From assembly GCA_044222185.1 (NCBI GenBank), contig JBGANV010000003.1, forward strand, positions 192,001 to 256,000: DNA of 64,000 nt. The letters are read 5' to 3'. The notes below the pieces were generated by a model. It saw nothing but the letters and a program-made list of their open reading frames with translations, had not been told where the DNA came from and did no database searches. This stretch comes from Planctomycetota bacterium (GTDB taxonomy: Bacteria > Planctomycetota > GCA-002687715 > CAIWVZ01). A program made the translations under genes and the position numbers. Each line of letters starts with the position of its first letter. Within the stretch, counting starts at the first letter, position 1. This document shows, in pieces, positions 1 through 64,000 of the stretch.

Positions 1-2
1 CG

Positions 3-212
3 ACCGGGCAGGGACCGGATCACTTCGGCGAGGTGAAGGCGTTCACGCTCCCCAGCTCGGGGCTGACGGTCCAGTACTCCTCGAAGGACTTCCGTCGCGG
101 CGCCGGCAACGAGCGGTCGATCATGCCCGATCACGTCGTCGGGCGGACCTTCGCCGAATACCAGGCGGGAAAAGACCCGCTGCTCGACAAGGTCCGCGAA
201 CTCATGAAGTGA
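3..212 (+). CDS. C-terminal fragment of an S41-family peptidase (gene starts left of the window)
   Basis: Frame 3 reads TGQGPDHFGEVKAFTLPSSGLTVQYSSKDF...IMPDHVV...YQAGKDPLLDKVRELMK*, resembling the TG...LPxSG...PD...GxDP tail of S41 peptidases; absent from the ORF track because it has no start. Confidence 0.65.
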   Translation, partial: TGQGPDHFGEVKAFTLPSSGLTVQYSSKDFRRGAGNERSIMPDHVVGRTFAEYQAGKDPLLDKVRELMK

Positions 213-249
213 CGTCGCTCCGGCGGGACTCGCTCGGCCCGCTGGCCCG

Positions 250-2340
250 TCAGAGGTCGATTTCCCTGACCTCCCCCGGATTGACGACGAACGTCGACGA
301 CCCGGCGGAGCCACCCTTCAACGCGCCGAAGACCGCGCCCAAGTCGGGTTGATCGTTCCGCTTCATGACGCTGATCCGGTAGCTCCCGGTCGCGAGTCCG
401 GAGAACTCGAATCGCCCCTCCGCGTTGGTCGCGGCATCGCGCGGGCCATCGATGGCGTTGGCATCGAGCGGGGTCAACTGCACCGCGGCCTTGGGGTCGG
501 GCACTCCGTTGGAGAGCACGCGCCCGCGGACGATGGCCCCGAGCGTCAGGACGATGTCCCGCAGGGTCGACTCCCCGGTCGCCGGTACGCTCGTACCGGC
601 GACGACCGCCGGAGCGAATCGCTCGTGTCGCACGGAGACCGTGTAGGTACCTGCCGGTACCGTGGAGATCTCGAACCGACCGGCGGAATCGGTCGTGACA
701 TCCCTGGTCTCCCGCCGGACGACTCTCTCGATCAAGGCGGAGAACGGGTTCGTGGGCACCGCCGTCTTCGGTGCGACGTCGAACGAGACGAACGCGCCGA
801 TCACAGGCTGATGACGCGCGTCCACGACCCGACCCCGGATGACCGCGCCCTTCATCAGGCGGATTTCCACGCCCGTGCGGCGCTCGCCCTCCGCAAGCAC
901 GATCTCGCCCGTGCGGCCTCCCGCGTATCCCGGCGCGTCCGCGACGAAGCAGTAGCGCCCCGCGTGCAGGCTCCCGTAGTCGAACGTCCCGTCCTTGAAC
1001 CGCGGCGGACCGAACGCCCGCATCGTCGCCTGCATCGGAAAACCGTCATCGGTCGAGTTCCGGAATCCCAGCCGGAACTCCGGCACCGGCTGGCCGGTCG
1101 CGTCGTCGACGACTCGACCGAGGACTCGCGCGAGCGATGGAAGCCGGAAGTCGACGCCGGACGTTCCGGCCTCGATGGGGCGGTGCGTCACGGAGAGATA
1201 GTCGGACGTCGTGGCGGCCACGGCGTACCCACCGACGCGCAGCCCGGTGATGACGTAGGAGCCGTCCGGGCCCGTCCGCACGCAATCGAGCGTGGTGAGC
1301 GGCGCCCCGTCCGGGGCACGCTTGATGGCCTCCGCGGCGGCGGTCTCGTCGCTGCCAGTGCCGTCCGCCGGGTGCTTGGGGTCCGCGAGCGCCTTTGGGC
1401 TCGGGAGCGTCCGGTGATCGGCCACCGCCTCGCGTGGCGACCCCTGGACGGAGACCCAGACTCCGGCGATCGGCGCGCCCGTGTCGGCGGCGGCGACGTG
1501 TCCCGAGATCGTGAGGCCTGCATCCAGCCAGAACTCCAAGCGCCCCGCGTCGGCACCGACCGGCACCATCAGGCTCGGGATCACCCCCGTGGCGAAGGAT
1601 GCATGACGCGCGAGGACCTTCTTCAGCCCTGGCGAGAGGCTGGCCGCACGGAACGAGCCCGTGCCATCGGTGGTGGCCGACTTCTCCAGCGCTCCCACCG
1701 GGTCGAGAGCGCTGGCCCGCTGGTCGTAGAAGCTCACGGTCGCGCCGGCGATGGGCGCTCCCGCGCCATCGCGGACGAAGCCCGTCACGGCCTGCCCGCT
1801 CGTGAGAACGACCCGCAGCGACGCGGCCCCGGCGGCACCCAACGTGACCGGTCCAACCCGCGCAACGGTGAAATCCGCATGCGAGACTCGGACCAGGTAC
1901 GCCTGCCCCGGTGGAACGTCGCTCATCGGAAACGCGAAGAGCCCGCTCCCATCAGACCGCGTGCGGGCCTGCGGATCGCCGTCCTGCGTGCGAGTCCGGA
2001 TCGCGGACACGTCGACGACGAGTTCGCAAAGGGCATCGCTGACGGGCACCCCGCCATCGGAGATCACCACGCCCCCGATCCCATCAGTGACCCTCGCGGC
2101 GGTGCCCTCGAATCGCGACACGGTCACAGCCGGGCCTGAATCCGCCTTTGCGGGTGGGATCTGCGCGCCATTTCGATCCGCGACCGGACGTTGGGGCGGT
2201 GCCTCGAGCGGAGCCGGTGCATACGGGCCGCCGGCGGTCTTGCCGGGCTCGTCCCCGGGGGGCGCAAGGAACGACCAGCCGAGAGCGGCCAGTCCCACCG
2301 CGACGATCAAGAAGATCAGTACCCCAATCGGTCGCTTCAT
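250..2340 (-). CDS. Membrane-anchored protein with repeated carboxypeptidase-regulatory-like (CarboxypepD_reg) domains
   Basis: ATG 2340 (MKRPIGVLIFLIVAVGLAALGW, N-terminal TM) and repeated GxVxD..GxPxxGA.V...TD..GxF....L..GxY units. Confidence 0.8.
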   Translation of the reverse strand: MKRPIGVLIFLIVAVGLAALGWSFLAPPGDEPGKTAGGPYAPAPLEAPPQRPVADRNGAQIPPAKADSGPAVTVSRFEGTAARVTDGIGGVVISDGGVPVSDALCELVVDVSAIRTRTQDGDPQARTRSDGSGLFAFPMSDVPPGQAYLVRVSHADFTVARVGPVTLGAAGAASLRVVLTSGQAVTGFVRDGAGAPIAGATVSFYDQRASALDPVGALEKSATTDGTGSFRAASLSPGLKKVLARHASFATGVIPSLMVPVGADAGRLEFWLDAGLTISGHVAAADTGAPIAGVWVSVQGSPREAVADHRTLPSPKALADPKHPADGTGSDETAAAEAIKRAPDGAPLTTLDCVRTGPDGSYVITGLRVGGYAVAATTSDYLSVTHRPIEAGTSGVDFRLPSLARVLGRVVDDATGQPVPEFRLGFRNSTDDGFPMQATMRAFGPPRFKDGTFDYGSLHAGRYCFVADAPGYAGGRTGEIVLAEGERRTGVEIRLMKGAVIRGRVVDARHQPVIGAFVSFDVAPKTAVPTNPFSALIERVVRRETRDVTTDSAGRFEISTVPAGTYTVSVRHERFAPAVVAGTSVPATGESTLRDIVLTLGAIVRGRVLSNGVPDPKAAVQLTPLDANAIDGPRDAATNAEGRFEFSGLATGSYRISVMKRNDQPDLGAVFGALKGGSAGSSTFVVNPGEVREIDL

Positions 2341-2610
2341 CGCCGTCTCCCGGAACGGCGGCTGCGATCGGCAGCCACCAACCGGCAGAGATCGACGTCG
2401 GCGTCCGAAACCGAATTCCCGAACGTCCAAGACACCGTGTCGCAGGGCTGCGCGACTCAAAAGACCCGGCTTGGTACTTCCGGATTCGGGCTCGGAGGAC
2501 TACGCTCGCCGCTGATGCAACCCGGACGTGCGTGTGCCCGTCCGCGACCGCAGGGGCGCCAATGCCGGCGCCGAGAGAGTTCTCACCCATCCAACATGGA
2601 GTCCGTCCCG

Positions 2611-3687
2611 ATGAGAGTTTCCGCCATCCTGATCGCAACCGCGCTGACCACGACGCTCGCCGTCGCGCAGACGTTCCCGAACGGCCTCTACTACCGATTC
2701 AACGAAGGGGCGGGCACCGCCACGCAGAACCTGGCGAATCCCCAGGTCGGAACAGCATTCGGCAACTTCGTCGGCTCACCCACCTGGACGGCCGGTCAAT
2801 TCGGCACCGCCTACGCCAACACCGGGGTCGCCACCAACTACGTCGACTCCGGGTGGCCGGTCAATTTCACGAACACGTCGTGGACCCTCGAGTATTGGGT
2901 CAGCCTCAACTCGATCACGACGACGATCAGCTACATGTGCGGTGACACGTCGACGGGCTTCCGCACGTTCAGCGGCGGTGTCGCCGGGTCGAACGGCATC
3001 ATCCTCCGCGGCACCGGAATCACCGACTGCTGGATCAACCCGGCCGTGAGCGCCGCCGCCACGTGGGCGCACGTCGCGTGGGTCTACGACAACTCGGTCA
3101 CTCCGAAGGTGATCTACGGCTACCTGAACGGCGTGCTCGCCGTGACGTCGGTGCAGGCCACCCCCATCACGGTGACCTCGGCGAACAACTTCCGGGTCGG
3201 CGCCCAGACGACCGCCACGGCGCTCAATGGCTCGATGGACGAGTTCCGGCTCTGGTTCGTCGCGCGTTCGGCGGCCGACATCATCGCGAACTACAACCTC
3301 GAGGTGAACGATCGCAACATCCTCAACGTCACGACGACGGGCGCCGGCACTGGGGACCTCGCGGTCTCGTTGACGAACATCGACCCGAATGCCGTAGAGG
3401 GCTATTTGCTCATCTCCGCCACGCCGCCAGCCATCGTCGGAACGGGCCCGCTCCTCGGACTGAACCCGGACGGTCTGACCTGGTCGATCTTCAGCATTCC
3501 GTCGTTCCCCGGGAACCCGCTCCACTTCCCGATCGGATTCGTCGGCTTCTTCCCTGACGTGCCGTTCACCGTCGGCGCGGGAGGCGGAGCCGTCTTCGCT
3601 GGCCAGACGTGGGATTTCGCCGCCGCCGTGTTGGGCACGGGTGTGACGTACCTGGGGCGATCCGGAGTGAAGCGCATCACCTGGTGA
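2611..3687 (+). CDS. Secreted LamG/concanavalin-like domain protein with recurrent C-terminal domain
   Basis: GGAG upstream of ATG 2611; signal peptide ending AVA-Q; LamG motifs YYRFNEG, WTLEYW, WAHVAWVYD, YLNG, GSMDEFRLW. Confidence 0.85.
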   Translation: MRVSAILIATALTTTLAVAQTFPNGLYYRFNEGAGTATQNLANPQVGTAFGNFVGSPTWTAGQFGTAYANTGVATNYVDSGWPVNFTNTSWTLEYWVSLNSITTTISYMCGDTSTGFRTFSGGVAGSNGIILRGTGITDCWINPAVSAAATWAHVAWVYDNSVTPKVIYGYLNGVLAVTSVQATPITVTSANNFRVGAQTTATALNGSMDEFRLWFVARSAADIIANYNLEVNDRNILNVTTTGAGTGDLAVSLTNIDPNAVEGYLLISATPPAIVGTGPLLGLNPDGLTWSIFSIPSFPGNPLHFPIGFVGFFPDVPFTVGAGGGAVFAGQTWDFAAAVLGTGVTYLGRSGVKRITW

Positions 3688-4213
3688 GGGGTGACTCGAA
3701 GTGATCCGGCGGGCGCCGCGACGGCGCCCGCGCTCGGCACACGGACTCCGACTCGGAACCCCCGAACGCGCCGAGGACTGCTTCACGAATCGACGTTCGA
3801 CCGAGCCCGGCGCGGATGAGACCGGTGGCGGCACCGGGAACCGCCCGCGCCGAGGTGACGCCTGCTCACGCGCCCCGGTCGTCCGCGTGATCGACGACGC
3901 TGCGGCCCTGTTCCGAGGAACTTGCGTCGCGGGCGCTCCGATCCCTGCCGCGCTGGCGCTCGACGCCAGGAGCTCGCGGCCGGCTCGCGCGCGTTCCGCC
4001 GAGCCCCGCGGCGGCCTCTCCAACGTCCCCATCGGACGCGCGTCTTCGACGACGAACGAACGGCCGTCGCGGCGGCGCATGATCACACGTGCCGGCCGAT
4101 CGGTCGGGATTACCCGTCCGGTACCAACGCCGTCGCTCCCTCGAGGGCGGCCACCGGCCGTCGCCGTGCATCGGGCAGGGCAATCGGCGTCGAGATGGTC
4201 TGACACCAGCATC

Positions 4214-4229
4214 AGGCACGGGAGTTGCA
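4214..4229 (+). promoter_or_regulatory. Putative sigma-54 (-24/-12) promoter
   Basis: AGGCACGGGAGTTGCA: GG-N10-GC with GGCAC and TTGCA half-sites, about 55 nt upstream of the small ORF at 4285. Confidence 0.6.
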
Positions 4230-4284
4230 AAACGCCGCCCAGGTCCGGCCCTCCCGTTCGAACCCAAACCGAAGAGGTCATCCG

Positions 4285-4389
4285 ATGAAGAAGTCGATCC
4301 AGGGGAAGGTTTCGGCTCTGTTGCTGTGGCTGCTCGGCATTCCGCTTCCGATCGTGCTGCTGATCGTGCTGTTCAGAGGATGCTCGTGA
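4285..4389 (+). CDS. 34-aa small membrane protein
   Basis: GAGG RBS, ATG, MKKSIQGKVSALLLWLLGIPLPIVLLIVLFRGCS*; basic N-terminus plus one hydrophobic helix; below the ORF-track cutoff. Confidence 0.7.
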   Translation: MKKSIQGKVSALLLWLLGIPLPIVLLIVLFRGCS

Positions 4390-5071
4390 ACCGCGCGACT
4401 TCGAGCTGAAACAGGTGCGACCGGGCAGAAGCCATGCGCGGAGCGCGAGCAGGAGGATCGCCCCGCGCGCGGGGCCGAGATCGAACGGGTGCCGCACGCG
4501 GTCGAGCTCGTACCCACGGCCCTGCGAAGGCACGACGGCCCGACGATCGGGCCCTGAGAAAGCCCATCGACGGATCGAGCCCGGCCGGCGCGAACCTGGA
4601 GGACGCTGCCCGCATCGAGGGAACGCGGGGCGTGGCGCGACGAGTCCTGCGCCCGACCTTGCGCCCGACCTTGCGCGAGAAACGCCTGCGAGTCCCAACG
4701 GAGCGGAGACTCCCGCGCTCAGAAGCCGAGTCCTCCGTCTCGAGGCTCGCGAACGCGACGACGTTGCGTCGCGTGAACGTCGGACCCGCGACGACCGTGC
4801 GGTCGTCCCCCGAGGCCAGGCCGTTCGATCGCGTCGTCGCACGGAACATCGACGGGAATTCGCCGTGAACGACCCTGGTCGCGAAGGGACGTCGATCCCA
4901 GATGAGCTCCGATTCTCACGACGCGGGCGGGATCGTCCGGCAGGCTGCGCGCGAGGGTCGTCGTGCGCCGCACCGCGGTGATGGCGCTCGGAGCGCCAGC
5001 CGCGGTCGACGCGGCTCGCGACCTGGCGCGGCCTGAATTGATGGCTCGGCGCTCGTCGAGGAACCTCCTGC

Positions 5072-5803
5072 ATGACCGCCACCGTCCGGCTCGCCGTCAT
5101 CGGAGACATCCACGCGCACACGGAGTACCTCACCCGGGTCCTTCGGCGTATCGCCGACGTTGGCGCGGACGGCGTCCTCCTGGTCGGAGATCTCGGCTCG
5201 CATCACCTCGGCTAGGTCAGCCGTCGAACGCCGGAACGCGACGCGCGATACCTCGCCTCCGTAGACGACGTTCTCGATCGCGTGCGCGCGCCGGGGCTCC
5301 CCGTGGTCTACGTCCCTGGGAACCACGACCTTCCCACGCTCGATCGAGACGGGAACGTGGACGGCCGCGTCACGCAGATCGCCGGCCAGAGGATCTTGGG
5401 CATCGGTGGAGCCGGTCCCGCGCGCTTTGGATTCGCGTATGAGTGGGACGAGGACGAGATCCGCCGGCGCCCGGCACCGCCGTGCGACGTCATCCTCTCG
5501 CATACGCCGCCCGCGAACACGCCCCTGGATCGACTGGCCTCCGGCGCCGGTCACGTGGGCAGTCTGGCGATCCGTGAACGTGCGGAGGCCCACGACGGCG
5601 TCCTCGTCTGCGGGCACATTCACGAATCGCCGTCGGGGGTCCAGATCGGGCGCTGTCTGTGCGTGAACGCCGGCGGACTGGGCCGTCCCTTCGGCCGGGC
5701 GCAGGTCGCGTTCATCGAGCGTGATCCGACCTCGTGGACGGCGTGGCACGAAGACTTGGATGACGGCCGCGTTCAGCGCTGGGGTCTTGCGACCGCGAGG
5801 TGA
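5072..5803 (+). pseudogene. Icc-like metallophosphoesterase interrupted by one in-frame TAG (5213-5215)
   Basis: ATG 5072 MTATVRLAVIGDIHAH...VGDLGSHHLG*VSRR...PGNHD...SHTPP...CGHIHE; all five metal-binding motifs lie in one frame. Confidence 0.8.
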
Positions 5804-7665
5804 CGCGCGGGCGTGGCTCGCCGCGTGGCCTCGCTCGCTGCGCGAAGCGCCTGCCGTAGATCCCTCTCGAGTCCGCTCGCAGCACGCCCGCGCTCGCCCT
5901 CCTGGAGGCGGTCGATCAACTCGCTGGCATGGCGGAGCGTCGAGACCGCCGAGCGTGGCGACTGCAACCGCAGCTCGTTCGACGCGGTGATTCGCAGGTA
6001 GCGCACGGCTCGCGAGAAGTCCCCGCTCTGCTCGAAGTGCACGGCGAGCTTGGCGGCGATCTCGGCGACGCGGTCACCGTAGATGGCCTCGCCCCTCGTG
6101 CCGATGACCTGATGCAGTCGGCGGCGCCGCGAGGGCGCGACCTGACGGTAGAGGGCGTTGCGATAGAGCGAGTGAATGAACTCGTACCGCGCCGAGACCG
6201 TCCCGTCGGGCCACTCCATCACGCCGATCGAGCGCAGAAACTGGCGCCGGCGCACCATGCGTTCGAGGCACTCCTCGACCGCGAGGACGTCTCCCTCGAG
6301 GCCGATCGCGACGGTGGCCGAAGAGAAGTCCATCCCCGCGACGCTGCCCACTTCCAGCGCTGCGATCTCCTGCGGCGAGAGGCGCTCGACCTGCTTCTGG
6401 ATCATCTGCTGGACACTCTCGGGAATGCCGATGACCCCCTGGTCCAAGGGCTGAGCGATGACGACCGCGTCGCGCGTCGTCGAGATCACGCCGGTCGCGA
6501 GGAGCCAGTCGATCACGTTCACCAGGAACAGCGGATGGCCGTTGGTCCATTCGTAGAGGGTCGGCGCGAACTCGGTGGGAAGGGACAGACCGCGGAACCG
6601 ATGCGCGACGACGTCACGAACACCCTCCGGAAGCAGTCCGTCGAGCGTGAACTCGCGGCAACGGCCCTGTGCCACGAGGTTGTCCCGTACCACGCGTATG
6701 GCGCCATCGGCGAGGATCGCGTCGACCGGACGGAACGTCCCGATCACGAGAAGCTGCGCGCGGTCGCGCCGCGCGGCGACGACGGAGAGGAGGTCGAGCG
6801 TCGACACGTCGGCCCAGTGCAGGTCCTCGATCACGAGAATGAGCGGTGCATCGGCCGCGAGAACGTCCAAGGCTTCGGCCATCTCGCGGAGCATCCGCTC
6901 ACGAACCGCGCCCGAGCCGGCCGCGCCGGGCAGCTCCGGTTCTGCGATCCCTCCCGACACGTGACGCAGCCAGGTCGGAGCCAGACGTCGCAGCACCGCG
7001 AGTGCGTGCGTGTCGATTCCCTGGCGAACGACCCTCGACAGGGCGTCGAGAACCGGGAGATAGGGCTCGCGAGGGCCGTGATGCTCGATGCAGTCGCCAC
7101 GGAGGACTCGGACCTCGGGCCGCCCTTCGACGGTGGAAAGGAACGCGTCCACGACCGCGGTCTTGCCGATCCCGGCAGCTCCGCTCACGAGGCACACCTG
7201 CCGCTGCCCCCGCGACGCGGCGAGGAGGTCCGCGGTCAGTCGGGCGATGGCTGACCCGCGCCCGGGGAGGTCGACGTCGGTTGGGATGGTCGAAGGTCGC
7301 GGAGCCGACTTGATGGCTGCGGGCCGCAAGTCGCCGAGCGATTCCCCGCCCCGTGCGCCGTGAATCTCGCGCACGTCACGAAGCGTCCCGACGAATCGAT
7401 ATCCACGGCGGTGCTGCGTTTCGATGAAGCGCGGCGCCTTCGCGTCGTCGCCGAGAGCCTGGCGAAGCTCCCGCACGCACACCTTCAGGACCGCGTCACC
7501 CACGATCGTGTGCGGCCACACGGCATCGAGGAGGTGCTCCTTCGTCACCAGGGTGCCCGGCGCCTTCATGAGCTCGCGGAGCAGGGAATAGGCCTTCGGC
7601 GTCAGCGCGATCCGGCGGCTGCCGTCCGTCAGACACTCGTTCTGGATGTCGATGTGAAGGTCCAT
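5773..7665 (-). CDS. Winged-helix (OmpR/CadC-type) DNA-binding domain fused to an AAA/STAND-type ATPase
   Basis: LTPKAYSLL...LLDAVWP...ELRQALGDDAKAPRFIETQHRRGYRF; Walker A GAAGIGKT; Walker B LVIEDLHWAD; start could be slightly upstream. Confidence 0.9.
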   Translation of the reverse strand: MDLHIDIQNECLTDGSRRIALTPKAYSLLRELMKAPGTLVTKEHLLDAVWPHTIVGDAVLKVCVRELRQALGDDAKAPRFIETQHRRGYRFVGTLRDVREIHGARGGESLGDLRPAAIKSAPRPSTIPTDVDLPGRGSAIARLTADLLAASRGQRQVCLVSGAAGIGKTAVVDAFLSTVEGRPEVRVLRGDCIEHHGPREPYLPVLDALSRVVRQGIDTHALAVLRRLAPTWLRHVSGGIAEPELPGAAGSGAVRERMLREMAEALDVLAADAPLILVIEDLHWADVSTLDLLSVVAARRDRAQLLVIGTFRPVDAILADGAIRVVRDNLVAQGRCREFTLDGLLPEGVRDVVAHRFRGLSLPTEFAPTLYEWTNGHPLFLVNVIDWLLATGVISTTRDAVVIAQPLDQGVIGIPESVQQMIQKQVERLSPQEIAALEVGSVAGMDFSSATVAIGLEGDVLAVEECLERMVRRRQFLRSIGVMEWPDGTVSARYEFIHSLYRNALYRQVAPSRRRRLHQVIGTRGEAIYGDRVAEIAAKLAVHFEQSGDFSRAVRYLRITASNELRLQSPRSAVSTLRHASELIDRLQEGERGRAASGLERDLRQALRAASEATRRATPARHLAVARPQR

Positions 7666-7814
7666 GAAAGCTGCTCGCAGCGGCCGGCACGGCTGCCGGA
7701 CGCCCCCCGCGCTCACGCGACGAAACGATGACTGAACCCTTACCGTTCGATCAGGACTCGGCCCGGTCGGCTCCCTAGAATCCGGCGCCGTGACACGACC
7801 CCAGGGAGCCTCCC

Positions 7815-8060
7815 GTGATTGAAGAAGGCAGAACTGCCGCGCACCTAACAGCCGATCGCGCATTCGTGGTCCAATTCCTGCCCCCGTCCCCAGTGCAACC
7901 GGCGGAACTCCAAGGCCGCGTGGAACATGTGGTCACGGGGCGGGCGGCGCGTTTTCAGTCGGCCCGAGAGATGGTGCGGTTCATGGCGACGGTGCTGCTG
8001 CGGGAGGACGCGTTCCCCGGCCAGTCCATCGCGCCGGGGGACGGGCCTCTTACCGGATGA
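7815..8060 (+). CDS. Small hypothetical protein divergent from the wHTH-ATPase
   Basis: GGGAG RBS, GTG start; RAFVVQF...GRVEHVVTGRAARFQSAREMVRFM reads as a compact folded protein rather than a GC shadow ORF. Confidence 0.75.
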   Translation: MIEEGRTAAHLTADRAFVVQFLPPSPVQPAELQGRVEHVVTGRAARFQSAREMVRFMATVLLREDAFPGQSIAPGDGPLTG

Positions 8061-8199
8061 TGACTCCGATCTGACACGTCGATGACCTGGAGTTCATGAC
8101 TCCTTGGGCGCCGACGCGAGCATGGGCCCGCAAGTCGAACCGAGCCGCTCGAGCCGCGCATGTGCGCGCGCCGCGCTGGCTCGAACCGAGGTGAATCCC

Positions 8200-9663
8200 A
8201 TGAACATGCAGATCCGAATCGTCACCGCCACCCTCGCCCTCTTCGTCGCGACGACGGCCGCCGCGCAAACTCCCCCGGACGCCTATCACATCGCCTTCTC
8301 CGTCAGCGGTGGAGCCGTCGCGAACTACCCGACGCCGTTGACGAACCCCGTGAACCCGGCGATCGCGTTCACGAACCAGACGATCGCGCTGGTCGATCCA
8401 AGCAGCACGGCGACGAACACGGCCTACGCCATCTCGGACACGGCGACATGGGCGGCCTGGCTCGGTGACTCGGACGGCGACGGCAACTACGCCGAATCGA
8501 TCATCCTGTCCGTGGACGCGATCGATCTCCCCGCGGGATCGCGGAACCCGCCGACGATCTTCGATTTCCTCGTCTCGTTCCAGAACGACATCGGATCGAC
8601 GGGAGCGCTCAACGGCGTTCTCGTCCGTGACGGCGACGTCGTCCGCCTGCGACCGGGTGGCGGAGTCACGCCATTCATGACGGAGACCCAGTTCATCTCG
8701 GCCATCGGAAACCTGGCACCGACGACCTTCGACATCGACGCATTCGCGATCGACCCCGCGACTGACGACATCTACTTCAGCGTCGATGCGGACACGCTGG
8801 TGGCGGGGTTCACGCTCCGCCGGGACGGTGACCTGTACGTCATCCGGAGCTCGAACTACACGCTGGGCGCGAACGGCTCCGTGACCTCGGTCGTTCCGGG
8901 TTCGGCCCAAGTTGCCCTGGCGGAATCGGCCGTGAACGCCCGGTTCACGGCTGCGGGTCTCACCGGTGGACTCCTGGACCTGAAGGCCATCGAGATCGAT
9001 CCCCGCGGCGGCACGTTCACGAGCTCCGCCGGCGTGTGCCCGAACCTCCTGTTCTGCGGTGACAACACGGCGCACGGCGCGACGATCGTGTCGACGGTCG
9101 GCGGCGGCACGGTGTTCAGCCTGCAGGGCGACAACAACCAGCAGATCGTCTTCAACAACCCGCTGCGGCTCGGGATCCTGAACAACCCGGGGTCGTTCCA
9201 GTTCAACACGATCGCGAACCTCGCGATCGGCGTCGGGTTCCTGGAGACGACGCCGCGGTTCCTGGACACGGACTCCGTCGGCTATCAGACGCCGGGCGTG
9301 CTCCGTCTGGACATGACCGGGCTCGCGCCGAATGCACCGGTGCTGCTGCTTGCCCGCCATGGAACGACGTCGCCGTCCGGGACGATCACCAGCCGCCTCG
9401 ACATCGACACGGTCTCTTTCCCGGGGATCAACCTGGACCGCGCGGGCGGATTCCGCGAGCTCTACCTGATCGACCCCGCGGACTCGATCTTCAATCTCTC
9501 ACTCAGCCTGCCCGCGCTGATCGCCGACGCCAACGGCCGCGCGACGCGCACGTTCAACGTGCCGTTCCTGAACCCGGGGATCGGGTTCTGCTTCCAGGCC
9601 TTCGACACCTCGAACACCACGCTGACGACGCCGGTGATCCCCGTCACGATCTTCATTCCGTGA
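8200..9663 (+). CDS. Secreted hypothetical protein with recurrent C-terminal domain
   Basis: GAGGTG RBS; signal peptide ending AAA-Q; repeated (V/I)DA motifs; ends ADANGRATRTFNVP...GFCFQAFD. Confidence 0.85.
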   Translation: MNMQIRIVTATLALFVATTAAAQTPPDAYHIAFSVSGGAVANYPTPLTNPVNPAIAFTNQTIALVDPSSTATNTAYAISDTATWAAWLGDSDGDGNYAESIILSVDAIDLPAGSRNPPTIFDFLVSFQNDIGSTGALNGVLVRDGDVVRLRPGGGVTPFMTETQFISAIGNLAPTTFDIDAFAIDPATDDIYFSVDADTLVAGFTLRRDGDLYVIRSSNYTLGANGSVTSVVPGSAQVALAESAVNARFTAAGLTGGLLDLKAIEIDPRGGTFTSSAGVCPNLLFCGDNTAHGATIVSTVGGGTVFSLQGDNNQQIVFNNPLRLGILNNPGSFQFNTIANLAIGVGFLETTPRFLDTDSVGYQTPGVLRLDMTGLAPNAPVLLLARHGTTSPSGTITSRLDIDTVSFPGINLDRAGGFRELYLIDPADSIFNLSLSLPALIADANGRATRTFNVPFLNPGIGFCFQAFDTSNTTLTTPVIPVTIFIP

Positions 9664-9704
9664 GGGTCCCCGGCCCGGCGCGATCTGCGCCGGGCCTTCG
9701 CTCG

Positions 9705-11156
9705 TCAGCGCCAGGCGAACACGAGACCGGATTGCGTCCGACTCCACCCGGCGGCGAAAGTTGCGAATGCGATCTGGCTTCCGGTAGCGACGTCCACGAG
9801 CCCGATGTCGTTCGGCCCGTTGCCGATGAACGCGTAGAGCGTCGCCGTCAGCAGGTACTTCCCGCTGGGTGAGACCCCGAGCACCCACCGTCCGTCCTGC
9901 GATGGCTGGGAGTACGGAACCGCCGTCGTGGTGACGCTCGACGGGTCCGCCAGATCGAGATGCACCGCTCGAATCGAGTCCGTCGACACCGCATAGGCGT
10001 CCACCCCATTGCGAGCCGAGACGTAGGTGAACGCAGGCGTTGCGGTCGAAAGCTGGGCGCTCGTGAGCGCCCCGATCCAGCTTCCACTCGCCTGGTCATG
10101 GCGGTGGATCGTTGTCGCCCCGCCGGCGGTGACCTGGGTCACCGCGACCGAGATCAGGCGTCCGGTTCCCGTCATCGTCGGGCGGCCGATCAGGATCCCG
10201 AACCCGATCGCGAACGGCGACGGCGCCACGCTCATCGGTTGCAGGTATGACGCGCTCGTCGGATCGGTTTGAAGGATCGCGAGGCCACCGATGGAGCGGA
10301 TCACGGCGAGCCGCAGGCCGTCGTTCGAAAGTTCCATCTGGTATCCCGGCTCCGTCGTCTGCGCGAGGAGCGAGCCGAACCCGGCCGACTGGGGCGAAGC
10401 CTCGAACACGCGGAGGCCCGCCCCCCCACCGATCGCGTAGAGCCGGTCGTGAACGCGATCGAAACACAGGTTCTGGCATCCGCCGGGTGCGATCAGGGAG
10501 ACGACTGGCGCGGGCGACGTCGTATCCACGACCCAGACGCCATCCGTCGCGGCGATGAAGAGGTCCCGCCCGCCGCTCCCGAAGACGAGATCGTTGACCC
10601 AGAACCCGGGCGACGGGGGCGGAATCGTCGTCACGGCGCCGAGGATCGGGTCCAGGAGCGCGATGACGCCGTTCGGCTGAGTCATCGCCAGCATGGAGTG
10701 GCGAGAGACGTCGAGGAAGAGCGGCTGAGTGGCGCCGATGCCCCCGGCCGACGATGGAGAGACGACGGCGGCCTGCGCGTAGGCATTCAGGCCCATGAGC
10801 TCCGGGACCTCCGGTCCAGCGAGCGGTCGCGCCAGGGTGCCACGTCCTGCGGCGTCGAGCGTTCCGAGGCCGACGTCGATGACGTCCTCGCCGGCCAGGC
10901 TCGGGTACAGCGCGAGCCCGAGGAAGGACTGGTCGGCGCGGCGGACCGAGGCCACGAGGAAGAACGTGCCGTTGGCCGGGCCGCCGACGATCTCGTAGCC
11001 GAACTGCATGTTCCCGAGCCACGGCGGCTGACCGACGAGCGCAGGCGTCCTGCCATCGACGGGAGTCCCCTGCCCGAATGGGAACTGACCGGAGGCCGAT
11101 GTCGACAGGAACGACGACAAGGACACGGCGAACAGCACCGCTACGGTTCGAATCAT
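9705..11156 (-). CDS. Secreted beta-propeller-like protein carrying the recurrent domain at its N-terminus
   Basis: ATG 11156 MIRTVAVLFAVSLSS...ASG-Q; FGQGT...TLDAAGRGTL...ELMGLNAYAQAAVV, then propeller-like repeats (DLVFGSGGRDLFIA, LSNDGLRLAV, VSPSGKYLL). Confidence 0.8.
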   Translation of the reverse strand: MIRTVAVLFAVSLSSFLSTSASGQFPFGQGTPVDGRTPALVGQPPWLGNMQFGYEIVGGPANGTFFLVASVRRADQSFLGLALYPSLAGEDVIDVGLGTLDAAGRGTLARPLAGPEVPELMGLNAYAQAAVVSPSSAGGIGATQPLFLDVSRHSMLAMTQPNGVIALLDPILGAVTTIPPPSPGFWVNDLVFGSGGRDLFIAATDGVWVVDTTSPAPVVSLIAPGGCQNLCFDRVHDRLYAIGGGAGLRVFEASPQSAGFGSLLAQTTEPGYQMELSNDGLRLAVIRSIGGLAILQTDPTSASYLQPMSVAPSPFAIGFGILIGRPTMTGTGRLISVAVTQVTAGGATTIHRHDQASGSWIGALTSAQLSTATPAFTYVSARNGVDAYAVSTDSIRAVHLDLADPSSVTTTAVPYSQPSQDGRWVLGVSPSGKYLLTATLYAFIGNGPNDIGLVDVATGSQIAFATFAAGWSRTQSGLVFAWR

Positions 11157-11393
11157 CGCGAACCTCGCTCGGTGAGCCTTGGGGGTCAGCGGGGCGCCAC
11201 TCGTGCCCCGGCTTGCACAGCGGTGGGGTCGTCGGCCGCTGGTGCGGAGAAACAAAGAGTGAAGTGCCGGCGACCCGGGTGGCGTTGCGGGCGGACGCAG
11301 CCAACCGGTGCGAGCGGGGTGCAACCCGGCGTACCCCCGGGAGACGGTCGCCGGACTGGACTTCGATCCACGGCCGGCCCACAATCCCAGACC

Positions 11394-13007
11394 ATGCGCC
11401 CGCAGGCCCACCGTGCACTCGCCTTGTTCTTGCTCAGCGTCGGGCTCGCCGGGGCGCAGGCGCCCGCCGGGTTCCGCACGTTCGTTGCCGAAGGTACGGG
11501 GCTCGAGTTCTTCGCTCCCACGGAGTACTCGCAGATCCCGCTTCCTCCCACCGAGTCGACCCTCGCCGCACGGTTTCAGCGCAAGTCGGTCCCCGACGAA
11601 CTCGAGAGCGCCAAGATCAAGATGAAGCCGGAGCTCGTCGTCTACTGCTTCCCGATCCGGGCCCGCAACGTCACGGGGAAACCAAGCTCCGAGTCCGCGC
11701 CGGCCGACGAAGGCCCGAAGACGCTTCGCGAAGCCATGGAGAAGCGTTCCGAAGTCGTGGACTTCGAGGACTTCAAGGCGAAGCGCCTGGGCGGATGGTC
11801 CACGACGGATGTGCCGGGGAAACCCGGGCACTTCATCCTCCAGTCCGCCGCGCAGAAGACCGCCGAGGGTTACCTCGTGCACCGTGAGGAGCATGGCCAG
11901 GCGTGTGGGATCTACGGCGTCGTGCCCAAGGTCTATTCGACGCAGCTTCGGGCCACGATCACGGGCATGGCGCGCGGGCTCAAGCTTCCCGACCGCGCGG
12001 CCAAGGACACGGATGCGAGCGCCGATTCCACACTCGACCGGCTCTACAAGGACTCGAAGCTCACGGCGATCGCTCACCGAAAGACGGTTCGCAAGGGCCT
12101 CGCTACGGGATGGAAGGCACTGGACACGCCGCACTACATCATCGTCCAGCACTCACCCGACGAGAAACTCGTCAACAAGATTGCTCGCGACATCGAAGCC
12201 ATGCAGGGCTTCTACTCGCAGCTCTTCCCGCCCGTGAAGCCCGTGGAGGCCGTCAGCGTCGTGCGCGTTTGCAGGAACCGCACCGAGTTCCTGGCCTACG
12301 GTGGGCCGCCCATGTCGGGTGGCTTCTGGCACGCCGGCAACGAGGAGCTCGTCTTCTACGACTTCGAGCAGACCACTCTCGACAACGAAGCGGCCGGCGT
12401 GACGGCCGGCAAGACCACCGACAAGGACTCACTCCTCGTCCTCTATCACGAGGCGTTCCACCAGTACATCTATTACGCCGTCGGTGAGGTCGCGCCGCAC
12501 GATTGGTTCAACGAGGGGCACGGCGACTACTTCAGCGGCGCCGTGATCCCGCAGTACGGGACGAAGGTCGACCACATCGGGCCGTCGCCGTGGCGCATCC
12601 ACCGAGCCAAGGACCAATGCGAGTTCGGCAAGGGGTGGGTGCCGCTGAAAGCCCTCGTCCACGCGGAACGGGCCGAGTACTACAACCCGGCGCGACAAGC
12701 CGATTACTACGCTGCCGGCTGGTCCTTCGTCTACTTCCTCCGCGAAGCCGAGGTCGTGAAGAAGCACCCGCGGTGGTCGAAGGTCCTGACCGACTACTTC
12801 GATGCACTGAAGCGCGGCTACCTGGACGCCATCGAGCCGATCCCCAAGCCGACGCTCGCGGACAAGCAGGCGGCCCAAGCGAAGGCCAAGGAGGCCGCGC
12901 TGGCGGCGTTCCTGAAAGACGTGGACCTGGACGCCCTCGAGTCGCAGTGGAAGAGCTTCATCGTCAAGATGAAGGACCCCTGGCCGGAGCGGCGGAAGAA
13001 GCCGTGA
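11394..13007 (+). CDS. Secreted DUF1570-like zinc-peptidase-fold protein
   Basis: Signal peptide ending AGA-Q; LYHEAFHQY...PHDWFNEGHGDYF; YAAGWSFVYFL. Confidence 0.8.
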   Translation: MRPQAHRALALFLLSVGLAGAQAPAGFRTFVAEGTGLEFFAPTEYSQIPLPPTESTLAARFQRKSVPDELESAKIKMKPELVVYCFPIRARNVTGKPSSESAPADEGPKTLREAMEKRSEVVDFEDFKAKRLGGWSTTDVPGKPGHFILQSAAQKTAEGYLVHREEHGQACGIYGVVPKVYSTQLRATITGMARGLKLPDRAAKDTDASADSTLDRLYKDSKLTAIAHRKTVRKGLATGWKALDTPHYIIVQHSPDEKLVNKIARDIEAMQGFYSQLFPPVKPVEAVSVVRVCRNRTEFLAYGGPPMSGGFWHAGNEELVFYDFEQTTLDNEAAGVTAGKTTDKDSLLVLYHEAFHQYIYYAVGEVAPHDWFNEGHGDYFSGAVIPQYGTKVDHIGPSPWRIHRAKDQCEFGKGWVPLKALVHAERAEYYNPARQADYYAAGWSFVYFLREAEVVKKHPRWSKVLTDYFDALKRGYLDAIEPIPKPTLADKQAAQAKAKEAALAAFLKDVDLDALESQWKSFIVKMKDPWPERRKKP

Positions 13008-13060
13008 GGCGTGACGGAGCCTGCACCGTCCATCGGCGCAGGACCGTTCGTCGACACGCA

Positions 13061-14558
13061 TCACGGGATCGTGAACGTCCCCGTCCCGCCGATGTCGCGG
13101 ATCACGAACCCATTCGCCGTGACGTCGAACGTCACGGCGGCGGTGAACAGCCGCGGCCCGCAGAGCGCCGGCTCCGCAGGCAGCGCGAGGACCGATGTCG
13201 CGGCCCCGGCACCATCGAGCGCTCCGGTGAACCCCTGGAACACGCTGGGGCGGCCGGGGATCGGGTCGAGGATGATCGACGGTCGAGCCCGATTCGGCAG
13301 CCGTCGCCCGTAGCGAGGCCGGTGCGTGCGTGCGCCGACATCCCGAGGAGGCAACCGGCGCCGTGCGAAGCGGCCGCTCCCACGGCGAAGGTCGTCGACG
13401 CACCAGGTCCACCGATGGAGCCGATCGTGTGCACGATCGCAGCAGGCCATCCCTCGATGCGCAGATCGTCGATGGCGCATTCCGTGCCCGAGTCGCCCGG
13501 GACATCCGCAACGCGAAAGCGACCGCGCGTCGCGCTCGCAGGAACGATGAACGCGTCCAACGTGACGCGATGCTCGGTCCAACTGTTCCGCCGACCGCGG
13601 ACCTCATCGACCCTCACCCAGGATCCACCACCATCGTTCGAGACGTCGATCACAACCGCGTCATCGTGATCGTCGTTCGCGAGCGTGGTCGTCCTCGGGC
13701 TGCCACGGGAACCACCCGCCCGGCGAGACGATCAGGCCCGCCTGGACGGGATCCACGCGCGTCCACGCGCCGTCACCGAAGTCGAGGGCCAAGCCCACGG
13801 TCCACCCCGACGGATTCTCTCGGTCATCGCTCGCGATCCTCGCCCCAACGCCGGCGAACAGCGGGACGGTCACCGTGCGCGTGATCCCGTCCAACACGAG
13901 CGTGGCCGACGATCCAACGGCTGCGCCCGTCGGAACCGCAGCTGCAAGGGTGATCCGGAACGTGGCGGTTGCGTTCGAGCGCGACGCCGCAGCGCCTGGC
14001 GTCGTGGCGGAATTCGTCACGAGCCGGACATGCGGTGAGAGCGCCGTCACAGACGCGGCGACCTGACCGCTCGTCCCCCGCCGACCCACGTTGCGAAGCG
14101 TCGAGACGACGTCGAGCGCCTCGCCGGCCTCCAGCCATGTGTCGCCATCGCCGCTCACTCGAACGGCCTGCGTCCCGGCAAGCGCATCGAACGCAGCCAC
14201 CCTCTCCGCGAACGTGCCCCCCCCATGCGTCCCGAGCCCACATCCGGAAACGAGTCGAGCGGCGACGCCAGGCCTTCCTGGACGTGGGCGATCCGGTCTT
14301 CGTGCACCATGACCGAGGAAAGCCCCGCCTGGTCCAACATCGCCAACGCTGCCGGAGAGTTGATGAGGACCGGGACCCAGCCGGGATCGACGTGGTTTGG
14401 GATCACATCCAGGTCGAGCCCGCCCAACGATGGAACGCGGCTGCCGTCGGAACGTGGGCCTTCGCCTCGGAGGAACGCTCGGGCGTCGGCGCGTCGGCGA
14501 CTCCGGCAAGCGCGAACGCCGAGAGCGCCACGGCGAGGACGAAGGCGATGAGCGCCAT
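13061..14558 (-). pseudogene. Decayed secreted protein, probably an M14 zinc carboxypeptidase with the catalytic domain deleted
   Basis: Consecutive fragments in different frames: signal peptide MALIAFVLAV; propeptide-like ...GSGRMGG/TFAERVAAFDAL; GDGDTWLEAGE Ig-like part; QPEDDH; IDVSNDGGGSW...IDDLRIEG; terminal GFTGALDGAGAATSVLALPAEPALCG. Confidence 0.7.
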
Positions 14559-14715
14559 GGGGTTCTCCAGTGCCGGCGCCGCGTACGGCGCCCTCGCAGC
14601 CGCGCAGCCCGATCGTAGTCGCATACCCACGACAGGAGGTACCTCTATCCCACGCTCGGCGATTCAACCGGGATGACGGCCTCCAAGCAGCGACACGCTC
14701 GCGAGTCCTGCCTGG

Positions 14716-15771
14716 TCAGAACCCGAGCGTGAGATCGATGGCATTCGAAAGCGCGAACGACGGGTTGCCACCGAACTGGATCGCCTGGGTCGCGACGAAG
14801 ATTCCCGCCAGTGCAGGGTCCGGCGGGAGTGGAATCGAGAAGCTCGCCTGTGGCCCGGCGATCGGCGGAGTGAGCTCGAAGACCGGGAAGTCGATGAGCA
14901 GCACCTGCCCGCTGGCGAGCGCGAGCTGTGTCGCGGCAGCCGACAAGAAGATCTGCGCGGCGGCGTGGTTCGTCGGGGCGAGGTCGACGTTCCCGCTCCA
15001 CGACTGGCCAAGGCGCGGGAGCGACGACGTGTAGGACTGTGGGTTGGGAGGGACGTTGCGCGACGTTGCCAGAGCCGGGCCCTGAAGCGCGAGCGTCACC
15101 GACACCTGGTATCCGCCCGTGAACGGGAAGGAGTTGAAGATGCTCTCGGCGCGATTCTGAACGCTCAACGAGTACTGCCCCGGCCCGAGCGTCCCGCGCG
15201 TCACGAGCGTGAACGTCCCAGGAGGCCCGAGCCCGGTCGAATACGGCGGCGGCGTCACCCCCGGGTCGGGCGTGATGCTCGATCCGCTGAAGCTGTACGC
15301 AGCACTCGAGACGAGCGTCTCGTTGCTCGTCGCGCTGAGGGCGACGTTCAGGGTGAAGTGAACGGGTGCGGGCACCGTGAACGTCCATTGGTCGCGTGCA
15401 TCCGCAACGGCGCTCGAGCCTGCGGGCCCGACCGGTCCGCGCATGGCGTTGCCGATGGCTGAGATCGAGAGGCTCGTCGGAGTGGGAATCACCGTGAGCT
15501 GCGAACCGGCGGAACTCGGGAGCCACGTCGGACCGCCCGGGTCGCTCACGGCGATCGTGTCGGCCGTCGGAGTCGTCGTCGTGAACGTGTGAGATCCCGA
15601 GGGACCCCCGAACTGCCCGCAGTACGCGAGGTTCGTCCCGAAACGGCTGACGTACGTCATCGTCACCTGCGACTGACCGAAGCCACGTGACGCCGCACAA
15701 GCGACGACGATTCCGAGCACGAGGCCTCGAGCCCCGAGACGAGCGAACCAATCATTCGACGAGCCGTGCAT
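14716..15771 (-). CDS. Secreted hypothetical protein with recurrent C-terminal domain
   Basis: GGGGAG RBS; signal peptide ending GFG-Q; ends FSIPLPPDPALAGIFVATQAIQFGGNPSFALSNAIDLTLGF. Confidence 0.85.
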   Translation of the reverse strand: MHGSSNDWFARLGARGLVLGIVVACAASRGFGQSQVTMTYVSRFGTNLAYCGQFGGPSGSHTFTTTTPTADTIAVSDPGGPTWLPSSAGSQLTVIPTPTSLSISAIGNAMRGPVGPAGSSAVADARDQWTFTVPAPVHFTLNVALSATSNETLVSSAAYSFSGSSITPDPGVTPPPYSTGLGPPGTFTLVTRGTLGPGQYSLSVQNRAESIFNSFPFTGGYQVSVTLALQGPALATSRNVPPNPQSYTSSLPRLGQSWSGNVDLAPTNHAAAQIFLSAAATQLALASGQVLLIDFPVFELTPPIAGPQASFSIPLPPDPALAGIFVATQAIQFGGNPSFALSNAIDLTLGF

Positions 15772-15844
15772 CTTGGACTCCCCTGGTCGACCTCGTGTGC
15801 CTGACGACGACGGAGGGTCCCGTCGTCATCCGCTGGTGATTCGA

Positions 15845-15872
15845 CATATACAGGATCCGCCGGAACGAGCAA
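15845..15872 (-). promoter_or_regulatory. Possible sigma-70 promoter for the 14716-15771 gene
   Basis: TTGCTC-N16-TATATG on the minus strand, about 75 nt upstream of the ATG. Confidence 0.35.
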
Positions 15873-16175
15873 CGCCGACGCCGTGATCCTGGAAATTCGG
15901 CGAGGCGGCGTCATCCCGGCGGACGCGCGCGTTGGACCGGTGCCGCGACGGATCAGGCGCATCGAGCCGAAACATGCGCCGAAACGTCGTAAGTCCCTCG
16001 CCAGGGCGCTCGTCGCGCGACGACTCACCTCCGATGCAGCAGGAGTTCCATGAGCCGCGGAAACACGGTGGGGTCGCCGCGGAGCTCGCCCTGACGGCAC
16101 TCGCCCCGAGCGATGAGCGCCAGCGCGAGGTCCCGCCGCACGGAAGCGGCCGTCCATGCCGTGGTCGCGCCTCCA

Positions 16176-17582
16176 CTACGAGAGCGCGATCTTCACCTGC
16201 TTGCCGATGGCGACCAGTTCGGCGTCCTGCTCGGCGGGCGTGAGAGCCGCGAGGGGACGCGATGGGTCGTTGGCTGCCTGGAACTCGGACAGCGGCGTCT
16301 CCGCAAACGCGCTGGCGCGAACGGCGATCCACAGAATGATCAGCCCCTCGGTACTCGCCGCCTTGAGGATGCGAGGAAGTTCCTCGTCGGCGACGAAGTC
16401 GGAAGCGAGGAACGACGGCGTGACGAGCAGGATCGCGACACGCGTGCGGCGCAAGGCCACCTCGATCTCGCTCTTCCACTTCGCCCCTGGCGCGATGCTC
16501 TGGTCGTCCCAGACCTCGACCGCCTTGTGGCGAACGTAGGGTTTCAGCGCTTCGCGAATGCGATCGAGCCACTCGTGGTCCTTGTGGCTGTAGCTGATGA
16601 ACACCCGGTCGCGGACATAGCCCGAGAGTGCACTGTTGAACGCCGTCATTGCGCGCGCGGCGCCGGCCTCGGCGCGATCGTCGTGGGAAACCCTTGCGCG
16701 ATCCTGCGCGGGCGCAGGGACGCGGCGCGTTCCCTCGACGAGCGCGGACAGCTCCGGAATCGCCTCCTCGGCGGCACGACGCCCAGACGCGATCAGCCCG
16801 TCCTTGCGTGCCGCTGACATTCCGAACTCGTCGATCCGCACGCCGAGCGACGGGATGTCGACGATGCCGACTCGGCCCATCTGGTCGACCAGGTACTCGT
16901 CGCGCGTCCACCCACCGATCGCAAACAGCTGGCCGAGGAAACCGGCCAGGTTCGATTCGCGCACGGACTCCTGAGGATTGGACGCGGGACGGAGCACAAC
17001 GATCGGGAGGTCCTCGTCGTGGTGCGCTGCAAGCCAGACGGGACACGGGGACGCGAGCGCACCATCGACGACGATCCGCCCGTCGCGTTCGTGCGGCGGG
17101 TACATGAACGGCGCGGACACGGCGATCCGCATCGCCTCCGACATGCGCAGATCCGGCGTGGTCTGACGCGAGTAGACGAGGAGATGGCGCGAGACGAGAT
17201 CGACGCCGATCGTCGCGAACGGTTTCTGGAGCTGCGCGAACGTCGGATCCGCGCCGAGGATCCGCGGAAGCTCGCTGGCGATGCCCGGCTCCGAGTACGC
17301 AGCGAACGGCCACGACCACATGGAGCCCACGAACGGCAGGGCCGCCAGGCGGTGCTTCACTCCGGCCAGCCGCGAGAAGTCGATCGCGATCACGAGACGC
17401 TGCACGTCGCGGGGCGCGATGCCCGAAGCGAGCATGGCGCCGTACAAAGATCCCGCCGATGCCGCCGAGATGCTGGCTACTTCGAAGCCGGCCTCGTCGA
17501 GCACCGCGACGGCGCCCGCGTATGCGACGGCTCGCATCCCGCCCGCCGCCAGCACGAGGTGAACACGCCTCCGATCGTTCAT
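16176..17582 (-). CDS. Patatin-like phospholipase fused to a C-terminal TIR domain
   Basis: Patatin: LVLAAGGMRA, SAASAGS, VDGA; TIR (about 16176-16620): VFISYSHKD...WDDQSIAPGAKW...ILLVTPSFLASDFVADEELP. Confidence 0.9.
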   Translation of the reverse strand: MNDRRRVHLVLAAGGMRAVAYAGAVAVLDEAGFEVASISAASAGSLYGAMLASGIAPRDVQRLVIAIDFSRLAGVKHRLAALPFVGSMWSWPFAAYSEPGIASELPRILGADPTFAQLQKPFATIGVDLVSRHLLVYSRQTTPDLRMSEAMRIAVSAPFMYPPHERDGRIVVDGALASPCPVWLAAHHDEDLPIVVLRPASNPQESVRESNLAGFLGQLFAIGGWTRDEYLVDQMGRVGIVDIPSLGVRIDEFGMSAARKDGLIASGRRAAEEAIPELSALVEGTRRVPAPAQDRARVSHDDRAEAGAARAMTAFNSALSGYVRDRVFISYSHKDHEWLDRIREALKPYVRHKAVEVWDDQSIAPGAKWKSEIEVALRRTRVAILLVTPSFLASDFVADEELPRILKAASTEGLIILWIAVRASAFAETPLSEFQAANDPSRPLAALTPAEQDAELVAIGKQVKIALS

Positions 17583-17802
17583 CGATCGCCCTCGCCGTCC
17601 GGACATGCCGGACCACCGGACCGCAACAGCTCATGCCCGTTCCGGGCGGAACGGTACCCGATCGATGCGCGCGGACCACGGTCGCCCCCGCGCGAGCCTA
17701 CCCATGCGACGTCACTTTTCAGCTCAGCGTGACGCTTGAGTGAAGGGCGGAAGTCTTCGAACGGCAAGCGACTCGCTTGATGGAATCCGCCGGGAACAAG
17801 CC

Positions 17803-19221
17803 ATGAAAAGCACCACATTGCTTCGGTTGATCGCGCTCGCAGGACTCGTGGGACCAACGTTCGCTCAGAGTGGGCCATGGACCGACGGCGAAGTCGTCGT
17901 GTTGTCTCCCGCGAGCGGCGGCGGCGGGCTCGCGCTCCACCGCATCGCACCGGAGACCGGCCACGGCGAGGTGCTCGTCGGTGGCTCGTCGGGATATGGC
18001 GGATGGTCGGGAAAAGTCGCATTCGACCCCTATCGCAACGCACTCCTCGTCAACCTCGCGCTGCCGCCCGACGGACTGTTCACCTACAAGCTCTGGGCCG
18101 TCAACTGGGACGGCACGAAGGCTGCAATCCCCGGCTTCAGCGGAGCCACGCTCCGCGCGCTCTGTCCCACCGGCGACGGGCGCGTCTACTTCCAGGACCA
18201 CGCAACGGGCGCGACGAATGCGATCCAGTACATCGACTCCGCCAACACGATTCACACGCTGATGAACTCGACGAACACCGCGCCGTTCCTCTTCGCGGTC
18301 GAGCACATGATCTTCCACGCTCCGAGCAACTCGCTGATTGCAAGCACGTCGAGCTGGTGGTCGACGAACGACTGTGCGTCCACGGGTTCGAGCCTGTTCC
18401 GGATCCCGCTCTCGACCGACGGCTCACGGGTCTCGGGGGCCGTGACGTGCACGAGCGTGAGCAATGCCTACGCCGCCGAGGAGATCATGTCTCTCGATTA
18501 CCTGCCGGGGGGGAATCTGCTCATCACGCTGGCGTCAGGTGTGCCGGGCTATGCGCCCGACAAGCTGATGTCCGTGAATCCTTGGACACTCGCCGTGAGC
18601 GGCTGGGCGCACCCGGCGCAGATGGACCTGAACGGCGGGCTCTACAGCACCCGCATCGGGAAGGCGATCGTTCTGGATGACGGACCAAATCAACTTCGCA
18701 CCTTCGTCCCCGGTCAGCCCGGGCTCGGGACTCTGCTGGCGTGTGACGTGCCACTCGGGGACGCCACGACTGGTTACAGCCCGGCTGAATCGATCTGGGA
18801 GATCGACACCAATGGCCCCGGATGTCAAGGACTCACGCACACGTTCGGTGCGGGCCTCGCCGGGAGCAACAACGTCATCCCGGCGCTTGGCGTCGTCGGT
18901 TGCCCCGACGTGAACAGCAGCTTCACCATCTCGATCGACAACGTCGTGGGAGGAGCGAGCGGACTCCTGGTCGTCGGCACTGCGCCTGCGGCAATCCCGG
19001 CGCTCGGCGGCACGCTCTACGTCTACCCCATCGCGCTGCAGTTTCCGGTGACCGTCGGAGGGACCCCGGGCGCGGCCGGTGCGGGTTCGTTCGGACTGCC
19101 GCTCCTCGTGACGGATCCCGCGCTGACCGGCCTGACCCTCTTCATGCAAGCGGGCTTCATCGACGGCACCGCGGTCCAAGGTGTCTCCCTCACGAACGGC
19201 CTCCAGCTCGTGATCGGGTGA
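17803..19221 (+). CDS. Secreted beta-rich protein with recurrent C-terminal domain
   Basis: Signal peptide ending TFA-Q; ends FGAGLAG...DPALTGLTLFMQAGFID...GVSLTNGLQLVIG. Confidence 0.85.
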   Translation: MKSTTLLRLIALAGLVGPTFAQSGPWTDGEVVVLSPASGGGGLALHRIAPETGHGEVLVGGSSGYGGWSGKVAFDPYRNALLVNLALPPDGLFTYKLWAVNWDGTKAAIPGFSGATLRALCPTGDGRVYFQDHATGATNAIQYIDSANTIHTLMNSTNTAPFLFAVEHMIFHAPSNSLIASTSSWWSTNDCASTGSSLFRIPLSTDGSRVSGAVTCTSVSNAYAAEEIMSLDYLPGGNLLITLASGVPGYAPDKLMSVNPWTLAVSGWAHPAQMDLNGGLYSTRIGKAIVLDDGPNQLRTFVPGQPGLGTLLACDVPLGDATTGYSPAESIWEIDTNGPGCQGLTHTFGAGLAGSNNVIPALGVVGCPDVNSSFTISIDNVVGGASGLLVVGTAPAAIPALGGTLYVYPIALQFPVTVGGTPGAAGAGSFGLPLLVTDPALTGLTLFMQAGFIDGTAVQGVSLTNGLQLVIG

Positions 19222-19653
19222 GGCGCGCGGCCGGGTTCGATTCGCCGCGCGCACGGCGGAGGCGGCCGGAGCGGCCAGGACACCGCGCAAGCCACGGATC
19301 GCTCGGCGCCGCGTCATGCCGGCCCCGAATCCGCGCCATGGGTTTGCCGAGGGGCTCGGCTCAGTGCCGCACCTGGCCGCAACTGAACGCGCCCACGGCA
19401 TTCATCGTGGCGGCGAACGCGGATCCCCGCTCTCGGGGTCGCAAGACTCGCGACGCGACGCCGAGTTGGGAGCCGCGGACGAGGTCGCGAACTCAGCGAG
19501 AGCGAAGGCCGTGTGGGGTGCCGCGGAGCCATCCGAGGTTGGCAGGACTCCGGCAATCGGCCGCGAACGTCCTCCGGCGTCCTCACTCGGACGAGCAGGC
19601 CGGAAAGCAACGAGCCCCGGCCGGATCCAGAGATCCAACCAGGGCTCGTTGAG

Positions 19654-19727
19654 CGAGGGTGACGGGACTCGAACCCGCAACCACCAGATCGACAGTCTGG
19701 TGCGCTAACCAATTGCGCTACACCCCC
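19654..19727 (-). tRNA. tRNA-Asp (GTC), CCA not encoded
   Basis: GGGGGTGTAGCGCAATTGGTTAGCGCACCAGACTGTCGATCTGGTGGTTGCGGGTTCGAGTCCCGTCACCCTCG: 7-bp acceptor stem, D-loop GG, anticodon GTC, GGTTCGA T-loop. Confidence 0.97.
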
Positions 19728-19774
19728 GGGGCGCACGCCTTCGACGACGGGGTCCGCCGCCAAAAGAGGGCCGC

Positions 19775-19802
19775 ATCATAGCGGCGGCCATCAGCCGGAC
19801 AA
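19775..19802 (-). promoter_or_regulatory. Sigma-70 promoter of tRNA-Asp
   Basis: TTGTCC-N16-TATGAT followed by a GC-rich discriminator (GCGGCCC), typical of stable-RNA promoters. Confidence 0.6.
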
Positions 19803-19917
19803 GGGCACCGGGATCGGGCGGAATGCACGGTTGGAATCCACGGGTGTGACGTTCAGGAACGAACCGGCCTCCCGGATCCGGAGGGTTTCGCGCAGTCGCG
19901 CGGCCTCCGGAGATGCC

Positions 19918-22900
19918 ATGAGGATCACGTCCATTCTGCTCGTGTCGCTGGCCGCCGCGGCTTCGATGACGGCTCAGACCGGTTCCGTCATCCCCGACAG
20001 CCAGATCCCCCGCGATCAGGTCCAGCGCGACTGGGTGAATTTCGAAACGCACCCCATCCAGCCGATCGCGTTGTCGAACGACCAGAGCCTGTTGATGTGC
20101 ATCAACCAACCGGCAGGACGGTTGGTGATCTTCAACGCGGCCGATCGGTCGGTGTCGGGTGTCGTGAGGACCGGCCCGGGCGTGGTGAGCGTCGTGCCGC
20201 GACCAGGGACGAACGAGGTGTTCCTCGTGGACGCCGTCGCCGGCGCGGTGTCGGTGCTGGACCTCGGGCTGCGATCGATCGTCAAGACGATTCGCGTCGG
20301 AGCGCAGCCACACGGACTCGTGTTCACGCCCAGCGGTGACCGCGCGTACGTGGCATGCTCAGCCATCGACAGGGTCGACGTGATCGATCTGCGCACGGGA
20401 TCGGGAACCGCGTACGGCGTCGTGAATCAAATCGCCATCCCGGCCAAGAACCCTCGCGCCATCGCCTACCTCGGCGGGAAAGTCTGGGTCGCGTCGCTGC
20501 TCTCGGGCAACAACACGTCGGTCGTGTCCCCGGGAGCCAACCCGGGCGCCACCTCGGTGAAGAAGGTCACGGCGCAGAACGGCGGGTCGGGGTTCCAAAG
20601 CCCGCTGCCCGACCGTGACATCCTCGCGATCACGCCACATCCCACGAATCCGGCGCTGGACGTCCTCGACCCGACCGCGACGGTGACGGCAGTGGGCACG
20701 AGCCTGTTCAATCTGCACGACGCCGCGGGTGCGCTCTGGGTGCCAAACACCGACGCGCTGAACGCAGACGTGATCGGCGAGAAGAACTTCGTCGGCGGGC
20801 AGGTGGTGAGGAACCAGCTCACGAAGGTGACGATTCCGGGCGGCGCGACGACGGTCTATTCGCTCGACCTGCCGCCAGCGGGCAGTGCCCCCTGCGCCCA
20901 GCCGACGGGGATGGCATACGACCCGGTGAACGGAAGCCTGTTCGTTTGCGGATATGGCAGCGACACCGTCGCCGTCCTGAATGCGTCGACGGGGACGTGG
21001 CGTGGACAGGTCGCACTCCCCGCGGCCCCCGGGTTCCGCACGGGGCCACGGTGCGCGCTCTACGACTCGACCCGGAAACTGGTCTACGTCCTGAACAAGG
21101 CCGCCGACACGCTCAGCGTCATCGACGCCGCAGCGACGCCGACGCTGCTCACGACGGTGAGCCTGGGATTGGATCCGACTCCGGCTCCGATCAAGCGCGG
21201 GCGTGGCCACCTCATCAACGCCAATCACTCCCTCTCCGGCACCGGCTCCTGCGCGTCCTGCCATGTGGACGGACACCTGGACGGTCTCGGCTGGGACTTG
21301 TCCGCGTTCCTCGACCCGGTCGGCACGCAGACGCCGATGTACGAACAGGACCGGAAGGGGCCGATGGTCACCCAGAGCCTGCGCGGCCTTCGCGAGACGC
21401 TCCCCTACCACTGGCGTGGCGAGCGCGCGACGCTCGAGTCGTTCAACCCGGCCTTCGTCGGACTTCTCAAGCGCCCGCAGGAATTGACGTCAGCCGAGTT
21501 CGCGGACTTCCGCGCGTACATCGAGAGTCTGACGTACTCTCCCAACCCGCGCCAGTCGTCCGATCGGACGTACACGACGACTCAGAGGATGGGAGCCGCC
21601 ATCTACATGTCGACGCCGGTCGTCAGCAATCTGGCCTGCAACGGCTGTCACGCGCTGCCGCTCGGCACGCAGGGAGAACCGCTGTTCGACGTGCCCGGGA
21701 ACGAGCTCTCGCGGTCCTTCGTCGTGCCGCACCTGCGGGGGGTGGTCGACAAGCTGTCACCGGCGTTCTTCGTGGGAGGCAACTTCCAATACCGGCCGGA
21801 AACGGGCTTCGGCCTCCTTCACAGCGGCTTCTTCGCAACGCTGGAAGTGCTGACGCCTTTGCAGGCGAACGGCGACTTCATGAGCCTCTTCATTCCGCTC
21901 TCGCAGACCGAGCGGACCCTCGTCGGAGGCTTCGTCTCCGCGCTCGACACGGGGCTCGCCCCCGCAACGGCTTTCCAGGCGACGGTCAACCAGCAGAACG
22001 CGGGCTCGTTCTCGACGGACCTCACCTATCTCACGAGCCAGGCCGATCTCGGCAACTGCGACATCGCCGCGTTCGCCAACTTCCGCATCTCTCCAACCCA
22101 GAGCGTCAAGCGTGGGTACGCCTACGATCGGACCTCGCACCAGTTCTGGTCGACGACGATAAGCGAGGGACTGAATCAGCCGGCGCTGCTCGTCGGGCTC
22201 GCGAGCCTCGGCATGGGTGAAGTGACCTTCGTCGGCTTGCCCGTGGGCATGGGGTGGCGTTTCGGCGTCGACGAGGACATGGATTGGTTGCAGGACGACG
22301 ACGAGGCGGCCCGCGGATGCAACGGCGACGTCTCGGACAAGGACCTGGACGGGTTCCCCGACGGTTGGGAAGTCGCCCGCGGGATGAACCCGACGCAGTT
22401 CGACTCCTCGGCGAACGACACGCAAGCCCCCGTGATCTTCGGAGCGCAGCTCGTCTACCAGACGACGAACGTGGCGAAGTACCGCGTCGACACGAGCGAG
22501 CCGACGCGCCTCCTCGTCACGACGACCGTGAACAACGTGACGACGAGCACGGTGGTGAGTCCTGCGGATCCGGGCCCCGACTTCCAGATGTCCCACATGG
22601 TCGTCGTGCAAGGGCTGTCCGCAGGTCAGGCGGCGACGATCTCGATCCAGGCCACCGACCCCGCGGGAAACTCGTCCGCTTCGTCCGTGAGCCTGGTCGC
22701 ACAGTCGCAGAACTTCCCATCCCTCCACGTCGGATCGTTGACGGTCCAGGTGACCACCGACCCGGCGAGCCAGACGGCGACGGCGACGATCCAGGTGGGC
22801 GTGGCGTCCGAGACGGGCGCCTTGCTCGCCAACATGAACGTCGAGGCCCGGATCTACCTCGAAGTCGGCGGAGTGCTGACCGAGCCGTTCGCGACGCCGT

Positions 22901-23082
22901 CGAACCACATGGTGACGGCGGCCAACGGGATCGCGACGTTCACGGGGACCTTCACGCTGCCGCCCCCGAACAATCGGAAGCTCCACGTCGCCGTGTGGGA
23001 CGTCTCCGAGCCCGTGTTCCCACCGGTTCGAGCCTACGTCGAAGCCCGCGACGTCCTGAACTACGCGAACGCGGGATTCTGA
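19918..23082 (+). CDS. Secreted YVTN/YncE beta-propeller fused to a diheme cytochrome c (peroxidase/MauG-like) region and C-terminal Ig-like domains
   Basis: Signal peptide ending MTA-Q; propeller repeats (VGAQPHGLVFTPSGDRAYVA); CASCH and CNGCH heme motifs; DKDLDGFPDGWE Ca-binding-like repeat. Confidence 0.85.
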   Translation: MRITSILLVSLAAAASMTAQTGSVIPDSQIPRDQVQRDWVNFETHPIQPIALSNDQSLLMCINQPAGRLVIFNAADRSVSGVVRTGPGVVSVVPRPGTNEVFLVDAVAGAVSVLDLGLRSIVKTIRVGAQPHGLVFTPSGDRAYVACSAIDRVDVIDLRTGSGTAYGVVNQIAIPAKNPRAIAYLGGKVWVASLLSGNNTSVVSPGANPGATSVKKVTAQNGGSGFQSPLPDRDILAITPHPTNPALDVLDPTATVTAVGTSLFNLHDAAGALWVPNTDALNADVIGEKNFVGGQVVRNQLTKVTIPGGATTVYSLDLPPAGSAPCAQPTGMAYDPVNGSLFVCGYGSDTVAVLNASTGTWRGQVALPAAPGFRTGPRCALYDSTRKLVYVLNKAADTLSVIDAAATPTLLTTVSLGLDPTPAPIKRGRGHLINANHSLSGTGSCASCHVDGHLDGLGWDLSAFLDPVGTQTPMYEQDRKGPMVTQSLRGLRETLPYHWRGERATLESFNPAFVGLLKRPQELTSAEFADFRAYIESLTYSPNPRQSSDRTYTTTQRMGAAIYMSTPVVSNLACNGCHALPLGTQGEPLFDVPGNELSRSFVVPHLRGVVDKLSPAFFVGGNFQYRPETGFGLLHSGFFATLEVLTPLQANGDFMSLFIPLSQTERTLVGGFVSALDTGLAPATAFQATVNQQNAGSFSTDLTYLTSQADLGNCDIAAFANFRISPTQSVKRGYAYDRTSHQFWSTTISEGLNQPALLVGLASLGMGEVTFVGLPVGMGWRFGVDEDMDWLQDDDEAARGCNGDVSDKDLDGFPDGWEVARGMNPTQFDSSANDTQAPVIFGAQLVYQTTNVAKYRVDTSEPTRLLVTTTVNNVTTSTVVSPADPGPDFQMSHMVVVQGLSAGQAATISIQATDPAGNSSASSVSLVAQSQNFPSLHVGSLTVQVTTDPASQTATATIQVGVASETGALLANMNVEARIYLEVGGVLTEPFATPSNHMVTAANGIATFTGTFTLPPPNNRKLHVAVWDVSEPVFPPVRAYVEARDVLNYANAGF

Positions 23083-23151
23083 TCTCGAGGGCGGCATTCG
23101 CAGGGCGGCGCGCGCTCCCGCCGCCCCGCGGCCCCGCGGTAGACTCCGGCC

Positions 23152-24339
23152 ATGCCCCGCGCCGTTCAACGCACGCCGAGCCTTGCCTCCATCCTCGCAA
23201 CGACCGCCGCCCTGATCTTCGCCTGGCTCTGCACGAGCTGTCAGTCGCCGTCGACGCCGCCACCGACTCCGACGCCGCCGAGCACGATCATCGTGGGAAC
23301 CCAGCAGCCGGAGTCGGCCGGTGGGATTCTCACGCTCGCGCTCGAAGGTGCGGAACGCGGCGCGCAGCGCTCGGCGCTCGCGGGCGTGGCGAAGCCGACG
23401 TTCGTGCACCGCGTGGCGTCGCGCAACATGCTCGTCGTGGCGAGCGAGGTCGGCGACGTGAAGCAAGGCCGTGACGGTGCCATCGTGACCGTCGCGTGCG
23501 CTTCCGACGGGACGCCCGCGCGCGTCCTCGGGCGGGCGCCCTCGGGCGGCGCCGGTCCGTGCTCGCTCGACGTGACGGAGGACGGCCGGTGGGTCGTCGT
23601 CGCGAACTACGGTGGTGGAAGCGTGGCCGTGCTCCCGATCGACGACGCCGCTGCGCCGAGGGCGCCGACCGCGATCGTCCGACACGACGGCCGCGGTGCC
23701 GTCGCAGGTCGTCAGGACGCGCCGCACGTGCACGACGCGCGCTTCGCCTCGAACGGGCGCTTCGTCGTCGTCGCGGACCTCGGGATCGACCGTGTCCTCG
23801 TCTACCGCTTCGATCGCGATCACGGCACGCTCACGCCGCATTCATCGCCGGGAATCGACCTGCCGCCCGGCTCCGGCCCCCGCAAGATCGCCTTCCACCC
23901 TTCGGGCAAGTGGATCTTCGTCGCCTGCGAGCTGTCGAACACCGTCGCCACGTGCGCATGGGATGAGGCCGCGGGCGCACTCACCCTCGCCGCGAGCGTC
24001 TCGACACTGCCGGAAGGCTTCGAAGACAGGAGCTTCGCCGGGGACGTCCTCGTCTCCGAGGATGGCCGGCGGCTCTACGTCAGCAATCGCGGAAACGATT
24101 CCATCGCCACGTTCTCGGTCGACGCCGGAACCGGCGGGCTGAGTTTGCTGGCGCACACCGCGAGCGGGGGGAAGTTTCCGTGGAGCCTCGCTCTCGACGG
24201 CGCGCGCCGGCTGCTCTTCGCCGCGAACCAGGGTTCGAACGAAGTCGTCGCATGCGAGCTGGACCCGACGACGGGCGTGCCTGGCGCGGCACGACGATTC
24301 GCCGAGGCGACCCGCCCCACGTCGCTCGCGCTCGAGTAG
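23152..24339 (+). CDS. Lactonase family protein (6-phosphogluconolactonase/YbhE-type 7-bladed propeller)
   Basis: ANYGGGSVAV, RQDAPHVH, ADLGIDRV, GSGPRKIAFHPSG, LYVSNRGNDSI, GGKFPW; lipoprotein-like N-terminus (WLCTSC). Confidence 0.9.
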   Translation: MPRAVQRTPSLASILATTAALIFAWLCTSCQSPSTPPPTPTPPSTIIVGTQQPESAGGILTLALEGAERGAQRSALAGVAKPTFVHRVASRNMLVVASEVGDVKQGRDGAIVTVACASDGTPARVLGRAPSGGAGPCSLDVTEDGRWVVVANYGGGSVAVLPIDDAAAPRAPTAIVRHDGRGAVAGRQDAPHVHDARFASNGRFVVVADLGIDRVLVYRFDRDHGTLTPHSSPGIDLPPGSGPRKIAFHPSGKWIFVACELSNTVATCAWDEAAGALTLAASVSTLPEGFEDRSFAGDVLVSEDGRRLYVSNRGNDSIATFSVDAGTGGLSLLAHTASGGKFPWSLALDGARRLLFAANQGSNEVVACELDPTTGVPGAARRFAEATRPTSLALE

Positions 24340-24415
24340 CGGCGATGGCGTGGATCGCACCGGCGCCAGCGACCGACCGTCGGCGACGACTCGTACACGA
24401 CCAGGACCCCAGGGC

Positions 24416-24455
24416 AAAAAAAAGGTCCCGCCGCACCCGAAAGTGCGGCGGGACC
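24416..24455 (-). terminator. Rho-independent terminator oriented for a minus-strand transcript
   Basis: 13-bp perfect stem GGTCCCGCCGCAC/GTGCGGCGGGACC with 8 A on its left side (U8 on the minus strand). Confidence 0.85.
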
Positions 24456-24715
24456 ACGCAGCCTCGCCTCGCACACGGCTGGTCGCTTCCGCGACCAGCC
24501 TCCCTCCAACGTTTCTTTCCCCAGGAGTCCTTCCTCACGAAGCTCCTGAGCACGCCTGACGTTGTCCGTTCGTTCGCGGCCTTTTGGGCCGCAGGAGTGA
24601 TCTCCGCGAGACCTCGTCGATCACTCCCGTGAGCTTGTTCTCGGAACGCATCGAACTGACTTGAGGGACGGCGCCGAACCCGGACGAGTCGCCGTTGGAA
24701 CGCCGGATCCGGGTT
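24416..24715 (-). ncRNA. Putative structured non-coding RNA (5' end uncertain)
   Basis: Hairpins at 24477-24500, 24522-24548, 24576-24592, 24594-24627 and 24677-24715 lead into the minus-strand terminator; no convincing minus-strand CDS. Confidence 0.55.
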
Positions 24716-24857
24716 GGAATACTGGCGGCCGACCCGCAAGGTTGGGCCTGTCGCTGCCCGGCACCGTGCCGACGCACCGGACGAAACCAGCACGGATCGA
24801 AGCCTTTTCCCGGCCCCAGGCGTCCCGTGTGGACGCCCCGGAGCCGGCGCGACTCCC

Positions 24858-26432
24858 ATGGCACAGAACATCAAGACCCGCGCGGCCGATTACGCGCAGT
24901 GGTACCTGGACGTCATCAATGCCGCCGGCCTGGCCGACTACTCACCCGTCCGCGGGTGCATGGTCATCAAGCCGCACGGCTACGCCATGTGGGAACAGCT
25001 CCAGAAGGAGTTGGATCATCGCTTCAAGGCGACGGGCCACGTCAACGCCTACTTCCCCGTCTTCATCCCCATGAGCTTCCTCGCCAAGGAAGCCAAGCAC
25101 GTGGAAGGGTTCGCCATGGAGTGCGCCGTCGTGACGCACGCCGGATTGGAGCCCGACGGCGAGGGCGGACTCCGCCCCAAGGGCAAGCTGGAAGAGCCGC
25201 TCATCGTCCGCCCGACGAGCGAGACGATCATCGGACACATGTACGCCCAATGGGTCCAGTCGTGGCGCGACCTGCCGATCCTCATCAACCAATGGGCGAA
25301 CATCGTTCGCTGGGAGATGCGCACGCGCCTCTTCCTGCGGACCATGGAATTCCTCTGGCAGGAAGGACACACCGCGCACGAGACGTGGGAAGAAGCGGAG
25401 GCGGAGACGCGCCGCATGCTCGACGTCTACTCGGACGTCGCGCAGAACGTGCTGGCGATCCCCGTGATCCGCGGCCGGAAGACACCCAGCGAACGCTTCG
25501 CCGGCGCCGACGACACCTACTGCATCGAAGCGATGATGCAGGACGGCAAGGCGCTCCAGGCGGGAACCAGCCACAACCTGGGACAGAACTTCGCGAAGGC
25601 GTTCGACATCAAGTTCCAGACGCGTGACCAGCAGGTGGCGCACGTCTACACCACCTCCTGGGGTGTCACGACCCGGCTCATCGGGGCCGTGATCATGACG
25701 CACTCGGATGACGAAGGCCTGGTCTGCCCGCCCGCCATGGCGCCGGTGCTGCTGGCCATCGTCCCGATCTACCGCAAGCCGGAAGAGCGGGACGCAGTCA
25801 TCGCCTACGCCCGCCGGCTCCTCGCGCAGATCGCCGGAGAGGAAGCCGTCGCGCGCGCAGAGGCCGAGCGCGGCAACCAGGAGATCCTGAACGTGAACCT
25901 GGGCGGCGCCCGCGTGGGACAACGCGTGGTGCTCGATCTGCGCGACGGCCTCCGTCCTCCGGACAAGTTCTTCTGGTGGGAGCAGCGCGGCGTGCCGATC
26001 CGCTTCGAGGCCGGTCCGAAGGACCTCGCACAGGAGAGCGTGATGACCGTGCTCCGTCACACGCGCGAGAAGGCGCCCATCAAGGCCGTCGACATCTCGC
26101 ACACCTGGTTCGAGGCCACGCTCGCTCGGATCCAACAGGCCCTCTTCGATCGCGCCGTCGCGTACCGGAAGGACCACACGTGGATCTGCGACAGCTACGC
26201 CGAGTTCAAGGACAAGATCGAATCGCAGCCGGGTTTCTACCTGATGCACTGGGACGGCACCGCCGAGACGGAAGCCCGCATCAAGGAGGAGACGAAGGCC
26301 ACGATCCGCTGCATTCCCCTCGCCGACACGTTGGACACGGCGGGCGGTGAAGTGAACCTCAGGACGCCCGGAACCGACCCCATGTCGGGCAAACCATCGA
26401 ACGGGCGCGTGATCTTCGCTCGCGCCTACTGA
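24858..26432 (+). CDS. proS: Proline--tRNA ligase (archaeal/eukaryote-like type)
   Basis: YSPVRGCMVIKP, VRPTSETI, QWANIVRWEMRTRLFLRTMEFLWQEGHTAH, QAGTSHNLGQNF, C-terminal FARAY. Confidence 0.97.
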   Translation: MAQNIKTRAADYAQWYLDVINAAGLADYSPVRGCMVIKPHGYAMWEQLQKELDHRFKATGHVNAYFPVFIPMSFLAKEAKHVEGFAMECAVVTHAGLEPDGEGGLRPKGKLEEPLIVRPTSETIIGHMYAQWVQSWRDLPILINQWANIVRWEMRTRLFLRTMEFLWQEGHTAHETWEEAEAETRRMLDVYSDVAQNVLAIPVIRGRKTPSERFAGADDTYCIEAMMQDGKALQAGTSHNLGQNFAKAFDIKFQTRDQQVAHVYTTSWGVTTRLIGAVIMTHSDDEGLVCPPAMAPVLLAIVPIYRKPEERDAVIAYARRLLAQIAGEEAVARAEAERGNQEILNVNLGGARVGQRVVLDLRDGLRPPDKFFWWEQRGVPIRFEAGPKDLAQESVMTVLRHTREKAPIKAVDISHTWFEATLARIQQALFDRAVAYRKDHTWICDSYAEFKDKIESQPGFYLMHWDGTAETEARIKEETKATIRCIPLADTLDTAGGEVNLRTPGTDPMSGKPSNGRVIFARAY

Positions 26433-26523
26433 GCTCGCAAAAGCCGGGGCGACGAGCACGATTCTTCGCAAGTAGACTGCCGGGGGAACGACGGGATCCG
26501 TCCCCGGAACCACGAGACCATTG

Positions 26524-27690
26524 ATGACCTACAACGTTGTGTGTCTGCCAGGTGACGGCATCGGCCCCGAGGTGATGAACGAAGGGCTCCGCGCGCTTCG
26601 CGCGGTGGCGAAACCCCTGGGTATCGACTTCAAGTTCGAAGAGATCCCGTGCGGCGGCCAGTACTTCCTCGCGAACGGCAAGCACCACGACTGGCCCGAC
26701 GGCAGCTTCGAGAAGTGCAAGGCGGCCGACATGATCCTCCTCGGCGCGGTCGGCTGGCCGTCGCCCGACGGCAAGGGCCCGACCCTCATGGAGAACGGGC
26801 ACATGGCCGGCCACTCGGCCGTCCTCGGCAACCGAACCAAACTCGACCTGTACGCAAACGTTCGTCCCGTCCGCCTCTACCCCGGCATCCACCATCGGAT
26901 CCACGGTGGATCGATGCAGGTGTGGCAGCCGGGCAAGGTGGACATCATCTTCGTCCGCGAGAACACGGAAGGCCTCTACAGCCCAACGGGCGGCATCCTG
27001 GCCCCCGGCGACGTGAAGCAGGTCGGCATCGATACGCGCGTCATCACGCGTCGCGGGTCGGAGCGCGTGATCCGAAAGGCCTTCGAGATCTGCCGCCGTC
27101 GCAATCGCGGCGCACCGGCCGACGGCAAGAAGCGCGTCACCTGCATCCTGAAGGACAACGTCCTCCACGGCTGCCGCCTCTTCGGCGAGATCTTCTTCGA
27201 CATCGGCAAGGAGTATCCCGAGATCGAGAAGGAGACGTCCATCGTCGACGCGTTCACGCAGTGGCTCGTCACCAAGCCCGAGTGGTACGACGTCTGCGTC
27301 ACGACGAACATGTTCGGTGACATCGTCACGGACCTCGCATCGGTGCTTCAAGGCGGCATGGGCATGGCGGCGGGCGCGAACGTCGGAGACGACCACGGCA
27401 TGTTCGAGCCGATCCACGGCTCGGCGCCCAAGCACGCAGGCCTCGACAAGGCCAACCCCATGGCCATGGTCCTCGCCGCGAAGGAAGGCTGCTCGTGGCT
27501 CGGCCATCGCAAGAACGACGCGAAGCTCGAGAAGGCGGCCGACTGCCTCGAGCACGCGGTGATGAACGTCCTCGAGCGCGGCAAGCCGCTCACGTACGAC
27601 CTGGTGGACGACCCGAAGAACGCCGCGCGCTGTTCCGTCGTAGGTGCGGCCGTGGCTGACGAGGCCGCGCGCCTTGCGACGGCGCACTGA
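26524..27690 (+). CDS. Isocitrate/isopropylmalate (beta-decarboxylating) dehydrogenase family protein
   Basis: [45 protein letters not shown]; substrate cannot be assigned by eye. Confidence 0.93.
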
Positions 27691-28369
27691 TCCCAGACCA
27701 GCAACGAGAACCGCGGCCGCCGGCCGCGGTTCGAGTCTCCGAGGTGCGGCCCCGGCATCGTTCACGCCCCTCCCCGCCGCGTTCTATGCACGCAACGCAC
27801 TCCGCGTCGCGCGCGACCTGCTCGGCAAGCTCCTCGTCCGAGAACTTCCCGAGGGCCGCGTCGTCGTCCGGATCGTGGAGGTGGAGGCCTATCGCGGCCC
27901 CGCGGATCGCGCGGCCCACAGCTTCGGCGGGCGCCGCACGCCGCGCAACGAGGTGATGTACGGCCCGGCGGGCCGGCTCTACGTCTACTTCGTCTACGGA
28001 ATGCACTGGTGCGCCAACGTCGTCGCGGCACGGGAGGGTGTGCCCGAAGCCGTACTCCTCCGCGGCGCCGAGGTCATCGAGGGATCGGCCATCCTCCGAG
28101 CCCGCCGCGGTCGGGAGCTGCCGGACCACGAACTCCTGCGGGGCCCGGCGAACCTCTGCAAGGCCCTCGGAGTCGACGGAACACACAACGGCGTCGGCCT
28201 CGAGACGGGCGCGATCCATCTGGCGGATGCGCCCAGGATCGGGAGCGCACGCGTGCGGAGTTCGCCGCGGATCGGCGTCGACTACGCAGGTGTCGACGCG
28301 AGCCTGCCGTGGCGGCTGTTCGTCGCGGATTGCCGCTCCGTTTCCGGCCCGCGTCAGAAGAAGGCGTAG
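27644..28369 (+). CDS. DNA-3-methyladenine glycosylase (MPG family); start uncertain
   Basis: VARDLLGK, IVEVEAY, YVYFVYGMHWCANVV, GPANLCKAL, PRIGVDY. Confidence 0.92.
   Translation: MRPWLTRPRALRRRTDPRPATRTAAAGRGSSLRGAAPASFTPLPAAFYARNALRVARDLLGKLLVRELPEGRVVVRIVEVEAYRGPADRAAHSFGGRRTPRNEVMYGPAGRLYVYFVYGMHWCANVVAAREGVPEAVLLRGAEVIEGSAILRARRGRELPDHELLRGPANLCKALGVDGTHNGVGLETGAIHLADAPRIGSARVRSSPRIGVDYAGVDASLPWRLFVADCRSVSGPRQKKA
27708..27732. repeat. Perfect 12-bp inverted repeat
   Basis: GAACCGCGGCCG-C-CGGCCGCGGTTC just after the dehydrogenase stop codon. Confidence 0.8.
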
Positions 28370-28384
28370 CGCGAAACGCACGCG

Positions 28385-29482
28385 TCAGGTGGCGCGGCGC
28401 AGCAGGGAGCGATCGAGCTGGCCGATCGCCGTTCGGCCGCAGAGCCGCATCGCCAATCGCAGCTCGTCGCTCAACAGGTCGAGGGCGCGAACGACCCCCG
28501 CCTCACCCGACGTCGCGAGCGCATAGAGAATGGGTCGCCCAACGAGCACGGCCTTCGCTCCCAACGCGATCGCTTTCACGACGTCGGTGCCTCGACGGAC
28601 CCCGCCGTCGACGAGGACGTCGGCCCGGCCAGCCACCGCATCCACGACCTCCGGGAGTGCCTCGATCGGCGGGATCGAGCCGTCGAGCTGCCGGCCGCCA
28701 TGGTTGGAGACGATGACCCCCGAGCAGCCGTGCTCGACGGCAAGCGCCGCGTCCTCGGCGGTCAAGATCCCCTTCACGATCACAGGGAGCCTGGCGTTTG
28801 CCCGGAGCCACTCGACGCCTTCCCAGGTGAGCGAGTCATCGAGTTGATCGTGCACGTAGTCGGCGAAGCTCTTGTAGGCGGAACGGCCCGAGGCGTCCGT
28901 CGGCATGGCCAGCTGCGGACGGGCGGTGAAGTTGCGCAGCTCGACGCCCGGGGGAAGCGTGAAGAGGTTCCGGATGTCGCGCTCGCGGCGCCCGAGGTGA
29001 GGCGTGTCGACCGTGAGGACGAGCGCGTCGAATCCCGCGGCCTCCGCCCGATCGACCAGGTGCCGCGCCAGCGCCCGATCCTTGTACACGTAGAGCTGGA
29101 ACCAGCGCGGGCCGGGCCCCGTCGCAGCCACCTCCTCGAGCGAACTCGACGCGGCCGTGCTCAACACGAACGTGCAGTCGCGTGACGCCGCGCCGCGCGC
29201 CGTCGCCAGTTCGCCCTCGGGATGCGCAAGCCGATGGAACGCCATGGGCGCGATCACGATCGGCGACGGCATCTGGCGGCCGACGACGGTGGTGCGGAGA
29301 TCGATGGTGCTGACGTCGACGAGACTTCTCGGTCGCAGCCACCAACGGTCGTACGCCCCGCGGTTCGCCACCAGCGATCGCTCGTCTCCTGCGCCGCCGC
29401 AGAAGTAATCGAAGCTCGCTCGTGGGAGGCAGCCGCGCGCGAGGACTTCAAAATCGTCCAGGTTGATTGGGTTCTGGTCCAT
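28385..29482 (-). CDS. FMN-dependent alpha-hydroxy acid oxidase/dehydrogenase
   Basis: WFQLYVYKD, LTVDTPHLGRRERD, VKGIL, SNHGGRQLD, DGGVRRGTDV. Confidence 0.96.
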   Translation of the reverse strand: MDQNPINLDDFEVLARGCLPRASFDYFCGGAGDERSLVANRGAYDRWWLRPRSLVDVSTIDLRTTVVGRQMPSPIVIAPMAFHRLAHPEGELATARGAASRDCTFVLSTAASSSLEEVAATGPGPRWFQLYVYKDRALARHLVDRAEAAGFDALVLTVDTPHLGRRERDIRNLFTLPPGVELRNFTARPQLAMPTDASGRSAYKSFADYVHDQLDDSLTWEGVEWLRANARLPVIVKGILTAEDAALAVEHGCSGVIVSNHGGRQLDGSIPPIEALPEVVDAVAGRADVLVDGGVRRGTDVVKAIALGAKAVLVGRPILYALATSGEAGVVRALDLLSDELRLAMRLCGRTAIGQLDRSLLRRAT

Positions 29483-29760
29483 GCCGCCGGACTCTGCATG
29501 CGCCGCGGCCGGAACTTCAAGGCTCGGAGCGTCCGGCCGACGTCCGGATGCGGTGCAGGCACGGCCCCACGCGCCACCCGATCGGCCTTGAACCTCCGTG
29601 GCCAGCCGTATTCCGCCCGCCCGGCACTCGATTCGATGGCATCTGCGCCCTATCCTGTGCGCTCATCCGGTGTCCGCATCACCCCGCACGCCGGATTCGT
29701 GGGGCGCGAGCGATCCATCCTCGCGCGCGAAGCGACCCACCATCCATGCCGAGTCCGTCA

Positions 29761-32616
29761 ATGAACCCAATGAGAAGCCTCACGATCCTGGCTGCCGGTC
29801 TGCTCGTGCTTTCCTGCGGCCGCACGCCGACGGCGTCGATGACCGCCGCCGCGGCCACCATCGACATCCAGGCCACGTCCCATGCGGCCGAGCACGGGCT
29901 CGCCCCGGATGCCGTGCGACGCATCGCCGCATCCGACGAAGCCACGGCGGCCGCATTGGCGCTCACGGTGGTGCAGGTGAAAGAGCTGCACGAGCTTCGG
30001 GGGTTGAGCAACGACATCCTCCTCACGCTCCCGAAGGTCAAACTCGACCGCGCGCTGTGGAAGTGCGCCAATCCCAAGCCCGACCGGCCGGATGAGGCCG
30101 AGCTCTGGCGATTGGAAGGCCTGAAGGACGAGAACGGCGAGATCCCGCAGAACGCGGTCCTCACCGCGAGGCAGCAACTGGATGCGCTGCCGAGCCCCGA
30201 CGGCGGGGGCATCGGGCAATTCAGCTGGACGTGGCTTGGTCCCAACAACATCGGCGGCCGGATCCGCAGCATCGCCTTCCATCCGACGACGCCGTCGACG
30301 ATGTTCGTCGGCAGCGTGTCCGGCGGACTTTGGAAGTCGACCACGAGCGGCACCAACTGGTCCGTCGTGAACGACTTCATGGCAAATCTCGCCATCACGA
30401 CCATCGTCTTCGACCCCACGAACGCGAGCGTCATGTATGTGGGAACGGGCGAGGGCTTCTCCAACGGCGGCGCCGTGCGCGGAGCCGGCATCTTCAAGAG
30501 CACGGACGGCGGCGTGACGTTCAGCCAGCTCTCGCAGACGAACAACTCCAACTTCAACTACGTGAATCGCCTCGCGATCTCGTCGAACGGCGCGACGATC
30601 CTCGCCGCGACGAACGCCGGCATATTCCAGAGCACGAACGCTGGTGGAAACTGGCTGCAGCGCACGCTCACGCGGGCGTTGGACGTCGACATCGATGCGC
30701 TGAACCCCTCCCATGCCGTCGCCGGTCAGGACAACGGCGTCGCGATCGTCTCCAACAATGGCGGCACGAGTTGGAGCGCCTCCACGGGCATCGCGGCGGG
30801 CGGGGCCCGCGTCGAAGTCGCGATCTCGAAGACGGTCGCGAACGTCGTGTACGCGTCCGTGAACCAGGGCAGCGGGCAGCTCTATCGCTCGACCGACGGC
30901 GGCGCGACGTTCACGCTCCGCAATTCGGGGACGAATTACCTGGGCTCCCAGGGGTGGTACGACAACGTCGTCTGGGTGTCGCCGTACGACGTGACCGGTG
31001 CGGCATCAGCTGACACCGTGATCGTGGGCGGAATCGACCTCTGGCGCTCGGTCGACGGTGGCACCACGCTCACGCGCATGAGCAACTGGTCGCAGGCGCC
31101 GAACAGCGCGCACGCGGATCAACACGGCATCTTCGAGACGCCGACGTTCAACGGCCTCACGGACCGCACGGTGTTCTTCTGCAACGACGGCGGCGTGTAT
31201 CGCGCGAGCAACGTCTTCACGGCCGGCACTCCGTCGTTCACCTCCGGATGGTCCGCCATGCTCTCCGGCCTGGGGATCACGCAGTTCTACGGCGCTGGCG
31301 CCAGCCCGGCTTCCAACAACGTCATCGGCGGAACCCAGGACAACGGGACGCTGAGGTACACACCCGCGACCGGCCTCACGTGGTCGACGATCTTCGGCGG
31401 CGACGGGGGCGTCTGCGCCGTCGACCCGACGAACGGCAACTACGTGTACGGCGAATATGTCACGCTCGACCTCTTCCGGTCGAGCACGGGCGGCGGCAGC
31501 ACGGGGTACATCAACGGCCGCACGGGCAACAGCTGGAAGGCGCCGCCCTACGTGATCACGGACTGCCAGAACGGATTCGCGAGCTTCATCGCACCGTTCA
31601 CGCTCGATCCGAGCAATCCGAACCGCATGATCGCCGGCGCCCGTTCCGTCTGGCGCAGCAACGACGTGAAGACGCCGAACACCTCGACGACCGGACCCCA
31701 ATGGGCCGCCATCAAGCCGCCGACCACCGGCAATTCCAATTCCACGGCCGTCTCCGTTGCGCCGAGCAGCAGCGACATCATCTGGGTTGGCCACGGAAAT
31801 GGTGACGTCTACTACACGACGAACGGGACGGCCGCGACGCCCACGTGGACGCAGCGCAACACGACGTCTCCCGCGTTGCCCGGGCGCAAGGTGACCCACA
31901 TCACGATCGACCCTGGCAACCCGAATCACGTGCTCGTGACGTTCGGCGGCTACAGCGCGCAGAACGTCTGGGTGACGAACAACGCCGGGGCGACGTGGAC
32001 GGCCCTCCCCGGCATTCCGTCGATCCCCTGCTACGACGTGGAGATCCACCCGCAGATCACGAACTGGCTTTATGTGGGGACCGAACTCGGCGTCCTCACG
32101 AGCGAGAACGGTGGCCTCACGTGGTCCGTGCCGAACGACGGGCCGGCGAACACCCCGGTCTATGAATTGTTCTGGAACAACGGCTCGCTGTATGCCGTGA
32201 CCTACGGCCGCGGGATTTATCGACAGGCGCCCATTCTGGGCTTCGAGTTGGAGGCCTACACGTCGGGCAACGGGACGGGGGACCTCACGGTCCAGTTGCA
32301 CAACATCCCCGCAGGCATGGCCGAGGGATTCGTGCTCGCGAGCTTGACGACGACCACGCCGATCGGCGGCGGAGCCCTCTTCGGGATCACGCTCGACGCG
32401 ATCACCCTGAGCCTCGCCTCGACTCCCGCATCGCCGACGAACCCGCTGCACTTCGTTCCACCACTGGTTCCGGGTACGCCGCCGGCCAGCGCGTCGGTCT
32501 TCCCTGCCGGCGCGGTGGGGCTGCCAGCGGGCACCACAGTGGACCTGGTCGGCGTGGTGTTCACACCGGGGCTCGTCTTCCTCGACCAGACCGCGGTCGT
32601 GCGGCTGACGTTCTGA
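29761..32616 (+). CDS. Secreted or lipoprotein BNR/Asp-box (VPS10/sialidase-like) propeller protein with recurrent C-terminal domain
   Basis: Lipobox-like LLVLSC; GPNNIGGRIR, many SxDGGxTW/F Asp-boxes, HADQH, GGTQDNG, GGDG, TYGRGI; start may be 29770. Confidence 0.9.
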   Translation: MNPMRSLTILAAGLLVLSCGRTPTASMTAAAATIDIQATSHAAEHGLAPDAVRRIAASDEATAAALALTVVQVKELHELRGLSNDILLTLPKVKLDRALWKCANPKPDRPDEAELWRLEGLKDENGEIPQNAVLTARQQLDALPSPDGGGIGQFSWTWLGPNNIGGRIRSIAFHPTTPSTMFVGSVSGGLWKSTTSGTNWSVVNDFMANLAITTIVFDPTNASVMYVGTGEGFSNGGAVRGAGIFKSTDGGVTFSQLSQTNNSNFNYVNRLAISSNGATILAATNAGIFQSTNAGGNWLQRTLTRALDVDIDALNPSHAVAGQDNGVAIVSNNGGTSWSASTGIAAGGARVEVAISKTVANVVYASVNQGSGQLYRSTDGGATFTLRNSGTNYLGSQGWYDNVVWVSPYDVTGAASADTVIVGGIDLWRSVDGGTTLTRMSNWSQAPNSAHADQHGIFETPTFNGLTDRTVFFCNDGGVYRASNVFTAGTPSFTSGWSAMLSGLGITQFYGAGASPASNNVIGGTQDNGTLRYTPATGLTWSTIFGGDGGVCAVDPTNGNYVYGEYVTLDLFRSSTGGGSTGYINGRTGNSWKAPPYVITDCQNGFASFIAPFTLDPSNPNRMIAGARSVWRSNDVKTPNTSTTGPQWAAIKPPTTGNSNSTAVSVAPSSSDIIWVGHGNGDVYYTTNGTAATPTWTQRNTTSPALPGRKVTHITIDPGNPNHVLVTFGGYSAQNVWVTNNAGATWTALPGIPSIPCYDVEIHPQITNWLYVGTELGVLTSENGGLTWSVPNDGPANTPVYELFWNNGSLYAVTYGRGIYRQAPILGFELEAYTSGNGTGDLTVQLHNIPAGMAEGFVLASLTTTTPIGGGALFGITLDAITLSLASTPASPTNPLHFVPPLVPGTPPASASVFPAGAVGLPAGTTVDLVGVVFTPGLVFLDQTAVVRLTF

Positions 32617-33003
32617 CGCGCGAATCCAACCGCCCGGCGGCAGCGCCGCCGCGCGGATCATCGGCGGACGCGGCGCGCCGGTCAGAGGCGAGAAACAAGC
32701 GCGGCCAGGCCGACCGGCCGACGTAGAGCGCGCTCGCGCGTCGATGGGATCGGGCGCGCGGCGGCGATCTCGCGGCGCACGGCGCATGATGTTTCGGTGA
32801 CCGTTGCGAGACGCGCGGCGATCCGATCGTTTCCCGCCAGACCGGCCGATTCCCCGCGCTCCGCCGCGGCGCGCCCAGTGGCCCCCACCGGCGCGATCGT
32901 CATCGCGCGCCACGCTCACGGCGCGACGATCCGCGATCGAGAAAACGAATCGAGCCCGCACCGGCGCGTGGCATCGGAGCGGGCTCGGTCGACTGGGATC
33001 AGA

Positions 33004-34824
33004 TCAGAGCGAGAGGAACGTGCGGTCCGGATTGCTCGGGTCCTGAGCGAGGAAGCCCTGCAGCTGCACGTTCGTGATGAAGTTCACCGTGACGCGCATG
33101 CCGGCATAGGCGGCACCGTTGTGGGCATTCGGCGCGACGCCGGCGCCCGGCGCGTCAGCGAACGCGTCGAACACGAAGTCGTCCGTAGGCCCGTCGAACA
33201 TCGAGCCGCTCAGGTTGAAGTTCCACGCCATCGTCCGGAACGTCCCGGCGTTCGTCCCGACGTTCGTGCCCGTGTAGTAGATGAAGTTCTGCCCGGCCGG
33301 CGGGGCGGGGCTGCAGGTCACGAGCGTATTCGTGGCCGTCGGGACACACCCGGTGACCGCGATGCAGTTCTCGCGATAGGCGGTCGAGCACTGGAGCGTG
33401 CCGCCCGAGTTCGTGACGTTGTTCGTGTAGAACTCGTAGGGAAGCGTCGGGTTGGAATTCACGAAATCGAGTTCGATCGACGAGATCGGGATCGTGCCCG
33501 TGTTCCGCATTCTCCAGAACCCGGTGACCTGGAGGTTGCTGACGCCCTTCGCCTCGAAGCTGAAGTGCTCGCCGGGAATGCCGGGGTCATAGACCAGCTT
33601 GGCGGGGTTCGACGTTCCGGCGTAGAGCGGATAGCCCGGATCCAACGCGATGGACTGCAGGAAGAGGGAATCGCCTGGCGTGAAGAAGGGCGCGGGCACG
33701 GGGATGATCACGCCGGGGCTGGTCCCATAGTTCGCTGCGATGGGGATGTTCACCGCAGCAACACCGATCGACGTCAGGTGAAGCGAATCCGGGAACTCGA
33801 TCGCGGCGCCGATGGGCGTGGAGAAACCGTTGCAGACCTGGAGACCGGCGACGGACTGCCCGCCGAAGCTCGTCGAGCAGGTCGGGCTGAGGCCTCCCTG
33901 GTTGTAGTTCAGGAGCACGCTGTACGGCGATCCAGGCAGCCCTGGCGAGTTCGCGGTCCACGTCACCAGCGTTCCGTCCGTGAAACGCTTCTCGCGCTTG
34001 TCTTCCGGATCGCCGTTGATCGACGTCGTCAGGTTGTGCTGGTTCACGACGCCGTCGAACCGCCCGTAACACTTCTGCGGCAGGTTCGGCGCGGCAAGTT
34101 GCGTGTTGTAGTCCGCGAGGACCTGGGCCGGCGTGCGATACACGGTCCAGAACTGGAACTCGTCGTATTCGCCCGGCATGGCGTTGCTCGATGACCCGTT
34201 GTACCCAGCGAACGTCAGGTTCGTGAGCGAGTGATTGAGGGCCGCCGTCTGCGCGAACGTGCCGTTGAGAACGCCGTTCACGTACACGTAGATGGTTCCG
34301 AACGTGCTTGCCGTCGGGTCATACGCGAACGTGACGTGCGTCGCGACTCCGACCGTCAACACGCCGGGTGCCGTGCTCGCAGCGCCGCCGGGCGTCGGTG
34401 CGGTGAACGGCTGGTTGGGGAATCCCCGGAGGACCAGGTTGTTGTTGTTCGAGTTGTTGCCGTTCGTGAACGTCCGGAACGGACCGTTCGCCGCGTCGAA
34501 GACTGCCGTCGAATCACCCAGCAGGTAAGCCAGTGAGCTGACGGCGAGGGCCGCCGGGCGGATCCAGTACTCCATCGTCCACGGGCCACTCAGCGCGTAC
34601 GCCACACCCGTGTTGATGTAGGAGAGGTTCGCGGACCCGGCCGCACGCGTCAGTGCACCGGCACCGAGAATGGGTGCCGTCGCGTTGGGTGACACGAGCC
34701 CGCCCTGGGTCGTCATGACCTGCAGGTTCGGTGACGTTCCTTCGTTGAAATAGCCCTGCCCGAAGCCGCTCGCGGCCAACAGCACGGCTGCGCTCGAGAG
34801 CACCAGAAGCTTCCTGGTCTTCAT
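33004..34824 (-). CDS. Secreted LamG-domain protein
   Basis: Signal peptide ending GFG-Q; WTMEYW, THVTFAYD, VYVNG, YDEFQFW; internal segment like the recurrent domain (PGDSLFLQSIALDP...TSNP). Confidence 0.85.
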   Translation of the reverse strand: MKTRKLLVLSSAAVLLAASGFGQGYFNEGTSPNLQVMTTQGGLVSPNATAPILGAGALTRAAGSANLSYINTGVAYALSGPWTMEYWIRPAALAVSSLAYLLGDSTAVFDAANGPFRTFTNGNNSNNNNLVLRGFPNQPFTAPTPGGAASTAPGVLTVGVATHVTFAYDPTASTFGTIYVYVNGVLNGTFAQTAALNHSLTNLTFAGYNGSSSNAMPGEYDEFQFWTVYRTPAQVLADYNTQLAAPNLPQKCYGRFDGVVNQHNLTTSINGDPEDKREKRFTDGTLVTWTANSPGLPGSPYSVLLNYNQGGLSPTCSTSFGGQSVAGLQVCNGFSTPIGAAIEFPDSLHLTSIGVAAVNIPIAANYGTSPGVIIPVPAPFFTPGDSLFLQSIALDPGYPLYAGTSNPAKLVYDPGIPGEHFSFEAKGVSNLQVTGFWRMRNTGTIPISSIELDFVNSNPTLPYEFYTNNVTNSGGTLQCSTAYRENCIAVTGCVPTATNTLVTCSPAPPAGQNFIYYTGTNVGTNAGTFRTMAWNFNLSGSMFDGPTDDFVFDAFADAPGAGVAPNAHNGAAYAGMRVTVNFITNVQLQGFLAQDPSNPDRTFLSL

Positions 34825-35076
34825 GCTGCGTTCGCTCCTCGGAACGGGATGATGATCCCGCCCGTCGACTCACGTCTCGTTTGCAACACTTGGGCGCGGC
34901 GCGCTCCGCCGCCCCGTCACGGCACGTGACCAGCCGAACACCAAGCCCGGCTGGCCGGAGACAGACCTTAGGCCCGCCTTGGCCGCGATGTCAACGGTTC
35001 TCACTGGAAAGGCGCGGCGGGTCGCAGCGCCCAGGTCCAGCGGGCGAGCCGTCCTGACGTTCCGGCGGCCGCCGGT

Positions 35077-35634
35077 TCAGAACATCCCGAGTTTCAGCTT
35101 CGCCGCGTCGGTCATCATGTCCCGGGTCCAGGCCGGCTCGAACACGACCTCGGCCTTCGCATCCCTGACTCCGGGGATGGATTTCAGCTTCGTCTCCACC
35201 TCTTTCTGGAGGACCCCGCCCATACCGCACCCCGGCGCCGTCAGCGTGAACTTCACGTCGGCGCGAAAGCCCCCACCGTCGACCTCCGCCACCGCGTTCT
35301 GGTAGACGAGTCCGAGCTCGACGATGTTGACTGGGATTTCGGGGTCGTAGCAGGTCCGCAGCTGGTCCCAGGCGGCCTTCTCGACGGCCGCCTTGTCCGT
35401 CAGCGGAACGACGGGGGGCGCGTCCTTCGGCGCGTCGACGTCACCGAGCGCGTCGGCGTCCCGACCCTCGATCCGCACGAGGAGGCCAAGCTCGGTGACG
35501 ACGGTGTAGCTGCCGCCCAACGCCTGGGTGACCGTCACCTTGGAACCGCTCGGGAGCGACGTCAGCCCGCCGTACGGAATCTGCGTCGCCTCGACGGTGC
35601 GTCGGAGTTCGATGCGCTCGTTGAGTTTGATCAT
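35077..35634 (-). CDS. sufT: Fe-S cluster assembly protein SufT (DUF59)
   Basis: TQALGGSYTV, CYDPEIPVNIVELGLVY, TLTAPGCGMG; last gene of the suf operon. Confidence 0.92.
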   Translation of the reverse strand: MIKLNERIELRRTVEATQIPYGGLTSLPSGSKVTVTQALGGSYTVVTELGLLVRIEGRDADALGDVDAPKDAPPVVPLTDKAAVEKAAWDQLRTCYDPEIPVNIVELGLVYQNAVAEVDGGGFRADVKFTLTAPGCGMGGVLQKEVETKLKSIPGVRDAKAEVVFEPAWTRDMMTDAAKLKLGMF

Positions 35635-35669
35635 CTTCGTGGCTCTGGATTCGTCACCGACGCGGCCCG

Positions 35670-36113
35670 TCACTCGGTCGACACAGGATCGCTCGCACCA
35701 TCGAGCGCGGCTTTCAGCGTGTGCCACGCGAGGCTCGCACACTTCACGCGCGCCGGATAGTCGGAGACTCCGGCGAACGCCTGCAGCTTGCCCATGTCGT
35801 CACCCGTGACGCCGTGCCCGGTCACCATGGCGTGAAACCGCTCGAACAGCTCCTGGGCGGCGGCGCGGGTCTTCCCCTTCACGGCCGCGGTCATCATCGA
35901 CGCCGACGCCTTCGAGATTGCGCAGCCGTTCCCTTCGAAGCGGACGTCCCCCACGGTCTCGCCATCCATCTTCACGAAGATGGTGAGGTGGTCACCGCAA
36001 AGCGGATTGCGGCCGTCGACGCGACGATCCGCATCGGGAATGCTGCCGTAGTTCCGCGGCCGCTTGTAATGGTCGAGGATCACTTCCTGGTAGAGGTCCG
36101 ACAGGTCCGACAT
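35670..36113 (-). CDS. sufU: SUF-system NifU/SufU scaffold or sulfur-transfer protein
   Basis: DLYQEVILDH, NPLCGD, GCAISKASAS, RVKCASLAWH. Confidence 0.95.
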   Translation of the reverse strand: MSDLSDLYQEVILDHYKRPRNYGSIPDADRRVDGRNPLCGDHLTIFVKMDGETVGDVRFEGNGCAISKASASMMTAAVKGKTRAAAQELFERFHAMVTGHGVTGDDMGKLQAFAGVSDYPARVKCASLAWHTLKAALDGASDPVSTE

Positions 36114-37378
36114 CAGCCAAACACCTCGATTGCCTTCGTCACCGCCGCGGCCAGTGCATCGACGTCCGAACGTGCGTTGTAGAACGCGAACGACGCCCGC
36201 GCCGTGGCCGGAATCCCGAGCCTCGTCATCACCGGCTGCGCGCAGTGATGCCCCGCGCGGATCGCGACGCCGCGATCGTCGAGAATCGTGCCGATGTCGT
36301 GGGGATGGATCCCATCGATCGTGAACGAGAGGACGCTTGCCTTGTGCGAGGCCGTCCCCACCACGCGCACTCCGGGAAGGGCCGAGAGCTGCGCCGTCGC
36401 ATCGCGGAGGAGTTCCGCCTCCCACGCCGCGGCGCGCGGGAGTCCCAGGGACTGGAGGTACTCGATCGCGACTCCGAGGCCGATCGCACCGCTGATGTGC
36501 GGTGTCCCCGCCTCGAACTTGTGTGGGAGCTCGTTGAACTCCGTGTGCTCGAACGAGACGGAGCGGATCATGTCGCCTCCGCCCTGCCAGGGCGGCATCG
36601 ATTCGAGCAGCGCGCGCTTGCCGTAGAGGATCCCGATGCCCGTGGGCGCGTAGAGCTTGTGGCCCGAGAACACGTAGAAGTCCGCGTCCAACGCCTGGAC
36701 GTCCACGGGAATGTGCGCGACCGCCTGGGCCCCATCCACGAGGACGCATGCACCGTGGTGCCGCGCCGCAGCGATGATCCGCGGGAGGTCGTTCACCGTG
36801 CCGAGGGCGTTCGAGACGTGTCCGACGGCGACGAGCTTCGTCCGTGACGTGATGACGCCGTCGAGACCGTCCAGGATGAGTTCGCCCGAGTCGCGCATGG
36901 GGATCACGCGGAGCGTGGCGCCCGTCGCACCACACAGCATCTGCCACGGCACGATGTTGGCGTGATGCTCGAGCGCCGACACGACGATCTCATCGCCGCT
37001 GCGGACGTTCGCTCGCCCCCAGGACTGCGCCACGAGGTTGATGCCCTCGGTGGCGCCGCGGACGTAGATGACCTCGCGAACGTCCTTCGCGTTCAGGAAC
37101 TTCCGCACGGTCTCCCGAGCAGCCTCGTACTTCTCCGTCGCAAGCTGACTCAGATAGTGGACGCCGCGATGGATGTTGGCGTTCTCCGCCTCGTAGTAGT
37201 GCCGAACGGCGTCGATCACGCAGCGCGGCTTCTGAGTCGTGGCGGCGTTGTCGAGATACACGAGCGGGTGCCCGTGGACGCGCGTGGCGAGGATCGGGAA
37301 ATCCGCCCGCGCCTTCGGAAGGTCGAACTCGGGCCGCACGAGCGCCGATCGGCTGCGGTCGTCCTGGACTGTGCTCAT
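36113..37378 (-). CDS. sufS: Cysteine desulfurase
   Basis: YLDNAATTQKP, EHHANIVPWQ, FSGHKL, RAGHHCAQP. Confidence 0.97.
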   Translation of the reverse strand: MSTVQDDRSRSALVRPEFDLPKARADFPILATRVHGHPLVYLDNAATTQKPRCVIDAVRHYYEAENANIHRGVHYLSQLATEKYEAARETVRKFLNAKDVREVIYVRGATEGINLVAQSWGRANVRSGDEIVVSALEHHANIVPWQMLCGATGATLRVIPMRDSGELILDGLDGVITSRTKLVAVGHVSNALGTVNDLPRIIAAARHHGACVLVDGAQAVAHIPVDVQALDADFYVFSGHKLYAPTGIGILYGKRALLESMPPWQGGGDMIRSVSFEHTEFNELPHKFEAGTPHISGAIGLGVAIEYLQSLGLPRAAAWEAELLRDATAQLSALPGVRVVGTASHKASVLSFTIDGIHPHDIGTILDDRGVAIRAGHHCAQPVMTRLGIPATARASFAFYNARSDVDALAAAVTKAIEVFG

Positions 37379-38712
37379 ACGGCACCAGACCCTGCCGGGG
37401 ACGCCGGCACCATCGTGAGCAGACATCCGCCGAGCTGGGCCCGGATCGGATCGAGTTTCACCTGGTCGAGGATCTCGCTCGCGAACGCGTGGATGAGCAG
37501 CCGCCGAGCCTCGTCCTCGGCGATACCGCGCGAGCGCAGGTAGAAGAGCATGTTCATGTCGAGCTGGCCGATCGTCGCACCGTGCTTGCACTTCACGTCG
37601 TCGGCGTAGATCTCGAGTTCGGGCTTGGTGTTGATCGTGGCGGCGTCCGACAAAAGGAGGTTCTTGTTCTCCTGAACGGCATCCGTCTTCTGCGCGCCGG
37701 GGCGGACGACGACCTTCCCGTTGAACACTGCGCGCGCCTCGCCGCCGAGGACGCCCTTGTACGACTGCCGGCTCGTCCCATGCGGCGTCGCATGCTCGAT
37801 GGTCGTGTGCGTATCCGTCAGTTGGTTGCCGGTCACCTCATAAAGGCCGTTGAGCGTGCACTCGGCGCCTTCGCCATTCAGCACGGAGTGGATCTCGTCC
37901 CGTGCGATGGCACCGCCGAAGGCGATCGAGTGCGACTGGAACCGGCTCGATCGGGCCTGGTGAACGTGGAGTGACGCGACGTGGTACGCGGCGTTGCTCT
38001 CGCGCTGGAGCTTGTAGCGGTCGACGGACGCGTCCTGTCCGAGAATGACCTCGGTCACCGCGTTGGTGAAGTAGACGTCGTGACCCGCGCTGACGTAGCT
38101 CTGGACGATGGTCGCCGATGCACCGTCCTCGACGACGACCAACGCGCGCGGATGCGTGACGATCGACTCGCCGGTCGGCGCCGCGATGAAGAGGAGGTGG
38201 ATCGGCTCGGAGCACGTCATGCCCCGGGGGATTCGGATCAACGCTCCGTCACCGAAGAACGCGGTGTTCAACGCGACGAAGGAATTCATGTCGAACCCGG
38301 CATGGCGTCCCAGGTGCTTTGCGAGGAGGGCGGGCTCGGATTCGAGCACGGCGGAGAGATTCTGTGCGCGGGCCCCGTCCGGCAATCCGATGACGCTCGA
38401 CAGCTCGGGAGCGAAACGGCCGTTGACGAACGTGAGCTGGCAGGCGCGGAGAGGTCCGTCCGCGAGCGTCGTGAGCGATCGCGGATCTGGGCGCCGCGTC
38501 GGCAGGTGGAACGAACCCTCGATCAGTCGCGTGATGTCGGTGAATCGCCACTCCTCGTCGTGCGACCAGTCGGGGAAACCGATCTCGCGGAAGCGATCGA
38601 TCGCCGATTCGCGCAACGCCTGGAGCCACGTGAGCGCCGCGCCCGGTGCGTTGTGTCCGGCCTTGATGAAGTCGGCAACGTAAGCGCCGCGGTTGTCGAG
38701 TGCCGTCGTCAT
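37375..38712 (-). CDS. sufD: Fe-S cluster assembly protein SufD
   Basis: [50 protein letters not shown]. Confidence 0.95.
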
Positions 38713-39482
38713 TTCGCGGCCACCGGTTGTTGGGCCTGCTGCTCGATCCACCCGTAGCCGTGCTTCTCGAGCTCGAGCGCCAATTCCTTGCCGCCGGAAC
38801 GCACGATCCGGCCCTGGAACAGGACGTGGACGACGTCGGGAACGATGTAGTCGAGCAGCCGCTGGTAATGCGTGACGACGATCATCGCGCGATCCTTCGA
38901 CCGCAGCGAGTTCACCCCGCCCGCCACGATGCGGAGGGCGTCGATGTCCAGTCCCGAATCGGTCTCGTCCAGGATCGCAAGCCTGGGTTCCAGGACGGCC
39001 ATCTGGAGAACCTCGTTTCGTTTCTTCTCCCCGCCCGAGAAGCCCTCGTTCACCGGTCGGTTGACGAGCGACTCCTTCATCTCGACGAGCTTGGCCTTCT
39101 CGCGCATGAGCGCAAGGAAGTCGACGGCGTCGAGTTCCTCGAGCCCGCGGTGCTTGCGGATCGAGTTGAGCGCTGCCCGCAGGAAGTACGCGTTGCTGAC
39201 GCCAGGGATCTCGACCGGGTACTGGAATGCGAGGAAGACGCCCTCGCGAGCACGGACCTCGGGCGACATCTCGAGGAGGTTCTTGCCCTGGTACGTCGCC
39301 GATCCGGACGTGACGGCATATCCGTCCTTGCCGGCGAGGACGTTGGCGAGCGTGCTCTTCCCCGATCCGTTCGGGCCCATGATCGCGTGGACCTCTCCGG
39401 CGCGGACGGTGAGATCGAGGCCCTTCAGGATGGGTTTTTGGTCCGCGGTGACGCTCACGTGCAGATTCTTGACTTCGAGCAT
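38709..39482 (-). CDS. sufC: Fe-S cluster assembly ATPase
   Basis: [42 protein letters not shown]. Confidence 0.97.
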
Positions 39483-39484
39483 GC

Positions 39485-40930
39485 TCAGCCCACACTCCCT
39501 TCGAGGCTCACCGACAGGAGCTTCTGGGCTTCGACGGCGAACTCCATGGGCAGCTCCTTGAAGACGCGCTTGCAAAATCCGTTCACGATCATCGAGACCG
39601 CATCCTCCGTCGACAGCCCGCGCTGACGCGCATAGAAGAGCTGGTCCTCCCCGATCTTCGACGTCGAGGCTTCGTGCTCCACCTGGGCCGTCGTGTTCTT
39701 CACTTCCAGGTACGGGAACGTGTGAGCTCCGCACTTGTCGCCCATGAGGAGCGAGTCGCATTGGGAGTAGTTCCGCGCACCCTCGGCGCTCTTCATGATC
39801 TTCACGGCGCCCCGGTACGTGTTCTGGCCGTGGCCCGCCGAGATTCCCTTGGAGACGATCGTGGATCGGGTGTTGCGGCCGACGTGGACCATCTTCGTCC
39901 CCGTGTCGGCCTGCTGGCGGTTGTTCGCCAGTGCCACCGAGTAGAACTCGCCGACGGAGTCGTCGCCCTGGAGGATCACGCTCGGGTACTTCCACGTGAT
40001 CGCCGACCCCGTTTCCACCTGCGTCCAGGAGATGCGTGAGTTGCGGCCACGGCAGGCACCGCGCTTCGTGACGAAGTTGTAGATGCCGCCCTTCCCGTCC
40101 TTGTCTCCCGGATACCAGTTCTGGACGGTCGAGTACTTGATCTGGGCGTCGTTCAGGGCCACCAGTTCCACGACGGCGGCGTGAAGCTGGTTCTTGTCGC
40201 GCATGGGCGCCGTGCAGCCTTCGAGGTAGCTGACGTACGCTCCGTCTTCGGCGACGATCAGCGTGCGCTCGAACTGCCCCGTGTCCGCGGCGTTGATGCG
40301 GAAGTACGTCGACAGCTCCATGGGACAGCGGACGCCCTTCGGGATGAAGCAGAACGACCCGTCGCTGAACACGGCCGAGTTCAGCGCGGCGAAGAAGTTG
40401 TCCGTGTAGGGAACGACGCTGCCGAGGTACTGCTTGATCAGCTCGGGATGGTTGTGCACCGCCTCGCTGAACGAACAGAAGATGACGCCCATCTCGGCGA
40501 GCTTGCCCTTGAACGTGGTCGCGACCGACACGCTGTCGAAGACCGCATCGACCGCGACTCCTTGCAGGCGCTTCTGCTCGTCCAGCGAGATGCCGAGCTT
40601 CTCGTAGGTCTTCAGGACCTCCGGGTCGACCTCGTCCAGGCTCTTCGGGCCGTCCTTCTTCGCCTTCGGCGCCGAGTAGTACACGATGTCCTGGTAGTCG
40701 ATGCGCGGGTAATGGACCTTCGCCCAGGTCGGCTCGGTCATCTTCTTCCAATGACGAAACGCCTTCAGGCGCCACTCGAGGAGGAACGGTGGCTCGTTCT
40801 TCTTGGCCGAGATCAGCCTGACGACGTCCTCGTCGAGGCCCTTCGGGATCGCGTCCGCCTCGACCGACGTCACGAACCCGTACTGGTATTCGCGCGTGGT
40901 GAGCTGTTCGAGCGTCTTGTCGTCGTTCAT
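39485..40930 (-). CDS. sufB: Fe-S cluster assembly protein SufB
   Basis: [39 protein letters not shown]. Confidence 0.98.
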
Positions 40931-40944
40931 CGGAGTGCCGTCCG

Positions 40945-41412
40945 TCAGACCGAGAGAGTGCGCGACGCGAGATCCAGCCGGATGGACGTCGCGTCACCGT
41001 CGTGGGGACCCGTGTCGTTGATCATGTCCGCGAGCGTGATCCCATCGAGCGCGACCTCGACCGCCTGGTTGATCCGGCGCCAGGCGGCACTGACCGCGCA
41101 GGACTGCTCGAAATCGCAGGTGCCGGCGTCAGCGCCGCTGCACTCCGTGATCGCGATCGGTCCCTCGAGGGCCCGAAGGATCGAGGTGAGCCGGATTTCC
41201 TCAGGTGGCCGGGTCAGGCAGAACCCCCCTTTCACCCCGCGGTGTGCGCTGAGGAGGCCGTTGCGGGCCAGGAGCTTGAGGACCTTGCTGACGGACGGCA
41301 GGGGCAGCCGGGTCTCCCGCGCCAGGTCCCTGGCGCTGTGCTGTTTGGGGCTGCGGACGAACTGCGCCAGAAGCATCACGGCGTAGTCGGTCAACCGGGT
41401 CATGCGGATCAT
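40945..41412 (-). CDS. Rrf2-family SUF regulator
   Basis: [20 protein letters not shown], three Cys ([16 protein letters not shown]); first gene of the suf operon. Confidence 0.93.
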
Positions 41413-41431
41413 GGATCACCTCGCGCGGACG

Positions 41432-41480
41432 AAAGAGTACAAACGCGGTCCTGATTATCGGGGATCGTCGGCAGGATCAA
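41432..41480 (-). promoter_or_regulatory. Possible suf promoter and Rrf2 operator
   Basis: Minus strand TTGATC...GATAAT overlapping the imperfect palindrome AATCAGGAC-N7-GTACTCTTT directly upstream of the regulator. Confidence 0.4.
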
Positions 41481-41519
41481 GGCTTCGCCATCAATTTTCA
41501 TCCCGCGGATGCGTCGCAA

Positions 41520-42686
41520 CTACGGGGCTGGAGCGAGGACGCGTGTGAGGCCGCGAACGAAGGACGCGGGCTCACAAAGGAGGCTGACGACGCGCCAACC
41601 CGCGTCCGCGAAACCGTACAGCTCGCCGGGATGGACGAGGACGTGGTCGTCTCGCAGAAGCCTGGTGACGGATTCCCAATCCGGGGTCGTTGCCGGAACC
41701 CGAAAGACGGCGTGCCACCCCGCCTGCGGCGCCAGGAGCGTGGCCCACGGGGCCGCAGCGACGAGCCCCCGCAGCGCGTTCAGATTCTCCGAGAGCCGCG
41801 CACGGATGAGTTCACGCACCAGCGCTCCCCGCGCGAGGAGGTCGGCCGCGGCAACCTGCACCGAGGTCGATGCGGAAAGGTACTGGTCGTTGACGAATTC
41901 GAGGCGCTCGACGGCCTGGCCGACGAGCGCCGCAGGCCCCTCGACTGCGCACCAGCCGAGCTTCGCCTGCGGTAGCCCGACCGTCTTGGACAGCCCTCCG
42001 AGCCGGAACCACAACGCCTCCTTCGGCGGACGGCCAGCCCGCTCATGCGCAGGTGTGCGATCGTCGTGGTCGTAGTCGTCGAAGACCTCATCCAGGATGA
42101 CCGCTGCCCCGCTCCGCGCGGCCAACGCGTCGATCCACTGGGCGTCGTCCGGATGAAGCCGCGATCCCGTGGGGTTGTTGGGACTCACGAGAAGCACGGC
42201 GCGGCACCGGGCTGCCTCCAGATCCGGCACGCGCTCCCGAGCGACCATCCACCCACCCAGGCCGTCGAGCCAGAGGTCCACGACCTCCAACCCCTCCAAC
42301 CTCGCGAGGTGGTCGAAGAGCGGGTAGCTCGGCCGCGGCACGAGGACACCGTCGCCCGGGTCCGCCAGCAACTTGAAGAGAAGTGCGTAGGCCTCGCTCG
42401 TGCTCGCAAAGAGGAGGACCCTCTCTGCGTCGACGACGTGACCGCGGCGGGCGTAGTCCGCAGCCACGGCCTCCCGCGCACTCAGGAGCCCGGATGGGTC
42501 GGGAGCGTAGCGGAGCGCACGCGGATCGGACATGCCCGCGAGCAGGTCGGCCGGGTAGTCCAAACCGACCTGAGTTGGGTTCGTGGCCGTGAGATCGTCG
42601 AAGGCGGTGCCGGCGGCAACCAGCCGGCGGCGCACGACCTCCAACGCGTTGGGCGCGAACGATCGGGGTATGCGGTCGGAGAACAC
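41520..42686 (-). CDS. PLP-dependent aminotransferase, class I/II
   Basis: PSYPLF, SPNNPTG, LDEVF, GGLSKTVGLPQAKLGW. Confidence 0.92.
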   Translation of the reverse strand: MFSDRIPRSFAPNALEVVRRRLVAAGTAFDDLTATNPTQVGLDYPADLLAGMSDPRALRYAPDPSGLLSAREAVAADYARRGHVVDAERVLLFASTSEAYALLFKLLADPGDGVLVPRPSYPLFDHLARLEGLEVVDLWLDGLGGWMVARERVPDLEAARCRAVLLVSPNNPTGSRLHPDDAQWIDALAARSGAAVILDEVFDDYDHDDRTPAHERAGRPPKEALWFRLGGLSKTVGLPQAKLGWCAVEGPAALVGQAVERLEFVNDQYLSASTSVQVAAADLLARGALVRELIRARLSENLNALRGLVAAAPWATLLAPQAGWHAVFRVPATTPDWESVTRLLRDDHVLVHPGELYGFADAGWRVVSLLCEPASFVRGLTRVLAPAP

Positions 42687-42772
42687 GCCGCCATCTTCTC
42701 GCCGGCGCTCGTCGGAACAACGGGTCGCGTGATACGCTCGCCCCGCCTCCGCCCAGGCATCGGGAGTCCTCC

Positions 42773-43789
42773 GTGATCGCGATCCTCGCCTTCGTCACGT
42801 TCCTCTGCGCCCCACCGCAAGCACCCCTCGCATCGCCGGCGTGGGAACCGGCGCTTCGCCAGACCATCGCGTTGCCCGACGTGGAGGGGCGAATCGACCA
42901 CATGGCGTTCGACCCGAAGACCAGGCGGCTGTTCATCGCCGCCCTCGGGAACGGCACGCTCGAGGTCGTCGACACCGTGAAGGGCGAACGGATCAGGAGC
43001 ATCCGCGGCTTGAAGGAACCCCAGGGCGCCGTGCTCGTACCGCGTGCCGGACAGGTCGTCATCGCCAGCGGCGGCGACGGCACCCTTCGCGCGTACGACG
43101 TCGAGACGCTGGCCGAGGTCCGCCGCATCGACGTCGGCGACGACGCCGACAACGTCCGCCTGACCGATGACGGGGGCCAGCTCGTCGTCGGAACCGGGAA
43201 GGGAGCGCTCGTCCTCGTGGACGCCCGCGCGTTCCAGAAGATCGGAGAGATCCCGCTGCCGGCTCACCCGGAGTCCTTCCAGCTCGAGCCTGGAACGACC
43301 CGTGTCTTCGTGAACGTCCCCGATCACAAGAACGGAGGCGGTTCCGTGCTCGTCGTCGATCGCGCGGCGCGGCAGATAACGGCGACCTGGACGATCAAGG
43401 ACGCCGAGAGCAACTTCCCCATGGCGTTGGACGCCGCACGAAAGCGCCTCTACGTGGGGTGCCGCAAGCCGGCACGTCTCGGGGTGATCGACACGGCGAC
43501 CGGTGCCACGCTCGGGTCACCGGAGTGCGTCGGAGACCTGGACGACGTCTTCGTCGACACCGCGACGAGCAGCGTGCTCCTCATCGGTGGAGGCGGGGCG
43601 CTCGACGTCTTCGGCGCGGGCGACGCTCCCCGATGGGAGCGGATGGCGTCGGTGGCCACCTCCGATGGGGCGCGCACCGGACTGCTCGTCGAAGCGGCGC
43701 GGACCGTGTTCGTCGCCTGCCCGAAGCGCGGCACGAACGGCGCGGCGATCCGCCAATACTCACTACCCGCCGCCGACTCGCGGCGCTGA
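42773..43789 (+). CDS. Secreted YncE-family beta-propeller protein
   Basis: GRIDHMAFD, PQG, DADNVR, HPESFQLE, NFPMALD, GARTG; GGGAG RBS. Confidence 0.88.
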   Translation: MIAILAFVTFLCAPPQAPLASPAWEPALRQTIALPDVEGRIDHMAFDPKTRRLFIAALGNGTLEVVDTVKGERIRSIRGLKEPQGAVLVPRAGQVVIASGGDGTLRAYDVETLAEVRRIDVGDDADNVRLTDDGGQLVVGTGKGALVLVDARAFQKIGEIPLPAHPESFQLEPGTTRVFVNVPDHKNGGGSVLVVDRAARQITATWTIKDAESNFPMALDAARKRLYVGCRKPARLGVIDTATGATLGSPECVGDLDDVFVDTATSSVLLIGGGGALDVFGAGDAPRWERMASVATSDGARTGLLVEAARTVFVACPKRGTNGAAIRQYSLPAADSRR

Positions 43790-43794
43790 CCTCC

Positions 43795-45342
43795 TCAGAG
43801 CAGGATCGTCGAGACGGTGATGTTGCTGGCTCCGACGAACTGGCCAGTCGTGTCGCTGATCGTCGCGACCTGCGTGTGGAACACGGTGCCCGCGAATCCG
43901 GGAGGCACCGTCAGGTTCAGTGAACCGACGCCCACGGCGCTCAGGGGACCGCTCACGAGCGGAATGAAGTTCTGCAGAACGTTGAACCCCAGGTACGACA
44001 TCGTCGTTCCGTCGAAGGCGATCACGAGCACGTAGGTGTCGTTGGCGCCGCCGGCGAAGTGGGCGGAGAACGGGCCGTTCGACAGGAGCGTCGCCGTCGC
44101 AGTCAGCAGCGGCGGGTTCACCTCCACGTACGTGAAGCTCGCCGGGGCACTCGTGCCCGTCGGCCCCGTCACGGTGACCGAGTTGCCCCCGAGCGCCTGC
44201 GCCGTCGGCGCGCTGAACGTGATCGTCGTCGGGTTCACGATGGAGAACCCGAGGGGCGCGTTCAGGACGGTCCCACCGAAGTTGACCGACGTTGCTCCGG
44301 CGAAATTCGCGCCCGCCAGCGTCACCACTCCGCCCCCGAACGCGGCGACGGATGACGGCGTGACGGACGTCACGCTGGGTGGAATCTGGTTGAGCGTGAT
44401 GGGGAACGCGTTCGACAGCAGGGCCGATCCGGGCTCCCACACCAGGACGTTCCCGCTGACCGCCGCGGCCGGAATCGTCACGGCGACCGACGTTCCACCT
44501 GCGGACGTGGGTACGTTCGCGACGACGCCTGGGATCGTTCCCGTGTTCGTCGACGTCCGCGCCGTGAACTTCACGTTCACGGTCCCCGCGAAGTGCGCGC
44601 CCGAGATCAACAGTGTCCCGCCCGTGGCGAACGAGCCGCCGAGTCCCGTGATGACGGGCTTGGTCAGCGGAACCGCCCCGTAGACGGCCTGGAGACCCGC
44701 CTGATCGTCCGCGCGGATCACCCGCTGGCTCGACCCGTTTCCACACACGAACGCGCACATCGAGGGCGACGTCGTGCAGCCCGCGGTCGGGCAGTTCACC
44801 GTCTGGCTGTGCCCCAGTCCGAGCGCGTGTCCGAGTTCGTGCGTGAGGACGCCTCGCAAATCGATCTGCGTGCCCGAGGGGGTCCCCGTTCCGCCGTACC
44901 ACACCCACGACGACTCGCAGACGAGGATGCGCCAGCCGTTGTCGACCGGCGTCTCCGTGTAGGCGAGCGTTCCGCCGCTGCAGCCGGTGTTCCCGAAGCT
45001 GATGGTGTTGTCGTCCGGGTTCGAAGCCGTGGCCGAGCCCTGCCAATCGAAGTCGAAGTTGCGAGCGGCCGTGGACGTGTCCGATGCCCAGGCCTTGGCC
45101 CCCTTCCACGCAGCCAGCGCAGCGCCGCTGGCATCAGGGAACGCGGGATCCGTCGCACCGGCCGGGTTCGCGGATGGATCGAGTGCGTTGTTCCAGACGC
45201 GCAGGTCACGTTGGTACCCGTTGCCGCCGGCGGAAACGCCCAGGCTCTGGCCGAGCGTCGTGTAGGCCAGGATGATCCCTGGCGCGGCGACGACGGCGGT
45301 CGCGACGATGAGAGCGGTGACGGAAGTGGTGCGGTGCTTCAT
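43795..45342 (-). CDS. Secreted matrixin (M10-like) metalloprotease with IPT/TIG domains and recurrent C-terminal domain
   Basis: HELGHALGLGHS, Met-turn PSMC, DDQAGLQAVYG; IPT motif VTSVTPS...VTLAGANF...VNFGG. Confidence 0.9.
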   Translation of the reverse strand: MKHRTTSVTALIVATAVVAAPGIILAYTTLGQSLGVSAGGNGYQRDLRVWNNALDPSANPAGATDPAFPDASGAALAAWKGAKAWASDTSTAARNFDFDWQGSATASNPDDNTISFGNTGCSGGTLAYTETPVDNGWRILVCESSWVWYGGTGTPSGTQIDLRGVLTHELGHALGLGHSQTVNCPTAGCTTSPSMCAFVCGNGSSQRVIRADDQAGLQAVYGAVPLTKPVITGLGGSFATGGTLLISGAHFAGTVNVKFTARTSTNTGTIPGVVANVPTSAGGTSVAVTIPAAAVSGNVLVWEPGSALLSNAFPITLNQIPPSVTSVTPSSVAAFGGGVVTLAGANFAGATSVNFGGTVLNAPLGFSIVNPTTITFSAPTAQALGGNSVTVTGPTGTSAPASFTYVEVNPPLLTATATLLSNGPFSAHFAGGANDTYVLVIAFDGTTMSYLGFNVLQNFIPLVSGPLSAVGVGSLNLTVPPGFAGTVFHTQVATISDTTGQFVGASNITVSTILL

Positions 45343-45346
45343 GGGA

Positions 45347-45928
45347 TCACCGCTTCTTCGTCGTCGCGACGGTTTGGAGGACTTCCTGGCGGGCATCCGC
45401 CAGGCTCTTGTTGTCGGGGAACGCCGCGCCGCCGCCCTGCCCGAGGATCACCTCGCGCGGGCCCGTCCGCGTGTCGACGGATTCGATGCGGTAGACCTCG
45501 GCGAACGACGGAACGAGCCACGGCACGTCGCTCGGAAGATCGACGGTCGCCGGACGCCTGGCCAGGAAGAGGAGTAGTTTCCGCCCCGGCTTCATGTCCT
45601 CGGGCGACGGCGTGATCGACGTGGACCGCGCGCCGGGGCGAACGCCGCCACGCATGGCGACGCGCGTCACTCCGTTCGTGGCGCCCGTGACCAGCGACTC
45701 GGCGACCCGCAGGTCGGCGATCGTCCACGTGAAGGCGTACCCGTCGGGCTCGACGAGGTCCACCTCGCGAACGTCCACGACCGTGGCGATGACGATCTCG
45801 TCGCCGGCCATCCCGACCTGCTCGGAGAGGTTGCGGGGAATGACACACGCAATGGCGACCGGAACCAGAACGGCGATCGCCGCAAGGGCGACGAATGGAC
45901 CAGGCCACATCCTCGATCGACTCTGCAT
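45347..45928 (-). CDS. Secreted hypothetical protein (TIMP/OB-fold-like), upstream partner of the matrixin
   Basis: Signal peptide ...VPVAIA-CVIPR, then LSEQVGMAGDEIVIATVVDV...LRVAESL...GG...PGRKLLLFL; stop lies 4 nt before the matrixin ATG. Confidence 0.75.
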   Translation of the reverse strand: MQSRSRMWPGPFVALAAIAVLVPVAIACVIPRNLSEQVGMAGDEIVIATVVDVREVDLVEPDGYAFTWTIADLRVAESLVTGATNGVTRVAMRGGVRPGARSTSITPSPEDMKPGRKLLLFLARRPATVDLPSDVPWLVPSFAEVYRIESVDTRTGPREVILGQGGGAAFPDNKSLADARQEVLQTVATTKKR

Positions 45929-46230
45929 GGAAGCTTCACCCCGTCGCGTGTTCCGTCCGTGGGCGATGGCGGACGTGGACACAGTGCCGGAAAATCTACC
46001 CGCCTGGCTCGATCCGGGCCAAAAGTGTTTTCGAGCCGGAGCAGAGGCTGTCTCGACGATCCGGCACTCCGAGCGACCACGACGCACGCGGCGGTGTTGC
46101 CGTCGGAGCGCCCGCCGGGCCTTCGGCGAACTTGCAGGTGTCAAATCGGGCTGCACCGACGCGGCGAAGATCCCGAGTGAGACTGCGCGTTTCCCGCGGA
46201 AGTCCGGCGTGGAACGAGTCGCGCCCCGAA

Positions 46231-46246
46231 CGGCATTCCGATTGCA
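46231..46246 (+). promoter_or_regulatory. Putative sigma-54 promoter of the FG-GAP gene
   Basis: CGGCATTCCGATTGCA: GG-N10-GC, about 57 nt upstream of ATG 46303. Confidence 0.55.
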
Positions 46247-46302
46247 TCGTGCCTGTCGCTTCGCCCCGCGATCCCCCACGTGAGGACCTCCCAAGGTGAA
46301 CG

Positions 46303-48240
46303 ATGGAAGCCCAGACGAGTTCGCATCCAAATCGCATCCCTCGATCGGCGCTCATGCTCGCCTGCGCCGCGCTGTGCCTCGCACCGAGTCGGGCGCAGTG
46401 CCCAGCCGTCGCGGGGCTGTTCTCCGCATCGGCGTCGACGACGCCCACGCAGTCGGCCACCACCCTCGCGACGGCTGACTTCAACGACGACGGCGTTCCC
46501 GACCTGCTCGTCGGCGGCTTCTCGAACATCTTCCAGGTCCTGCTCGGGACCGGCTCGGGCACGTTCCTCCCCCCCATCAGCGTGCCGTTGCCTGGAGGAA
46601 TCTTCGGGCGATTCGCCGCCGCCGGTGACATCAACGGTGATGGCATCGTGGACCTCGCGGCCGGAGGTGCCGTGTCGACGGTTGGACCGGGCCTCGTCTC
46701 CATCCTCTACGGCGTGGGGTCGAGCGGCGTCGGCACCGGCACGTTCTCCGTCGGCCCCATCATCAACCTCCTCCCCGCGCCCGGGTTCAGCAGCGTGGGG
46801 TCGCCGTATTCCGTCCGGATCGCGGACCTGAACAACGACGGGATCCCCGACATCATCGGCGTCAACACGGGGTCGATCTCCGTGCATCTCGGCCAGGGGA
46901 CGGCAGGGCGCTCGAACGGGACGTACCTCGCGCTTCCGGCGGTCGCACTCGCGGGAGGCGCGTCCTACGACCTCGCGGTTCGCGACTTCAACGGCGACGG
47001 AATTCTCGACGCCGCGATCATCCATGGCGCCGGATCCATGGAGGTACTCATCGGCCAGGGCGCGAACGGCGTAGGAACGGGCGTCCTCGTCTCGACGCAG
47101 GTGATTCCCATCGCCGTCAGCGGGTTGCTCACCATGGTCGCTGCGGATTTCGACGGCGATCAGATCCTCGACCTGGCCGTGCCGGACGGAGCGAGCACCG
47201 GCAGCGTCCTCGTGTTCCGCGGCGCCGGAACGGGCGGAATCGGGAACGGGACCTTCGCGGCCCCGACGGCCTACCCCGTGGGCAATTATCCGTCGTTCGT
47301 GCGAGCGGCCGACTTCAACGGCGACGGCATCGCGGACCTCCTCGTCGACCGGCAGACGGCGATCACGACGGGCGGCAACCACGCCGTGTCCCTGCTCATC
47401 TCCCAGCCGCCGGGCGGGTTCGCGCCATACATCGGACTCGTCGCCGCGGGTGGAGGTCTTCCGTGGGGCAACGTGGCACTCGACCTGAACGGCGACCGTG
47501 CGCCTGACATTTCGATCGCAAAGCAGATCGGGCAGATCGACACGTTGTTCGGCACGTGCGTCCAGACGTCGTCGGCGGTTCCGGGCGTGATCACCCCCGC
47601 GCCGGGCGTGACCTGGGCGGCGGGTTCGAACCAGACGATCTCGTGGACGAAGCCGAGCTTCGTTCCCACGGTCGACGTGGAAGTCTCCCGAGACGGCGGC
47701 GTGAACTGGGAGATGATCGTCGAATCGTCGACGAAGACTTCCTACGTGTGGCACGTCACCAACCCGTCGTCCACGCGCGGGATGATTCGGGTGAGAGACT
47801 CTGCCGCCTGGAGTCGCGCGGGCACGTCGCAGCTCTTCAGCATCGCGGGTGCGTGGACGCCGTCCGCGACGGCTTTCGGGACGGGATGCGGACTGTCGAT
47901 TCCCGCACTTTCGCTCAACACGCCACTCATCGGGTTCCCCGTCATCATCACGCTCTCGGGCGCGACGGCCTCCGCCCCAGCCGCGTTGTTCGCAGGGGTG
48001 CCGGCGAACGTGCCGCAGGTCATCGGACCCGGCTGCAGCCTGGCGTTCGATCCGTCGACGGCCGTGCCCGTGGTCGACTTCGCGACGGACGCCGCCGGCG
48101 GTTGGTCCCTGGCATTCCCTCTGCCGCTCGAACCGCGACTCGTCGGCCTCGACATCGGCCTGCAGGCCGCCGTCATCGCGCCGGCGACGCCCCCGGGATT
48201 CCAGGTGTCTGCGGGCGTGCGCGCGCTCATCGGCTACTGA
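46303..48240 (+). CDS. Secreted FG-GAP/VCBS repeat protein with an Ig-like domain and recurrent C-terminal domain
   Basis: About seven DFNxDGxxD-type repeats; signal peptide ending SRA-Q; ends PLPLEPRLVGLDIGLQAAVI...SAGVRALIGY. Confidence 0.92.
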   Translation: MEAQTSSHPNRIPRSALMLACAALCLAPSRAQCPAVAGLFSASASTTPTQSATTLATADFNDDGVPDLLVGGFSNIFQVLLGTGSGTFLPPISVPLPGGIFGRFAAAGDINGDGIVDLAAGGAVSTVGPGLVSILYGVGSSGVGTGTFSVGPIINLLPAPGFSSVGSPYSVRIADLNNDGIPDIIGVNTGSISVHLGQGTAGRSNGTYLALPAVALAGGASYDLAVRDFNGDGILDAAIIHGAGSMEVLIGQGANGVGTGVLVSTQVIPIAVSGLLTMVAADFDGDQILDLAVPDGASTGSVLVFRGAGTGGIGNGTFAAPTAYPVGNYPSFVRAADFNGDGIADLLVDRQTAITTGGNHAVSLLISQPPGGFAPYIGLVAAGGGLPWGNVALDLNGDRAPDISIAKQIGQIDTLFGTCVQTSSAVPGVITPAPGVTWAAGSNQTISWTKPSFVPTVDVEVSRDGGVNWEMIVESSTKTSYVWHVTNPSSTRGMIRVRDSAAWSRAGTSQLFSIAGAWTPSATAFGTGCGLSIPALSLNTPLIGFPVIITLSGATASAPAALFAGVPANVPQVIGPGCSLAFDPSTAVPVVDFATDAAGGWSLAFPLPLEPRLVGLDIGLQAAVIAPATPPGFQVSAGVRALIGY

Positions 48241-48334
48241 CGCGGGAGCCGGGCACGCGCCACCGCACGCGAGGACTCTCGGCGAGCGGCAGCTGCCGCG
48301 GCGCAGGCGTCATCGCGCGCAACTGCCGCCAGCC

Positions 48335-48685
48335 CTACTCCCTCTCGTTGGCCCAGGCGAGCAGCCGCCAGCGTCCCTCCGCGTCCTTCACGAACAGGCG
48401 CGCGTTGAGGAATCGGTCCGCCCCGATCGCGACGCGACACGTGACCAGGGCCCGCATCTGGCCGAGAGTCTGGACGTCGATCGATCGCGAGTCACAGGTT
48501 CGCGCACCGCCGGCCTTCAGCGCATCGAGGAATTCTCCGCGCGGGACGACCGAAGCGTTCGCCCGGCGAAAGGCAAAGGCTCCGGCGAGGCGTTCTTCGA
48601 AGAACGTCCGGTTTCCGGCGTTCTCCTCGTCCGTGAATCGCTCGTTCAGCGCCCGCAGGTCGAGTTCGTTTTCAGGATCGGACAT
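48335..48685 (-). CDS. NTF2/DUF4440-like protein
   Basis: GAGG RBS; LRALNERF...FAFRRANASVVPRGEFL...NARLFVK..GRWRLLAW. Confidence 0.75.
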   Translation of the reverse strand: MSDPENELDLRALNERFTDEENAGNRTFFEERLAGAFAFRRANASVVPRGEFLDALKAGGARTCDSRSIDVQTLGQMRALVTCRVAIGADRFLNARLFVKDAEGRWRLLAWANERE

Positions 48686-48891
48686 CGAGCCTCCTCTGCG
48701 GCGACGGCGATCGACGAGCCAGGGAGCCCTGACTCGGTGCCCCGTCATCAGACGACGCGCCCCACCGCGCTGGGGGCCGGTGGCCGCCGCACCGTGCCGC
48801 GTCCGTTCGTTCGAGCGTCGATCTTGGCGCGAAGGTGACACGGACGCGGCGAGCCCATGTGTTTCGCGCATCGCGGCGGTGACACCGCGAA

Positions 48892-51800
48892 CTACCGGCG
48901 AGATTCGGTGCTCGGGGCGGCCTCCACCTCTCGAAGCACTGCCGCGTCCGACACGAGTCGCGCAGCCGATCGCAGGTCGTCCATGACGAAGCGGTGGATC
49001 AGGAAGTCGGTGTCGGCGGCGACGCCAGCCGCGATCGGTCGCAGGGCCGCGAGGGCGGCGCGGATTCGCTCCGTTCGGGTCGCGTCGGACAGACCTGGCG
49101 CGAGCGCGGAGTCGGCGATCACGCAGGGGTGACCGGGTGCAGCGGCGAGCGCTCCCGCCTTCGCTCCATCGAAGTCGCTGCGGTACTCCGTCGCGAACCC
49201 CTCGCGCATGGCGAAGGCCTGGCGTCCGTGGACCCACGCGGTCACGGGGTCCGACGACCCGAGGACGAACATAAGGTTGAGGTGCGACTCGGGGAGCGGT
49301 CGCGGACACGTGACGGCTCGCAAGTACGCCGCAGCCGCTTCATCGGCCTCGTCGCGGTGCGCATGGGCGCTGCCCAGGGCGTTCCACGATCGTGGATCGT
49401 TCGGGTCGGCTACGGTCGCCTGCTCCGCCGCCGCGACCGCTTCGCTCGTCTGCCCAGTCGCGTCGAGGAGGGTCGACATGTTGAAGAGCGCGTCGGCCCG
49501 ACCCGGGTGGACCTCCAGCACGCGTTTGTAGAACGCGATCGAGCGCGACGGATCGGTGGGCATGAGCAGCAGCGCGAGGTTGAAGAGCGCGGGCTCCAGC
49601 CGGGGGTTGCTCTCCAGCGCCTCGGCGTAGCGACGCTCGGCGGCCTCGCGCTCGCCGAGCGCGTGGTGGAGCGATCCGAGGATGACGAGCGCATCGGGGA
49701 AATGCGGCTTCAGCTCGAGCGCCCGCTCGGCGGCCGTCCGCGCGCCATCGAAGTCCTTCAGGTTGCGCCGCGCGTTGCCGAGCATGGACCACGCGATCGG
49801 CGAATCGGGCCGCAACGCGACGGCCTCGGTCAGCACGTCGCGGGCATCCGCATCACGAAACAGGCGGATCAGCGCCGCGCCCAGGTTGACGCGCGCGTCG
49901 AACTGTTTGGGCGCGAGTTCGATGGCGCGCCGGCATGCGGCCTCGGCATCGGCGTAGCGGCGCTCTTCCACGAAGACCGTGCCGAGAGAGCTCCACGCTT
50001 CCGGGAAATCGGGTTGGATCTCGATGGCGTGCTGGAGAAGCGCGATCGCCTCGCCCCGGCGTGACTGATCGGCGCGGACGGCGGCGAGTTGCGCCAGCGT
50101 CACGGCCCACTCGCGCGGGCCGCGGTCGCGAGCCATCGCCTCGGCCTCGACGGCGGCCCGCTCCGCCTCCGCCAGGAGCCCGGCCCTGCGCAGGTGCACC
50201 GAGTACCGACCGAGCCGCGCAGGCGTCGAGATGGCGGTCGTCGCGCGGAACCGTCCCGCGAACGCCAACGCTGCGCGGTAGTCCTGCAAGCGCGACGCCT
50301 CCTCGGCGGCGAACCAGGCCAGGCCCGGTGCCAGCTCCTCGCGCTCCATGGCGGACTCGAGCCGCTGGAGCGCTTCGAGGTGCCGGCCGCGGGCCGAGAG
50401 CAGCAGCGCCTGCGCCAGGTCGAACTCGGACGCGAACCCCATCGGGTCCGGCCCCGCGGTGCGAGGACGACTCTCCGCGCGGCTCTCCGGCCGCGACTCG
50501 CTGCCGTCGATGAGGGCCGCGATCGCCGTCCAGGAGTCGTCGGGGACTCGGCGCGAGAAATCGTCGACGACGCTCCGCGCCAGGTCCGTGCGTCCACTCC
50601 GGACGTGGACGCCGATCAAGAGGATCGCCGCGCGGAGGTTCGTCGGGTCCGCGTCCAGGATGGTCTTCAAGGCGTTCGTTGCGAGCCGTCCATCGGGATC
50701 GCTGTCCACGTCGAGCGCCAGCGTCTCCGCGTCGATCTCCGCTTCGAGCCGGACGATCTGCTGCTGAATCATCGGGAATTCGATGTGTCCCTCGGAGACT
50801 TCGGAGACCTCGGCCGCGAGGCGGAGCACGCCGCGCGCGGCACTCGGGTCACGCCGCGCGATCGCCAGCTCGGCTTCCACGAACCGCCGGCCGGTGATTT
50901 CGAGCAGGCGCCGCATGTCCATGACCTGCTGGGTCACGAGGCCCGCGACCGTGGGCAGTCCGATGGCGAGGACGACGGCGAGCGCCGCGACGGCGGGCCG
51001 TCGCCGGACGAACTTCGCGATCTGGCTGAAGACGCTCGGCGCCCGCGCGACGATGGGGCGGATCTCGAGGACGGCGCGTAGATCGTCGGCGAGCGCTCCG
51101 GCGGTCGCGTAACGGCGTGCCGGGCTCTTCTCGAGCGCCGTGGCGACGACGACGGCCAAATCGCGCGGGAGCCGCCGCACGATGCGATTCACGGGAGCGG
51201 GGTCCTCCGTGAGGATCTGCTGATACAGCGCGTCGCGCGTCGGCGCCGTGAACGGATGGCGGCCCGCGATCCCCTCGTAGAGCATGACGCCCAGCGCCCA
51301 CACGTCGATGCGGCGATCGCTTCGCAGGCCGCCGCCGCGAATCTGCTCGGGCGCCATGTACTGTGGCGTGCCCAGCACCTGTCCCGTACGAGTCAGGCTG
51401 GCGCCGACGGCGTCGCGCAGGTCGTGAGCGAGCCCGAAGTCGAGGACGACCGGCGTCCCGTCGGGCGTGACCATGACGTTCGTCGGCTTGAGGTCGCAGT
51501 GGACGACCCCGGCTTCGTGGGCCGCGTGGACCGCTCTCGCCAGCGTCTCGATCCGCTCGACCGGACGTCGCCACGATTCACGGCCGGCCTCCGAGCGCGC
51601 GGACGCGCCGGCCGTGTCCGACGATTCGTGCGCTGCCGCCATCTCGTCGCGGAGCGTACGCCCGGGGACGAATCGCATGGCGATCCACAGTTGGCCGTCC
51701 CATTCGCCGGTGGCGAGCACGCCGCAGAGGTTGGGATGATCGAGACGGGACGCCACTTCCGCCTCGCGCTGGAAGCGCAGGCGCATTTCCGGATCGGCGG

Positions 51801-52110
51801 CGACACCCCGCGGCAGAACCTTGAGGGCGACCTGGCGCCGGAGCGACGAGTCCTCGGCGAGGTAGACGGTGCCCATCCCGCCCGAGCCCAGCTCGCGAAT
51901 CACCCGATAGGGTCCGATGACGACCGGCGCCGGTCCCCGATCGCCGTGGGGCGGTGCGCCCGTGATCTCCGTCGCTGGCGTGGATGCGTCCGCAGGAGTC
52001 GGCGCGTCGACACCCGAGGGGCGCACGACGAGCGTCGGCTCGGCCTGCGAAGGCGACGAGGCGGGCGGCTTTGCGCCGGGGGTGTCCGGGGTTTTCGGAT
52101 CGGGCGCCAT
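48892..52110 (-). CDS. Membrane Ser/Thr protein kinase with C-terminal TPR repeats
   Basis: LGSGGMGTVY, VALK, HCDLKPTN, DFG, GTPQYMAPEQ; TM segment AALAVVLAIGLP; many TPRs. Confidence 0.95.
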   Translation of the reverse strand: MAPDPKTPDTPGAKPPASSPSQAEPTLVVRPSGVDAPTPADASTPATEITGAPPHGDRGPAPVVIGPYRVIRELGSGGMGTVYLAEDSSLRRQVALKVLPRGVAADPEMRLRFQREAEVASRLDHPNLCGVLATGEWDGQLWIAMRFVPGRTLRDEMAAAHESSDTAGASARSEAGRESWRRPVERIETLARAVHAAHEAGVVHCDLKPTNVMVTPDGTPVVLDFGLAHDLRDAVGASLTRTGQVLGTPQYMAPEQIRGGGLRSDRRIDVWALGVMLYEGIAGRHPFTAPTRDALYQQILTEDPAPVNRIVRRLPRDLAVVVATALEKSPARRYATAGALADDLRAVLEIRPIVARAPSVFSQIAKFVRRRPAVAALAVVLAIGLPTVAGLVTQQVMDMRRLLEITGRRFVEAELAIARRDPSAARGVLRLAAEVSEVSEGHIEFPMIQQQIVRLEAEIDAETLALDVDSDPDGRLATNALKTILDADPTNLRAAILLIGVHVRSGRTDLARSVVDDFSRRVPDDSWTAIAALIDGSESRPESRAESRPRTAGPDPMGFASEFDLAQALLLSARGRHLEALQRLESAMEREELAPGLAWFAAEEASRLQDYRAALAFAGRFRATTAISTPARLGRYSVHLRRAGLLAEAERAAVEAEAMARDRGPREWAVTLAQLAAVRADQSRRGEAIALLQHAIEIQPDFPEAWSSLGTVFVEERRYADAEAACRRAIELAPKQFDARVNLGAALIRLFRDADARDVLTEAVALRPDSPIAWSMLGNARRNLKDFDGARTAAERALELKPHFPDALVILGSLHHALGEREAAERRYAEALESNPRLEPALFNLALLLMPTDPSRSIAFYKRVLEVHPGRADALFNMSTLLDATGQTSEAVAAAEQATVADPNDPRSWNALGSAHAHRDEADEAAAAYLRAVTCPRPLPESHLNLMFVLGSSDPVTAWVHGRQAFAMREGFATEYRSDFDGAKAGALAAAPGHPCVIADSALAPGLSDATRTERIRAALAALRPIAAGVAADTDFLIHRFVMDDLRSAARLVSDAAVLREVEAAPSTESRR

Positions 52111-52221
52111 GGGATCGAGTCCACTCGAAGCATGGGGACTCTACCCTGCATCGCGCGCCCGGGAGGGGCGCGCCGCATGGCGCCGCGATCGACCCGGTGC
52201 GCCCGGGCCGTCGCAAATCGA

Positions 52222-53964
52222 TCAGCCCAGGCGCTTCACGAGGGCGTCGCGCTGGCGCTTCATCTCTTCCGGGAGGCGCGGCTCGAGCTTGGTGAAGAAC
52301 TCGCTGATGCTCGCGGCCTCGGCCTTCCAGTCGTTGCGATCGATCGTGAGGAGTTCATCCATCGCCGCCGGATCGAGCGAGAGTCCCGTCGTGTCGATGG
52401 CGCCCTTGGCGGGAAGGAGGCCGATGGGGGTTTCCACCGCAGCGCCCTGTCCCTTGCATCGCTCGAGCACCCACCGAAGGACGCGCATGTTCTCGCCGAA
52501 GCCTGGCCAGAGGAACTTGCCCGCGGCGTTCTGGCGGAACCAATTCACGTGGAAGATCTTGGGCGGATTCTTCACCGCCGTGCCCATCTTCACCCAGTGC
52601 GCGAGGTAATCGCCCATGTGGTAGCCGCAGAACGGCAGCATGGCCATGGGATCACGACGCACGACGCCGACGGCACCCGACTGGGCGGCCGTGGTCTCGG
52701 ATGCGACCGACGCACCGACGAACACGCCGTGATTCCAGTCGAACGACTGGAGCACGAGCGGTGCCGTGCGGGCGCGACGCCCACCGAACACGATCGCCGA
52801 GATGGGCACGCCCTGCGGATCGTTGAAGTGCGGCGAGATCGACGGGCACTGGGCAGCCGGCGCCGTGAAGCGCGAGTTCGGGTGCGCAGCCTTCTCCGTC
52901 GACCCCTTCTTCCACGGTTGCCCGCGCCAGTCGGTGAGTGTCTCCGGCACGTCGCCGTCGATCCCTTCCCACCAGGGGCAGTTGTCCGCCGTGAGGGCCA
53001 CGTTGGTGAAGATCGAGTTCTTCTTCACCGTCGCCATGGCGTTGGCGTTGGTCTTGCTGGACGTTCCCGGCGCGACGCCGAAGAAGCCAGCCTCGGGATT
53101 GATCGCCCAAAGCCGACCGTCCGGCCCCTGCTTCATCCAGGCGATGTCGTCGCCAACGGTCCACACCTTCCAGCCTGCCTGCGAAGCCGGGGGGATCAGC
53201 ATGGCCAGGTTCGTCTTCCCACACGCACTCGGGAATGCCGCTGCGACGTAGGTGGTCTCGCCCTGCGGGCTCTGGATCCCCAGGATCAGCATGTGCTCGG
53301 CGAGCCAGCCCTCGTCGCGGCCCTGAACGCCCGCGATGCGCAGCGCGAAGCACTTCTTGCCGAGGAGGGCGTTGCCGCCGTAGCCCGAGCCGACGCTCCA
53401 GATGAGCTTCTCTTCCGGGAAATGGAGGATGAAGCGGCGGTCGGGATTCAGGTCGCCGAGCGAGTGGAGGCCCTTCACGAAGTCCGCGCTCTGCCCCAGC
53501 TGCTTCAGCGCCGGCTCGCCGATGCGCGCCATGATCCGCATGTTCGCGACCACGTACGCGGAGTCGGTCAACTCCACGCCCACCTTGCTGATGGGCGAAC
53601 CGAGGGGCCCCATGACGTACGGGATCACGTACATCGTCCGGCCCTTCATGGCACCGGCGAACAACGCCCCGACCTTGGCCTTCGCCTCGTTGGGCTCCAT
53701 CCAGTTGTTCGTGGGGCCGGCGTCGTCCTTCTTCTTCGAGCAGATGAATGTCAGGTGCTCGGTCCGCGCCACGTCGCTGGGGTCGCTGCGATGGAAGTAC
53801 GAGTTCGGGTACTTCTCCTCGTTCAGCCGTTTGAGAACGCCCTTCTCGGTCATCTCGGTGATCAACCGGGAGTTCTCGGCTTCCGAGCCGTCACACCAGT
53901 GGATCCGATCGGGCTTCGTCAAAGCGGCGACTTCGTCGACCCAGGCCTTGAGCGCTGTGTTCAC
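52222..53964 (-). CDS. pckG: Phosphoenolpyruvate carboxykinase (GTP)
   Basis: [50 protein letters not shown]. Confidence 0.98.
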
Positions 53965-54214
53965 GACAACCTCGTGGGAGAAGGAGACAGGTCCGTCGGG
54001 CTTGACCTGGACAACCGAGTCACGGCCGGGAGACGGGTTCTTGAAAGGTGAATCGCGGCAAAAAAACTCGGCGCATTGTAGTGCGGCGAGGGGCGCGCAC
54101 CAGACGGGTGCGGACCCTCATGGAATCACCGCGCCCCGCCGTGCGTTTTCCCGTAGAATCCCGGCCTCGTTTGACGCCCCCCCGTCCCGCTCGAAGGAAC
54201 AAGAGATCGCACAC

Positions 54215-54841
54215 ATGTCCGAGCCTCAAAATCCCGTCGACCCCGGTCGCGTATCGCGCCGCGGGTTCCTGAAGATCGGTGGCATCACGGTCGCGGCAAC
54301 GGCGGTGCTCGATGGCGCCGCACTCGGCCGCGATGCACGGCGCGAGGACCCACCCATCCTGAAGGGTGAGACCAAGGTCACGTTCACGCTGAACGGGGCG
54401 GAGACGACCGCCGTCGTCGGCACGGGCGTGACGCTCCTCGAGCTGCTCCGCGACCAGCTCGATCTCACAGGTACGAAGATGGTGTGCGATCGCGGCGCGT
54501 GCGGCGCCTGCACGGTCCACCTCGACGGCAAGACGGTCAACTCCTGCCTGCTCCTGGCGGTGGATGCCGCCGGCCGGAAGGTCGACACCGTGGAGGGTCT
54601 GGCCAAGGGCGACAAGCTGCACCCGATCCAGCAGGGGTTCGTCGAAGAGGACGGCCTGCAATGCGGGTTCTGCACGCCGGGCATGCTGATGTCCTGCAAG
54701 TCGCTCCTGGACCGCAACCCGTCGCCGACGCGTGCCGATTGCGCCGAGGCAATCTCGGGCAACATCTGCCGCTGCGGCACCTACTTCAACATCTTCCGCG
54801 CCGTCGACCGGGCCGCGCAGCTCCAAAAGGGAGGGAAGTGA
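54215..54841 (+). CDS. Xanthine-dehydrogenase-family 2x[2Fe-2S] subunit with Tat signal (PaoA/YagT-like)
   Basis: SRRGFLK twin-arginine motif; CDRGACGAC...C; QCGFC...CRC. Confidence 0.95.
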   Translation: MSEPQNPVDPGRVSRRGFLKIGGITVAATAVLDGAALGRDARREDPPILKGETKVTFTLNGAETTAVVGTGVTLLELLRDQLDLTGTKMVCDRGACGACTVHLDGKTVNSCLLLAVDAAGRKVDTVEGLAKGDKLHPIQQGFVEEDGLQCGFCTPGMLMSCKSLLDRNPSPTRADCAEAISGNICRCGTYFNIFRAVDRAAQLQKGGK

Positions 54842-54842
54842 G

Positions 54843-57107
54843 ATGACGAGTCACGACCTTCCCGATCCCGTGAAGATCAAAGTCGGCATGCCCTCGGACC
54901 CCAAGGAGATCACGGTGGAGGTTCCGGCGACGGAGCCGATCCCGTGGCAGCTCGGCGAGGAACACGCGCTCGTCGGCAAGCGCACGCCGCGCATGGACGC
55001 CGTGCTGAAAGTCACGGGCAAGGCCAAGTACACGCACGACATCAACCTGCCGGGGATGCTCTACGCAGTCCTCGTCCGCAGCCCGCACGCGCGCGCGACC
55101 GTCAAATCCGTGGACGTCACGGCGGCGAAGGCCTACCCGGGAGTGAAGATCGCCCGCGAGGCGGGATCGAAGGAGGTTCGATACGCCTGGCAGCACGTGG
55201 CCGTAGTTGCGGCGGCGACGCGCCAGGCGGCGACCGAGGCCGCCCGGCTCGTGAAGGTCGAGTACGAGGTCAAACCGCACGCAGCTCGGATGGAGCAGGC
55301 ACTCGCGGACGGCGCGCCGGCGGTTCTGCGGAACGGGCCGAACAAGCGAAGCGCGTCGCGCGAGGAGACTCCGCCCGAGCGGAAGAAGGAAGTGGACGAC
55401 CTCCTGAAGTCCCTCGGCGAGGATCCCAAGGGGTCGGTGGGACGGGTCGTCTCCGCCACGGCCACGACGCAGGTCCAGACGCACAGTGCGCTCGAGACCC
55501 ACGGCCTCGTCGCGCAATGGGAAGGCGACAGCAAGTTGAAGGTCTGGGCGTCCACGCAGGGGACGTTCTCCGTTCGCGGTGAGCTGGCGGGTCACTTCAA
55601 ACTCAAGGAGTCGGACGTCACCGTCATCGCGCACTTCATGGGTGGCGGTTTCGGCGCGAAGTTCGGAGCCGACTACTTCGGAATCCTCGCAGCCGAGCTC
55701 GCGAAGGAGGCAGGCGCGCCCGTCAAGCTGATGCTCGATCGCAAGGGCGAGCACACGTCCGTGGGAAATCGACCGAACTCGGTCCAGGAGATGACGGTGG
55801 GCGTCAAGGCGGACGGCACGATCGCCGCCTACCGGCTGAACCTCATGGGCACCGGTGGGATCGCCGGCGGCGCCGGTGCGGCGAATCCGCTGATCTACAA
55901 CTTCGGCGTCGTCGATCGGTCTGCGTACGAAGTGGCGACGAACGCCGGGCCCGCCGCCGCGTTCCGGGCACCGGGCCACCCGCAGGGGTCCTTCGGCGTC
56001 GAGACGATCATCGACCTCGCCGCCGAGGCCATCGGCATGGACCCCCTCGAGTTCCGGATGAAGAACGACCCGTTCCCCATCCGCCAGCTCCAGTACAAGG
56101 AAGGCGCCAAGCTGATCGGCTGGGACAAGCGCCAGAAGAACGGGAGCGGATCGGGTCCCATTCGTCGAGGACTGGGCGTCGCCGCGGCGCGCTGGTTCCA
56201 ACTCGGTGGCCGTGGCGCCCGTGTGCTGTGCCGGATCCACAAGGACGGGTCCGTCGAGGTCCGCAACGGTTGCCAGGACATCGGCACCGGCACGCGAACC
56301 ATCATGGCGATGGTGACGGCCGAGGAGCTCGGCGTGCCGCTCGCCGCCGTGACGCCGTTCATCGGCGACACGAACGATCCGGTGGGCCCGGCGTCCGGTG
56401 GAAGCACGACGGCCCCGACGCTCATGCCGGCCGTGCGTACGGCGGCGTACCTCGTGGGTATCGAGCTCAAGAAGGTCGTCGCCGAGCAATGGAAGTGCAA
56501 GCCGGAGGAGATCGCGCTCGCCGGCGGCAAGGTCCAGCACAAGACCGACGCGTCGAAGTCGGTGGCGTGGAAGGATGCGTGCGCCATGATTCCCGGCGAC
56601 GATCTCTCCGCGCAGGGCGAGCGCTCGCGGAACTTCGCGACGTACAAGGACAGCATCGGTGGCGTGCAGTTCGCCGAAGTGGAGGTGGACGTCGAGACGG
56701 GCCAGATCCGCGTCACGCGCTTCGTCGCCATGCAGGACTGCGGGACGGTCGTGAATCCGCTGCTCGCCGAGAGCCAGGTCAACGGCGCCGTGATCCAGGG
56801 CATCTCCTACGCGCTGTTCGAAGAACGTCACCTCGATCGCCAGGTCGGACAAATGGTCAACGCCGACATGGAGATGTACAAGATCGCGGGCGCGAAGGAC
56901 ATGCCGGAGTTGAAGGTCGTCCTGACGGAAGTCGTGAACGGCGGCAACAACGTGGGCCTCGCAGGACTGGGCGAAGCGCCGGCGGTTCCCGTGGCCGCGG
57001 CGATCGCCGGCGCGGTGCACAACGCCATCGGCGTGCGCGTGCTCTCGCTGCCGATGACGCCGGACAAGGTGCTCACCGCACTCGAGGCGAAGGAGAAGGG
57101 CAAATGA
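54843..57107 (+). CDS. Xanthine-dehydrogenase-family molybdopterin-binding subunit (PaoC-like)
   Basis: KVTGKAKY, GGGFGAK, FRAPGHPQ, QDIGTG, SGGS, GLGE. Confidence 0.95.
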   Translation: MTSHDLPDPVKIKVGMPSDPKEITVEVPATEPIPWQLGEEHALVGKRTPRMDAVLKVTGKAKYTHDINLPGMLYAVLVRSPHARATVKSVDVTAAKAYPGVKIAREAGSKEVRYAWQHVAVVAAATRQAATEAARLVKVEYEVKPHAARMEQALADGAPAVLRNGPNKRSASREETPPERKKEVDDLLKSLGEDPKGSVGRVVSATATTQVQTHSALETHGLVAQWEGDSKLKVWASTQGTFSVRGELAGHFKLKESDVTVIAHFMGGGFGAKFGADYFGILAAELAKEAGAPVKLMLDRKGEHTSVGNRPNSVQEMTVGVKADGTIAAYRLNLMGTGGIAGGAGAANPLIYNFGVVDRSAYEVATNAGPAAAFRAPGHPQGSFGVETIIDLAAEAIGMDPLEFRMKNDPFPIRQLQYKEGAKLIGWDKRQKNGSGSGPIRRGLGVAAARWFQLGGRGARVLCRIHKDGSVEVRNGCQDIGTGTRTIMAMVTAEELGVPLAAVTPFIGDTNDPVGPASGGSTTAPTLMPAVRTAAYLVGIELKKVVAEQWKCKPEEIALAGGKVQHKTDASKSVAWKDACAMIPGDDLSAQGERSRNFATYKDSIGGVQFAEVEVDVETGQIRVTRFVAMQDCGTVVNPLLAESQVNGAVIQGISYALFEERHLDRQVGQMVNADMEMYKIAGAKDMPELKVVLTEVVNGGNNVGLAGLGEAPAVPVAAAIAGAVHNAIGVRVLSLPMTPDKVLTALEAKEKGK

Positions 57108-58105
57108 AGAACCACGACTACGTCCTCCCCCGATCCGCCGACGAGGCGGCTCAATGGTCGGCGAAGGCCGGCGCCGCGGTGAAGGGTGCGGGCACGGACC
57201 TCGTCGATCGCCTGAAGGAAGGCGTCGCCGACCCCTCCATGATCATCAACCTGCTCTCCGTGAAGGAGCTGGCTGGGATCCGCGAGGAAGGCGACACGAT
57301 CTGGATCGGCGCGACGACGACGCTCGCCGACATCGCGTCGAGCGAGCTTCTGCGGCGCGTGGCGCCAGGCCTGTGCGAGGCGGCCGAGCAGGCCGCCACG
57401 CCGCAGATCCGCAACCGCGGGACGCTTGGGGGAAACCTCTGCCAGCGTCCGCGCTGCTGGTACTTCCGCAACGACACCTACAAGTGCAGCAAGAAGGGCG
57501 GAGACACCTGCTACAGCATCGAGGGTGAGAACAAGTACCACGCGATCTTCGAGAACGTGACCTGCAACATCGTGCACCCGAGCAACATGGCGCCGCCGTT
57601 GTGGTCGCTCGACGCGGTGATCCACGTCGCCGACGCCGCGGCCGGTGCCGTGCAGAAGAAGGACGTGAAGGTCGCCGACTTCTGGGTCCGCCCCGAGGAG
57701 GACATCTCCCGAGAGAACGTGCTGAAGCCCGGCCAGATCATCACGGGAGTGAGTTTCCAGAAGCCCGCTGCGGGAAGCGGTTCGGCGTACCTCGAGACCC
57801 GGGAGAAGGAGTCCTTCGACTGGGCGCTCACCGCCTGCGCAGCCAGGGTCACCATCGACGGAGGCAAGATCACCGACGCGCGCGTCGTCATCTCAGCGGT
57901 GGCGCCGATCCCCATGCGCCTCGCCACCGTCGAGGAGATGTTGAAGGGCAAGGCGTTCACCGAGGATCTGGCACGCGCTGCCGGACAGAAGTCCGTCGAG
58001 GGTGCGACCCCCATGCGGGACAACGGCTACAAGACGAAGCTCCTCGCCGTCAACGTGGCCCGCGCGTTGAAGTCCGCCGCTGCGCGCGCAGGAGGTGCCA
58101 AATGA
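57104..58105 (+). CDS. Xanthine-dehydrogenase-family FAD subunit with [4Fe-4S]-type Cys insert (PaoB-like)
   Basis: GAGTDL, TPQIRNRGTLGGNLCQRPRCWYFR...CSKKGGDTC...C, NGYK. Confidence 0.95.
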   Translation: MKNHDYVLPRSADEAAQWSAKAGAAVKGAGTDLVDRLKEGVADPSMIINLLSVKELAGIREEGDTIWIGATTTLADIASSELLRRVAPGLCEAAEQAATPQIRNRGTLGGNLCQRPRCWYFRNDTYKCSKKGGDTCYSIEGENKYHAIFENVTCNIVHPSNMAPPLWSLDAVIHVADAAAGAVQKKDVKVADFWVRPEEDISRENVLKPGQIITGVSFQKPAAGSGSAYLETREKESFDWALTACAARVTIDGGKITDARVVISAVAPIPMRLATVEEMLKGKAFTEDLARAAGQKSVEGATPMRDNGYKTKLLAVNVARALKSAAARAGGAK

Positions 58106-58374
58106 ACTCACCGGAACCGACGTCGGGGCCCGCGCACGGCGACATCCCCATGCCCGTGCGCTCGCTCGGCGCGCACGTCTGCCCGAAACTCCGCACGAAG
58201 ACCATGTACCTGAACATCGAGCACCGGCGCGCCGCCGACGAGCCGGAGAGTTTCGGAACGGCAGTGTTCCGCTGCCTGAAGACCATGTCACCGCTCGGGC
58301 CTGACGAGGCGCCGGCCTCGCCGGAAGACTGCGTACGCGGTCGCGGTTGCTGCGACCTGCCGCCGCTCGCCTGA
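58102..58374 (+). CDS. Small Cys-rich hypothetical protein, fourth gene of the molybdoenzyme operon
   Basis: GGAGG RBS, ATGA overlap with the FAD-subunit stop; CPKLRTKTMY...FRCLKT...GPD...C..GRGCC. Confidence 0.8.
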   Translation: MNSPEPTSGPAHGDIPMPVRSLGAHVCPKLRTKTMYLNIEHRRAADEPESFGTAVFRCLKTMSPLGPDEAPASPEDCVRGRGCCDLPPLA

Positions 58375-58385
58375 TCTCCCTCCCC

Positions 58386-58421
58386 CGCGGCGCCGCGCCC
58401 CTCGTCGCGAGGCGGCGCCGC
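58386..58421. terminator. GC-rich hairpin between convergent genes
   Basis: GCGGCGCCGC...GCGGCGCCGC self-complementary arms; no U-tract. Confidence 0.35.
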
Positions 58422-58422
58422 T

Positions 58423-61257
58423 TCAGTTGCTGCCGGGCGCGAGGATCTCGGCCTTGCGGATGAGGATGTCGGTCTTGGGCAGATGCTGCAGCTTGCCGAC
58501 GGAACGCACCTCGCCTGCCGCAATCTGGGTCACGACGGCCTCGCTCTCACCCGCGACGCGCCCGAAGACCGTCGACGTGATCGCCGAGAGTGTCACCTTC
58601 TCCTGAAGGTAGATCATGAGCTCGGCGCTCCCGACCATCGCCACGGTGAAGCGCGCGTTCTTTTGCCGCTTCGTCCCCTGCGTTTCGGCGGCAGGGGTCC
58701 CAGCGGCGACCTTCTTGGGCTCGCCGCGCGTGGTGAGGATCCCGCCGCGAATCGATTGATCGCGCTTCACCTCGTGGAGGATCGTCCCGTCGTAATCGCC
58801 GGCCTTCACGTGATCGAGAAATGCCTCGACGACGATCGGCGCCCACGTCGGCTCGACTTCGATGACGACGCTGCCGACGTTCGTCGTGAGCTTCACCCTG
58901 GGTCTCATCGCCGACCGGTCGACGACGAACACCCTCTCCGGTACGGGCTGGACCAGCTTGCGATTCAGCGCGTCGACGACCAGCAGTTCGGCCGTCATGT
59001 CCACGCCGGCCGGCAGGAGCGTCCCGGGGATGGTGGTGGTGAGGAGCGCCGCATCCGCGGGACGCGACGTCGCGAAGATCGAATCCGCGCGGAGCGGGAG
59101 CCACGAACAGAGGGCCGCGCCATCCTTCGACACGAAGCGCAGGCTCCACGCAAGCTGGAGCGTCGGCATCTCGTTGCGGAAGGTCACGACGTTCGCATCA
59201 CCTTTCAGGACGGATTTCTCGTTGGGGAGGAACTTCGTCTGCCCGCTCACGAGCCACGGAGTGGCCCAGGCCGGCGGGAGCGTGCGCGAGATCGTGATCG
59301 TGCGGCGCGCGAGAGTATCGCTGGCACGACGCAGCTGGATGTCGACCGGGACCTCGAGCACGTTGGTCGGTACCGGGAGCGTGAGCTCCTGGACGCTCCT
59401 CGACGATGCGTACGTCTCTTCGTCCCCCGTCCCGACGCGAACGGTCACGACCGCGTCGGCGGCCTCCTGGTCCCGCTCGATCTCCAGGGCGACTTCGCGC
59501 ACCGCATCGGGGATCGCGATCTGCTGATCCGCCGCGACCCACGCAATCTTGCCCGGCGCCGTCGACCACGCGATGGCCGGCCGCAGGCCCGCCGGCTTCG
59601 GCGGTCGGGATTCGGTGGGGCGACTGCCCGTACGGCTGGCCGGCTGCGCGATGCGCGCTTCGAACCGGCGTTCGGTCGCGTTTCCGGCCCCATCGCGCGC
59701 GCGCAACGTCCGGGTCCACCGCTCCGCGCCCGCGATGTCGATCGTCACCGGGCCGTCCACTCCCAACCGCATCGTCGATCCGTCGCCCGCCACGTCCTCG
59801 ATGACGACCGGAGTCGTCGGATCGCTCGCCGTGACTGAGAGGGTCGTGCCGGGCTCGACCTCCACGACCTCGTCCCGCAGCCACTCCCGAGTGACTGCGC
59901 CGGACACGAGTCGCGCGGAGATCCGGGGAGGAGTCCAGTCGAACACGAGCTGGGCTGCGGTCCCCGCAAAGGGCACGCGCGTGCCGTTCGCGAGACAGGC
60001 CAGCGAGGCACGCATGCCCTCACGCTGCTTTTCCAGGGGAATCGCCAGGAGCGCTTCGAAGAGGTCACCCGCTGGATTCAACGCCATGCGCGCGACGTCA
60101 GAGCCGTCACCGCCGACGAGCACGAGCTCGCACGTCACGCCCCTGGGCAAGCCGTCGAGCACGACGCCGAGCGTGGTCTGGAAGCCAGGCACTGGAACCT
60201 CGGGCTCGGCGCCGGAGATCACGCGCCCGCCGACCCGACGGAGTACGGGGCGCAGGCCGGAGACGTCCGCCTTGCCGTCGAACCAATGCCAGGGCCGCGC
60301 GATGACGACGATCAGCGCGAGGACGGACGTGATCGCGAGCATTCGAGAGCGGAGCTTCCGTGATCGCTCGTTGCGTCGCGCCACGTCCAACGCCGATTCC
60401 AATCGCTGTCGCAGATCCTCCACCGATTGCGGACGCTTGTGGGGGTCCTTCTCCAGGCACTCGAGGACGATGGCCTCCAGAGCGGGGGGGATGTCCGGGT
60501 TGAGCTTCGTCGGCGCGATCGGGCTGCCGTGCACGACCTGGTACGTGACGGACGCGAGGCTCTGCCCACGGAACGGGCGTTCGCGGGTCAGCGCCGCGTA
60601 GAGAATCGTGCCGAGGGCCCACACGTCGATCAGGTGTTCCTTCACGATCAACTGGGGCTCGAACTGCTCGGGCGCCATGTACGAAGGCGTGCCCGGGGAC
60701 GTGGTCCCGCCCGTGAGCGTGGTGTCGTCCTGATGCTTGGAGATGCCGAAGTCCAGGATGAGCGGCTCACCGTCTTCGCGAACGAGGATGTTCTGCGGCT
60801 TCAGGTCGCGATGGACCATGCCGTTGCGGTGCGCGTGCGCCACACCCTCGCAGACCTTCATCACGAGGTCCACGATGGCGCGGATCCGCTGGGGCTCGGC
60901 CAGTGAACCCACTTCCCCGAGCCACCGGGTGAATTCGCGACCCGGGACGTACTCCATCACGAAGTACGGGTGCCCTTCGTGCTCGCCGGCGTAGAGGACC
61001 TGGACGATGTTCGGGTGCCGGAGCTTCCCGAGGTTCTTCACCTCGCGCTTGAACCGGTCGATCATCTCGATCCCCGCCCCGTGGGTATCGAGGATGACCT
61101 TCAGTGCGACCTGGCGATCACCGATCGCCGTATCCTCGCACAAGAAGACCGCTCCCATTCCGCCGCGCCCGATCTCGCGCAGGATGCGATAGGGACCGAC
61201 CATCTGGCCCGGTACGAAGGCAGCGATCGGCGGAACGTTCCTCAGCGTGTCGTCCAT
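58423..61257 (-). CDS. Membrane Ser/Thr kinase with a C-terminal degenerate cyclophilin-like domain
   Basis: IGRGGMGAV, HRDLKPQN, DFG, GTPSYMAPE; TM segment; C-terminal VKLTTNVGSVVIEV...AP..VEAFL..V..GDYDGT..H...VFGRV. Confidence 0.92.
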   Translation of the reverse strand: MDDTLRNVPPIAAFVPGQMVGPYRILREIGRGGMGAVFLCEDTAIGDRQVALKVILDTHGAGIEMIDRFKREVKNLGKLRHPNIVQVLYAGEHEGHPYFVMEYVPGREFTRWLGEVGSLAEPQRIRAIVDLVMKVCEGVAHAHRNGMVHRDLKPQNILVREDGEPLILDFGISKHQDDTTLTGGTTSPGTPSYMAPEQFEPQLIVKEHLIDVWALGTILYAALTRERPFRGQSLASVTYQVVHGSPIAPTKLNPDIPPALEAIVLECLEKDPHKRPQSVEDLRQRLESALDVARRNERSRKLRSRMLAITSVLALIVVIARPWHWFDGKADVSGLRPVLRRVGGRVISGAEPEVPVPGFQTTLGVVLDGLPRGVTCELVLVGGDGSDVARMALNPAGDLFEALLAIPLEKQREGMRASLACLANGTRVPFAGTAAQLVFDWTPPRISARLVSGAVTREWLRDEVVEVEPGTTLSVTASDPTTPVVIEDVAGDGSTMRLGVDGPVTIDIAGAERWTRTLRARDGAGNATERRFEARIAQPASRTGSRPTESRPPKPAGLRPAIAWSTAPGKIAWVAADQQIAIPDAVREVALEIERDQEAADAVVTVRVGTGDEETYASSRSVQELTLPVPTNVLEVPVDIQLRRASDTLARRTITISRTLPPAWATPWLVSGQTKFLPNEKSVLKGDANVVTFRNEMPTLQLAWSLRFVSKDGAALCSWLPLRADSIFATSRPADAALLTTTIPGTLLPAGVDMTAELLVVDALNRKLVQPVPERVFVVDRSAMRPRVKLTTNVGSVVIEVEPTWAPIVVEAFLDHVKAGDYDGTILHEVKRDQSIRGGILTTRGEPKKVAAGTPAAETQGTKRQKNARFTVAMVGSAELMIYLQEKVTLSAITSTVFGRVAGESEAVVTQIAAGEVRSVGKLQHLPKTDILIRKAEILAPGSN

Positions 61258-61358
61258 GCGAGCGACGCCGGCCTGCGGCGCGCGCGGATGGTAGCAGCCA
61301 CCTCCACCGGCCGAATCGCATGGGCGGCGTGCCGATCAGTCACACCGCGCGCGGCGGA

Positions 61359-62807
61359 TCACTTGAAGGCCTGCATGAACTCCTTGATCCGGTTGCGGAC
61401 GATCTTGTCGTCGGCGTAGAGCGGCTGGAGCAGCTTCATGACTCCGAACCGTCCCCCGGCCCCGCCGGCACCGCGCCGGCCGCCGCCACCGCCGCCGGGC
61501 GGGGGCTCGGGCGCGCCCGTCAGGCGGGCCTTCGCGAACTCGCCGACGCGCTTCACCTGGGCATTGTTCTCGTCTTTCAGAAGATCATCGATGATCGATG
61601 CCGACGTCGGCGATTCCGACATCGTGAGTCCCCACAGGATCGCCGTCTTGATCTTCAGCGAGCCGTCCTTCGCCCACTTCGCCTTCAGGTCCTTCACGAC
61701 GGCAGGCCGGCTCACCGCGAAGTAACCGAGCGAGAGACACGCGGCGACGCGTACGTTCTCGGCCGAGCTGGAAAGCTCGTGGACGAGCGCGTTGGCGATC
61801 TCCTCGCGCCCGCCGCCCGTGGGGCCGAGAGCGCGAACGATGTCCTTGCGCACTTCGGGGTCCTTCTCACCCTTGAGGACCTCGAGGAGTTTCATGCCGG
61901 TGTCCGTGTTGGCCATCTCCTCCAACGTGACGACGGCACAGTTGCGGAGGTAAGTGTCCTTTTCGGCCAGGAGCGCCGTGAGCCCGACGGCCGACGCGGA
62001 GCACTCGGGATAGCCCCCGCCGCGCACGGTGTCGCCCCGGTCTTTCGAGCCCTTCATGTCCTTCAGCGTCGCGAGGAACGCCTCGACGCGTTCCGCACCT
62101 TCGACGCGCAGGAGTTCCTTGGTCGCGGCATCGCGGTCGGCCGGCTCGCCGTGGGCGATCCTCTGGCAGAGCGCCTCGACCGCCGGCGACCACGCCTTCC
62201 GCCCGGCGGCGTCGGGCGCTGCGCCCGCGACGGCCGGCTTGGACTCCGGTGGTTCGCCGCGGAACGCCGCCAGGCCGCGGTCGAGGAACTCGACGAAGCC
62301 CGCGGCCTTCATTTCGTACGGCTTGCGCTCGAGCACGCGCCCCTCGGCGTCACACATGATGTGCTGAGGCGCGATCACCGTTTCGGACTCCTGGAATCGG
62401 GTCCGCATCTCGCGCTCGCACGACTGGTGCTCGGCACAGCTCACGCCGGGGAACTGTGGGCACCCGGCCACGAGCTTGCCGTCGCTGTTGATCTCGGGCG
62501 TCACGTGCATGTAGGTGCTGCACGGAACGAGGACGAACTGGGCGAGCTTCTCGCGGACCTTGGCATCGCGGTACGCGGTGTCGAGCATGCGGCGGCAGCC
62601 GATCTCCTTGTCCTTCATGATGCAGAACAGGACGGGCCGCTTCTTTTCCGCGGCCGTCTTGAACGCCTCGGTCGTGGAGTGTGCCCAGGTGAGCCCATCT
62701 CCGGCCGATCCCGGCGGTCCGTTGGACCCGGGCTTGTTGTCCTGTGCGCGGATGGGTCCGAGGAGCAACGCAACAGCAACGTAGACAGCCAGCGCGCGTC
62801 CCGTCAT
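61359..62807 (-). CDS. Secreted protein with an N-terminal thioredoxin-like domain and HEAT repeats
   Basis: Signal peptide ending IRA-Q; WAHSTTEAFKTAAEKKRPVLF...C; HEAT-like LRNCAVVTLE, VRKDIVRALG, VRVAACLSLG. Confidence 0.8.
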   Translation of the reverse strand: MTGRALAVYVAVALLLGPIRAQDNKPGSNGPPGSAGDGLTWAHSTTEAFKTAAEKKRPVLFCIMKDKEIGCRRMLDTAYRDAKVREKLAQFVLVPCSTYMHVTPEINSDGKLVAGCPQFPGVSCAEHQSCEREMRTRFQESETVIAPQHIMCDAEGRVLERKPYEMKAAGFVEFLDRGLAAFRGEPPESKPAVAGAAPDAAGRKAWSPAVEALCQRIAHGEPADRDAATKELLRVEGAERVEAFLATLKDMKGSKDRGDTVRGGGYPECSASAVGLTALLAEKDTYLRNCAVVTLEEMANTDTGMKLLEVLKGEKDPEVRKDIVRALGPTGGGREEIANALVHELSSSAENVRVAACLSLGYFAVSRPAVVKDLKAKWAKDGSLKIKTAILWGLTMSESPTSASIIDDLLKDENNAQVKRVGEFAKARLTGAPEPPPGGGGGGRRGAGGAGGRFGVMKLLQPLYADDKIVRNRIKEFMQAFK

Positions 62808-63201
62808 GGGATCTCCGGGGTCTGATCGGTTTGGGCAACCTCTGCCGGGCCCGACCGGGCGTACGGCTCGCCGGGACCATGCTCTTCCCGGGACGGTGGC
62901 GCCGGATGTTAACCGTCGGCCCGCACCGATCTTTCGGGCCTTCCGTCTGGAGAGACGCCCGGATTGGGCCCACCGTTCCGGCACGTTCGGGGCGCCGCGC
63001 GAAAGGAGGCCGGACACTCAGTTTTCCTCAGGTGGCAGCTGCGGAGCCGGTCGGTGCCCCGCTTCCAGTCGTTGCCCCCTGGCGCGGATCACTTTGGATG
63101 CGGCCTGGACGAGCCTACCATCGCCGGACTTCCGCCGGCCTGACGCCCGTGCCCGAACCGGCACCCCCCCCACCACTGCCCGTTTTTCTGGAGTTCCCAC
63201 C

Positions 63202-64000
63202 ATGCGAGCCAACCGCTCGATGCTGATCCCCGCGCTGGCCTTTCTGGCACTCGCGGCCGCCCCAGCCACAGCCCAGTATCCCTTCCTCGTCATCAACGAG
63301 CTGGACGCCGACACGCCGGCCCCGCCCGCCGCAGCCACGAACGACGACCTCGAGTTCATCGAGATCTACGACGGCGGAATCGGCAACCTGCCGCTGACGG
63401 GCTACTCCCTCGTCTTCTTCAACGGCGGCGCCGGGACCGGCACGCTCTCCTACTTCGCACTGGATCTGACCGGCTCGACGGACGCGAACGGCTACTACGT
63501 CGTCGGCAACCCCCTCATCGCCGGCGCGGCGCAGACCTGGCCGCCGAACACCCTCCAGAATGGATCGGACGCCGTGGGTTTGTACTTCGGGCCGGCAGCG
63601 GCCTTCCCGAACAACACGGGAGTCACCGCGCCCGTGCTGGCGACGACCCTCGTGGACGCCGTCGTCTACCACACGTCCGACGCGCCGGCGACGGGACTGA
63701 TCGCGGCACTCACCCCAGGCCAGCCGCAAGTGAACGAGAACGCCAACAACATCAGCGCCACCGAGAGCATCGGTCGCTGTCCCAACGGCCTGGGCGGCCC
63801 GTTCACGACGAACGGATGGCTCACGTTCTCGCCGACGCCTGGCGGCCCGAATGCCTGCCCGACGGGTCCGATCTTCGGCATCTCGATCACGCAGAACCCG
63901 CCGTGCGGCGGACCGATCATCATCCAGGTGTCCGGTGCGACCCCCGGTGCGGAGATCTTCAACCTGATCTCGCTGCAATGCTCGGCGCCGGCCGGCAGCG
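63202..64000 (+). CDS. Secreted lamin-tail-domain (LTD) protein, truncated by the window end
   Basis: GGAG RBS; MRANRSMLIPALAFLALAAAPATA-QYPFLVINELDAD...EFIEIYD...LTGYSLVFFNG...LQNGSDAVGL...SIGRCPNG...PTPGGPN; absent from the ORF track because there is no stop. Confidence 0.88.
   Translation, partial: MRANRSMLIPALAFLALAAAPATAQYPFLVINELDADTPAPPAAATNDDLEFIEIYDGGIGNLPLTGYSLVFFNGGAGTGTLSYFALDLTGSTDANGYYVVGNPLIAGAAQTWPPNTLQNGSDAVGLYFGPAAAFPNNTGVTAPVLATTLVDAVVYHTSDAPATGLIAALTPGQPQVNENANNISATESIGRCPNGLGGPFTTNGWLTFSPTPGGPNACPTGPIFGISITQNPPCGGPIIIQVSGATPGAEIFNLISLQCSAPAGS

Follow-up and report, generated by a model that had tools for sequence, protein, structure and literature searches.

The DNA divergent from proS in the window (the whole stretch of 64,000 nucleotides that was analysed) is best read as an unannotated non-coding RNA gene on the minus strand, as the first-pass annotation had proposed. 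This reading draws on the lack of coding bias, the lack of an Rfam match, the rare and non-random occurrence of terminators in the genome, and three counterparts at the same position in related genomes. With somewhat better than even confidence, we regard the locus as an independent, lineage-specific small RNA (sRNA) gene, an orphan at the species level, whose product would act in trans by base pairing. We infer the transcription, the 5′ end and any target of the RNA from the sequence.

The window lies on contig C7 of an uncultured sludge Planctomycetota MAG (7.08 Mb, 16 contigs, 93.8% complete), and the closest named relative of its ProRS, at 71% identity, comes from a Planctomycetota MAG. 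Both flanking genes had been placed on the plus strand, which our gene coordinates confirm (23152-24339 and 24858-26432). The intergenic gap from the lactonase gene to proS is 518 nt, and the proS start is backed by full-length protein matches beginning at residue 1. The features of the locus are as follows, H1 to H4 being the hairpins of the predicted RNA.

19653-19727, minus strand: tRNA-Asp(GUC), 4.7 kb from the RNA locus
23152-24339, plus strand: gene for a lactonase-family 7-bladed beta-propeller protein, convergent neighbour of the RNA, its stop 85 nt from the terminator hairpin
24416-24423, minus strand: U8 tract belonging to the intrinsic terminator, where the 3′ end of the RNA is predicted
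24424-24455, minus strand: terminator hairpin, 14 pairs (11 G-C) with a UUCG-type loop of 4, sequence unique in the genome
24456-24476, minus strand: 21-nt linker between H4 and the terminator, as placed by the fold
24477-24500, minus strand: hairpin H4, 10 bp with a GGAA tetraloop, unique in the genome
24501-24521, minus strand: purine-rich linker GGGAAAGAAACGUUGGAGGGA(GG), carrying the Shine-Dalgarno-like GGAGGGAG
24522-24548, minus strand: hairpin H3, outer stem CAGGAG/CUCCUG and inner stem CUUC/GAAG, holding GAGGAAGGA
24549-24575, minus strand: linker between H3 and H2, with the motif AACGGACAACG at 24570-24560 and then UCAGGCGUG at 24559-24551
24576-24592, minus strand: hairpin H2, GCGGCC-CAAAA-GGCCGC
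24593-24628, minus strand: hairpin H1, stem of 9-10 bp and loop of 16 nt, unique in the genome
24638-24665, minus strand: block CTCAAG-N14-TCCGAGAA, found by eye with the same spacing in a sister genus (G001)
24695-24723, plus strand: predicted sigma-70-like proS promoter TTGGAA-N17-AATACT (TTGGAA at 24695-24700, AATACT at 24718-24723)
24858-26432, plus strand: proS, archaeal/eukaryote-type ProRS of 524 aa, divergent neighbour of the RNA

The stacked hairpins that had been described on the minus strand were recovered, all four of the named ones being present in both the MFE and the centroid folds. In the MFE fold, the purine-rich linker at 24501-24521 is partly closed by an ACGUUG/CAACGU helix. 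H1 likely forms the 5′ domain of the modelled RNA. The folding z-score was -4.16 for a 311-nt stretch and -4.98 for a 177-nt stretch with the terminator left out, in both cases better than all shuffles, and the complementary plus strand scored -5.17. Since the fold is equally significant on the plus strand, the hairpins alone cannot set the strand of the element, and only the U tract does so.

The terminator was analysed both at the locus and genome-wide. It had been described as facing the minus strand, with a 13-bp stem and a U8 tract; the strand and the U8 tract stand, while the stem counts 14 pairs. T-rich runs, defined as 6 or more T in 8, were collected from the whole 7.08-Mb genome, and a run counted as a strong terminator-like site when a stem of at least 9 pairs stood ahead of it; this applied to 34 of 369 runs. 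The mirror control, a hairpin followed by an A-run, gave 10 of 370, which makes the arrangement of hairpin and U tract 3.4 times commoner. When the distance to ORFs was measured by a crude criterion (a co-oriented, high-GC3 ORF), 12 of the 34 terminators lay behind one at a distance of up to 100 nt and 6 at 100-210 nt, and 16 had none within 300 nt. Rfam models were run on 20 of the other 33 sites; one of these ends an rRNA operon (23S/5S) and one ends a co-oriented tRNA. Two further terminators end sRNAs, designated U2 and U3, which are conserved across the order and have no Rfam family. Canonical terminators in this genome are rare and non-random, and they coincide with real transcript ends, among which are several of stable RNAs. 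It is therefore most likely that the terminator at 24416, which is among the strongest of the 34, marks the end of a genuine transcript some 210-300 nt long. Transcription of this RNA would proceed on the minus strand, in the direction leading away from proS, from a start between about 24700 and 24628 to this terminator.

The same data bear on an alternative that we consider unlikely, namely that there is no RNA gene and that the hairpin terminates transcription, perhaps in both directions, or acts as an insulator, for the lactonase gene and the promoter region of proS, the other hairpins being neutral GC-rich palindromes. Such an element would suit the position of the lactonase stop 85 nt ahead of the hairpin, the equally significant fold of the plus strand and the lack of sequence conservation beyond the species. 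However, the plus strand past the terminator hairpin reads ACGCAGCC, with no U tract, the element and its hairpins are single-copy, and hairpins with a U tract outnumber the mirror arrangement in the genome. Moreover, in two related genomes (G001 and G004) a co-directional tRNA-Asp gene follows the corresponding unit, so that the unit terminator there cannot serve a convergent gene.

The 5′ border of the RNA is set less sharply. The interval 24416-24715 had been taken as one RNA, of which the 3′ part held up. A fifth hairpin (about 24677-24715) overlaps the predicted proS promoter. The 5′ third of the interval is probably that promoter, and this hairpin and most of 24650-24715 are probably outside the RNA, whose 5′ border probably falls at about 24630-24700. 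The proS region of another relative, G002, has an equivalent TTGGGA-N17-GATACT, which lies inside the only above-noise local alignment between that region and the window (score 30 against a shuffle mean of 22.8, sd 2.7 and maximum of 35), and the match is best read as the proS promoter. For the RNA itself, the sigma-70 promoter scan returned 0 sites, and no sigma-54 promoter was found in the gap within 2 mismatches; sigma-54 itself is present in the genome. The block at 24638-24665, with a weak -35 and a -10-like GAGAAC, is one that we infer only as a candidate promoter region.

The possibility that the locus encodes a protein was evaluated next to the known RNA families. The minus-strand ORF of 38 codons (MRSENKL..., 24651-24535) had been put forward as the less likely explanation, and it remains so: its GC3 is 0.67, and all candidate frames in the gap fall at 0.60-0.71, as compared with 0.86-0.89 in the flanking genes. 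We judge the 38-codon ORF to be non-coding on these sequence features. A small-protein gene, whether this ORF or the 109-codon frame that contains it, is very improbable. Its frame is open from an ATG, but GC3 is only 0.67-0.71, a Shine-Dalgarno sequence is lacking, the arginine-rich product resembles high-GC noise, the counterpart units share no peptide with it, and the stop lies inside H3, 80 nt ahead of the terminator.

The comparison with Rfam using Infernal, which the first-pass annotation had suggested, yielded no match to a known family, 6S included. No Rfam covariance model reached its gathering score at the locus, and at E-values up to 10 only generic hairpin matches appeared between 24200 and 25000; this agrees with the earlier remark that tmRNA, RNase P and SRP signatures are missing. 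The best near-miss was asX1 (RF02235), an sRNA of Xanthomonadaceae, which scored 26.7 bits (E 0.087) where the gathering score is 70; the alignment covers the GGAA-loop hairpin and then the terminator. Membership in asX1 was rejected, the match being carried by generic hairpins. 6S RNA (RF00013) was rejected as well: its model has no match at the locus, and the fold is multi-hairpin, as opposed to the 6S rod with a central bubble. The best 6S candidate of the genome is at another site (G000:C1:77549-77724), with 42.1 bits, below the gathering score of 46.4.

A repeat element of the REP/REPIN type was also considered and rejected. In a DNA search the RNA element was single-copy in its own genome, and H0, H1, H3, H4, the terminator and the purine linker were each unique there within 2-4 mismatches; H2, with its 17 nt, had 7 genome matches at 2 mismatches. 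A REP-like identity is ruled out by the single copy of the element and the uniqueness of its hairpins.

The composition of the RNA had been the reason for comparing it with CsrB/RsmZ-type RNAs. The reported richness in GGA (about 10 in about 200 nt) was reproduced, with 10 counted in 195 nt and 11 in 235 nt, the background in the window having a mean of 4.8 and an sd of 2.1. Among 65,282 genome windows of 217 nt, the GGA density of the RNA is in the top 0.4%, the 11 GGA in 235 nt standing in the top 0.4-0.6% of windows, and its 5 copies of GGAG place it in the top 0.85% of genome windows. About 7 of the 11 GGA are unpaired by our reading of the fold, one of them in the GGAA tetraloop of H4. 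The RNA thus resembles CsrB, CsrC and RsmX/Y/Z in being a GGA-rich, multi-hairpin RNA of about 200 nt with an intrinsic terminator and a free-standing gene. It differs from them in that CsrA was not found in the order of the host, a GacA/UvrY box is lacking and A(N)GGA loop motifs are few.

A search for the CsrA domain (PF02599) in 23 genomes of the order, 13 of them with a completeness of 90% or more, found it in 0 genomes, whereas the positive controls E. coli, B. subtilis and T. maritima were all detected. The genome that carries the locus (93.8% complete), in which a check for csrA had been advised, gave 0 matches. The upstream box recognised by GacA/UvrY has the consensus TGTAAG-N6-CTTACA. 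None occurs near the locus within 3 mismatches, and the 64-kb window contains 2 matches within 3 mismatches (32189 and 53616) against 2.1 expected. Only 3 AGGA and 3 ANGGA are present in the RNA, and H4 presents its GGA in a GNRA-type tetraloop. Among the Rfam Csr/Rsm models, none matched the locus at the gathering score and none at E-values up to 10 (24200-25000). Since CsrA was not found in the order, the CsrB/RsmZ reading is rejected both as membership and as a CsrA mechanism. A sponge for CsrA, which the 11 GGA in 235 nt, the roughly 7 GGA in loops or linkers and the several hairpins with a terminator would otherwise fit, is therefore hardly credible as an account of the locus.

Relatives were searched for the RNA by sequence and by position. 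A DNA search of 60 relatives gave no match outside the window's own genome, and the loci of ProRS relatives (80 on genome contigs and 80 on metagenome contigs, with best ProRS identities of 71% and 70%, respectively) showed no similarity to the gap, nhmmer included. By position the picture is different. In 4 of 4 genomes of the family (f1) with an assembled flank, namely the window's own genome, G001, G002 and G004, an ORF-free stretch of 300-520 nt lies divergent from proS and ends in a terminator, which consists of a hairpin (-29 to -32 kcal/mol) and a T-run. The distance from the proS start to the start of the T-run is 297 nt (G001), 298 nt (G004), 513 nt (G002) and 435 nt (the window). Outside this family, both in its sister family f3 and in more distant relatives, it is a protein gene that adjoins proS, and tblastn found no remnant of those protein genes in the gap. 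No conserved peptide was seen among the counterpart units when their sequences were read by eye. Collecting homologs upstream of proS, which had been advised together with a covariation test, gave counterparts by position in three family genomes, with alignments at noise level.

The alignment statistics are as follows. Global alignment of the window gave z-scores of -0.1 with G001, -1.0 with G004 and 2.7 with G002 (6 of 300 shuffles as good), and of the pairwise local alignments only that over the putative proS promoter rose above noise. The MAFFT alignments of the loci (A1 and A2) are not structural and were kept out of the covariation analysis. A covariance model, R1, was built from a single sequence (24416-24548) and run on 15 loci, where the positional counterparts came out on top with 28, 21.3 and 13.3 bits and other terminators reached 16 bits. 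Because terminators genome-wide reach 17-25 bits with R1, the scores of the counterparts are within the background, and no homology is claimed for them. The richness in GGA was not seen in the counterpart of the sister genus, as judged by eye.

In G001 and G004, tRNA-Asp(GUC) is encoded directly behind the unit in the same direction and has its own sigma-70-like promoter and terminator. In the window, two plus-strand genes (19831-23082 and 23152-24339) lie between tRNA-Asp and the RNA locus, and in sequence terms they look like an insertion that separates two RNA genes.

By eye, the window and G001 share an order of elements, namely GAGGAAG, a stem, an A-rich linker, GGAGGGAG, a hairpin, about 20 nt and the terminator. 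The pattern GAGGAAG-N12-32-GGAGGGAG, derived from the window and G001 themselves, has 18 matches in 23 genomes, as compared with 16 for the reversed control, and so is by itself no rarity; the sole match of G001 is its proS-adjacent unit.

A short motif connects the RNA with U2 and U3, the two conserved sRNAs found through their terminators.

G000:C1, about 1580998-1581180: U2, an sRNA conserved across the order, without an Rfam family
G000:C7:297423-297598: U3, a pyrimidine-loop sRNA conserved across the order, without an Rfam family

The 11-nt, single-stranded motif AACGGACAACG, located in the linker before H3 (24570-24560), is common to the RNA, U2 and U3, and the proS-adjacent unit of G002 carries it too. 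It came out of comparing the stretches upstream of orphan terminators and was noticed before it was tested. With up to 1 mismatch allowed, it has 105 matches in the genome, and 2 of the 33 other stretches upstream of terminators contain it, where 0.064 would be expected (Poisson P 0.002, in a test that is partly post hoc). A further scan, for copies outside coding regions, used a crude ORF mask that covers 66% of the genome. In the MFE fold, part of the motif is paired with part of the purine linker.

U2 was matched in 17 of the 23 genomes of the order. Most orthologues have a TGGCAC-N5-TTGC sigma-54 promoter; the 3′ core of the RNA, 24 nt long, is invariant, and a terminator is present. Of the 12 U2 rows, 5 show the motif (the own-genome copy counted). 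Two orthologues have it some 12 nt past the -12 box, where the 5′ end is predicted, in a seed-like position. U3 was matched in 22 of the 23 genomes, and the window's own genome contains three copies of its core. In U3 a long-range stem of 15 bp, in which 3 pairs covary, closes off a loop of about 40 nt. This loop does not vary among the 11 aligned sequences and includes CCUCCUU, identical to the anti-SD heptamer in the 16S rRNA of the window's genome, whose end reads CACCUCCUUUCU. The motif AACGGACAACG is present in 4 of 11 U3 rows, again with the own-genome copy counted.

The mode of action that we consider most likely is that of a trans-acting riboregulator which would work by base pairing and need neither CsrA nor Hfq. 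Two candidate interaction surfaces are suggested by the sequence. One is the motif AACGGACAACG between the hairpins, which in one conserved sRNA stands at or near the predicted 5′ end; the other comprises the SD-like purine tracts (GAGGAAGGA, GGAGGGAGG), which could pair with pyrimidine-rich partners. OmrA/OmrB and Qrr1-4 are reportedly trans-acting base-pairing sRNAs with a seed common to siblings. The RNA is like them in its free-standing gene, its Rho-independent terminator and a short single-stranded motif that is common to otherwise unrelated sRNAs. It is unlike them in that Hfq and ProQ were not found here and in that the motif is internal rather than 5′-terminal.

A special case of this base-pairing reading is that the SD-like tracts titrate U3 or, alternatively, 30S subunits. 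The RNA would then be an SD-mimic sponge with three colinear purine-rich sites that capture the invariant anti-SD-like loop of U3, a proposal that we regard as doubtful. Its basis is the complementarity of UCAGGCGUG, GAGGAAGGA and GGAGGGAG to UACGCCUGA, UCCUUCCUC and CUCCCUCC of the U3 loop, which is colinear and antiparallel. The duplex energy of -35.7 kcal/mol is within the top 0.07% of 10,894 genome windows, and the units of G001 and G004 beat most shuffles (8 of 300 and 6 of 300 as good, respectively). The invariance of the U3 loop, its covarying stem and the matching 16S rRNA end also favour the proposal. However, shuffling reproduces the duplex energy in 11 of 300 cases for the RNA (dinucleotide shuffles) and in 7 of 300 for the loop, so the affinity for U3 is mostly a matter of purine composition. 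In addition, RNAduplex permits large internal loops, the full-length cofold (ddG -4.7 kcal/mol) was no improvement on an antisense control (-6.8) or on U2 with U3 (-3.5), and the G002 unit showed no signal (56 of 300 shuffles as good). SroC and the chbBC spacer are said to be RNA sponges of sRNAs, and most known sponges of this kind arise by processing of mRNAs or tRNA spacers. The RNA shares with SroC and the chbBC spacer several accessible sites complementary to the conserved region of another sRNA, but its complementarity is only marginally above composition.

The complementarity to U3 equally makes the plus strand U3-like, which leads to a further alternative, a cis element on the plus strand with pyrimidine segments like those of the U3 loop, in the form of either a proS leader that is long and structured or the 3′ UTR of the lactonase gene. 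On the plus strand, CUCCCUCC, UCCUUCCUC and ACGCCUGA occur in the order seen in U3, and the structure of this strand (z -5.17) is significant in its own right. The U8 tract, however, is on the opposite strand, and no riboswitch, T-box or leader family matched. The predicted proS promoter (24695-24723) is downstream of the element on the plus strand, so that a proS leader would not include it. Taken with these points, a plus-strand element is quite improbable, and we retain the minus-strand sRNA gene as the preferred reading.

Regulatory RNAs of Planctomycetota are almost unknown as far as the table of a 2022 review indicates, in which 8 sRNAs are annotated for the whole PVC group as compared with 345 for Proteobacteria (PMC9029176). 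None of the three classical sRNA-binding proteins (CsrA, Hfq and ProQ) was found in the present lineage. If the RNA is real, it would offer, together with the sigma-54-driven U2 and with U3 and its invariant anti-SD-like loop, entry points to riboregulation through other partners. If the U3 sponge were true, it would constitute a translational control circuit of an sRNA and an anti-sRNA in Planctomycetota without CsrA, Hfq or ProQ, adjoining proS and perhaps co-regulated with it. Taken alone, the locus is a modest gain, being a species-level orphan, and its main interest lies in the uncatalogued order-wide sRNAs to which it led.

Variation at the locus was assessed in DNA contigs from four sludge runs of two other studies, in which the pieces of the gap were identical or differed by one letter. 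The sole population variant within the RNA is 24587 G>A on the plus strand, at a depth of 2 that is too low to build on, and it changes a C-G pair of H2 into U-G.

Canonical intrinsic terminators are very rare in G000, the 7.08-Mb metagenome-assembled genome to which the window belongs: T-rich runs number only 369 with both strands counted, and strong sites that combine a hairpin with a T-run amount to 34 in the entire genome. Nearly half of the latter (16 of 34) lack a co-oriented ORF within 300 nt, and about a dozen of these 16 sites, otherwise unexplained, are candidate 3' ends of sRNAs. Two uncatalogued sRNAs outside the window, which we labeled U2 and U3, and a sub-threshold candidate for 6S RNA are located in G000 as follows (contig, coordinates, strand).

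C1, ~1580998-1581180, plus: U2 (loci L208 and L223)
C7, 297423-297598, plus: U3 (loci L213 and L235)
C1, 811000-811078, plus: further copy of the U3 core
C6, 918561-918631, minus: further copy of the U3 core
C1, 77549-77724, plus: 6S RNA candidate (locus L202)

U2 is preceded by a conserved sigma-54 promoter (TGGCAC-N5-TTGC), and RpoN is encoded in the same genome. The RNA ends with an intrinsic terminator, its 3' core comprises 24 invariant nucleotides (AAGCAAGUGUUGGGUGAUAGUUCC), and matches were present in 17 of the 23 genomes of the order, G000 included. Matches to U3 were found in 22 of these genomes, and Rfam returned no match for it. Alignment of 11 U3 sequences revealed a 15-bp long-range stem with three covarying pairs, enclosing a pyrimidine-rich loop of ~40 nt that is invariant across the aligned sequences and contains the anti-SD heptamer CCUCCUU. 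Most U3 orthologues end with a hairpin followed by a T-run; G000 itself holds three identical 60-nt copies of the core, only one of which is followed by a terminator. The 6S RNA candidate scored 42.1 bits (E = 1e-6) versus a gathering score of 46.4.

In two genomes of the sister genus (G001, locus L162; G004, locus L163), tRNA-Asp(GUC) lies ~190 nt behind the proS-divergent unit, the ORF-free, terminator-bearing stretch beside proS. In the window, over the compared region 19653-24339, two genes separate them, and a 4.6-kb insertion appears to have split two adjacent RNA genes.

19728-19790, minus: sigma-70-like promoter TTGTCC-N16-TATGAT, ~45 nt upstream of tRNA-Asp
19831-23082: gene for a 1083-aa protein
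23152-24339: lactonase gene

At the matching position, the G001 tRNA-Asp carries TTGTGG-N16-TAGACT; the sigma-70-like promoters of these two tRNA genes show that stable RNA genes of this lineage use near-consensus sigma-70 promoters.

The 11-nt motif AACGGACAACG, common to U2, U3 and the putative sRNA of the window, also occurs on the plus strand at C14:158062 of G000. Since this copy is followed, after 2 nt, by an ATG whose reading frame begins with a lipoprotein-like signal peptide (MRSIQSALRIGLWLTAAAGASWALGC, translated by eye), mRNA leaders may carry the motif as well.
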